A stretch of 64,000 bases of DNA, taken from the human T2T-CHM13v2.0 reference genome, Homo sapiens. Made by a program: the position numbers and the translations under genes. The DNA lies in assembly GCF_009914755.1 (NCBI RefSeq), contig NC_060940.1, one strand, 5' to 3'. The notes below the pieces were generated by a model, which saw nothing but the letters and a program-made list of their open reading frames with translations, made no database searches and had not been told where the DNA came from. Below are positions 1-64,000 of the stretch, one piece after another (positions within the stretch are counted from its first letter, which is position 1; every line of letters starts with the position of its first letter).

Positions 1-618
1 GGGCCTCCAGGGAGGGGCAGTTAGCAGGGGGAGGGGGCATTCAGGGAGGGGCAGGTGAGGGGGGCCTCTGGGGAGGGGCAGGTGAGTCGGGGGCACACCT
101 GGGCTACGCCTGTGTTGGCCCTGCCACAGAGGCTGTGAAACCCTGTCCCACTGTCCTGATGGGGTTGTGGGGAGTGGTGACAATGACTTGTTATAACCAG
201 AGAAGGCTGAGGATGGTGGACCCTGGTGCTGGCTCCTGAGGGGTCATAGCAGGGGTGGCCCCCATCAGGTTCAGCTGGACATTTCAGGCACCATCTGGGT
301 CTGGGCACAGGGGTGGTGGGAGGTGGGGCCAAGGGGTGCCCTCCCCTGTGTCTGCCCAGCCCACAGCAGCCGGGTGAGGGTGCAGTGGGGAGGCCACCCT
401 GGGCCCTGCTTCCTCCCCCGTCCCTGGGCCTCAGTGTCCTTGGGCTTAATGACAGGGCCATGCCGGGTGGGGGATGCAACTCCCATCCCTCTTCATTCCC
501 GTATGACCCACTCTGCCCCTTCCTGCTGCCCTGCAGCAGTGCCCTCCCCTCCCCTCCCCACCACGGGGCCCTCTGCCGTCGCTATTGGGGATGGTCTTGG
601 GTAGGGTCTCCCTGGTAG

Positions 619-1020
<402 letters not shown>

Positions 1021-1039
1021 TGACTCCGCCGGCCGGAAG

Positions 1040-1099
1040 TTCCACAGGGTGTACTCCTTCCTGGACTATATCATGGGCGGCTGCCAGATCCACTTCACC
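1040..1099 (+). CDS. CPNE7: Copine-7 exon FHRVYSFLDYIMGGCQIHFT
   Basis: Copine SFLDYI motif; weak ggaag acceptor, ACC|gtgagt donor; 60 nt, in frame with neighbouring exons. Confidence 0.93.
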
Positions 1100-1102
1100 G
1101 TG

Positions 1103-1462
1103 AGTCCATGGCCCCGCCCCATGCCGCCCCCTCAGTCCGTGGCCCCGCCCCTCCCCGCCCCCTCAGTCCGTGGCCCCGCCCCTCCCCGCCCCCTCAGTCT
1201 GTGGCCCCGCCCCTCCCCGCCCCCTCAGTCCGTGGCCCCGCCCCTCCCCGCCCCCTCAGTCTGTGGCCCCGCCCCTCCCCGCCCCCTCAGTCCGTGGCCC
1301 CGCCCCTCCCCGCCCCCTCAGTCCGTGGCCCCGCCCCTCCCCGCCCCCTCAGTCCGTGGCCCCGCCCCTCCCCGCCCCCTCAGTCCGTGGCCCCGCCCCT
1401 CCCTGCCCCCTCAGTCCGTGGCCCCGCCCCACCCCGCCCCCTCAGTCAGTGGCCCCGCCCCC
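1103..1462. repeat. 31-bp GC-box minisatellite, about 11 copies
   Basis: Unit CAGTCCGTGGCCCCGCCCCTCCCCGCCCCCT; period 31 (1133 to 1164). Confidence 0.95.
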
Positions 1463-1530
1463 CTCCACACCGGGACCTGCCCCCCGCCCACCCGGAGGAG
1501 GAACCAGGCCAGATACCTGGAGTCCCCCCC

Positions 1531-1582
1531 GCCGCCCCTGCCCCCGCCCCCGCCCCCGCCCCCGCCCCCGCCCCCGCCCCGC
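1531..1582. repeat. (GCCCCC)n hexamer run
   Basis: About 8 consecutive GCCCCC units. Confidence 0.9.
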
Positions 1583-1856
1583 TCCCGAGGGGTCCCAGCC
1601 TGGCGGGTGAAAGGGCACTGGCGGTTCCCCGTGAGCCGATGTCTCCATGCGCGGCTCCTGGGGGTCCTCCCTTTTGCGCAGGCGAGGAAACGGGCTTGGG
1701 GTTCAGGAAGCAGCCCCAAGCCCGCCTTGGGAGGTGACATCACCAGGGCTTACCTTCCACAAACACATTTAACAACAGACAAAACGTGAACGAGGAGAAA
1801 CTGGAGTGAGCGTTTGAACCAGCCACAGTCTCTACGTGTCATCCAAGGAGCCCGGC

Positions 1857-2492
1857 ACAGACCCCGTGTCACCCCCATGTCACCCGCAGACCCCGCGTCA
1901 CCCATAGATACGCACACCCCGTGTCACCCCCATAGCACCCGCAGACCCCGCGTCACCCATAGATACGCACACCCCGTGTCACCCCCATAGCACCCGCAGA
2001 CCCCGCGTCACCCATAGATACGCACACCCCGTGTCACCCCCATAGCACCCGCGTGTCACCCACAGAAACACGGCCCCCGTGTCACCCGCGTGTCACCCAC
2101 AGATACACGGCCCCCGTGTCACCCGCGTGTCACCCACAGATACACGGCCCCCCGTGTCACCCGCGTGTCACCCACAGATACACGGCCCCCGTGTCACCCG
2201 CGTGTCACCCACAGATACACGGCCCCCGTGTCACCCGCGTGTCACCCACAGATACACGGCCCCCGTGTCACCCGCGTGTCACCCACAGATACACGGCCCC
2301 CCGTGTCACCCGCGTGTCACCCACAGATACACGGCCCCCGTGTCACCCGCGTGTCACCCACAGATACACGGCCCCCGTGTCACCCGCGTGTCACCCACAG
2401 ATACACGGCCCCCCGTGTCACCCGCGTGTCACCCACAGATACACGGCCCCCCGTGTCACCCACAGATACACGGCCCCCGTGTCACCCGCGTG
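1857..2492. repeat. Compound CpG-rich minisatellite: about 3.5 x 55 bp, then about 11 x 37-38 bp
   Basis: AGATAC anchors at 1906/1961/2016, then 2101/2138/2176. Confidence 0.93.
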
Positions 2493-2646
2493 TTATTTGC
2501 AGATGCGCTGGTTCGTGTTTTGTTGAACGAGCCCCAGAATGGCTTTGGGAGAAGCCAGCAAGTGGGAAACGTGGGGGGACCCAGACCAGGCTTGGTCCAC
2601 TTAGGCCCTGCCGGGGAGGGTGGTAGAGGGGTTGGGCGGCCACTAA

Positions 2647-3205
<559 letters not shown>

Positions 3206-3244
3206 GCCTCGGGGCACCATGAGGTGGGCACTGTGAGTTTGTCA

Positions 3245-3545
<301 letters not shown>

Positions 3546-4141
3546 AGACTCTGCGAGGAAGGGCTGGGTAGCCCTACTGGAGGCTGCCGCATAGACTCTG
3601 CACATGGTCCTGGGGGGACGTCTGTGTCCCGCTTTGCCAGAATAGCAAACCGAAGTCACAGAGGCTTGGGGCTCACCCGCGTATGCTTTACCAGGGAGGG
3701 CCCGGCACAAAACCCTGTGCTCTGAGCTTCTTACCACAACACAGACCCCTGGCCTGGGGCTTGGGAGAGGATGCCCTGAGCTCCCTACCCTACAGACCTC
3801 TCTTTCTGGGTTGGTGAGGGCCACAGTGGGTTCCTTGGCCCCACAGGACCCCTCCCGTGGTCTGAGAGCCCCCGGGGAGGCGTCTGCAGGGGGACAGCAT
3901 GTACACAAACGTGGAGTTGGGAGGCAGGCTCGCGGGCGGCAGGACCGTGTCCCCTTGCACACAGGCCTGTGCCTCTGCTGCCCTGAGCCTCGGTTCCCCA
4001 CCTCTGGCAGGTGCTTACTGCCGTGGTACCAGGCCTGGGCACCCCCAGTCTTTTGGGCGCCAGTCATGTCTCCCTAGAAGTGGCCCCTGTTGCAGCCACA
4101 AGAGGTCAGGGCCTCCTGGTGACCTCCTGCCTCTCTTCCAG

Positions 4142-4196
4142 TGACAAGAGGTTTTCCGCTTTGGGGTTTGGAGCCCGGATCCCTCCCAAGTATGAG
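4142..4196 (+). CDS. CPNE7: Copine-7 exon (S)DKRFSALGFGARIPPKYE
   Basis: ttccag acceptor, GAG|gtagga donor; phases join exons 3053 and 5252. Confidence 0.95.
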
Positions 4197-4487
4197 GTAG
4201 GAGAGCCCAGAACCTGAGACCTCAGAGCTGTGCCCTTCTCGTGCCCTCCCAGGCAGAGGACGGCCTGGCCCAGGGAGCCCTGGCTGCCTGCTGGGAACCG
4301 GAGACTGTAGGATGGGATTGGGGTGCAAAGCGGGAACCCCAGCCTTCTAGCCAGAGAGGCTGGCCTTTGGCCTCCTAGGACGTGTTAGCTTGAGGGGTGT
4401 CTGGAGGCCAACTCCGTGTTCCTTCAGGAGATAGGGAAGGACGTTAGTGTGGAATCCTCTATTGCACATAACAATTCAGCTAGCTTC

Positions 4488-4799
<312 letters not shown>

Positions 4800-4974
4800 T
4801 CAACTGGCTTCAGCAGAAAAAATGGTGTGTGGGGATTTATTGGCTAATGTAAGCCTCAGGCACTGCTGGATCCAGGGAGGTCTGCCTCCCTCTCTGTTTC
4901 ATGACTCTGCAGAACATGGTCACCCATGGGTTTGGCTTCCCCTAGAAACTCCAAGCCTACCTCTCTCAGTAGGT

Positions 4975-5235
4975 GGGGGACATGGGGGCCAGGTCGGGGG
5001 AGCAGCTGACTGGGGGACATGGGGGCCGGGGACGGGGGGAGCAGCTGACTGGGGGACATGGGGGCCGGGGACGGGGGGAGCAGCTGACCGAGCCCTCTTT
5101 AGTAGGCGGGGGACATGAGGGCGGGGACGGGGGGAGCAGCTGACTGGGGGACATGGGGGCTGGGGACGGGGGGAGCAGCTGACCGAGGGACATGGGGCCA
5201 GTGGGGTGTGTTGCAACGAGCAGCTGACTGAGCCC
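4975..5235. repeat. About 39-bp G-rich minisatellite abutting a CPNE7 acceptor
   Basis: Unit GGGGGACATGGGGGCCGGGGACGGGGGGAGCAGCTGACT, about 6 degenerate copies. Confidence 0.85.
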
Positions 5236-5251
5236 TCTTGTTCCCACCCAG

Positions 5252-5303
5252 GTGTCCCATGACTTTGCCATCAATTTCAACCCTGAGGACGATGAGTGTG
5301 AAG
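5252..5303 (+). CDS. CPNE7: Copine-7 exon VSHDFAINFNPEDDECE(G)
   Basis: cccag acceptor, AAG|gtagga donor; 52 nt. Confidence 0.95.
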
Positions 5304-5307
5304 GTAG

Positions 5308-7900
<2,593 letters not shown>

Positions 7901-8667
7901 ACCTCTTACTATTTCAGTGTATATTTCCTAAGATCAAAGATATTCTCTTGTATAACCATAGCACAAATACAGATTTCAGGAAATTGAATTTAGATACAAT
8001 CCTTTTATCTAATACATAGACTATATTCCAATTTCATTCATTGGCACAATCATAACTTTCAAAGCAGTATTGTTCCTGGCCCAGGAGCCAGTCCGGAGTC
8101 GAGGATTGCGTTCAGCTGTTATGTTCCTGTGTGGCTGGGAAGCGGGTCTCAGACGGTTTCATCTGTAAATGTCAGTATCAGCGTCTAATAAAGATAAGCC
8201 TCTTTTTAAGCAGCCACGACACCTGATCACACCTAACCACCACTCCTGGCATTGCACATCCGTCTGGTGTTTGTGTTTCCTGTTGTCTTACCCGTGACAT
8301 GGTTTTCTGTGGTTAGAATTGGGTTGAAACGAGGACTCAGACATGATCAGGTGAGCCCTCGGTCCCTCTCCTGGACACGAAGCTCCCGCCCTAGTGGGGC
8401 CCCACGGTGGGTTTTGGTGCCTGGTGCTCGCACAGTTGGCAGAGGGGGGTGGGGGCCTCATCTGGGGTTGGGAGGGGGTGGGGGGCTTTCTGAGGCTGGG
8501 CTGTTTATCTGGAGGCCGAGAGCCAGGCTGGGCACAGCCGTGGGTGCTTGTAGGCCTGGACCAGAGACTGCCTTGCAAACAGGTAATTCTTCCCACAGGT
8601 GTGGGGCTCAGAGAGGGGGAGATGGGGAGGGCACAAAAAGAGAGCCTCTTGGAGAAGGCGACTCTGA

Positions 8668-9345
<678 letters not shown>

Positions 9346-9465
9346 TAGCACCCCCTCCACAGCCCTCCGTGAGACTCGTGGAGATTTCCTGAGCTGGGCA
9401 CAGGAGGCCCAGAGTGCCCGCCACGGAGGGGGCTCCTGACCCACTGTTGTTCGTGATGTTTGTGA

Positions 9466-10002
<537 letters not shown>

Positions 10003-10139
10003 TGAAGCCAGGACTTTGAGCACCTGAAACACCCTCCACCGTTTTGAAACTTGTCGAATCTACACAAAAGCAGAGAACAGCACAAGGGGCTCCTGGGATC
10101 CACCACGCGGCTTCCCCCGTTGCTGCCAACCTCTGCGAC

Positions 10140-10420
10140 CCGGCGAGACACGCACAGCACACACGTGAGGTTCTACCCGCCGAGACACACACAGCACACA
10201 CGTGAGGTTCTACCCGGTGAGACGCACAGCACACACGTGAGGTTCTACCAGGCGAGACACACATGTCACACATGAGGCCCTACAGCAAGACGTGCATGCC
10301 ACATAGATGTGAAGTTCTACACAGCAAGACACCACAGACATGCATGAAGACACGGACACGTGACATTCTACGCAGTGAAACATGCATATTACAGACACAT
10401 GAAGCTCTGCAGTGAGTCAC
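10140..10420. repeat. About 37-bp repeat with CACGTG, 3 good and several decayed copies
   Basis: GAGACACGCACAGCACACACGTGAGGTTCTACC repeated. Confidence 0.8.
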
Positions 10421-10702
10421 ATCACACAGACACGCTCAGGCTTTGCCGGGGAAGTGTGGGTGGGGCCTGGACCATGGAGGTGGCCTCGCCTCCCGTGTCA
10501 GCACTTTTCATCTCCGTGCTTGGGGGGCTGGAAAGACCCACGTGCAGCCTCATGTGGCCGACATCCTCAGCAAGTCTTGCCCGGCACCCAGGTGAGCCTC
10601 TGGTGGGGGTGGGTAGTCACCACTCGGCTCTGGAGGATGAGGCCTGGGCCATAATCCAGTTGCAGGGATGGATGATCTCCATCTCGAAGGTCCCAGAGGT
10701 AA

Positions 10703-10861
<159 letters not shown>

Positions 10862-11461
10862 AGATGTGGAGGGCGTAGGGTGGGGGCAGTGAGGAATGGG
10901 TCCATACAGCCTCTGTCTGCAACATGCTTGGGGTCCCTTAAGCTCCCTCCGACCTCCCAGAAGCCTCCAGTCCCCACCAGGCCCCACTCCCAGTCCTCCT
11001 GGGATCCTGCTGGCTTGGGCCCGGCTCTGGGGCCCCCAAGGCCGAAGGGTGACAAAATACAGGCCCCCATGCCTGGCCCTGCCTGAGCCAGGTGGGTGGA
11101 GGGAGGGAGATCATGAGGGACTTGGAGGGAGCTGGGAGTTCATCCACGGGAGACCCTGCCCCGATGAGAAGGGGCAGGGACTGGGGGCTCTGCTTTGCGT
11201 CTAACCTTTGTGGGGGAGGGCCAGCAAGGCAGTCCCCCCACGCCCGAGAAAGCCTGGGGGACCCAGACACCTGTCCCCACAGTCAAAGCCTGGGGACCCA
11301 GACATCCTGTCCCCACAGTCAGCCTCCTGTCCCTGCTGGTGCCCCCACACCCACCTACCCTGTGCTTTTTGCCGTCGGGCCTCTGCACCTGGGTCCATGG
11401 GGTCTGCGGGGTCTGCGGGGTCTGCCTGGCCTGTGGGTTCTGCCGGTGGGGCTTCAGGAGT

Positions 11462-11467
11462 AATAAA
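11462..11467 (+). terminator. CPNE7: CPNE7 poly(A) signal
   Basis: AATAAA about 600 nt after the stop, followed by a GT/T-rich element. Confidence 0.85.
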
Positions 11468-11934
11468 GTGTCACCCTATCCTTGTAGTTCTCTTGTGCCT
11501 TCAGTCCCTTCCCCAACCCCCCAGAGGGCTGGGCCTGGCTTCCAAAATGCCCACATCTGAGGCAGGGGCTCTCCCAGGCCCAGCACACCAGGATCCTCCC
11601 TGGACTGAATGGGATGCGGGATGCACAGGCTGCCAGGGGCAGAGAGCGGGGATCCGCACCATGGCTGCCTCCACCCGCGAAGGAGCTCCACTCGGCTTCC
11701 TGGGACTCCCAGGCCTGAAACCCAGTGAGTGAGGACTGTGGACGTGATGCAGGGGTGCCAGGAGCCTCCCACATGGCCTGCACCGCAGGGAGCTGGGCTG
11801 GAGGGTGAAGCCTCCATGTGATGTTCGTGGAGCCGGGGCATCTCCCACCTGCTGGGACCTCCTCGCCCTGAGTTTGAGATTTCCCCTGAATGATCTTGCC
11901 TGAGAAAAACAAATTGTCCTAACCCTGAATCCAG

Positions 11935-13200
11935 GCCCACCCATCCCCACATCGGTCCATCCACCCACCCATCCGTCCACCCATCGCCCTGCCCACCCAT
12001 CCGTCCACCCATCCCCCCGCCCACCCATCCCCCCGCCCACCCATCTGTCCACCCATCCCCCCGCCCACCCATCTGTCCACCCATCCGTCCATCCATCCCC
12101 CCACCCACCCATCTGTCCACCCATCCATCCACCCATCCCCCCACCCACCCATCCGTCCATCCATCCCCCCGCCCACCCATCCGTCCACCCATCCCCCCGC
12201 CCACCCATCTGTCCACCCATCCGTCCATCCATCCCCCCACCCACCCATCTGTCCACCCATCCGTCCACCCATCCCCCCACCCACCCATCCCCCCACCCAC
12301 CCATCCGTCCACCCATCTGTCCACCCGTCCGTCCATCCATCCCCCCGCCCACCCATCTGTCCACCCATCCGTCCATCCATCCCCCCACCCACCCATCTGT
12401 CCACCCATCCCCCCGCCCACCCATCCGTCCACCCACCCATCTGTCCACCCATCTGTCCACCCATCCGTCCACCCATCCATCCACCCATCCCCCCACCCAC
12501 CCATCCATCCATCCCCCCACCCACCCATCCATCCACCCATCCCCCCACCCACCCATCTGTCCACCCATCTGTCCACCCATCCCCCCACCCACCCGTCCGT
12601 CCATCCATCCCCCCACCCACCCATCCATCCACCCATCCCCCCACCCACCCATCTGTCCACCCATCTGTCCACCCATCCGTCCACCCATCCCCCCACCCAT
12701 CCGTCCACCCATCCATCCACTCACCCATCCGTCCACTCACCCATCTGTCCACCCATTCCCCCGCCCACCCATCCGTCCACCCATCTGTCCACCTATCTGT
12801 CCACCCATCCGTCCACCCATCCGTCCACCCATCCCCCCACCCACCCGTCCGTCCATCCATCCCCCCACCCACCCATCCATCCACCCATCCCCCCACCCAC
12901 CCATCTGTCCACCCATCCGTCCACCCATCCCCCCACCCATCCGTCCACCCATCCATCCCCCCACCCATCCGTCCACCCATCCATCCACTCACCCATCCGT
13001 CCACTCACCCATCCGTCCACCCATTCCCCCGCCCACCCATCCGTCCACCCATCTGTCCACCCGTCCGTCCATCCACCCATCCGCCCACCCATCCCCCCGC
13101 CCATCCCCCCGCCCACCCATCCGTCCACCCATCCGCCCACCCGTCCGTCCACCCATCCGTCCACCCATCCCCCCACCCACCCATCTGTCCATCCATCCAC
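11935..13200. repeat. (CCAT/CCAC/CCGT)n complex simple repeat
   Basis: 1.27 kb of CCATCC/CCACCC/GTCC units. Confidence 0.95.
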
Positions 13201-13374
13201 TCTGGGGCCTATTTTTAGCTCTTGCTTCGTCCTCTGTTAAGCAGGGATCATGGGTATCGCCATGGTAACCTGGCCAGTCTGTGAATTTCAGAAGGATCAA
13301 TGTTGGTCTCTTTGGGGATGGACAGGCCCAGAGATCACCCCTCCATCCACATCTGAGGCTTCAGGCCCTGAGCC

Positions 13375-14283
13375 GGTCGGGGGGCCTCAGGGGCTGGCCA
13401 GGCAGAGGGTGCGTGTCAGGGCCCTGTGCAGGTGTGGGGGGGTCTCAGGCTGGACAGAGGGTGAGTATCCGGGCCTTGTGCAGATCGGAGGTCTCAGGGG
13501 CTGGGCAGAGGGTGCGTGTCAGGGCCCTGTGCAGGTGTGGGGGGGTCTCAGGCTGGACAGAGGGTGAGTATCCGGGCCTTGTGCAGATCGGAGGTCTCAG
13601 GGGCTGGGCAGAGGGTGCGTGTCAGGGCCCTGTGCAGGTGTGGGGGGGTCTCAGGCTGGACAGAGGGTGAGTATCCGGGCCTTGTGCAGATCGGAGGTCT
13701 CAGGGGCTGGGCAGAGGGTGCGTGTCAGGGCCCTGTGCAGGTGTGGGGGGGGTCTCAGGCTGGACAGAGGGTGAGTATCCGGGCCTTGTGCAGATCGGAG
13801 GTCTCAGGGGCTGGGCAGAGGGTGCGTGTCAGGGCCCTGTGCTGATCGGGGGTCTCGGGCTGGACAGAGGGTGTCAGGGCCCTGTGCAGGTGTGGGGGGG
13901 TCTCAGGCTGGACAGAGGGTGAGTATCAGGGCCCTGTGCTGATCGGGGGTCTCAGGGGCTGGGCAGAGGGTGCGTGTCAGGGCCCTGTGCTGATCGGGGG
14001 TCTCGGGCTGGACAGAGGGTGTCAGGGCCCTGTGCAGGTGTGGGGGGGTCTCAGGCTGGACAGAGGGTGAGTATCAGGGCCCTGTGCTGATCGGGGGTCT
14101 CGGGGGCTGGGCAGAGGTTGCGTGTCAGGGCCCTGTGCAGGTCAGGGGGTCTCGGGCTGGACAGAGAGTGAGTATCCGGGCCCTGTGCTGATCGGGGGTC
14201 TCAGGGGCTGGGCAGAGGGTGAGTATCGGGGCTGGGGCCCTGAGCGGGTCGGGGGTCTCAGGGGCTGGGACAGAGGGTGAGTG
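13375..14283. repeat. Minisatellite with a 103-bp higher-order unit made of about 51-bp monomers
   Basis: GTGAGTATCC at 13461, 13564, 13667, 13771. Confidence 0.93.
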
Positions 14284-15364
14284 TTGGTGCCCTGTGCCAC
14301 CTGCCTGTGGTTTTTGGGCCAGAAAGTGTCAGACGGTTTCTGGGCTGACTGAAAGTCGAGAGGTGTTGGTCCATTGAGATCTTAGCAGGAAGCAGGTGTG
14401 CCGAGGAGTCTACCTCAGAACAGGGTTGGGGCGGCCACAGTGGGGCGCCAGGGAGCTGACCTCAGACAGACAGGGATGGGCAGGTCACTCGGTGAGCTGG
14501 CGCCCTGGAGGGAGTGTGTCCCTTCCCAGAACTGCTGCCTTACAGGGATGTGGCCACTCCCAGACCCCTATGGAGCAAGCAGGGAGTGGCTGTGAGCACC
14601 CCAGCCCCCTCCTCCCACCCTCTCTTCTCCTGCCGTCCTCCCATGGCAGAAGGCAGCAGCCCTGGGGTCAGGCCAGTGGGCAGGCTGGGCCACCCTGGTC
14701 TCTGTGCTGCTGGGTGTCTGGGGTGTGTTTGAGACCATCGAGGGACAGCAGGGACAGGATGGCGTCTGCCAGCTCAGCTCTGAGAATGTGACTTTCGCCA
14801 GCAATTCCCAGCCTGAGAAAGCAGCCCAACGTTGCTCAGAGACGCACGCAATAATAATTTGACTTCTCCCCCTAACCCCGTGGGTCACTGGGATGAACAC
14901 AGGATCCAGGCCTGGCCAGGCAGGGGCTGCTGCCTCCTGGCCACAGTGCTTGCTCCGGGGATGGACGTGCCCCAAGCTGGCCCGTGAGACTCAGTTCTGG
15001 GACCCCTTGTTTCTTCCTGGCTTGAGGAGCTGTGGACAGTGACCACTTAGCGGGGTCACATGGGCAGGGCCTGCCTGGGAAGGACACTACCCAGAGAGCT
15101 GGTGGCAGGTGCATGCTCAGGCCTGCTCCTGTCAGGCCTGCTCCTGAGCCGATACTTCCCATTGAGGAGCCATGAGCTCCCTTTCTGATTAGCTCAGGTG
15201 GGACTGGGTTTCTGTCATTTGCCACCCAAGGATCCTGCCCCAAAAGGATGACAGATGCTCCTTTTTCACAGACAAGAAAATCAGGGTTCAGCACAGTGAG
15301 GTGCCCTGCCCAAGGTCACACAGCCAGTCAGAAGCAGAGGTGCTAGCTTTGTGTAGCTGGTGTG

Positions 15365-15575
15365 CACACACACACAGAGCAACATGTATACACCTGTGCA
15401 CACACATGCGCACCCACACATCCATGCACACACATGCACCCACACGCACCCACACATCCACGCACGCACACGTGCACCCACGCATCCATGCACAGACATG
15501 TGCATACATGCCTAACACATCCACACGGACACGTGCTTAGCCGGGACCTGCAGGCTCCAGGCTGAGTCCTAGGAA
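15365..15575 (+). repeat. Arm 1 of a diverged inverted duplication (partner 17856-18108)
   Basis: CATGCCTAACA...AGCCGGGACCTGCAGGCTCCAGGCTGAGTCCTAGGAA matches the reverse complement of 17856-17920. Confidence 0.8.
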
Positions 15576-16081
15576 TTGAGATGCTAGTTCTGCAGTTCCT
15601 GTAGGTCCACCTGTCAGGCATCTTCCTCCCCGGGGTGTGACATCCGGCTCTGAAACCCAGAGGGGCCCCTAGGGCAGGGCAGTCAGGGGTCCTGCCGGCC
15701 GGTGTGGAGACCCCCAGGTGAGACCAATGGGTTCCCTGAGTCTTCAGCCCCTCCTGACCTCGAATTAGAGCCTGACCCTTGCTGAGAATAGCCTGGGTAT
15801 GACCTGCCTGGATGTGGACTTATTTCCCAAATAAGAAGCAGAAAGTGTGTAGCTGCCAGGACCCCACAGCAAGGGCCACCATGGGACCCAGTCCAGGGAC
15901 TGCCTGCAGCAGGCGGAGGAGCTCCTCCTCGGGGGTGGATTTGAGATTTGGAAACAGCCTCAGTCAAGCTGGACACCAGCTCCCGCTGTGTGACCCTGGA
16001 CAAGCCATCACAGTCTCAGTGAGTCAGAGCCTTGTTCCTTGCCTGTCACGCGGATATAGCAGCTTTGAAACATGGCTCTAG

Positions 16082-16768
<687 letters not shown>

Positions 16769-16799
16769 CCCCACGTGGATTCTGACACCCCACGGTAAG

Positions 16800-17125
16800 A
16801 ATGCTGGGCGCTGCTCCCGTGCTCAGGAGATGTGGCTCCCGGGAAACTGACGATGCTGCGAGGAAGCTCAAGCGCCCGCACCCCAGCTGAGCTCCCGGCT
16901 GGCAGCCAGTGCCAGGGGCCACCATGCGAGTGCACCACCTCCAGCAGCTCCTGTAGCCCCGGGCAGGATGCCCTGCCTGCATCCTCACGAGAGGCCTGAG
17001 CCAAAGCCACACGGCAAATCCTCGTGTGGATTCCTGACCCAGGTCGTGGCCCGGGTTAATCCACGGTTGCTGTTCGAAGCCACTCGGTTTGGGCGTGATG
17101 AGTCGTAGGGCAGGAGGTAACAGAC
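16800..17125 (+). mobile_element. Old MaLR (MLT1-like) LTR fragment
   Basis: 3' end AATCCTCG...TTCCTGACCCA...GTTGCTGTTCGAAGCCACTCGGTTTGG resembles the MLT1 terminus (from memory). Confidence 0.45.
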
Positions 17126-17855
17126 ACATCCTCTTTCCCAGGGATCTTGTGAGGAATGAACGAGGGATGCAGGAGCCCCTGCTGGATAAATAGGTGTCAG
17201 TTTCACAAGGGGAGCCGGCTTCTCCTTATTCTCAGGAACCACCAATCACAGCTGCTGAGCATCCCCCACCCTGTCTTGCTGGCCACCGGCTGCCTGGGCC
17301 TCACAGGCTGAGGACGCGGGGTCAACCCCTGCCCACCCATGCGCGGAGTCGGATGAGGGCTCTGACTCGGTGGGTGGGGGGGGCAGCTGGAGGGAGTGGG
17401 AAGAGCAGCAGCTCAGCGTCCAGGCTGTTCTTTCTCCTGCTGCCGAGGCGAGTACAGGCAGGAAGTTGTGACTAAGTGCTTGTAATTGGTGCGGGGGCTG
17501 TGGCAGGGCTGTCAGACAGGAGTACCGCCGGCCCCTGGCACAGCAGGGCCGTGGGCGAAAGCTGTCTTCCTTGCCACCTCACGCCTCACCTGTCCCTGCA
17601 CTGGGGCCCCACCCCCATCAGAGCCCACCCAGGACCCCTGTCCAGCTGGTGCCTCCCTCCCCTCACCCCATCAAGACCCACCACAGCCCAGGAGTACTGA
17701 GTATTCCAGTACTCACTGAGCTAAGTTCCCACAACAACCCCGCCTGGCTGACTGTTGTGAGTGCATCTCACTGACGGGACGGCCGACCTCAGAAAAACCC
17801 TAGGTGCACTGCTGGGGAGGCAGGGCAGGGTGGCGAGCTGGGTCTGGCCCCTGGG

Positions 17856-18108
17856 TTCCCAGCACTCAGCCTGGAGCCCCTAGGTCCTGGCTGAGAACAT
17901 GTGTGTCTGTTAGGCATGTGTGCGTGCATGTGTGCATAGGCATGTGTGGGTGCATGGATGCACGGGTGCATATGTGTGCATGGGTGTATCTGTGTTGCTC
18001 TGTGTGTGCATAGGCATGTATGCATGTGTGCATGTGTGTGCATGCATGTGTGTGCATGGATGTATGGGTGCATACGTGTGCACAGGTGTAGATGTGTTGC
18101 CCTGTGCA
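17856..18108 (-). repeat. Arm 2 of the inverted duplication (partner 15365-15575)
   Basis: Reverse complement gives CACACAGAGCAACACAGATACACC...AGCCAGGACCTAGGGGCTCCAGGCTGAGTGCTGGGAA. Confidence 0.8.
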
Positions 18109-18319
18109 TGTGGAAGAGGCTGGAGTGGGGGTGTTGGTCCTCACTGCTTTACTGAAACGTCTTTAGGAGCCCCAGTTGCACTGGGACTTGGCCACACTGC
18201 CAGCCCTCCCCATCCCAGGCAGTCAGCATCCAGACCCCAGGTGGAGCAAGTGACGTGCAAGGTCTTGGTGCCCCATTACTCCACCAGGACAGTACGTTAT
18301 CATCCCACTGTGCAGAGAA

Positions 18320-20200
18320 GCACTGGGGGCTGGAGGGAGGCACTGGGGGCTGGAGGGGGGCACTGGGGGCTGGAGGGGAGCCCTGGGGGCTGGAGGGAAA
18401 GCCCTGGGGGCTGGAGGGGAGCACTGGGGGCTGGAGGGGAAGCTCTGGGGGCTGGAGGGGAGCCCTGGAGGCTGGAGAGGAAGCCCTGGGGGCTGGAGGG
18501 AAAGCCCTGGGGGCTGGAGGGGAGCACTGGGGGCTGGAGGGGAAGCCCTGGGGGCTGGAGGGGAGCCCTGGGGGCTGGAGGGGAAGCCCTGGGGGCTGGA
18601 GGGGAGCCCTGGAGGCTGGAGGGGAGCACTGGGGGCTGGAGGAAGCACTGGGGGCTGGAGGGGAGCACTGGAGGCTGGAGGGGAAGCCCTGGGGGCTGGA
18701 GGGGAGCCCTGGGGGCTGGAGGGGAGCACTGGGGGCTGAAGGGGGAGCCCTGGGGGCTGGAGGGGAGCACTGGGGGCTGGAGGGGAAGCCCTGGGGGCTG
18801 GGGGGAGCACTGGGGGCTGGAGGGGAAGCCCTGGGGGCTGGAGGGGGTCACTGGGGGCCGGAGGGGGGCACTGGGGGCTGGAGGGGAGCACTGAGGGCTG
18901 GAGGGGAGCCCTGGGGGCTGGAAGGGAGTCCTGGGGGCTGAAGGGCAGCACTGGGGCTGCAGAGGAGCATTGGGGGCTGGAGGGAAGCAGTGGGGGTTGG
19001 AGGGGAGCACTGGGGTCTAGAGGGGAGCACTGAGGGTTGGAGGGGAGCACTGAGGGTTGGAGGGGAGCACTGGGGGCTGGCAGGGAGCACTGGGGGCTGG
19101 AGGGGAGCACTGGGGGCTGGAGGGGAGCACTGGGGGTTGGAGGGGAGCATTGGGGGCTGGAGGGGAGCACTGGGGGTTGGAGGGGAGCACTGGAGGGGCT
19201 GGAGGGAAGCACTGGGGGCTGGAGGGGGAGCACTGGGGGTTGGAGGGGAGCACTGGGGGCTGGAGGGGAGCCCTGGAGCTGGAGGGGAAGCCCTGGGGGC
19301 TGGAGGGGAGCCCTGGAGGCTGGAGGGGAAGCCCTGGGGGCTGGAGGGGAGCACTGGGGGCTGGAGGAAGCACTGGGGGCTGGAGGGGAGCACTGAAGGC
19401 TGGAGGGGAAGCCCTGGGGGCTGGAGGGGGAGCCCTGGGGGCTGGAGGGGAGCACTGGGGGTGGGAGGGGAAGCCCTGAGGGCTGGAGGGGGTCACTGGG
19501 GGCTGGAGGGGGGCACTGGAGCTGGAAGGGAAGCCCTGGGGGCTGGAGGGGAGCACTGGGGGCTGGAGGGGAAGCCCTGGGGGCTGGAGGGGAGCACTGG
19601 GGGCTGGAGGAAGCACTGGGGGCTGGAGGGGAGCACTGGAGGCTGGAGGGGAAGCCCTGGGGGCTGGAGGGGAGCCCTGGGGGCTGGAGGGAAGCACTGG
19701 GGGCTGGAGGGGGAGCCCTGGGGGCTGGAGGGGAGCACTGAGGGTGGGAGGGGAAGCCCTGGGGGCTGGAGGGGGTCACTGGGGGCTGGAGGGGAGCACT
19801 GAGGGTTGGAGGGGAGCACTGGGGGCTGGAGGGGAGCACTGAGGGTTGGAGGGGAGCACTGGGGGCTGGAGGGGAGCACTGGGAGTTGGAGGGGAGCACT
19901 GGGGGTTGGAGGGGAGCACTGAGGCCTGGAGGGGGAGCATTGGGGGTTGGAGGGGAGCACTAGGGGCTGGAGGGGGAGCACTGAGAGCTGGAGGGGAGCA
20001 CTGAGGGCTGGAGGCGAAGCACTGGGGACTGGAGGGGAGCACTGGGGGCTGGAGGGAAGCACTGGGGTTTGGAGGGGAGCACTGGGGGCTGGAGGGGAGC
20101 ACTGGGGGCTGCAGGGGAGCACTGGGGGCTGGAGGGGAGCACTGGGGGCTGGAGGGGAGCATTGGGGGCTGGAGGGGAGCATTGAGGGCTGGAGGCCAGG
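18320..20200. repeat. 20-21-bp G-rich minisatellite, about 90 copies
   Basis: Unit CACTGGGGGCTGGAGGGGAG / CCCTGGGGGCTGGAGGGGAAG. Confidence 0.96.
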
Positions 20201-20842
20201 GCTGGAAGGGACTGTTCTCCTCATCCCGTGGGTGAAAGCCAGGGCCTCAGGTTGGGCACACAGGGCCTTCCTCAGGCAGCCACAGCTGAAAAAGTTTCCA
20301 TTTCACAGCCATAGGTGGAACCCCACGTCCCCACCGGGACCCCCCATTCTGTGCACATACACCCTACATGATCCCCACACCCAGTTAACGTCCTTCCTGC
20401 AGACACACAGCTACACATCGGTGTCCACACAAAAGTCCAGACAGACTTGTGGGCCAACAGACACACAGGAGCGGGTGGGGTGGGGAGCAGCGGCTGCGGG
20501 TGGCCCTGGGTGAGGACGTTGCGGCTGGGGAGTCGGGCCTAGGCGGCCAGGTTGGTGGGATGCGTTGCCAAGGAGACCACGAAGGCTCTGCGGAGGCCCC
20601 AGGTGTTGACTGGTGCCTGAAATTGACCACGGCAGACGTACTCCCTTGTCTGGAAGGCCGTTCTGTTACAAGGCCGGAGAGGCAGCCCTTGGGCTCCCAT
20701 GGGCTGCACAGGTGCCTGCAAGGGGGTTCGGGTGGTGGGGTTCAGTCCCCAGTGTCTGGGGGGACTGAGGCCTGCTGGGGCAGTGTGGATGGTGTAGTGT
20801 GAGCCATCCTGCCCAGACCTCGCCCCAGCCACCGCACCTTAC

Positions 20843-20989
20843 CTGACTTGGGCAATGTCACCAGGTGGACGTCGGTGTCCTGGGACTGGAAGTTACGTGC
20901 GTCCTGCCAGGGTTCCTGGGCGCGCATGTTCCCTGGCAAGCAGGTGCAGGTGATGGCCTGGACCACGTCCCTGTCTACTGCGTCCTCTG
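20843..20989 (-). pseudogene. Decayed first coding exon of a cytosolic sulfotransferase (probable SULT5A1 relic)
   Basis: Minus-strand translation LPGNMRAQEPWQDARNFQSQDTDVHLVTLPKS-G ends at a phase-1 CAG|GTAAGG donor; ctgacccacag acceptor; matches the SULT 5'-PSB loop; no ATG at the expected start; syntenic with rodent Sult5a1 (from memory). Confidence 0.75.
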
Positions 20990-21929
20990 CTGTGGGTCAG
21001 TGCCTGCCGGGTGGCGCAGGCAGGGAGTGCAGCCGGAGGGCTCCGTGGGGGGGTCTGTTATCCACACGTGCCCTACCAGAGGCCCAGGCAGGTTCTAGCA
21101 GGTGGACACCAGCTCCGCCATCCCCACCGTTAAATACTAGCAGAGGCCCACATTCAGGTGCCCTCCCAGGACCAGCCTCAGCCCTCGTCAGCCTTGCCTG
21201 CCGCCTTGGCCAGGGAAGGCCTTTCCTCAGCAGGAGAGAGACGGTGCTCTGGGCAAGTACCCGCTGGCCCCGGGGCTGTGGGATTCCGCTGCCAGCACCA
21301 CCCACGGTCCCTGTAGTCTGCTCTTCAGTGGCAAACGGGCGTGGCTGGGATGCGTGGGCCTCCGGTGGGAAGGGCCCTTGGGGAGTACCTGTCTCCCTCC
21401 CAGAAGCCTCAGAGCCACGGTGGGGCGGCCGTGGTAGATTCTGCCACAGTCCTCACCTCCCAGGCAAAAACCTCCATTCAATCTTCACGTAGCAGCTGCT
21501 CGGCCTGGGCTGGTGTGAGGGGGGGCTCCCGCAGGCAGGGGTGGGTCTGGATTCCCAGGCAGCCCCTGCCATCAGTCCTCATCCTGTCTTGCCTTCCCCT
21601 TCCCCTGCCTCCAGGGAGGACGGCAGAACAGCCCAGGTGCCTGAGGTCGAGTCCCCGCACTCACCACCACGTCACCTCCACCGGCCGTGCCAAGAAAGCT
21701 CCTCTCTGGAAACGTCTGTGCCACGAAGCCCAGGAGCAGGTGGTGGCCAAGGCAGGGGCAGGCCAGAGTGGGGAGGGATGGGATTGGACTAACCTGGGTC
21801 AGAAGGCTCCGGGGGGCGGGGAGAGGATCTGGGATGCCTCCAGGGCCGTTCCCCCAGCCCTGGGTGTCAGCTCTGCTCCAGGAGGGGCAGAAAAGAGACC
21901 CATCTGCCAGGATGAGGTGAGAATTATTA

Positions 21930-22845
<916 letters not shown>

Positions 22846-23031
22846 GAGGTGAGAATTATTAAATCTCAAGGGACACCAGGCCTGAAGAATCCTGCACAGA
22901 CAGAACCAATTAGGCCTCATAAGTAACCTCAATGTTGTTTGATTCGTAAACATAATTGAAACTTTACTTGAGCTAGAAGAATAGGACTTAGGCTCAACAC
23001 ATCAGAAGCAGCCAATATACGTACACAGTGG

Positions 23032-23556
23032 TGTTGGGAACAGAGACCCTGAGCCTGGCCTAAACAGGCCTTCAAGAAATGGCCGTAAACAGCATTTCTG
23101 CAGCAATGTGACATGCTCGTGATGGCTGTCACACACACTGCTAAAAGTTGTTGGTTTACTGGAGCAGGGCAAGGAACACCTGGCCCACCCGGAGCGGAAA
23201 ACTGCTCAAACCACAACCGATAGCAGGAGCGGCCTGTGCCTTAACATGTTTTTGCTGCAGATAATCAGCCGGAGCCTGTTTCTCTGTTCCTCACTGAGAA
23301 TTTGTTTCCCATAAGGAATGCTTTTAGCTGATCTATAATCTATACAAGCAATGCTTATCACTGGCTTTCTGTCAATAAACGTGTGGGTCAAGCTCTGTTC
23401 AGGGCTCTCAGCTCTGAAGGCTGTCAGCCCCCGATCCCCATCGGCTCTGAAGGCTGTCAGCCCCCGATCCCCACTTTATACTCTGTCCCCGTGTCTTTGT
23501 CTTAATTCCTCTAGCGCCGCTGGGTTAGGGTCTCCACAGCCGAGCTGGTCTCAGCA
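23032..23556 (+). mobile_element. Solo LTR, MER9-like (HERV-K HML-3)
   Basis: TGTTGGGAAC...GAGCTGGTCTCAGCA termini; 6-bp TSD CAGTGG (23026-31 and 23557-62); internal AATAAA; about 33-bp internal duplication. Confidence 0.85.
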
Positions 23557-23858
23557 CAGTGGCCCTTGACGTTTGCGGGGATGGGTTCCGGGACCCCAGT
23601 AGATCATACAATCCATGGATGCTCAAGTCCCTGATAGAAACTGGTGTCATCTTTGCACGTAACTGTCTCTGTGTGTGTCCCGTCGTCTTCAGCTCGGAGG
23701 TGCTCGTGGTTAGCGGGACGCCCGCACTGCACTTTAGGACGGATGTGCAGCGGATTCCAATTTTGCTTTTTGAAACTTTCTGGAATTTTTTTCCAAAAGT
23801 TTCAGTCTGTGTTGGTTACTCTGCACGTGGGGAACCCACAAACTCAGAAGGTCAGTTG
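23557..23858. mobile_element. MER2/Tigger3-like DNA transposon relic
   Basis: GGTTCCGGGACCCC...AATCCATGGATGCTCAAGTCCCTGATA resembles MER2 (from memory). Confidence 0.6.
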
Positions 23859-24550
23859 GAGCCGCGTGGCCTCCAAGGGAACCGACCAAATGCAGCCACT
23901 GCCACCTTTGCCCACCAAGCGTTGTCTCAGGTCTGCCCCGTCTGTCCCGGCTCCCTCTGGAGTCACTTGGTGCCTCCACGGCCACCTGCTGGTTTGGAGC
24001 TGCCCGAGTCGTTAATTGCTGTTTGCTAAATGAACACTTTAAAAGTTATTGTGCCTCAGTTTACTCATTAACACAATGCGGCCCCTCCTAGGACAATTAA
24101 GCAGAGGAATCCAGAGCCCGGTACATCCAGAGCCAGGCCAAAGTGCAGGCGTTATATTAGCAACGCTTGAGTGTCTTTGATTTCTAAAAGATAACACTGG
24201 TTTCCTGTTAGGAAAATGCTGCTGGCTCAGGGTGGCGTGGGCGCCAGAGGTGGATCCACCTCGTCTGTGTCCTCAGTACAGACGCAGAAGGCTTGCCTCT
24301 GCCATCCTAGAACCATGATTTTTATATAATTTTTAAATGTGTGTGTTCCAAGTGGTGAATCCAGCAACAGCCTCATGTGGAGCAAAGCGATGTGAAGGTT
24401 GTAGCATGGGGCACACAGGGTCTTCTCTATTCGTCCCTCACTAACACCCGGGTCCTGCCTTGTGTGTGTTCCCAGCCACACCTTGTTAGGCGACACCGCG
24501 GACACAAAATGCCTCATTCCCTACAGTGCTGCCTGCAGCCAACATCCTGA

Positions 24551-25420
<870 letters not shown>

Positions 25421-25469
25421 AAAACACAAATGGGAACGTGCTGGGCTTACAGACGTGAGCCACTGTGTC

Positions 25470-26788
<1,319 letters not shown>

Positions 26789-26932
26789 TAGAAGCTTTAT
26801 TGAGACAATTCACACACCATAAAATCCATCCCTTTAGTGTGCACAATTGAATGTTTTTAGAATATTCAGAGTCGCACAGCCATCACTACTATTTAATTCC
26901 AGATTTTTAATTTAAAAATTTTCATTGCCCTC

Positions 26933-27790
<858 letters not shown>

Positions 27791-28302
27791 TTAGCACCCA
27801 CTCCCCACTTTCCTTCACAGCCTCAACAACCATGAATCCACCTTCTGTGTCTATGGAGTCACTTATTCTGGACATTTCATATAAGTGGAATCACACGACA
27901 TGTGGTCTTTTGAGTCTAGCTTCTTTCTTTCTTTTCTGAGACAGGCTCCCACTCTGCGGCCCAGGCTGAAGTGCAATGGCGTGATCGCAGCTCACTGTAA
28001 CCTCAGTCTCCCAGGCTCAGGCGCTCCTCCTGCCTCAGCCTCACAGCAGAGACCACAGGTGCGCACCACCACACCCGACTATCTGGCTTCTGCCACTTAG
28101 CGAAATGTTTCTGAGGTTCTTCATGTTATAGCACGTGTCAGCACGTCACTCTTCTTCATGGCTGAGTAATACTCCACTGCGTGAAGAGACACATTTATCT
28201 GTCCCCGTGTTGGGCATCTGCACTCTTCCCACATTTTGGCTATACTAAATTGTCCTGCTACGAACACCTGTGTAGTTTCTGTGTAAAGGTACAGTACCTA
28301 TA

Positions 28303-28687
28303 TGTTGGGGTGATCAGACCCAACCCCAGGTCGTGGGGGTGACAAAGTCCGGCGGAGTCAAAGGATTCAGAAAAACACAGAGAGAGAAAGGTGGCACACC
28401 AGGGGGCCATCGCTATTGTGGAGGCTGCAAAAGCCCGAGCTCTGGGAGCCCACGGTATTTATTGGTAATGCAACAAAGAAACAGATGGTGAGAATATGGA
28501 GGTCAAAAGACCACGTTGCATTAAGCACATGATTACAGCTGTGCCGGTTTAGCATTTATATGGAGCATGTTCTGCTACTTGAGATAATGGGAATAGGGGC
28601 CTAGGAGGGCTAGAAGGAAGGAGCCAGCAAGTGTAGACACATTCCAAAGGACATCATGCAAGCCCTGCCTCAGTTTCCCTCCCAACA
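28303..28687 (-). mobile_element. Solo LTR, LTR3-like (HERV-K HML-6)
   Basis: Minus strand TGTTGGGAGGGAAACTGAGGCAGGGC...GGTCTGATCACCCCAACA; perfect 6-bp TSD CCTATA. Confidence 0.82.
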
Positions 28688-29099
28688 CCTATATGTCTTG
28701 TTGGTATACATGTTGTATTTTCACAACGAAAATGCATGAGAAAAAGGACACAGATGGCTTATGTGTACTGATGTGTAGCATTCTCTAAGATCTGACATCA
28801 CAGAGCTGGACAGCACAGCTGTGCACGCACCCCCCTGGCTGGGAGGTGGCACATCCACACATGAGGGAAAAACACTGCCAGGACATCTCAGGGCACTCTC
28901 AGGAAATGAGGAAGCTGCTGGAGAAGTTTCTAGCCTTGGGGGAGGTCAGGACGCAGAGCCATCTCCTGGAGCAAAGTTCCCTCCTCCTCTCTCCCTCCTC
29001 CTCTCTCCCTCCTCCAGCCCTTCCTTCCGACCCCTGGCCCTTTCTCTCCAACCTTCCCCTCCCCTCCTCCATTTCCCTCCTCTTTCTACTTTCAGAGAA

Positions 29100-29259
29100 C
29101 ACAGGGTTCCTGCAGGAAATGGGGCAGTTTCACCTTCCTGAGGAGGGGCCTGGGAGGGGCAGCAGGTGGCCGGGTAGGGCCAGCCCAGCTGTGAGCCTGG
29201 CGTGGGAGCTGCCTAGGCCGGGCCCTGCCAGGGAGCAAGTCTGCATCGCAGAGGCCAGG
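29100..29259 (+). other. DPEP1: Candidate distal non-coding first exon of DPEP1 (TSS not determinable)
   Basis: Consensus donor AGG|GTGAGT at 29259/29260; position fits the upstream DPEP1 start as I recall it. Confidence 0.45.
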
Positions 29260-29344
29260 GTGAGTGGGCTGGGGAGTCGGTGCGCCAGGGTACTGGGGTG
29301 CCCACCTGGGGTGGTGCAGGCCCGGGGACCCCAGGGCACCACTG

Positions 29345-29680
29345 TGGGTGGAAGCTGGGACCAGGCGTGCGGGGCAGGGGACGCGGCGGCTTCCTGGGAT
29401 TCTAGGAGGCTGAGGCCAGGTGTGTGCGGCAGGGGACGGGGCGGCTTCCTGGGATTCTAGGAGGCTGGGACCAGGTGTGTGGGGCAGGGGACGAGGCAGC
29501 TTCCTGGGATTCTAGGAGGCTGGCACCAGGTGTGTGGGGCAGGGGACGCGGCTGCTTCCTGGGATTCTAGGAAACTGGGGCCAGGTGTGTGGGGCAGGGG
29601 ACGCGGCTGCTTCCTGGGATTCTAGGAAACTGGGGCCAGGTGTGTGGGGCAGGGGACGCGGCGGCTTCCTGGGACTCAAG
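29345..29680. repeat. 55-bp minisatellite, 6 copies
   Basis: TTCCTGGGA at 29391, 29446, 29501, 29556, 29611, 29666. Confidence 0.93.
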
Positions 29681-30052
29681 GAGGTGGGAGAGCTGCTCTC
29701 AGACCCGCCGCTGTCCTCCCACTGGCCCTCCCCGTGGTCCCTAGGATGAGGTCTGGACCCGCCAGGCCCTCCAGAGGCCCCACAACCCCGCTTGTCCACT
29801 GTGCCGGCTGTTCCTTCCTTGTGGCGCCCAGTGCGGTCCTAGGCACCCTTGGGACTCAGCTCACGTACCCCTTCCTCCAGGAAGAGTTCTCAGAGGCTGT
29901 GTGAGGAGCGCCGAGTCCCCGGACTTACTCTCTGTTCTGGAATTCTCTGCGCAGTCATCTGCCTTCCCGCCCAGCTAAGAGCAGGGCCTGTTGTCCGGCT
30001 CCACAATTTCCTTCCAGGTGGAAAGGATTTGCTGAATGAAAATCAAAGCTGT

Positions 30053-30507
<455 letters not shown>

Positions 30508-32265
30508 CTATTTTCATGGTGAGGGTCTAGTAGCCTCCACATCTCTTGGCGAATTCTTGCTGATTGGCGTCTGACCCCATGGAGAAGCTCAGTGGGTGTC
30601 ATGGGTGGAAGGGGGCATCTAGGGCCTCCAAACGTGGAAGTGTCTCTAAAATACCTCCCGCTGGGCCTCAGTCTCCTTGTCGACAAAAGGTCAGCTTTGA
30701 CAAATCTCCAGTCGGAGGCCAGGAGCAGACGGGGAGGGTCCCTCAGTCCCTGCTTGCAGCTTCAGGGGGACGTAGGCTGCGGTGGACGGACACTGAGCCC
30801 CAAAGCGGCCTCTCAGAGCCGCCCCTGAGGGGTGGCCTCACAGGTGGGGCTGAGGCTCCCAGCTCCCACTGGGGACAGAGCGGGCAGGCGGGCCTGGCAG
30901 GGCAGTGGTGCTGGTCTACACGCAGCTCTGGAGTCTCTGGACCTGTGTCCTGTGCGTACATCCTGGCTCCATCTCCCATGAGCCAGGGGGCTGGACCTGT
31001 CTTCTCTACCTCAGTTTCCAAGACTAGGAGACAGGGGTAACAGCAGCCTTGCTCTCAGGGGTGAGGGCGTGGGTTAAAGGGCAGGACACCCATGGAAGCA
31101 GTGGTGGCTCCGAGCACCTGCTCAGCCTTCCCAGGTCTTCAGAGCCCACAGGCAGAGCCCACCCTGAGGGAGGAGCAGCTGGTTCTTGGGTGAAGTGAGC
31201 CCCCAGGACCCCGCCTTGCAGGACCCCGCGAGGCCCCGGTGAACTGGAGCCGGGAAGCGGCCCCACGGAGGCACGTTGGGATTTGGCCACCAGAGGGCAG
31301 CAGCTGCAGCAGCCAGGCAGGCGGTCAACACGGGGGCCCCGGGGTCCTGGCCGGCCGGTGGGGTGTGAATTGGAGAGGAGTGGGCTGTGTGGAGGGAGAC
31401 CAAGCACCAAGGCCCGCCCTGGCCTCTGAGTGTCCACCCCTTTCACAGGCCCATTTCACAGATACTGAGGCCCAAAGGCGCAGGGCTCAGGCGTCCCCTA
31501 CGTGTCGTGTCCCCAGGCAGGAGAATTACTTGAACCTGGGAGGCAGAGGTTTCAGTGAGCTGAGATCACACCACTGCACTCCAGCCTGGGTGACAGAGCA
31601 AGACTTCATCTCAAAAAAAAAACACAAAAAGTGAATTTAAAATGCTCCCTGAACTCCAGCTGGGGTGCGCAGCAGGAGGCTGGGTCCGTGGGGCTTCGGG
31701 GGCTGGGCTGGGGGTTCAGGTGGGTGGGGGAGTCAGTGCTGTGGGGATAGGGCTCAGAGCCCAGAAACAGACAAGCCCACACAGGTAGCCAGTGTCGACG
31801 AAACAGGAGAGGCTGGGACCTGTGCCCTGGAAGGACACAGCCAGCGGGTCCTGGGTCACCCACTCCGGGGCTGACCGGGCACAGTTTCACAGAGCAGTAT
31901 GGCCCAGCCAGCTGTGAGAGGATCGGACAGACGGGCGGAAAGGAGGGGAGACAGCGGGTGTGCTCGGGGCTTTGCCGGGAGGGGTCCTTGGATGGAGGAG
32001 GGGGTCGCCAGGAGGCATCTGCATCCCCGGGGTGGTGAAGACCCAGCGTGTATGGCCGACCTCGAGGACAGGGCGATTGCTCCACCAGAATGTTCCCAGA
32101 TGGCACAGATGCTTCTGGTTCCGGCACTGGGACCTGCAGCAGGATTCCCGGGTGGCTTAAAGAGGTTCCTTGAAGTTTGTGATCAGGAATTCAAAGTAGC
32201 GCAGATCGGGACGGCTGGGCCTTCTCCCCTCAGCACACTCCGCGAAGGGCAGTGCAAACGCACGC

Positions 32266-32468
32266 TGGCAGGAAGTGGCTGGGAAGCAGGCAGAGAGCGA
32301 CCAGGAAGCGGCCAGGAAGCAGGCAGGAAGTGGGCAGGAAGCAGGCAGAAAGCGGCCAGGAAGTGGCCAGGAAGCGGACAGGAAGTGGCCAGGAAGCAGG
32401 CAGGAAGTGGGCAGGAAGCGGCCGGGAAGCAGGCAGAGAGCGGCCAGGAAGCGGGTAGGAAGCGGGCA
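32266..32468. repeat. 11-bp minisatellite, 18 units, 15 with GGAAG
   Basis: GGAA on an exact 11-bp grid from 32271 to 32458. Confidence 0.9.
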
Positions 32469-33105
32469 GGTTTTACCGAGCGGCGTGACGGCTCCAGAGG
32501 GGATGATGGAGTCTGGCAGAGAATGGGGCGGGAGGCTGGAGGTCCTGGGCAGGCCCTGGAGCAGAAGGGGAAGGGAGGGGTGGGGTGATGGGACTGCAGT
32601 GAAGGTCTGGCCCCACCCGAGCAAGGTGAGGGTAGCACAGGTCATTACATGTCAGGGAATTGCTTGGCCAGGGTTGGGGACAATTCTCTCTTATTAGAAT
32701 TGCCAGGAATCAAGACAGGGTGGAGCTAGAACAAGGGAGAGGGAGTGGCAGAGAGATGGGGTGCTTGGGGCTCTCATGTGACGCCCTGAGGACACTGCAT
32801 GAAGACTCACGGCTGAGCTGGGTGGAGGTGGGAGAGGTAGGCAGGCACCAAGGCCCAGGGCCCTGAGAGGTGAGGGGAAAAGCGCTCCTGCCTCACGAGG
32901 CCACAGGAGCTCCCTCAGCACGGTGCCTGCATGGAAGAATTGCTCAGCTAACATGAGCTCTGAGGCTTGTGCACATGTTACAGAGAATGAGGTGGAAGCA
33001 TCCACGCCAGGAGGTCTCCAGGCCATCTGGTCAACAGAAAGCCAACAACATGCAAAGGACAGGAGCCCACACCTGTGCCGGTCTGTGCCAGAAATGCTGG
33101 AAGGC

Positions 33106-33900
<795 letters not shown>

Positions 33901-34044
33901 TCATCATTCTAAGTCAAGAAAAATTAAAATTTTAAATTATTAGCATGTATTTACCATTCATCTTCATATTGTGTAATACTTGGCTTAAATGCAAATAGAA
34001 TAGGATTTAACTCATGCAGAATCAACAAAATTGTACAATTCACA

Positions 34045-34590
34045 TTTTTATTTTAATTAATTTATTAGTTTGTTTATCCATCTTGACAAGGTCTTGCTCT
34101 GTCACCCGGGCTGGAGTGCAGTGGTAGGATCACGGCTCACTGTAGCTTAAACCTCCTGGACTCAAGCCATCTTCCTGCCTCGGTCTGCTATGTAGCCAAG
34201 ACCACAAGTGTGTGCCACCACGCTTGGCTAATTTTTATATTTTTTGTAGAGATGGGGGTCTCCCTATGTTTCCCAGGCTGGTCTCAAACTCCTGGCCTCA
34301 AGCGATCCTCCCGCCTTGGCCACCCAAAGTGCTGGGATCACAGGCATAAACCACCAGGTCTGGCCTACATTATTTATTTATGCATTTACTTTTGAGACAG
34401 GGTCTCACTATGTTGCCCAGGTGGGAGTGCAGCCTCAAGCTCCGAGGCTCAACAACCTTCCCACCTCAGCTTCCCAAGTAACTGTGACTGCAGGCACACA
34501 CCAGCCTGGCTAGTTTCTTTATGTCTGTAGAGACGAGGTCTCCTTGTGTTGCCCCGGCTGGTCTCAGACTCCTGAGCTTAAGTGATTGCT
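34045..34590 (-). mobile_element. Two old (AluJ-like) antisense Alus
   Basis: Diverged Alu motifs. Confidence 0.8.
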
Positions 34591-34759
34591 GCACTGTTCC
34601 CCGGGCAAAGTTGCACAATTCGCATTTTGTAACTTATAGATTAATATTTATTTTATTTTCACCAGAACGGTAGGAACCCTGCACAAAACTGGTTTTATTT
34701 TGCTCTTTACGTACGCACATCCCACCAGCACCCTCTACCTTTGGCTTCCGGAGGGTTGC

Positions 34760-37330
34760 CCTCCCTGCTCCCTCCCTGCAGCTCCCTGCCCCCCTGCTCC
34801 CCTCCCTGCAGCCCCCCTGCCCCCCCGCTCCCCTCCCTGCAGCCCCCTGCCCCCCCCGCTCCCCTCCCTGCAGCTCCCTGCCCCCCTGCTCCCCTCCCTG
34901 CAGCTCCCTGCCCCCCCTGCTCCCCTCCCTGCAGCTCCCTGCCCCCCGCTCCCCTCCCTGCAGCTCCCTGCCCCCCTGCTCCCCTCCCTGCAGCTCCCTG
35001 CCCCCCCGCTCCCCTCCCTGCAGCTCCCTGCCCCCCCGCTCCCCTCCCTGCAGCTCCCTGCCCCCCCGCTCCCCTCCCTGCAGCCCCCTGCCCCCCCGCT
35101 CCCCTCCCTGCAGCCCCCTGCCCCCCCGCTCCCCTCCCTGCAGCCCCCTGCCCCCCCGCTCCCCTCCCTGCAGCTCCCTGCCCCCCCTGCTCCCCTCCCT
35201 GCAGCCCCCTGCCCCCCCGCTCCCCTCCCTGCAGCTCCCTGCCCCCCCGCTCCCCTCCCTGCAGCCCCCTGCCCCCCCGCTCCCCTCCCTGTAGCCCCCT
35301 GCCCCCCCTGCTCCCCTCCCTGCAGCTCCCTGCCCCCCCGCTCCCCTCCCTGTAGCCCCCTGCCCCCCCTGCTCCCCTCCCTGCAGCCCCCTGCCCCCCC
35401 GCTCCCCTCCCTGTAGCCCCCTGCCCCCCCTGCTCCCCTCCCTGCAGCTCCCTGCCCCCCCGCTCCCCTCCCTGTAGCCCCCTGCCCCCCCGCTCCCCTC
35501 CCTGCAGCTCCCTGCCCCCCCTGCTCCCCTCCCTGCAGCTCCCTGCCCCCCCGCTCCCCTCCCTGCAGCCCCCTGCCCCCCCGCTCCCCTCCCTGCAGCT
35601 CCCTGCCCCCCCGCTCCCCTCCCTGCAGCCCCCTGCCCCCCCGCTCCCCTCCCTGCAGCTCCCTGCCCCCCCTGCTCCCCTCCCTGCAGCCCCCTGCCCC
35701 CCCCGCTCCCCTCCCTGCAGCTCCCTGCCCCCCCTGCTCCCCTCCCTGCAGCTCCATGCCCCCCGCTCCCCTCCCTGCAGCTCCCTGCCCCCCCGCTCCC
35801 CTCCCTGCAGCCCCCTGCCCCCCTGCTCCCCTCCCTGCAGCTCCCTGCCCCCCCGCTCCCCTCCCTGCAGCTCCCTGCCCCCCCTGCTCCCCTCCCTGCA
35901 GCCCCCTGCCCCCCCCGCTCCCCTCCCTGCAGCTCCCTGCCCCCCCTGCTCCCCTCCCTGCAGCTCCATGCCCCCCGCTCCCCTCCCTGCAGCTCCCTGC
36001 CCCCCCGCTCCCCTCCCTGCAGCCCCCTGCCCCCCTGCTCCCCTCCCTGCAGCCCCCTGCCCCCCGCTCCCCTCCCTGCAGCCCCCTGCCCCCCCTGCTC
36101 CCCTCCCTGCAGCTCCCTGCCCCCCCGCTCCCCTCCCTGCAGCTCCCTGCCCCCCCGCTCCCCTCCCTGCAGCCCCCTGCCCCCCCGCTCCCCTCCCTGC
36201 AGCTCCCTGCCCCCCCTGCTCCCCTCCCTGCAGCTCCATGCCCCCCGCTCCCCTCCCTGCAGCTCCCTGCCCCCCCGCTCCCCTCCCTGCAGCCCCCTGC
36301 CCCCCTGCTCCCCTCCCTGCAGCCCCCTGCCCCCCGCTCCCCTCCCTGCAGCCCCCTGCCCCCCCTGCTCCCCTCCCTGCAGCTCCCTGCCCCCCCGCTC
36401 CCCTCCCTGCAGCTCCCTGCCCCCCCGCTCCCCTCCCTGCAGCCCCCTGCCCCCCCTGCTCCCCTCCCTGCAGCTCCCTGCCCCCCCGCTCCCCTCCCTG
36501 CAGCTCCCTGCCCCCCCGCTCCCCTCCCTGCAGCCCCCTGCCCCCCCTGCTCCCCTCCCTGCAGCCCCCTGCCCCCCCGCTCCCCTCCCTGCAGCCCCCT
36601 GCCCCCCTGCTCCCCTCCCTGCAGCCCCCTGCCCCCCCGCTCCCCTCCCTGCAGCCCCCTGCCCCCCTGCTCCCCTCCCTGCAGCTCCATGCCCCCCGCT
36701 CCCCTCCCTGCAGCTCCCTGCCCCCCTGCTCCCCTCCCTGCAGCCCCCCTGCCCCCCCGCTCCCCTCCCTGCAGCCCCCTGCCCCCCTGCTCCCCTCCCT
36801 GCAGCTCCCTGCCCCCCCTGCTCCCCTCCCTGCAGCCCCCCTGCCCCCCCGCTCCCCTCCCTGCAGCCCCCTGCCCCCCTGCTCCCCTCCCTGCAGCTCC
36901 ATGCCCCCCGCTCCCCTCCCTGCAGCTCCCTGCCCCCCTGCTCCCCTGTCTGCAGCCCCCTGCCCCCCTGCTCCCCTCCCTGCAGCTCCCTGCCCCCCTG
37001 CTCCCCTCTCTGCAGCCCGCTTTCCCCCTGCTCCCCCCGCTCCCCTCCCTGCAGCCCCCTGCTCCCTCTGCTCCCCTCCCTGTAGCTCCCTGCAGCCCCC
37101 TGCTCCCCTCCCTGCACCCCTTTTGCCCCCTGCTCCCCTCCCTGTAGCCCCCTGCACTCCCTTCACCCCCTCCCTGCAGCCTGCTGTGCCCCCTGCTCCC
37201 CTCCCTGCAGCCCCCTGCACCCCCTCCCTGCAGCGCCCTGTGCCCCCCACTCCCCTCCCTGCAGCCCCCTGCGTCCCCTCGCTCCCCTCTCTGCAGCCCC
37301 CTGTGCCCCCTCCCCTCTCTGCAGCCCCCA
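34760..37330. repeat. About 30-bp C-rich minisatellite, about 85 copies
   Basis: Unit GCTCCCCTCCCTGCAGC(T/C)CCCTGCCCCCC(C/T). Confidence 0.97.
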
Positions 37331-38169
37331 CTGTTCCTCCCACTGCTGCCCATCATTGGCTGCTTGAAAATGTCAGACTCCAAGGGCCCCTGTGACTAGC
37401 CCAGCAGCAGCCCTAGGTCTCCACCCTGCCTTGGGTGGGGTCCGGGATAGGCCTGGCCTCCCCCCGCCTGCTTGAACCCACTGAGTATGCCCCCCTCCCG
37501 CCGCAACCTCAGAATTCCAAAGCCAGCCTGGTCTCCAGCTCAGTGCGGTCCACACGCAGACCCTCCTTGGATTTCGAAAGCCCGTGTGGCTTTGCCAGAG
37601 GACATTCCAATCCTCGATTGTGGCTGGGGATGGAGGGAGATCAACCCATCGCACTTACAGATAAAGAAACTGAGGACGGAGTTTGTCCCAACTCCGGGGC
37701 CAGGGTCAGTGTCCTCCGAGGGAGTCAGGGAGGTGGCTGGGGTCTGCCAGTGGGGGGGACACACGACCTGGGACCCCCAGGCCACTTGAGACTCTCTGGG
37801 CTCGTTGGGCTGGGCCCAAGCTCCCAGGCCCCCTCCTCTCCATTTCTCAACCTGCTGCCACCTAAGGCAGATACCCTACACTACTGCCTGGGGGGCCTCA
37901 AAGGGTGATCACCCAGCACAAGCTCTCCTGCCTGGCCTGGGACCGAGAGTCCCAGAAGCCCCTGGGCTGGCCGGATGCTCAAGGCCTCACTGAGGGCATG
38001 CGTATCTTCGGAAACAAGAACCAGCTGACATGTGTGAGGCTTTAGCCCGGCTCTCCCTGGGGTACTGTGCGAGCCCTCAAGGAGGTGGCTGTTCTGTAGC
38101 TGGAGAGCTCCGTGGGTGGCAGGACTGAACTTGAACACCAGAAACAACCCCCAAGCCTTGTGACCTGGG

Positions 38170-38243
38170 AGGCAGGAGGCGGGTCTGTCTCCCTGGGACT
38201 TGGGTGGCTGAGCCGAGGTACTCGGGACCCTGTCCCGCGCATG
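38170..38243 (+). other. DPEP1: Candidate proximal non-coding first exon of DPEP1 (TSS approximate)
   Basis: Ends CGCGCATG|GTGAGT (consensus donor); GC box GGAGGCGGG at about 38175; resembles the DPEP1 mRNA 5' leader as I recall it. Confidence 0.65.
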
Positions 38244-39970
38244 GTGAGTCTCGGGGAGCGGGGAGCCGGGAGCCAGGGGTTGTGGTTTTGGGGAGCGTGC
38301 AGCCAGGTTGAGGCCCAGGGCTGTAATGAGGGCGGAAAGCCCCTCTCCTCTCTGACTGCCTGTGATCCACCGTCAGCGAGGGAGAACCTCAGAGAGTAGG
38401 CATCTACAGCATAGCATGGAGCACCATCACAGGCAATGAAGGGCGAGAGTCTCAGAGGATGGAACCGGGTGGGGGGCCTCAGCTCGTGCCATCACGGGCA
38501 GTGAAGGGTGAGGCTCTCAGAGGATGGAACCGGCGGGGGCCTCAGCTCCAGGCAGGGGTGAGAGGGTGGCTTCTGGGGTGACTGTGTCTGGAGGATGGGG
38601 TAGCAAGGGTGGGGAGGCCAGGCTGAGGGGCCCTGACCTCATGGGAGCTGGGAGCCTGTTGGGAAGTCCCTGAGAAGTGCTTCACTGGGATTCACTGGGA
38701 GGAAGAGCTCGCGCCCTGGTGCAGATGTGGGCTGTGGGGGATCAGAGTGGTGGGGGCAACCGTGGGGGGCCTGGGCAGGGTGAGGAGGGATGTGGGGAAG
38801 CCACCAGCCTCAGGGTGGGCTGGACGCTGGGAGGGAGGCGTTGGGGGCAGAAGTGGGGTGCCGGCCTTACGGCTGGGCCTGCAGATTGAGGGGCCTGTGG
38901 ACTCCCCCAGTGCAGACATCAGCCTGGTCAGGAGCCAGAAGAGAGAGTCCGGGGCTGCTGAGCCTGCTGTGAGCCACCGGGGCCTCCCACGGAGAGAGAC
39001 AGGGCCGGGCTCCCCGTGGAGCTGCAGGCTCCCGATGTTCCCTTCTCAAGGCTTATTTGGGGGCCTCTGTGCCAGGCCCCATGGGTGGTCAGATGGGCCC
39101 CACGCTGAGTGTGGGCTCCCGTCCCTCGCACATGCAAGGAAGGGCTCAGGTGAGCAGGTGCGCGTGTGCGGCTCACCTGTGCATGCACGTGTGTCTGTGT
39201 GCACGTGGAGGTATCTGAGTGTGCGTTTACTCATCCCGTGGGAAAGTCTGCACATGTCTGTTCTAGGTACGCGGACGTATCTGACCGTGTGGGCTTGCGA
39301 TGCGCCCAGGTGTTCTCGTCTGCGATGATCTGTGTGTGGGGGGCGTGGGTAGGTCCGCATTGCCTGTGGCTGCCTGTGCAGAAGTGGTATCATCCGAAAT
39401 GGCCACGGTGGCGTCTGCATGTTGGCTGTGGATGGGGCTTCTGTGTGGTTCTGGGAGACAGAGCTGGGTGGAAACACAGACATCACTGTCGAGGCTGTCA
39501 CCTGCGTCTCGACAGAGCCGAGTCAGCACCACCCTGTGAGGAGAGCGTGTGGGGTGGGGCCTCGGTGCACCCATCTCTGGAGATGGACCCAGGACTCTCA
39601 TGCAGGAGCCCACACTCTTCACAGAGCACTGCTCCCACCCCGAGGGGTCTCCTAGCAACGCTTCTCTAAACATTAGCTTTCGGGGCCAGGACTACTAACC
39701 CCAGCTCTCTCCCTAAGCCTCACTATGGCCAGGGGAGGGGAGAGGCAGGAGGGCCTGGGCAGGACAAAGGACCCTGGTCAGTCGGGGACATGAAAGACGC
39801 ACAACCAGAACCGGTGGAAGAAACAGAATTAAACACACCCTGAACCTTTCCCACCGCAACTCTGCCGGCTGCACCCTCTGGGTCAAGATGTGAGGTAAGG
39901 CACAAGCATTTCCTCCTGCTCCTGTCCACGAAGGTGAGAGGAAAGGAATTAGAAAAGAATAACGCACTCG

Positions 39971-40373
<403 letters not shown>

Positions 40374-41644
40374 TCACTGGGAACGTTCCAGGGTGTTCCA
40401 GCGAGAGACCAGGGAGCCAGAGAGGAGCTCAGCTCAGACGTTGCAGGCACGATGGGCCGGGAGTGAGGAAGACGCTGAGGTCGGGGTTTGTTCCCAATTG
40501 GAAGAACTGGCCCCAGGACCACCCAGACAGACACACCACCCTAACCCCCACACAGCCAGAGGAAGGTCAGGAGGCCCTTCCCTAAACATGTTTTTGAGAA
40601 TCGAGGTAGCTATTTTTAAAAATGCTGCTGGGCGTGGTGGCAGTTGCTTTAAAAGGAGCTGCTGTGGACCCAGCTACTTGGGAGGCTGAGGTGGGAGGAT
40701 CGCTTGAGCCTGGGAGTTGGAGTCCAGCCTGGGCAGCATAGCAAAACCCCATCTCGTAAAAAAAAAAAAATGCTCATGCCTTCCGGCTTCAAGGGCCCTG
40801 GTAACCGGGCATCTCCGGAGCTCGCCCCACACAAAGCCTGGGGTTGAGAGCCCGCTCACACATACGGCACGGCCCACCTTGCTGTTGCTTTATTTTTAAA
40901 TATGAAATTTGTAGTGACAAAGATTGCCCGCTGCCAAGGGAAGTCTGCAAACCCAACAGAAGGTCCAGATGAACAATGGGAGACGCGTCTGCATTCCGTT
41001 TGGTAAACCTCAGAAGAGAACAGAGTGTAGCTGAGTCCAAGCAGATCTGCTTCCCTGACGGGAGCGGGGCGGAAAAGAACACAGCAAACCTTGGAAACCG
41101 CCCTCCGGAGACCAGACGCACAACCCCCAAGAAAACACGAAAGAACCGTGCTGGGAGACAAAACAGAGGAAATGGAGTGCACAGGATAAGCAGGAAGAAA
41201 GCCAGGACAGGAGGCAGAAAGGAAGCTCAGACAGTGCAACCCCTGCCTGAAACCCTGGCCAGACGGAGCTCAGAAAGGAGGGGAAGAAGAGGGATACGGG
41301 CGACTGGAAATTCCCTGGACCGGAGGCAGAGGAAACGCTCCAGGGAGTGAAAAAGCCTCACACTAAAGCACGTGGCTGAGAAGTCGTGGCGCTCCGAGGA
41401 AAGAGGCAGCTCCAGGCCTGGAGGGAACAGCGGTTGCCCACACACAGCCGGGCCCATCCACCACACATGCACAGACGGACTGTGGTGCGGTCACCTCCTG
41501 AGGGACAAAGGTTTCCCGCCCAAAGTGCACATCCAGAGAAACTACTGATGAGGGCAGAATAAAGACAGACAGGAGGACTGGGGAGTGAATTCCTGCCGAC
41601 CCGCTGCTAGGGAATGGTTGCAGGGCCAACTCTAATGGAATAGG

Positions 41645-42967
<1,323 letters not shown>

Positions 42968-43648
42968 GGACTATAAACCAAACAAAGGTGGAAGACCTTC
43001 AGTGCAGGCATTAAGTGAGCACTGACATTCCAGGCTGGGAGTAGCAGGTTGGACGAGGGGAGGCTCTGGGGGCAGGGAGGGAGGTTGCAGAGTCCAGAGC
43101 TTGGAAGATGGAAGATAAGGGCACCCAGTGTAGGGCAGGAGAAGAAAGGCAACTGGAAACTCTGGGACAAACTATAAAACCCCACGGAAAAGACAGGTGT
43201 AAGGTGACTACCTTGATCCGAGGGTGATCTGAGTGGCTGGTACCTTTGTGCTCACAGCAGGACTGTCGTAAAGTAGGTACATCCATGACTTCTACTTGAC
43301 AGACGAAGAGACTGAGGCCGAGAAATTGAACCAGCTCACCCACGCTGCCCTTGAACGGTGGTCGTGAGAGGGGAACCCACAGCCTACCAGGACACGGGGC
43401 CCTGCCCAACCCCCAGGACGCCCTCGTGTTGAATTAAGTCCGTGGCTTTGAGCCTCAGAAACGGTGCAAAATGCAGTCCACGCGTGGCTTTCGGCCCCGG
43501 TCTGGTGCTCGGAAGACATGTGCCTCCCTCTACCTGCCCCCCGTCCTCCCGCCACTGTGAGGCCCTGAGAGGCCCTGAGATTCTTGCGATGTGTGAATAA
43601 GGGTGCCGCATTTTCATGTTGCACTGGGCACTGAATGGTGGAGCTGAG

Positions 43649-46069
<2,421 letters not shown>

Positions 46070-46284
46070 GTGGCCTCAAGTTCTCTCCTTAGTGGCACCT
46101 GAGGGAGTGTGGTGCTCTTGGAAATGCTCTCCTGTCACTCAGTTTCTGCCTCTGAAGCGACAAGCAGAACATGGATGTTCTCAGAGTCCAGGGCTGTGTA
46201 GATAGTATTGGAGCTGAAGGCAAAAGGAAAAATCAGAATATTGGGCCTGTCTTTATTTTAAAGGTTTGTGGGGGAGGGGGGGCG

Positions 46285-46950
46285 GTTTGTGTTTTGTTTG
46301 TTTGTTTTTCTGAGATGGAGTCTTGATCTGTTGCCCAGGCTGAAGTGCAGTGGCATGATCTTGGCTCACAGCAACCTCCGCCTCCCGGGTTCAAGTGATT
46401 CTCCTGCCTCAGCCTCCTGAGTAGCTGGGACTACAGGTGCGCACCACCATGCCCAGCTAATTTTTGTCTTTTTAATACAGAGAGGGTTTCACCATATTGG
46501 CCAGGCTTGTCTTGAACTCCTGACCTCAAGTGATCCATCCGCTTCGGCCTCCCAAAGTGCTGGGATTATAGGCGTGAATGACTGTGCCCAGCTATTTTAA
46601 AGTTTTATACTTTGTTCATTATGGATTTTTTTTACATGAATTCTGATTTTTTTAAAATATTGAATGAAAATACGATTTATCATGACCTGGGCATGGTGGC
46701 TCATGCCTGTAATCCCCGCAGTTTGAGAGGCCAAAGCAGGCAGGTTTGCTTGAGGCCAGGAGTTCGAGACCAGCCTGGGAAACATGGGGAAGACCCCATC
46801 TCTACAAAAAATACAAAAATTAGCCAGACGTGGTGGTGCACGCCTGTGGTCCCAGCTACTCAGGAGGCTCAGGCAGGAGGGTTGCTTGGGCCCAGGAGGT
46901 GCAGGTTGCAGTGAGCCGAGAGGGAGCCACTGTCCTCCAGCTGGGGCGAT
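46285..46950. mobile_element. Alu(-) 46285-46592 and AluJ-like(+) 46685-46950
   Basis: Alu motifs. Confidence 0.85.
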
Positions 46951-47876
46951 CCTCCTTCCCTGCCGGGCTCCCCCCACCCCCCCCGAAGCCTCTGACCAGT
47001 TTTCCCTCCTGCTCCTCCCAGCAGGCCTGGTTTAGCCCCAGTGCTCAGCCCACTGTCCCCCAGAACCCCAGACACCACCCAGCCCTGGGATTAAGATTCT
47101 TCCGTCAGGGCACCACCTGGGAACTGTGTGCCCAGGAGCCCTCGGGCGACTTGAATGTGCTCTGCTGAGTCCTAGAGAGGCCCCGGTTCTAAGGACGTGT
47201 CTAGCTGCTTGGCCTGAAGCTCTGTAGCTGGAGTGTGGGTCCCTGTGACGCTGGAGGGCTGCAGGCCGGGGGTGCGGACCCCTCAGCAACAGGGCAGGCG
47301 CCAGGGGCACACCTGGCTGTGCAGCAGCTTCCTGGAACGCCCTAATGTTTATCCCCCATGGCAAGTCACGTAAGATGATTTTTACGTGGAAAGGGGTGCT
47401 TTATGAGAATGCACTATTTGAATGACTGTTGTCTTGCTTGCAGATCTAGGCCCCCGGGTCCTGAGGGAGGTGGTAGTAATAACAGTAGCACAGCTGGAGC
47501 CAACAGCCACTCACCACTCATCTGGGCCTGCTCTCAGCCTGCTGTCCTTTCATCTGGGCTCTAGCTCCACCCCTGGGTCTGGGATCCCAGCTTCTTACTA
47601 TGCCTCCGCCTAGCCCAGACAGCAACGCCCAGTCATTGAGTGTCCGGCCTTCCATCCTACCCACCCTGGTGGGGAATGTGCTGGTTACTTATTGAACATG
47701 GGAAGCTATAAACAGGAGAGCAGCCACCTGTCATCACTTCCACCCACACCTCTGGTGCCTCTCCTGGCAGGCAGAGTGGCTCCTCACAGCCTGAAGCTCA
47801 TCCTTCTGCACGGGCCAGCCAGGCCAGCACAGAGGCACCAGGGCAGCAGTGCACACAGGTCCCCGGGGACCCCACC

Positions 47877-47980
47877 ATGTGGAGCGGATGGTGGCTGTGG
47901 CCCCTTGTGGCCGTCTGCACTGCAGACTTCTTTCGGGACGAGGCAGAGAGGATCATGAGGGACTCCCCTGTCATTGATGG
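47877..47980 (+). CDS. DPEP1: Dipeptidase 1 first coding exon (signal peptide [16 protein letters not shown]...); the exon begins at 47771
   Basis: CCACCATG Kozak context; GG|gtgagt donor; recognisable DPEP1 N-terminus. Confidence 0.96.
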
Positions 47981-48024
47981 GTGAGTGCTCACCTGAGCCA
48001 GGTGCTTAGGGAACCAGGACTGGG

Positions 48025-48256
48025 AACTGGGGCTGGGAGAGCGGGGCTGGGGGAGCTGGGGCTGGGGGAGCGGGGCTGGGGGAGCCAGGGCTGGGGGTGC
48101 CGGGGCTGGGGGTGCCGGGGCTGGGGGAGCCGGGGTTGGGGGTGCCGGGGCTGGGGGTGCCGGGGCTGGGGGAGCCGGGGCTGGGGGTGCCGGGGCTGGG
48201 GGTGCCGGGGCTGGGGGAGTTTGGCCTGGGGAGTTGGGGCTGGGGGAGCTGGGGGT
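48025..48256. repeat. 15-bp G-rich repeat (GGGGCTGGGGGTGCC)n
   Basis: Seen directly, starting about 45 nt after the donor. Confidence 0.9.
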
Positions 48257-49043
48257 GAGACTCGTGTGTGCTTGGCTTGGGGCTCAGTTTCTCTGGGGGT
48301 GAGACTCGTGTGCCCTTGGGTTGGGGCTCAGTTTCAGCTTCTGCGACGGTGCCGGGCCCTTGCCCTTTCCTGGCCCCTGCTGCTTTGTGGGGTCTCTCAG
48401 GGCCCCCAAAGACTTCAGCGGATGAAGGTCTGCAGGGACTGGGCAGGAAGGAGGCAAGGCCACACTCCCTGGTCCCGAAGCTCAGAGTGAGGTCTGAGCC
48501 TGCGGACGTGGAGGCCCTGCGCCCCAATCTCACCCTGTGCCTCAGCTTCTCCCAAAAGCAGCAGGTGCGGGTGGCACCCTACAGGCCCTCTCAGCCGGCA
48601 TCTTTTTGGCTCTCTTCCCACTCCCCCCGGCCTGCCTTCTCCCGGGGGGAGGCCCATGCCACTTGGGCCCTTGCCTGTGCTGCGCTGTGTGCCCACCCGG
48701 CCCCCACCCCCGACCTCGCTGGGGCACCTGGGTCACCTGCTTCTGTCCTGACCTCCTCAGGGCGGAGATCCCCACTGCCCGGGAATCCGACCCTCTTCCC
48801 CGCCCCTTCCTGGCCCAGTGCCCCGACACTGGGTCACCATGGAGGCCTCCTGCTTCCAGGCACCAGACTCAGATCAGGGTCCACACTGGCTCCGCGTTGG
48901 GGTGGGAGGGTCACTGAGAGTCCGCCCTGTGTCTGGCATGGTGTCTCCACCTGGAAAATGCCTCTGGGCTTTGTTGGGGAAAAACTGTGAAAAAAGCAGG
49001 GAAACCCGATGTCTTGTCGCATAAGAACTTCAGGGAACAGTCC

Positions 49044-50405
<1,362 letters not shown>

Positions 50406-51067
50406 GGAGGGGCTGCAGGAGGAGGAGGGAGGGGAGAGCAGAGAGCTGCCCCATTGCAGCCTGTCCCTCCAAGGGCGGCTCCTGGGGTCCTAGGAATCCC
50501 TACCCATCCCAGGCTAATGTCTGAGATGGGCCGCCTGCGTCCTCAGGCCAAGGAGTAAAGTCTCCTGGGAGCCCTGCCCAGCCCCACCCAGGACAGTGCC
50601 CAGTGTAGGGTTGCACCTAGCGATGAGGCTGCTGCCCGGGCAGGGTCCCTGGCTGGAGCTCATGGTTCCCTCAGCAAGTGCGTCCTGACCACCCACTCTG
50701 CTCCGAGGGCTGGGGAGAGGCCCGTGCCAGCCCAGGCTGTCATGTGGACTCGCTGTGGCCAGGGACAACCTCGCTGACGCAGGAGCTTTGGGAGAGACTC
50801 ACACCAGCATCAGGCGTGCGCCCGCCCATCTGCCCAGGGGTGGGGCCGGAAAGCGTGCCAGGCTGGGCTTGGGGGCACTAGCCCAGGGGAGGTCAGGAAC
50901 GACTGGGACCCAGGAAGGGCAGAGCCCTCCCCTTCTTTCCCCTGAGGAGCTCCATGGGTGCATTCGCCTTGGAAAAGCTCATTGCGGGCACATAGATTTG
51001 AGCTGGGTCACAGAAAGCAGAGCCCGCAGCTGGAAATGATTAACAGTTACTCATCTGCCTCTCCCAG

Positions 51068-51263
51068 CTGCCCTCCAAGGAAAGCACCAAGACACCCTCA
51101 TGTTACAGATGGGGAAACTGAGACACAGAGGGAGCTGTCCTCAAGGAGAGCACCAAAACACCCTCATGTTACAGATGGGGAAACTGAGACACAGAGGGAG
51201 CTGTCCTCCAAGGAAGGCACCAAGACACCCTCATGTTACAGATGGGGAAACTGAGGCACAGGG
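51068..51263 (+). repeat. 3 x 66-67 bp tandem repeat of a MIR core
   Basis: TGTTACAGATGGGGAAACTGAG at 51101, 51167, 51234. Confidence 0.85.
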
Positions 51264-51529
51264 ATGGGTCTGGAAACTGCAAGTGGAGGGGCCCCTGTGG
51301 CCTCATCCCAGCGCACACCCTCACAAGGCAGTCCCCCCGAGACAGGGGCACAGCCCACATTACAGGAAGGAGACTGAGGCCCCAGACCCAGTGACGGGGA
51401 AGGGGAACCCTGGGCATTCCCCAGGGTCGGGGGTCAGGCCTCAGCCCCTTCCCATCCTCCTCACAGCCTGGTTGAAACACAGATGAGATCGTAGCCTAGA
51501 GCCTGCCCTGGGCCCCTTAGAGCTGCATT

Positions 51530-51852
51530 TCTATTTTTCTTTTCTCTTCTCTTCTTCTTTTTTTTTTTTTTTTGGAGGGAGTCTCGCTCTGTCGCCCAGG
51601 CTGGAGTGCAGTGGTGCGATCTCGGCTCACTGCAAGCTCTGCCTCCTGGGTTCCTGCCATTGTCCTGCCTCAGCCTCTTGAGTAGCTGGGACTACAGGCA
51701 CCCGCCACCACTCCCGGCTAATTTTTGTATTTTTAGTAGAGACGGGGTTTCACCATGTTAGCCAGGATGATCTCGATCTCCTGACCTTGTGATCTGCCCA
51801 CCTCGGCCTCCCAAAGTGCTGGGATTACAGGCATGAGCCACCCTGCCTGGCC
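51530..51852 (-). mobile_element. Alu
   Basis: Poly-T-led dimer. Confidence 0.93.
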
Positions 51853-51991
51853 TGAGAATTGCATTCCTAACGACAGTGGATTCCCTTTGCTCCTGGTCTC
51901 TGCCAGGCCCTGTTGGGCAGCTGGATTCGGACCCTCTGGGATCCTCACTCAGCCACCAGCTCTGACAGCCCCAGCTCCCCCTTCCTCTGCG

Positions 51992-53021
51992 TTCCCCTTC
52001 CTTCTCCTTTCCCCTTCCTTCTCCTTTCCCTTCCTTCTCCTTTCCCCTTCCTTCTCCTTTCCCTTCCTTCCCTTTCCCTTCCTTCCCTTTCCCCTTCCTT
52101 CCCTTTCCCTTCCTTCTCCTTTCCCTTCCTTCCCTTTCCCTTCCTTCCCTTTCCCTTCCTTCTCCTTTCCCCTTCCTTCTCCTTTCCCTTCCTTCTCCTT
52201 TCCCTTCCTTCTCCTTTCCCTTCCTTCTCCTTTCCCTTCCTTCCCTTTCCCTTCCTTCTCCTTTCCCTTCCTTCCCTTTCCCTTCCTTCCCTTTCCCTTC
52301 CTTCTCCTTTCCCCTTCCTTCTCCTTTCCCTTCCTTCTCCTTTCCCCTTCCTTCTCCTTTCCCTTCCTTCCCTTTCCCTTCCTTCCCTTTCCCCTTCCTT
52401 CCCTTTCCCTTCCTTCTCCTTTCCCTTCCTTCCCTTTCCCTTCCTTCCCTTTCCCTTCCTTCTCCTTTCCCTTCCTTCTCCTTTCCCTTCCTTCTCCTTT
52501 CCCTTCCTTCTCCTTTCCCCTTCCTTCCCTTTCCCCTTCCTTCTCCTTTCCCTTCCTTCTCCTTTCCCTTCCTTCTCCTTTCCCTTCCTTCCCTTTCCCT
52601 TCCTTCTCCTTTCCCTTCCTTCCCTTTCCCCTTCCTTCCCTTTCCCTTCCTTCTCCTTTCCCTTCCTTCTCCTTTCCCTTCCTTCTCCTTTCCCTTCCTT
52701 CTCCTTTCCCTTCCTTCTCCTTTCCCTTCCTTCTCCTTTCCCCTTCCTTCCCTTTCCCTTCCTTCTCCTTTCCCTTCCTTCTCCTTTCCCTTCCTTCTCC
52801 TTTCCCTTCCTTCTCCTTTCCCTTCCTTCTCCTTTCCCTTCCTTCTCCTTTCCCTTCCTTCTCCTTTCCCCTTCCTTCCCTTTCCCTTCCTTCCCTTTCC
52901 CTTCCTTCCCTTTCCCTTCCTTCCCTTTCCCTTCCTTCCCTTTCCCTTCCTTCCCTTTCCCTTCCTTCTCCTTTCCCCTTCCTTCTCCTTTCCCCTTCCT
53001 TCTCCTTTCCCCTTCCTTCTC
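51992..53021. repeat. 1030-nt pure polypyrimidine minisatellite (17-18-bp unit)
   Basis: No A or G seen on the + strand; unit CCCTTCCTTC(T/-)CCTTT. Confidence 0.95.
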
Positions 53022-53697
53022 ATTTTTCCTCACGAGAGCTCCTACCCTCACCACCACCAGCTCCTGGGAAAACCTTGGAGAACTTCAGTCCTTTGGAAGT
53101 TTAGAAGGATCTGATTGGAGTTTGGGTGCAGGGCTCTTCCCTGGGGACAGAGGCAGCAGAGAGGCCTGGGTAGCCCCCAAAGCCTGTACTCGACACCCTG
53201 CTCCCCAGGAGGATGGGGGTCCCAGGCCCCCCAAGGTCAGGCCGTTCCAATTACCCAGCCACCCACCATATTCCCCAAGAGGCAATTTGATCTTTAAACT
53301 GAAAACTCTCAGAAACAGTATCACCCCCAGGCCCTTGCCCCTCACGTCTCCAATCCTGTCCACTGAGGTCATTTGGCTCCTTGTGTCCCACCCTCAGACA
53401 ATGTGTCTGCCCCCCAGCCTCCTCCACAGAAAAAGGCCCTGGAAGGGATGGGCTACCCAGCTCCCTGAGCTCCTGGCTCGGGGTTCCCTGCCCTGGGGGT
53501 GGGCACAGTTGGGAAATGCAGCCTGCACAGGTGTGTTCAGGTGGCCGGTGATATGTCACCCCCGCGGCCTAGACTTCAGTCCTGCGTCTGTCGTGAGGAG
53601 TAGGAAGTGGGGAGAGCAGCCCAGAGGCCAGGAGCTCGGAAGCCCCCAGGTCCCAGTGGCCGCCCTGACTGCCTGGCCTCTCCCCGGCAAACTCCAG

Positions 53698-53830
53698 GCA
53701 CAATGACCTCCCCTGGCAGCTGCTGGATATGTTCAACAACCGGCTGCAGGACGAGAGGGCCAACCTGACCACCTTGGCCGGCACACACACCAACATCCCC
53801 AAGCTGAGGGCCGGCTTTGTGGGAGGCCAG
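53698..53830 (+). CDS. DPEP1: DPEP1 exon (G)HNDLPW...GFVGGQ with Zn ligands His36 and Asp38
   Basis: DGHND M19 peptidase motif across the junction; ctccag acceptor, CAG|gtaccg donor. Confidence 0.97.
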
Positions 53831-54053
53831 GTACCGCCTGCCCTGCCTTGTGCTTGCCCTGTGTGGGGTCATCCCGTCTCCTACCTCAGGCCTGGCTACA
53901 GTGGGACCATCCCTGTGGTGTTCCTCCAGGGTCCCTCGGTGCCCAGGCCGAGGGAGGGCTTCCCAGCGGGTGGGAAACCAGACTCCCACAGGCATGCGGG
54001 GGGTGGGCTGAGACCTGGCTGCATCAGCTCCTGGCACCCCCTGCGGCCCACAG

Positions 54054-54186
54054 TTCTGGTCCGTGTACACGCCCTGCGACACCCAGAACAAAGACGCCGT
54101 GCGGAGGACGCTGGAGCAGATGGACGTGGTCCACCGCATGTGCCGGATGTACCCGGAGACCTTCCTGTATGTCACCAGCAGTGCAG
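54054..54186 (+). CDS. DPEP1: DPEP1 exon FWSVYTPCD...VTSSA
   Basis: cacag acceptor, CAG|gtgggg donor; phases consistent. Confidence 0.96.
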
Positions 54187-54322
54187 GTGGGGTCCTGACC
54201 TGGGTCCTCCAGGTCCTGCGTCTTCTCACCCAGCCCTCATCCTGAGCAGCAGGTGCCGGTCAGGACACCTCACCCTCCAGATACCAGGTGCCCACTCCCC
54301 TGCACCCTGACTCTCCCCGCAG

Positions 54323-54473
54323 GCATTCGGCAGGCCTTCCGGGAAGGGAAGGTGGCCAGCCTGATCGGCGTGGAGGGCGGCCACTCCATTGACAGCAGTT
54401 TGGGCGTCCTGCGGGCACTCTATCAGCTGGGCATGCGGTACCTGACCCTCACCCACAGCTGCAACACGCCCTG
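54323..54473 (+). CDS. DPEP1: DPEP1 exon ...SLIGVEGGH...[11 protein letters not shown] (Glu141)
   Basis: Renal dipeptidase signature; cgcag acceptor, TG|gtgcgt donor. Confidence 0.97.
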
Positions 54474-54655
54474 GTGCGTGACTCCCCATGGGAGGCCCCC
54501 GGGCTGTGGTCAGGAGGGAGGGGGCAGACACTCCCTGCCACCCTCCAGAGCCCATCCCCTCTGCCTGTGAGTCCCAGGCCGGGCCTCGCCTGCTGGGCTG
54601 ATGGGAGGCCGAGACCACCGCTCACCTCTTGGGCACCTGCCTTTTGCTTCTCCAG

Positions 54656-54725
54656 GGCTGACAACTGGCTGGTGGACACGGGAGACAGCGAGCCCCAGAG
54701 CCAAGGCTTGTCACCCTTTGGGCAG
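54656..54725 (+). CDS. DPEP1: DPEP1 exon (W)ADNWLV...GLSPFGQ
   Basis: ctccag acceptor, CAG|gtgagt donor. Confidence 0.96.
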
Positions 54726-54993
54726 GTGAGTGGGGTGGGAGCGGCCAGTCACCCCCGAGGAGAAGGCAGAGGCCCTGGAGGGTGACCAGAACAATGCATC
54801 TCCTCACGTGGGACCTCAGTGTCCTTGTCTGTAAAATGGAGCTGGCAGCCATCCCCCCAGGGTGGGTGCTGAGCCCTGAGTGGCCCCGGACTTCCAGCCA
54901 CGAAGGATGATGACTCACATCTGGTCCAGCCCGTCCACCTCCGCAGCCCCGACCCTGGGGGCTGTGAGGGTGGACGGAGCCCTGTCTTCCCAG

Positions 54994-55170
54994 CGTGTGG
55001 TGAAGGAGCTGAACCGTCTGGGGGTCCTCATCGACTTGGCTCACGTGTCTGTGGCCACCATGAAGGCCACCCTGCAGCTGTCCAGAGCCCCGGTCATCTT
55101 CAGCCACTCCTCGGCCTACAGCGTGTGCGCAAGCCGGCGCAACGTGCCTGACGACGTCCTGAGGCTGGTG
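54994..55170 (+). CDS. DPEP1: DPEP1 exon [10 protein letters not shown]...DLAH...FSHS...RNVPDD (His214, His235)
   Basis: M19 motifs; cccag acceptor, GTG|gtgagg donor. Confidence 0.97.
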
Positions 55171-55257
55171 GTGAGGGCCGAGGGGGCGACCTCCACCCCG
55201 CCTCCCTGGGCAGGCCCTCCCAGCTCTCAGCTTCACCCTGTCTTCCTTCTTGTGCAG

Positions 55258-55342
55258 AAACAGACAGACAGCCTGGTGATGGTGAACTTCTACAACAATT
55301 ACATTTCCTGCACCAACAAGGCCAACCTGTCCCAAGTGGCCG
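55258..55342 (+). CDS. DPEP1: DPEP1 exon [12 protein letters not shown]...SQVA
   Basis: gtgcag acceptor, G|gtaggt donor. Confidence 0.95.
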
Positions 55343-55421
55343 GTAGGTGGGGTGTGAGCGGCCAAGGGGGCCGAAGGGGGAGGGCCTCACTCGGGACCCA
55401 TACCTGCTGCTCCCTGGACAG

Positions 55422-55497
55422 ACCATCTGGATCACATCAAGGAGGTGGCAGGAGCCAGAGCCGTGGGTTTTGGTGGGGACTTTGATGGTGTTCCAAG
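55422..55497 (+). CDS. DPEP1: DPEP1 exon (D)HLDHIK...GGDFDGVP
   Basis: GGDFDG motif; gacag acceptor, AG|gtaagg donor. Confidence 0.96.
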
Positions 55498-55625
55498 GTA
55501 AGGGGCTGAGAGCTCTGTCCTGTGGATGAGCCGGGAGGTTCATGGCCTCGTCAGAGGGATGAGGTGGCTGGAGGAGGGACCTGTGTCCTAGTGTGGGGGC
55601 CCAGGTTCTCCTGGCCTCAACACAG

Positions 55626-55761
55626 GGTCCCTGAGGGGCTGGAGGACGTCTCCAAGTATCCAGACCTGATCGCTGAGCTGCTCAGGAGGAACTGGACGGA
55701 GGCGGAGGTCAAGGGCGCACTGGCTGACAACCTGCTGAGGGTCTTCGAGGCTGTGGAACAG
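55626..55761 (+). CDS. DPEP1: DPEP1 exon [12 protein letters not shown]...[11 protein letters not shown]
   Basis: cacag acceptor, CAG|gtgagg donor. Confidence 0.96.
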
Positions 55762-55841
55762 GTGAGGATGGGGTGGCCACCTGAGTCTCCCCCACCACCA
55801 CCAGCAGGCAGGCTGCCCCACCCGTGTCTGTCTGTCCCCAG

Positions 55842-56012
55842 GCCAGCAACCTCACACAGGCTCCCGAGGAGGAGCCCATCCCGCTGGACCAGCTGGGTGG
55901 CTCCTGCAGGACCCATTACGGCTACTCCTCTGGGGCTTCCAGCCTCCATCGCCACTGGGGGCTCCTGCTGGCCTCCCTCGCTCCCCTGGTCCTCTGTCTG
56001 TCTCTCCTGTGA
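55842..56012 (+). CDS. DPEP1: DPEP1 last exon with dimer Cys377, GPI omega Ser385 and hydrophobic tail
   Basis: ccccag acceptor; the spliced exons sum to 411 aa; ends ...VLCLSLL*. Confidence 0.96.
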
Positions 56013-56200
56013 AACCTGGGAGACCAGAGTCCCCTTTAGGGTTCCCGGAGCTCCGGGAAGACCCGCCCATCCCAGGACTCCAGATGCCAGGAGCCCTGCT
56101 GCCCACATGCAAGGACCAGCATCTCCTGAGAGGACGCCTGGGCTTACCTGGGGGGCAGGATGCCTGGGGACAGTTCAGGACACACACACAGTAGGCCCGC

Positions 56201-56206
56201 AATAAA
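56201..56206 (+). terminator. DPEP1: DPEP1 poly(A) signal
   Basis: AATAAA about 190 nt after the stop. Confidence 0.88.
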
Positions 56207-56437
56207 AGCAACACCCCTTCACATCCTGGGGTACGTGTCATCGGCATCCGGCTCAGGAGGTGGGGTGTTTTGTGAAAATGGCTCCTGGTTGGACGTGGGG
56301 CACTCCTGTGATCCTGGATCGAGTCTTCGGTCCAGGCCAGAAGGGCTCAGGAGGTGTGAAAAGGGCTTTGTAGAGACACTGCTTGAGCGTCTTTAGGGAC
56401 AGTCTAGGCTCCAGTAGTCACCTCCAGCCATGCACCG

Positions 56438-57412
56438 GTGCACACACCCCACCCCTGCACACACACACACACCCCACCCCTGCACACACACACACACACC
56501 GCACCCCTGCACACACACACACCGCACCCCTGCACACACACACACCCCATCCCTGCACGCACACACCCCACCCCTGCACGCACACCCCCCACCCCTGCAC
56601 ACACACACCCCACCCCTGCACACACACACATACCCCACCCCTGCACACACACACACACCCCACCCCTGCACACACACACACCCCACCCCTGCACACACAC
56701 ACACACCGCACCCCTGCACACACACACATACCCCACCCCTGCACACACACACACCGCACCCCTGCACACACACACCCCACCCCTGCACACACACACACAC
56801 CGCACCCCTGCACGCACACACCCCCCACCCCTGCACGCACACACCCACCGCACCCCTGCACACACACACCCCATTCCTGCACACACACACCCCCACCCCT
56901 GCACATTCACATCCCACCCCTGCACACACCCTCATCCTTGCACACACACACCCCATCCCTGCACGCACACACACCCCACCCCTGCACACACCCCCACCCC
57001 TGCACGCACACACCGCACCCCTGCACGCACACACCGCACCCCTGCACACACACCCCCACCCCTGCACGCACACACCCCACCCCTGCACACCCCACCCCTG
57101 CACACACAACCCATCCCTGCTCACATACCCCACCCCTGCACACACCTCACCCCTGCACACACCCCACCCCTGCACACACCCCCACCCCTGCACACACCCC
57201 CACCCCTACACACCACCCCTGCACACACACAACCCTGTGCACACCCCACCCCTGCACACGCACACCCCTGCACATTCACATCCCACCCCTGCACACACCC
57301 TCATCCTTGCACACACACCCCCACCTCTGCACACACACACACCCCACACCCTGCACACACCCCACAACCCTGCACGAGCAACCCCACCCCTGCACGCACA
57401 CCCCCTGCACCT
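56438..57412. repeat. (CACCCCTGCAC[AC]n) minisatellite, roughly 45 units
   Basis: Seen directly; CA spacer of variable length. Confidence 0.95.
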
Positions 57413-57431
57413 GCTCATTCTGATTCTGTAA

Positions 57432-57767
<336 letters not shown>

Positions 57768-58337
57768 CCTCTTTTGGTAAATGGGGAGGCAGGGTCTGCA
57801 TCGGCGTGGCCCCCAGGCTCCCTCCCACTGTGGGCAGCAGAACCAGGCCGACCACAGGGACAGACGTGGTCCAGGCGTGAGCTGCCCAGCACCAGGTCCT
57901 CCTAGGTGGAGCTTGGGGCTCAGTGCCTTCCCATATGGGCCTCCAAGGGTTCGTCTTGAGATGCACACAGGGCAGGACAGGACCCCCCACGCTGCTGCTG
58001 CCCCACCCTGGAGGGCCCTGGGGGTGAGGGGACTGCCCTCACAGCCCCCACAGGCTCTGTAGTTCTCCCTCAGCTTCCGTTAGGAAGTGGGAAGCCACTG
58101 GGCCCAGGTCACTTCCAGATCTGACTTGGCAGGGAGAAGGCTGGGTGGAGGTGGCCACAGCATCGGAGGTGCAGGCAGGGTCCCTGGGAGCTGCTGGGAG
58201 GCTTCACTACCCACTAGCCAAGCCTTGGCTGGAGGCCCTGAGTCGAGGAGCAGGGGGCTCCGGGGTCCATGCCCTTCCATGGAGCAGCAGCCCCTGCAGG
58301 CGGCTCTGAAGCCTCCAGAAGGGACGCGTCCTGATCT

Positions 58338-58450
58338 TCCAGGATGCACTTATCAATAATCGTTCTGTCTGTTTCCCTCCCAGCCTGGCTGCTGATCATC
58401 CAGGATCCACTTATCAATAATCATCCTGTCTGTTCCCCTCCCAGCCTGGC
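58338..58450. repeat. About 61-bp tandem duplication
   Basis: TCCAGGAT(G/C)CACTTATCAATAATC...CCCTCCCAGCCTGGC occurs twice. Confidence 0.85.
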
Positions 58451-58529
58451 GTTTTCCGTCTGGGATTGGAGACTCGGGGGGTCCCTGGTGGGCTGCAAGG
58501 GTATTAGGCCTAATTTTATTAACAGTATT

Positions 58530-59456
58530 TGTAGGGTCCTACAGGGTCTGTAGGTTTTTCTCCTCGTGTACGGAGACGAGCGATCATAGAAATAAAGACA
58601 CAAGACAAAGAGAAGAAAAGACAGCTGGGCCCAGGGGACCACTACCACCTGGACGCGGAGACCGGTAGTGGCCCCGAATGCCTGGCTGCACTGTTATTTA
58701 TTGGATACGAGGCAAAAGGGGCAGGGTCAGGAGTGTGAGCCATCTCCAGTGATTGATAAGGTCACGCGAGTCACGTGTCCACTGGACAGGGGGCCCTTCC
58801 CTGTTTGGCAGCCGAGGCGGAGAGAGAGAGAGGACAGCTTACGCCATTATTTCTTCTATGCATTTCAAAGACTTTAGTACTTTCACTAATTCTGCTACTG
58901 CTGTCTAGAAGGCAGAGCCAGGCGTACTGGGTGGAACATGAAGGCGGACTGGGAGCGTGACCGCTGAAACACAGCATCACAGGGAGACGGTTAGGCCTCC
59001 GGAGGGCTGCGGGGGGGGTTGACTGATGTCAGACCTTCCACAAGAGATGGTGGAGCAGAGTCTTTTCTAACGCGCCCCCGGGGAAAGGGAGATTCCCTTT
59101 CCGGCTCTGCTAAGTAACGGGTGCCTTCCCCAGGCACTGACGTGACCGCTAGACCAAGGAGCCCTCTAGTGGCCCTGTCCGGGCGTAACGGGGGCTCACG
59201 CTCATCTTGTGGTCGCTTCTCACGGTGCCCCTTCAGCTCCTGTCTCTGTATGGCCTGGTTTGTCCTAGGTTATAATTGTAGAGCAAGGATTATTATAATA
59301 TTGGAATAAAGAGTAATGCCACAAACTGATGATTAGTAACATATATTATCTATAATCTATTTCTAGTATAACTATTCTTATATTTTTTTTTATTATACTG
59401 GAGCATCTCACGCCCTCAGTCTCTTGCCTTGGCACCTGGGTGGCTTGCCGCCCACA
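58530..59456 (-). mobile_element. Solo LTR13 (HERV-K HML-4)
   Basis: Minus strand TGTGGGCGGCAAGCCACCCAGGTGCC...ACCCTACA; perfect 6-bp TSD AGTATT (58524-29 and 59457-62). Confidence 0.9.
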
Positions 59457-60069
59457 AGTATTTTCTCATGAGAAGAGCTTTAATCCTAGTCTGAAAATAA
59501 TCCTAACTGCATTAAATTCACACCAAAGTGTCCAGAAAGACGGCACCTTAACTGGCATCCCAGGAATGCACCTGCTTCCCAGAGTCCTTCCCACGAGCCG
59601 GTCATTGTTCACGCATCCTGAGTTCCAGCCTCAGGCTGGAAACAGACCTTTCCAGAGGAGGTTGGGAAGGAGCGCACCCAACCCTAGAGAGCTGGGAATT
59701 CCGGCAAGAGGTGACATGGAGGTGGGTGAGGGGGCTGGGGCCTCCCCATGGTGCAGACCCCCATCCTGGGGTGCAGGCAGACCCCAAGCTCCACCCCTCT
59801 GGGCCCTCTCTCTCTGGGAAGCCCCCCGAGCTTTGTGGACCGTGAGGATGTGGGAGGCGTGCCAGGGAGCGACGGGGCTGGCTCTGTGGCTGGAGCTGAG
59901 GGGAGGGACGCAACCCCTCCCACTCTACATCCACATCCACAGTGACGCTTCACCCCCAAAAAATAATGAAGACCTATCAGGATGGCGGCACCTTAATTAC
60001 TACTGGAATTAAAAACAGTGGCTCTACCATGTAATAGCCACTGTGAAAGGGTGGGGGCAGTGCTTAGAG

Positions 60070-61689
<1,620 letters not shown>

Positions 61690-62224
61690 TCACAAAGTCA
61701 CCAGCACCGAGACACAGGGACACCACGCCCCTGCCACCGAGCAGTCATGAAGACCCCAGTGCATCGTGGGAAAACCGCACCCCCCCAAGCTGAGGAGCAT
61801 TCTGCAAAATAGCAGCCAGCAGGTTTCAAACCATTCAGGTCATGAAGAAAACCGGGGAACCCTCCCAGATTGGAGGCGGCAGCACAAGGACGTGCAGCAG
61901 GGACGTCAGACCAGAGACCGTCAGGAGCACCACAGTGCCCATCAGACCAGAGGCTCAGGGGGACCACGGTGCCCAGCAAGCATCCTGGTTTGGCCGAGGT
62001 GCACAGAGACCATGTACTGTGCAACTGTTAGGCAAGTTTTAAATTATTTCAAAGTAAGCAGAGAACTGAACATGGGAGATTGTCGGTTTGGATGGGGCCC
62101 GAGAATGAGCATAGCCATCTGCCCAGCCCCTAGCAGTGAACACTCCAGGAACCCCTCCTCAGCTTGGGGGAGATGGCCACATCCAGGGGCTCACCCAAGG
62201 CTCCAAAGCAAAGCTTGAGAAAGT

Positions 62225-63854
62225 TTCCAGGGATCCATTTGTTTATTTACAACAGCATTCTAGGAGAAAGGTGAATGGGCCCCTCTCCTCAGTGCCCAAG
62301 GGGACAGGACTGAGGCAGCCCCACCTGGCCCATGGCTCTGCAGAGCTCTGCACCCTCCCCAAGGCTGTTACCCACGATGGACAGAAGGACGTTCTCTCAA
62401 CACCAGGGTTGATTTTGGGGAGGCTGGAGGGAACCACGTCTAGGACCTACCAACACTAGCCCCTCCCTGGGGGCTCCCAAGTTCTGAAAAGAAAACCAAA
62501 CGCAGTGAGCCCACGTCAGGGTCTCCACGTTCCTGCACGTAACACCCACGACACCACTGCAGCCTCAGCATGGGCTGCACGGGGTGGGCAGGACTGAGGA
62601 GGGGAGGGCAGGACTGAAGAGGGGCGGGGACCCGCACTCCCTGCCAGCCGCCCACCACCTGCCTTTTCTACTTTGGCAAAAACAAAAACAAAACCTGGAA
62701 GCCTCAAGACAATGAAGTAAACTTTAGGAAATGGAAAAGACAGCAGGCTGTGCCCAAAGCCTCTCTCAGCCTCCCAGCAAGTCCTTCCCAAGAGCTGCTG
62801 GTGACTCTCCAGGGCCACAATGGCAGGTTTTCCTCACAGCAGCCCCAACCCCAGCCCAGCTGAAGACGGCTCTCCTGAGCTCCCTTCATCAGCTGCCTTG
62901 GCTTCCAAGCTGGGAAGGCATTGGGGTGTGGTCGGGGAAGGCACCCAGTTGTTTACAGATGGTAGAGGGTGACACAGGCAGCATCGTCATGAAGCAGGGC
63001 CCCAAGGAAAGGTCCTCCGGGAGAACCAGGCTGCCCAAGGGGAGGAGCTGCAGACGCACCCGCTGGGACCGCAGCCTGCTGGTGGACAGGCTCCCTGTCG
63101 AGGAGACAAACAGCACAGCACATGTGGCCAAAGGCACCTCCAGAGGCAGCAGCTGAGTGAGGATGAAGACTGCAGGGTGGGCACACTTGAATGTGGATCT
63201 GAGTGACGGTTCTGTCCCCATGGACTGGGCAGCTTTGGGAACTGAGGGAAGTGAGGGAGCGCAGGAGGCCAGGGGGCTCAGCCAGCTGGTAGGGGCGGCC
63301 GAGACACCACCCCTGGAGTGATGGAGGAGGAGGATGTCATTGTAAATACCACCAGGACAGCGTTGGGTGGCACCTGACATCCCCCAGCACACATAGACCT
63401 GTGGTGCCTCCTTGGGCTATGTCTGTCCACATGGTGGGACCTCCTGCCCGCTGAGGTGGTGCGGAGAGGCCTCAGGGAGTTGTTTGGCAACAGGGCAGCC
63501 CTGACCCCCTCTGGCTGATGGGAAGCAGCATGTCTGCTGCCCCAGAGTCTGAAGGCCCCCACAGTGCTGGGTGAAAGTCCACAGGGCCCCTCTTGGCCTC
63601 CCCGCTGTGGGCCCAGAGTCACAGAAATCACCCCCAGAAATTTGCAGAAACTCAACACCAGGACACAGACCCACCGCCCAACCTAAAAGAACAGGAACAA
63701 CCCTAAGGCCACGCAGGCCTGGCAGGTGAGAGACGCAGAGTGGCTGCCGGCCGCAGCCCCGCGGGGTCAGCACAAAGGCAAGACGCGGTGGGGAGAGGAC
63801 AGGAGCCTTCCAGCACATCACGGGGCAGAGGCGGTGCACACCGGCGGGGCACGG
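62225..63854 (-). other. CHMP1A: CHMP1A 3'UTR
   Basis: Repeat-free sequence between the stop codon and the poly(A) signal. Confidence 0.75.
62242..62247 (-). terminator. CHMP1A: CHMP1A poly(A) signal
   Basis: TTTATT on + (AATAAA on -), about 1.6 kb downstream of the CHMP1A stop. Confidence 0.75.
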
Positions 63855-63876
63855 CTAGTTCCTCAAGGCGGCCAAC
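63855..63876 (-). CDS. CHMP1A: CHMP1A (ESCRT-III) last coding segment (R)LAALRN*
   Basis: Minus strand ctgac...ttggtttccag|G TTG GCC GCC TTG AGG AAC TAG; end of the MIM1 motif of CHMP1A. Confidence 0.88.
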
Positions 63877-64000
63877 CTGGAAACCAACAACAGGACTCGG
63901 GTCAGGGCAGGGGAAGGGGGCCTCTGACCACCACGTGCTCCCAGCACAGGTGACCCTTTTCCTCCTCAGTGTCCTGAGATAACATGAGTGACAGGCCTTG

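What the first reader, a model, noticed from the sequence alone, without database searches (positions are those of the whole stretch)
20843..20989. Fossil sulfotransferase exon between CPNE7 and DPEP1: probable human SULT5A1 unitary pseudogene
Seen: on the - strand, ctgacccacag| opens an exon reading ...LPGNMRAQEPWQDARNFQSQDTDVHLVTLPKS-G that ends at a consensus CAG|GTAAGG donor in phase 1. Established: cytosolic SULTs carry F-x-x-x-D-x-D...T(Y/F)PKSGTTW, the PAPS-binding 5'-PSB loop, and their first coding intron typically splits the Gly of PKSG in phase 1, as here. From memory, mouse has Sult5a1 between Cpne7 and Dpep1 with a very similar N-terminus, and human has no SULT5A1 gene. The expected start is missing: an out-of-frame ACG followed by TAG lies near 20976-20984, and the only in-frame ATG is internal. 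Inference: this is a lost gene whose first exon kept its splice sites and about 48 open codons while later exons are barely recognisable.
Basis: partly seen in the sequence, partly recalled or inferred. Interest (0 to 1): 0.85.

Follow-up and report, generated by a model that had tools for sequence, protein, structure and literature searches.

The report
Dead sulfotransferase first exon, human 16q24.3
Between the human genes CPNE7 and DPEP1 lies one leftover exon of a sulfotransferase gene that people no longer have, an ordinary gene fossil that shows the gene decayed where it stood.

Summary
On the minus strand, 20843-20989 reads ...LPGNMRAQEPWQDARNFQSQDTDVHLVTLPKS-G between a cacag| acceptor and a TCAG|GTAAGG donor in phase 1.

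It is a relic of a cytosolic sulfotransferase (SULT) first coding exon:
- 9 of 9 human SULT genes that my pattern scan picked up end that exon at PK(S/A)|G plus GT in phase 1.
- A profile of 8 human first exons scores it 21.3 bits, E 1.5e-4, among 10,773 open-frame fragments. The best background fragment scores 7.3 bits.
- 0 of 20,000 shuffles reach its score.
- 3 of 4 PDB hits at E up to 10 are SULT N-termini.

It is single-copy. Its identity to every human SULT is in the between-family range, so it is not a copy of a living human gene.

It is dead. There is no start codon. No later SULT exon turns up anywhere in the window. About half of the 9.4 kb down to CPNE7 is minisatellite and Alu sequence.

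The SULT5A1 label could not be tested. I obtained no SULT5A1 sequence, and the mouse gene order is recalled only. It is the likeliest parent by elimination.

This is an unannotated unitary pseudogene fragment of modest interest.

The parts
20990..21000 (-). 3' splice acceptor context 'ctgacccacag|' just upstream of the relic exon
   Evidence: Read directly. The AG is at 20991-20990. Whether it is used was not tested.
20843..20989 (-). Relic of a cytosolic sulfotransferase first coding exon, 147 nt, reading ...NFQSQDTDVHLVTLPKS-G
   Evidence: Translation. SULT first-exon profile: E 1.5e-4, 21.3 bits, against 7.3 bits for the best background fragment. 0 of 20,000 shuffles reach its score. 3 of 4 PDB hits are SULT N-termini that end at PKSG. 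First-exon fragments of SULT1B1, 6B1, 1C2, 1A1 and 1A2 and of a processed SULT1C2 pseudogene all hit it, E 0.004-0.084.
20843..20852 (-). Codons for P-K-S plus the first base of Gly: the start of the PAPS-binding 5'-PSB loop, cut by the intron in phase 1
   Evidence: The same break is found in 9 of 9 human SULT genes caught by the pattern. The residue before PKSG is L here and Y in all 9 of those genes.
20837..20842 (-). 5' splice donor GTAAGG after TCAG
   Evidence: Read directly. For comparison, the SULT1A1 donor at the same place is GTAAGT and the SULT2A1 and SULT1C3 donors are GTAAGG.
20745..20996 (-). The 84-codon stop-free frame that holds the exon and runs 33 codons into the intron; TGA just upstream at 20997-20999
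   Evidence: Chance probability of 84 open codons is 0.12.
20975..20983 (-). Out-of-frame ACG CAG TAG near the exon's 5' end; no in-frame ATG before the internal Met
18319..20195 (.). Minisatellite, 20-bp unit x 92.9 copies, in the territory where downstream exons should lie
   Evidence: GC skew is +0.54 to +0.59 at 18500-19999.
13401..14297 (.). Minisatellite with 51/103-bp units, in the former gene body
11937..13199 (.). Minisatellite with 12/28/40/108-bp units, next to the 3' end of CPNE7
   Evidence: GC skew is -0.83 to -0.86.
16155..16775 (.). Masked repeat with Alu-like sequence, in the former gene body
   Evidence: Masked-repeat annotation; TRF rows 16162-16758; Alu-type peptides.

Best explanation
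This is the last recognisable piece of a cytosolic, PAPS-dependent sulfotransferase gene that once sat on the minus strand between CPNE7 and DPEP1. The gene has been lost in the human lineage, so the piece is a unitary pseudogene fragment.

Only the first coding exon survives. It encodes the N-terminal arm and the start of the PAPS-binding 5'-PSB loop (PKSG), and it still has its acceptor and a strong donor. It has no start codon. The exons that carry the rest of the PAPS-binding and catalytic core are gone or decayed beyond detection, and the 9.4 kb where they should lie is about half minisatellite and Alu sequence. It makes no enzyme and most likely does nothing.

Shown: it is a SULT first exon, single copy, from a family without a living human member, and it has no detectable later exons.

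Inferred: the parent is SULT5A1. This rests on elimination and on recalled mouse gene order.
For: - Frame, acceptor and donor are as described.
- The exon ends at PKS|G in phase 1, exactly as in SULT1A1 (148-nt first coding part) and in 9 of 9 human SULT genes caught by the pattern scan.
- A profile HMM of 8 human SULT first exons, relic left out, was run against 10,773 open-frame fragments of the window and 33 loci. The relic has E 1.5e-4 and 21.3 bits. The only other non-training hits above noise are real SULT first exons: SULT6B1, SULT1D1P, SULT1D1P2 and the chr14 processed pseudogene. The best background fragment has 7.3 bits.
- 0 of 20,000 shuffles reach its 22.7 bits; the best shuffle has 9.2.
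- PDB phmmer: 3 of 4 hits at E<=10 are SULTs, aligned so that both sequences end at PKSG. SULT1C3 has E 0.37.
- Six paralogue first-exon fragments hit it and nothing else credible in 11400-28900.
- It is single copy in the genome by protein and DNA search.
- Identity is 7-12 of 26 columns to each human SULT first exon. That is the between-family range (8-14 of 36), not the within-SULT1 range (17-19 of 36).
- No later exon is found.
- RefSeq names pseudogenes for SULT1D1 and SULT6B2 but none here.
- SULT5A1 exists in fish, frog and rodents and is described as absent from non-rodent mammals.
Against: - No SULT5A1 sequence could be compared, so orthology is untested. Mouse synteny is recalled only.
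- Pfam PF00685 does not match the peptide or the window. This is expected, because the exon covers at most the first 12 of 255 profile positions, but it means the curated family test is not met.
- The profile score alone would not be significant genome-wide. My scaling from 264 kb to 3.1 Gb gives E of about 2. Significance rests on the 64-kb search space plus the exact intron position.
- The residue before PKSG is L, where all 9 human genes have Y.
- The first 17 residues of the 49-residue reading align to nothing.
Confidence: 0.7

Rival explanations
1. It is a relic of a SULT gene, but not of SULT5A1. It could come from another family lost in humans (for example SULT3-like), or it could be an old duplication of one exon that never belonged to a complete gene at this site.
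For: The family-level evidence does not tell SULT families apart. Only one exon is present. The best single paralogue match is SULT1C3, 12 of 26 columns. A review mentions a human SULT3 pseudogene whose place I did not find.
Against: Identity to every human family is in the between-family range. I recall, without checking, that mouse Sult3a genes lie on a chromosome not syntenic with 16q24 and that Sult5a1 lies beside Cpne7 and Dpep1. Both splice sites are retained, which fits an exon decaying in place.
Confidence: 0.17
2. It is a chance resemblance: an open frame in G+C-rich DNA that happens to end in PKSG before a GT.
For: Open frames are common here: 100 ORFs of at least 40 aa in 11 kb, and P = 0.30 for 48 open codons. 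Pfam gives no hit. PDB E-values are 0.37-1.8. My genome-wide scaling of the profile E-value gives about 2.
Against: E is 1.5e-4 in the space actually searched, with a 14-bit gap to background. 0 of 20,000 shuffles reach the score. 3 of 4 PDB hits, out of 177,635 distinct sequences, are SULT N-termini in register. The intron position and phase are identical to the family's.
Confidence: 0.04
3. The exon is still in use. It is spliced into an unannotated minus-strand transcript, a lncRNA or a short ORF from the internal ATG or GTG, so its splice sites are kept by selection.
For: The donor is strong and an acceptor is present. There is a 74-codon GTG-started ORF at 20742-20966. An hESC enhancer mark is annotated at 14388-15301.
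Against: RefSeq annotates no transcript between CPNE7 and DPEP1 (finding's annotation). There is no CpG island; o/e is at most 0.56. No named protein of 46-147 aa shares words with the frame. Both splice sites can survive by chance in a short relic.
Confidence: 0.05

Closest known systems
Mouse Sult5a1 / vertebrate SULT5A1 (presumed parent gene)
   Same: It is a cytosolic SULT family with no functional human member. It is reported in rodents, frog and fish. I recall, without checking, that the mouse gene lies between Cpne7 and Dpep1. The human orthologues of the fish gene's neighbours hp and pkd1l3 are on the same arm of chromosome 16.
   Different: No sequence comparison was possible. The human locus keeps one exon and no start codon, so it cannot encode the enzyme.
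Human SULT1D1P (chr4), a known unitary SULT pseudogene
   Same: It is an unprocessed relic of a SULT that rodents keep and humans lost (Sult1d1 is in the unitary-pseudogene table of PMC2864566). Its first exon scores like this one against the profile: 24.3 against 21.3 bits.
   Different: SULT1D1P keeps several exons that Pfam still finds, with hits at chr4:73.126-73.146 Mb, and it is annotated. The 16q24.3 relic keeps one exon and is not annotated in RefSeq.
Human SULT6B2P / SULT7A1 pseudogene, 12p12.1
   Same: It is another SULT family lost in primates and kept in mouse. The loss is described in PMC10939482 (passages read).
   Different: It is annotated and transcribed, and Pfam still detects an exon.
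First coding exons of living human SULT genes (SULT1A1, 1B1, 1C2-4, 1E1, 2A1, 4A1)
   Same: The exon has the same length class: 147 nt against a 148-nt coding part in SULT1A1. It has the same PK(S/A)|G phase-1 end and shares the W...(N)FQ...D.D...T.PKSG pattern.
   Different: It has no ATG. It has L instead of Y before PKSG. It shares only 7-12 of 26 aligned residues.

Membership tests
Cytosolic sulfotransferase (SULT) gene | N-terminal region ending in the 5'-PSB loop motif (T-[YF]-P-K-S-G-T-T-W) | tested here: inconclusive
   T-L-P-K-S-G is present, with L where 9 of 9 human genes have Y. The T-T-W part belongs to the next exon, which is absent.
Cytosolic sulfotransferase (SULT) gene | First coding intron in phase 1 inside the Gly codon of PKSG | tested here: met
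   The relic reads TCA G|GTAAGG. The same break is found in SULT1A1 by annotation and in 9 of 9 genes caught by the pattern scan. SULT2B1 and SULT6B1 were not caught by that pattern.
Cytosolic sulfotransferase (SULT) gene | Significant sequence similarity of the exon to SULT first exons | tested here: met
   Own profile: E 1.5e-4 among 10,773 fragments. 0 of 20,000 shuffles reach the score. 3 of 4 PDB hits are SULTs.
Cytosolic sulfotransferase (SULT) gene | Pfam PF00685 (Sulfotransfer_1) match over the curated cut-off | tested here: not met
   0 families for the peptide. 0 of 135 genome matches lie in the window. The exon covers at most the first 12 of 255 profile positions.
Cytosolic sulfotransferase (SULT) gene | Later exons with the catalytic His and the 3'-PB / GxxGxxK PAPS-binding motifs | tested here: not met
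   Exon-wise profiles against all 2,601 window fragments give best E values of 0.26-5.7. BLAST and Pfam find none.
Cytosolic sulfotransferase (SULT) gene | Intact reading frame with a start codon (a working gene) | tested here: not met
   There is no in-frame ATG before the internal Met, and a TGA lies at 20997-20999.
Unitary pseudogene of SULT5A1 | Best match to SULT5A1 orthologues rather than to other SULT families | not testable with these tools
   No SULT5A1 sequence could be fetched. No mammalian genomes other than the human reference are on hand.
Unitary pseudogene of SULT5A1 | Conserved gene order (Cpne7 - Sult5a1 - Dpep1 in species that keep the gene) | not testable with these tools
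   Recalled only. 0 papers hold Sult5a1 with Cpne7 or with 'chromosome 8'.
Unitary pseudogene of SULT5A1 | No functional member of the same family elsewhere in the genome | tested here: met
   Single copy. Identity to all human SULT first exons is in the between-family range.
Processed (retrocopied) pseudogene | Intronless copy of an mRNA | tested here: not met
   The match stops exactly at an exon boundary with a donor site. The next exon does not follow.

The most novel reading that the evidence does not exclude
The exon is not a passive fossil. Its acceptor, its strong donor and its 84-codon open frame persist because it is still spliced into a human minus-strand transcript between CPNE7 and DPEP1, so a dead enzyme gene's first exon has been reused as a non-coding or micropeptide exon.
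Probability: 0.05. Interest if true: 0.5.

Novelty: new member of a known kind. Interest (0 to 1): 0.3.

Why it matters
It would add one entry to the list of human unitary pseudogenes and complete the account of the human SULT family.

[quoted passage not shown] A relic in place would show that the loss was decay on the spot and not a clean deletion. It would also give a marker for dating the loss across primates and other mammals.

It also matters for carrying mouse sulfation data over to humans, because mouse SULT5A1 has no human counterpart.

It has no bearing on human enzyme function, because no protein can be made.

Tried and rejected
1. Pfam on the 49-residue and 84-residue readings gave nothing. 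Pfam PF00685 over the whole genome gave 135 matches, none in the window.

2. The word search with the 84-residue frame, region 1-52, found no named candidate of 46-147 aa. One candidate of unnamed source was left out by the tool. I left the other two searches unused. A general SULT query would return thousands of SULT1 and SULT2 clusters ahead of SULT5A1, and no stop-free reference of at least 163 aa contains the exon.

4. Looking for a natural long open frame around a paralogue's first exon to align with the relic did not work. The longest were the SULT4A1 frame at 119 codons and the SULT1C3 frame at about 105-111 codons, too short.

5. Later exons were sought three ways. BLAST of paralogue exon fragments gave no SULT-exon match outside the relic frame among the best 60 rows printed; many of the other rows fall in masked or Alu-like stretches. 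Exon-wise profiles gave a best E of 0.26. A G-T-T-W exon-start pattern gave 6 hits against 7.66 expected; the one minus-strand hit, 17642-17654, reads TSWTGVLGGL and then a stop, and was rejected.

6. A CpG island or promoter at the exon: none, o/e at most 0.56.

7. Literature.
- 66 papers hold 'SULT5A1' (30 listed).
- None of those I read in passages mentions a human relic.
- 'SULT5A1P' has 1 hit, which is the rat probe name Sult5a1_predicted.
- The unitary-pseudogene paper lists Sult1d1 only in its main text.
- PMC7555810 and PMC6842137 have no 'Sult' in the main text.
They may list more genes.
- Mouse gene order is not in any held text.

GENCODE could not be consulted.

Full report
WHAT IS THERE.
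On the minus strand the sequence reads ...ctgacccacag|CAGAGGACGCAGTAG...CCCAAGTCAG|gtaagg. In the frame of 20841-20987 it translates to EDAVDRDVVQAITCTCLPGNMRAQEPWQDARNFQSQDTDVHLVTLPKSG. The other two frames carry stops.

The exon runs from 20989 to 20843 and is 147 nt long. Its last base is the first G of the Gly codon, so the intron is in phase 1. The donor is TCAG|GTAAGG. The frame is stop-free for 84 codons, 20745-20996, and a TGA lies just upstream. There is no in-frame ATG before the internal Met.

IS IT MORE THAN CHANCE?
The open frame is not evidence. The region has about 64% G+C. At that composition 48 open codons have probability 0.30 and 84 have 0.12. The 11 kb around the exon holds 100 ORFs of at least 40 aa.

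The family resemblance is evidence.
- Intron position. By RefSeq coordinates the first coding part of SULT1A1 is 148 nt and ends ...TYPKS|G in phase 1 with donor GTAAGT. A pattern scan of the fetched human SULT loci found the same PK(S/A)|G plus GT break in 9 of 9 genes it caught: 1A1, 1A2, 1B1, 1C2, 1C3, 1C4, 1E1, 2A1 and 4A1. A tenth row, in the SULT2B1 locus, was a false hit whose frame carries the same peptide run as Alu-type ORFs of the window. SULT6B1, which has PKCG, and the true SULT2B1 first exons were not caught by the pattern.
- Profile score. I built a profile HMM from 8 of those first-exon peptides, with the relic left out. I ran it without filters against 10,773 stop-to-stop fragments (429,037 aa) from the window and all fetched loci. 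After the training exons, the only hits above noise were the chr14 processed SULT1C2 pseudogene (9e-10), SULT6B1 (1.6e-8), SULT1D1P (1.7e-5), the relic (1.5e-4, 21.3 bits) and SULT1D1P2 (1.6e-4). The next fragment scored 7.3 bits, E 3.4.
- Shuffles. None of 20,000 shuffles of the relic peptide reached its 22.7 bits. The best shuffle scored 9.2, and 18,478 shuffles received a score at all.
- PDB. In a search of 177,635 distinct PDB sequences, 3 of the 4 hits at E<=10 were cytosolic SULTs. SULT1C3 had E 0.37 and 0.74, and an 'S4 sulfotransferase' had E 1.8. Each aligned its N-terminal residues 26-60 with the end of the peptide, so that both stop at PKSG. The fourth hit was NELL1.
- Paralogue BLAST. 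First-exon fragments of SULT1B1 (0.004), SULT6B1 (0.007), SULT1C2 (0.012), SULT1A1 (0.034), the chr14 pseudogene (0.035) and SULT1A2 (0.084) all hit the relic frame among 712 fragments of 11400-28900.

Caveat, my own scaling. The profile E-value refers to 264 kb. Scaled to the whole genome it would be about 2.

Pfam PF00685 does not see the peptide. The exon covers at most the first 12 of its 255 positions. In other SULT genes the Pfam exon hits start at position 12-13, which is the next exon.

WHAT KIND OF SULT?
The exon is single copy. A protein search of the whole reference returned only itself and one chance hit at E 5.96. A DNA search returned only itself.

Over the 26 profile columns it fills, it shares 7-12 residues with each human SULT first exon, with SULT1C3 the best. 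Different human families share 8-14 of 36 columns, and members of SULT1 share 17-19 of 36. So it is not a copy of a living human SULT. It represents a family with no other member in the genome.

RefSeq on T2T names pseudogenes for SULT1D1, SULT1C5 and SULT6B2 and several processed copies, but nothing between CPNE7 and DPEP1 (the finding's annotation).

SULT5A1 is the obvious candidate.
- It is present in fish and frog and, per a review, in rodents alone among mammals.
- It has not been identified in humans.
- In medaka and zebrafish it sits by hp and pkd1l3. The human orthologues of those genes lie on the same arm of chromosome 16, at 77.7-77.9 Mb.
- From memory, not from any call, I recall that mouse Sult5a1 lies between Cpne7 and Dpep1.

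I could not test this. No SULT5A1 sequence was obtainable, and no held paper states the mouse gene order.

WHAT IS LEFT OF THE GENE?
Nothing else that I could detect.
- Pfam found 135 SULT-type matches in the genome and none in the window.
- Paralogue exon fragments gave no SULT-exon match in 11400-28900 outside the relic frame, among the best 60 rows printed.
- Exon-wise profiles for exons 2-7, each from 9-13 paralogue sequences, were run against all 2,601 fragments of the window. Their best E values were 0.51, 0.26, 0.75, 0.27, 5.7 and 5.4, none credible in place or strand.
- A pattern for the expected start of exon 2 gave 6 hits against 7.66 expected. The one candidate reads TSWTGVLGGL and then a stop.

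These tests use paralogues that are only distantly related to the lost gene, so badly decayed exons could escape them.

The 9.4 kb between the exon and CPNE7 holds three minisatellite arrays: 11937-13199, 13401-14297, and 18319-20195 with 20 bp x 93 copies. It also holds Alu sequence at 16155-16775. There is no CpG island at the exon.

HOW IT WORKS.
It does not. The best reading is a unitary pseudogene fragment. The ancestral gene made a PAPS-dependent cytosolic sulfotransferase. In the human lineage the start codon and all exons after the first were lost, by decay, by deletion or by being overrun by repeats.

The survival of both splice signals and of an open frame in one 147-nt exon needs no selection. 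My confidence that it is a SULT first-exon relic is about 0.9. My confidence that the parent is SULT5A1 is about 0.7-0.75.

RIVALS.
- Another lost SULT family, or a lone duplicated exon: 0.17.
- Chance: 0.04.
- Continued use as an exon of an unannotated transcript: 0.05, and not exclusive of the main reading.

NOVELTY AND INTEREST.
I found no mention of a human SULT5A1 relic in the held literature. A 2015 review says the gene has been lost from non-rodent mammals and mentions no remnant. The 2010 unitary-pseudogene survey lists only Sult1d1 in its main text, and I could not see its supplements. I could not check GENCODE.

This is a new member of a well-known kind and useful for annotation and for dating the loss. 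It is not surprising to a specialist. Interest is 0.3.

Noticed in passing
G000 chr19:59452424-59452639 (+), and chr19:59582382-59598880 (-), T2T coordinates: Pfam PF00685 matches shaped like SULT2-type exons: positions 12-93 at E 2.8e-10, 93-150 at E 4.5e-10, 90-134 at E 2.6e-4, and 134-166 at E 6.4 (below the cut-off). They lie in the ZSCAN5A / ZNF667 zinc-finger region, where RefSeq names no sulfotransferase gene or pseudogene. They may be another unannotated SULT relic cluster.
   Followed up: partly
window 11937-13199, 13401-14297, 18319-20195: Three large minisatellite arrays fill much of the CPNE7-DPEP1 spacer. They have extreme strand asymmetry: GC skew is -0.86 at 12500-12999 and +0.59 at 19500-19999. 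They create very long spurious ORFs, up to 558 aa.
   Followed up: partly
window 15281-15621 and 17789-18144: Two blocks of imperfect CA/TG-rich repeat give similar His/Thr/Cys-rich ORFs on both strands. Whether they are copies of each other was not examined.
   Followed up: no
L033:4789-4935 (-), chr12 SULT6B2P locus: This is the best 'background' fragment for the SULT first-exon profile, at 7.3 bits and E 3.4. It lies inside the SULT6B2P locus, so it may itself be a decayed first exon and not noise.
   Followed up: no
window 20745-20996 (-): The word search reported one candidate protein of 46-147 aa that shares words with the frame. The tool left it out because it has no named source. Its nature is unknown.
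   Followed up: no
window 14388-15301: RefSeq marks an H3K27ac-H3K4me1 hESC enhancer inside the former gene body, between two repeat arrays.
   Followed up: no
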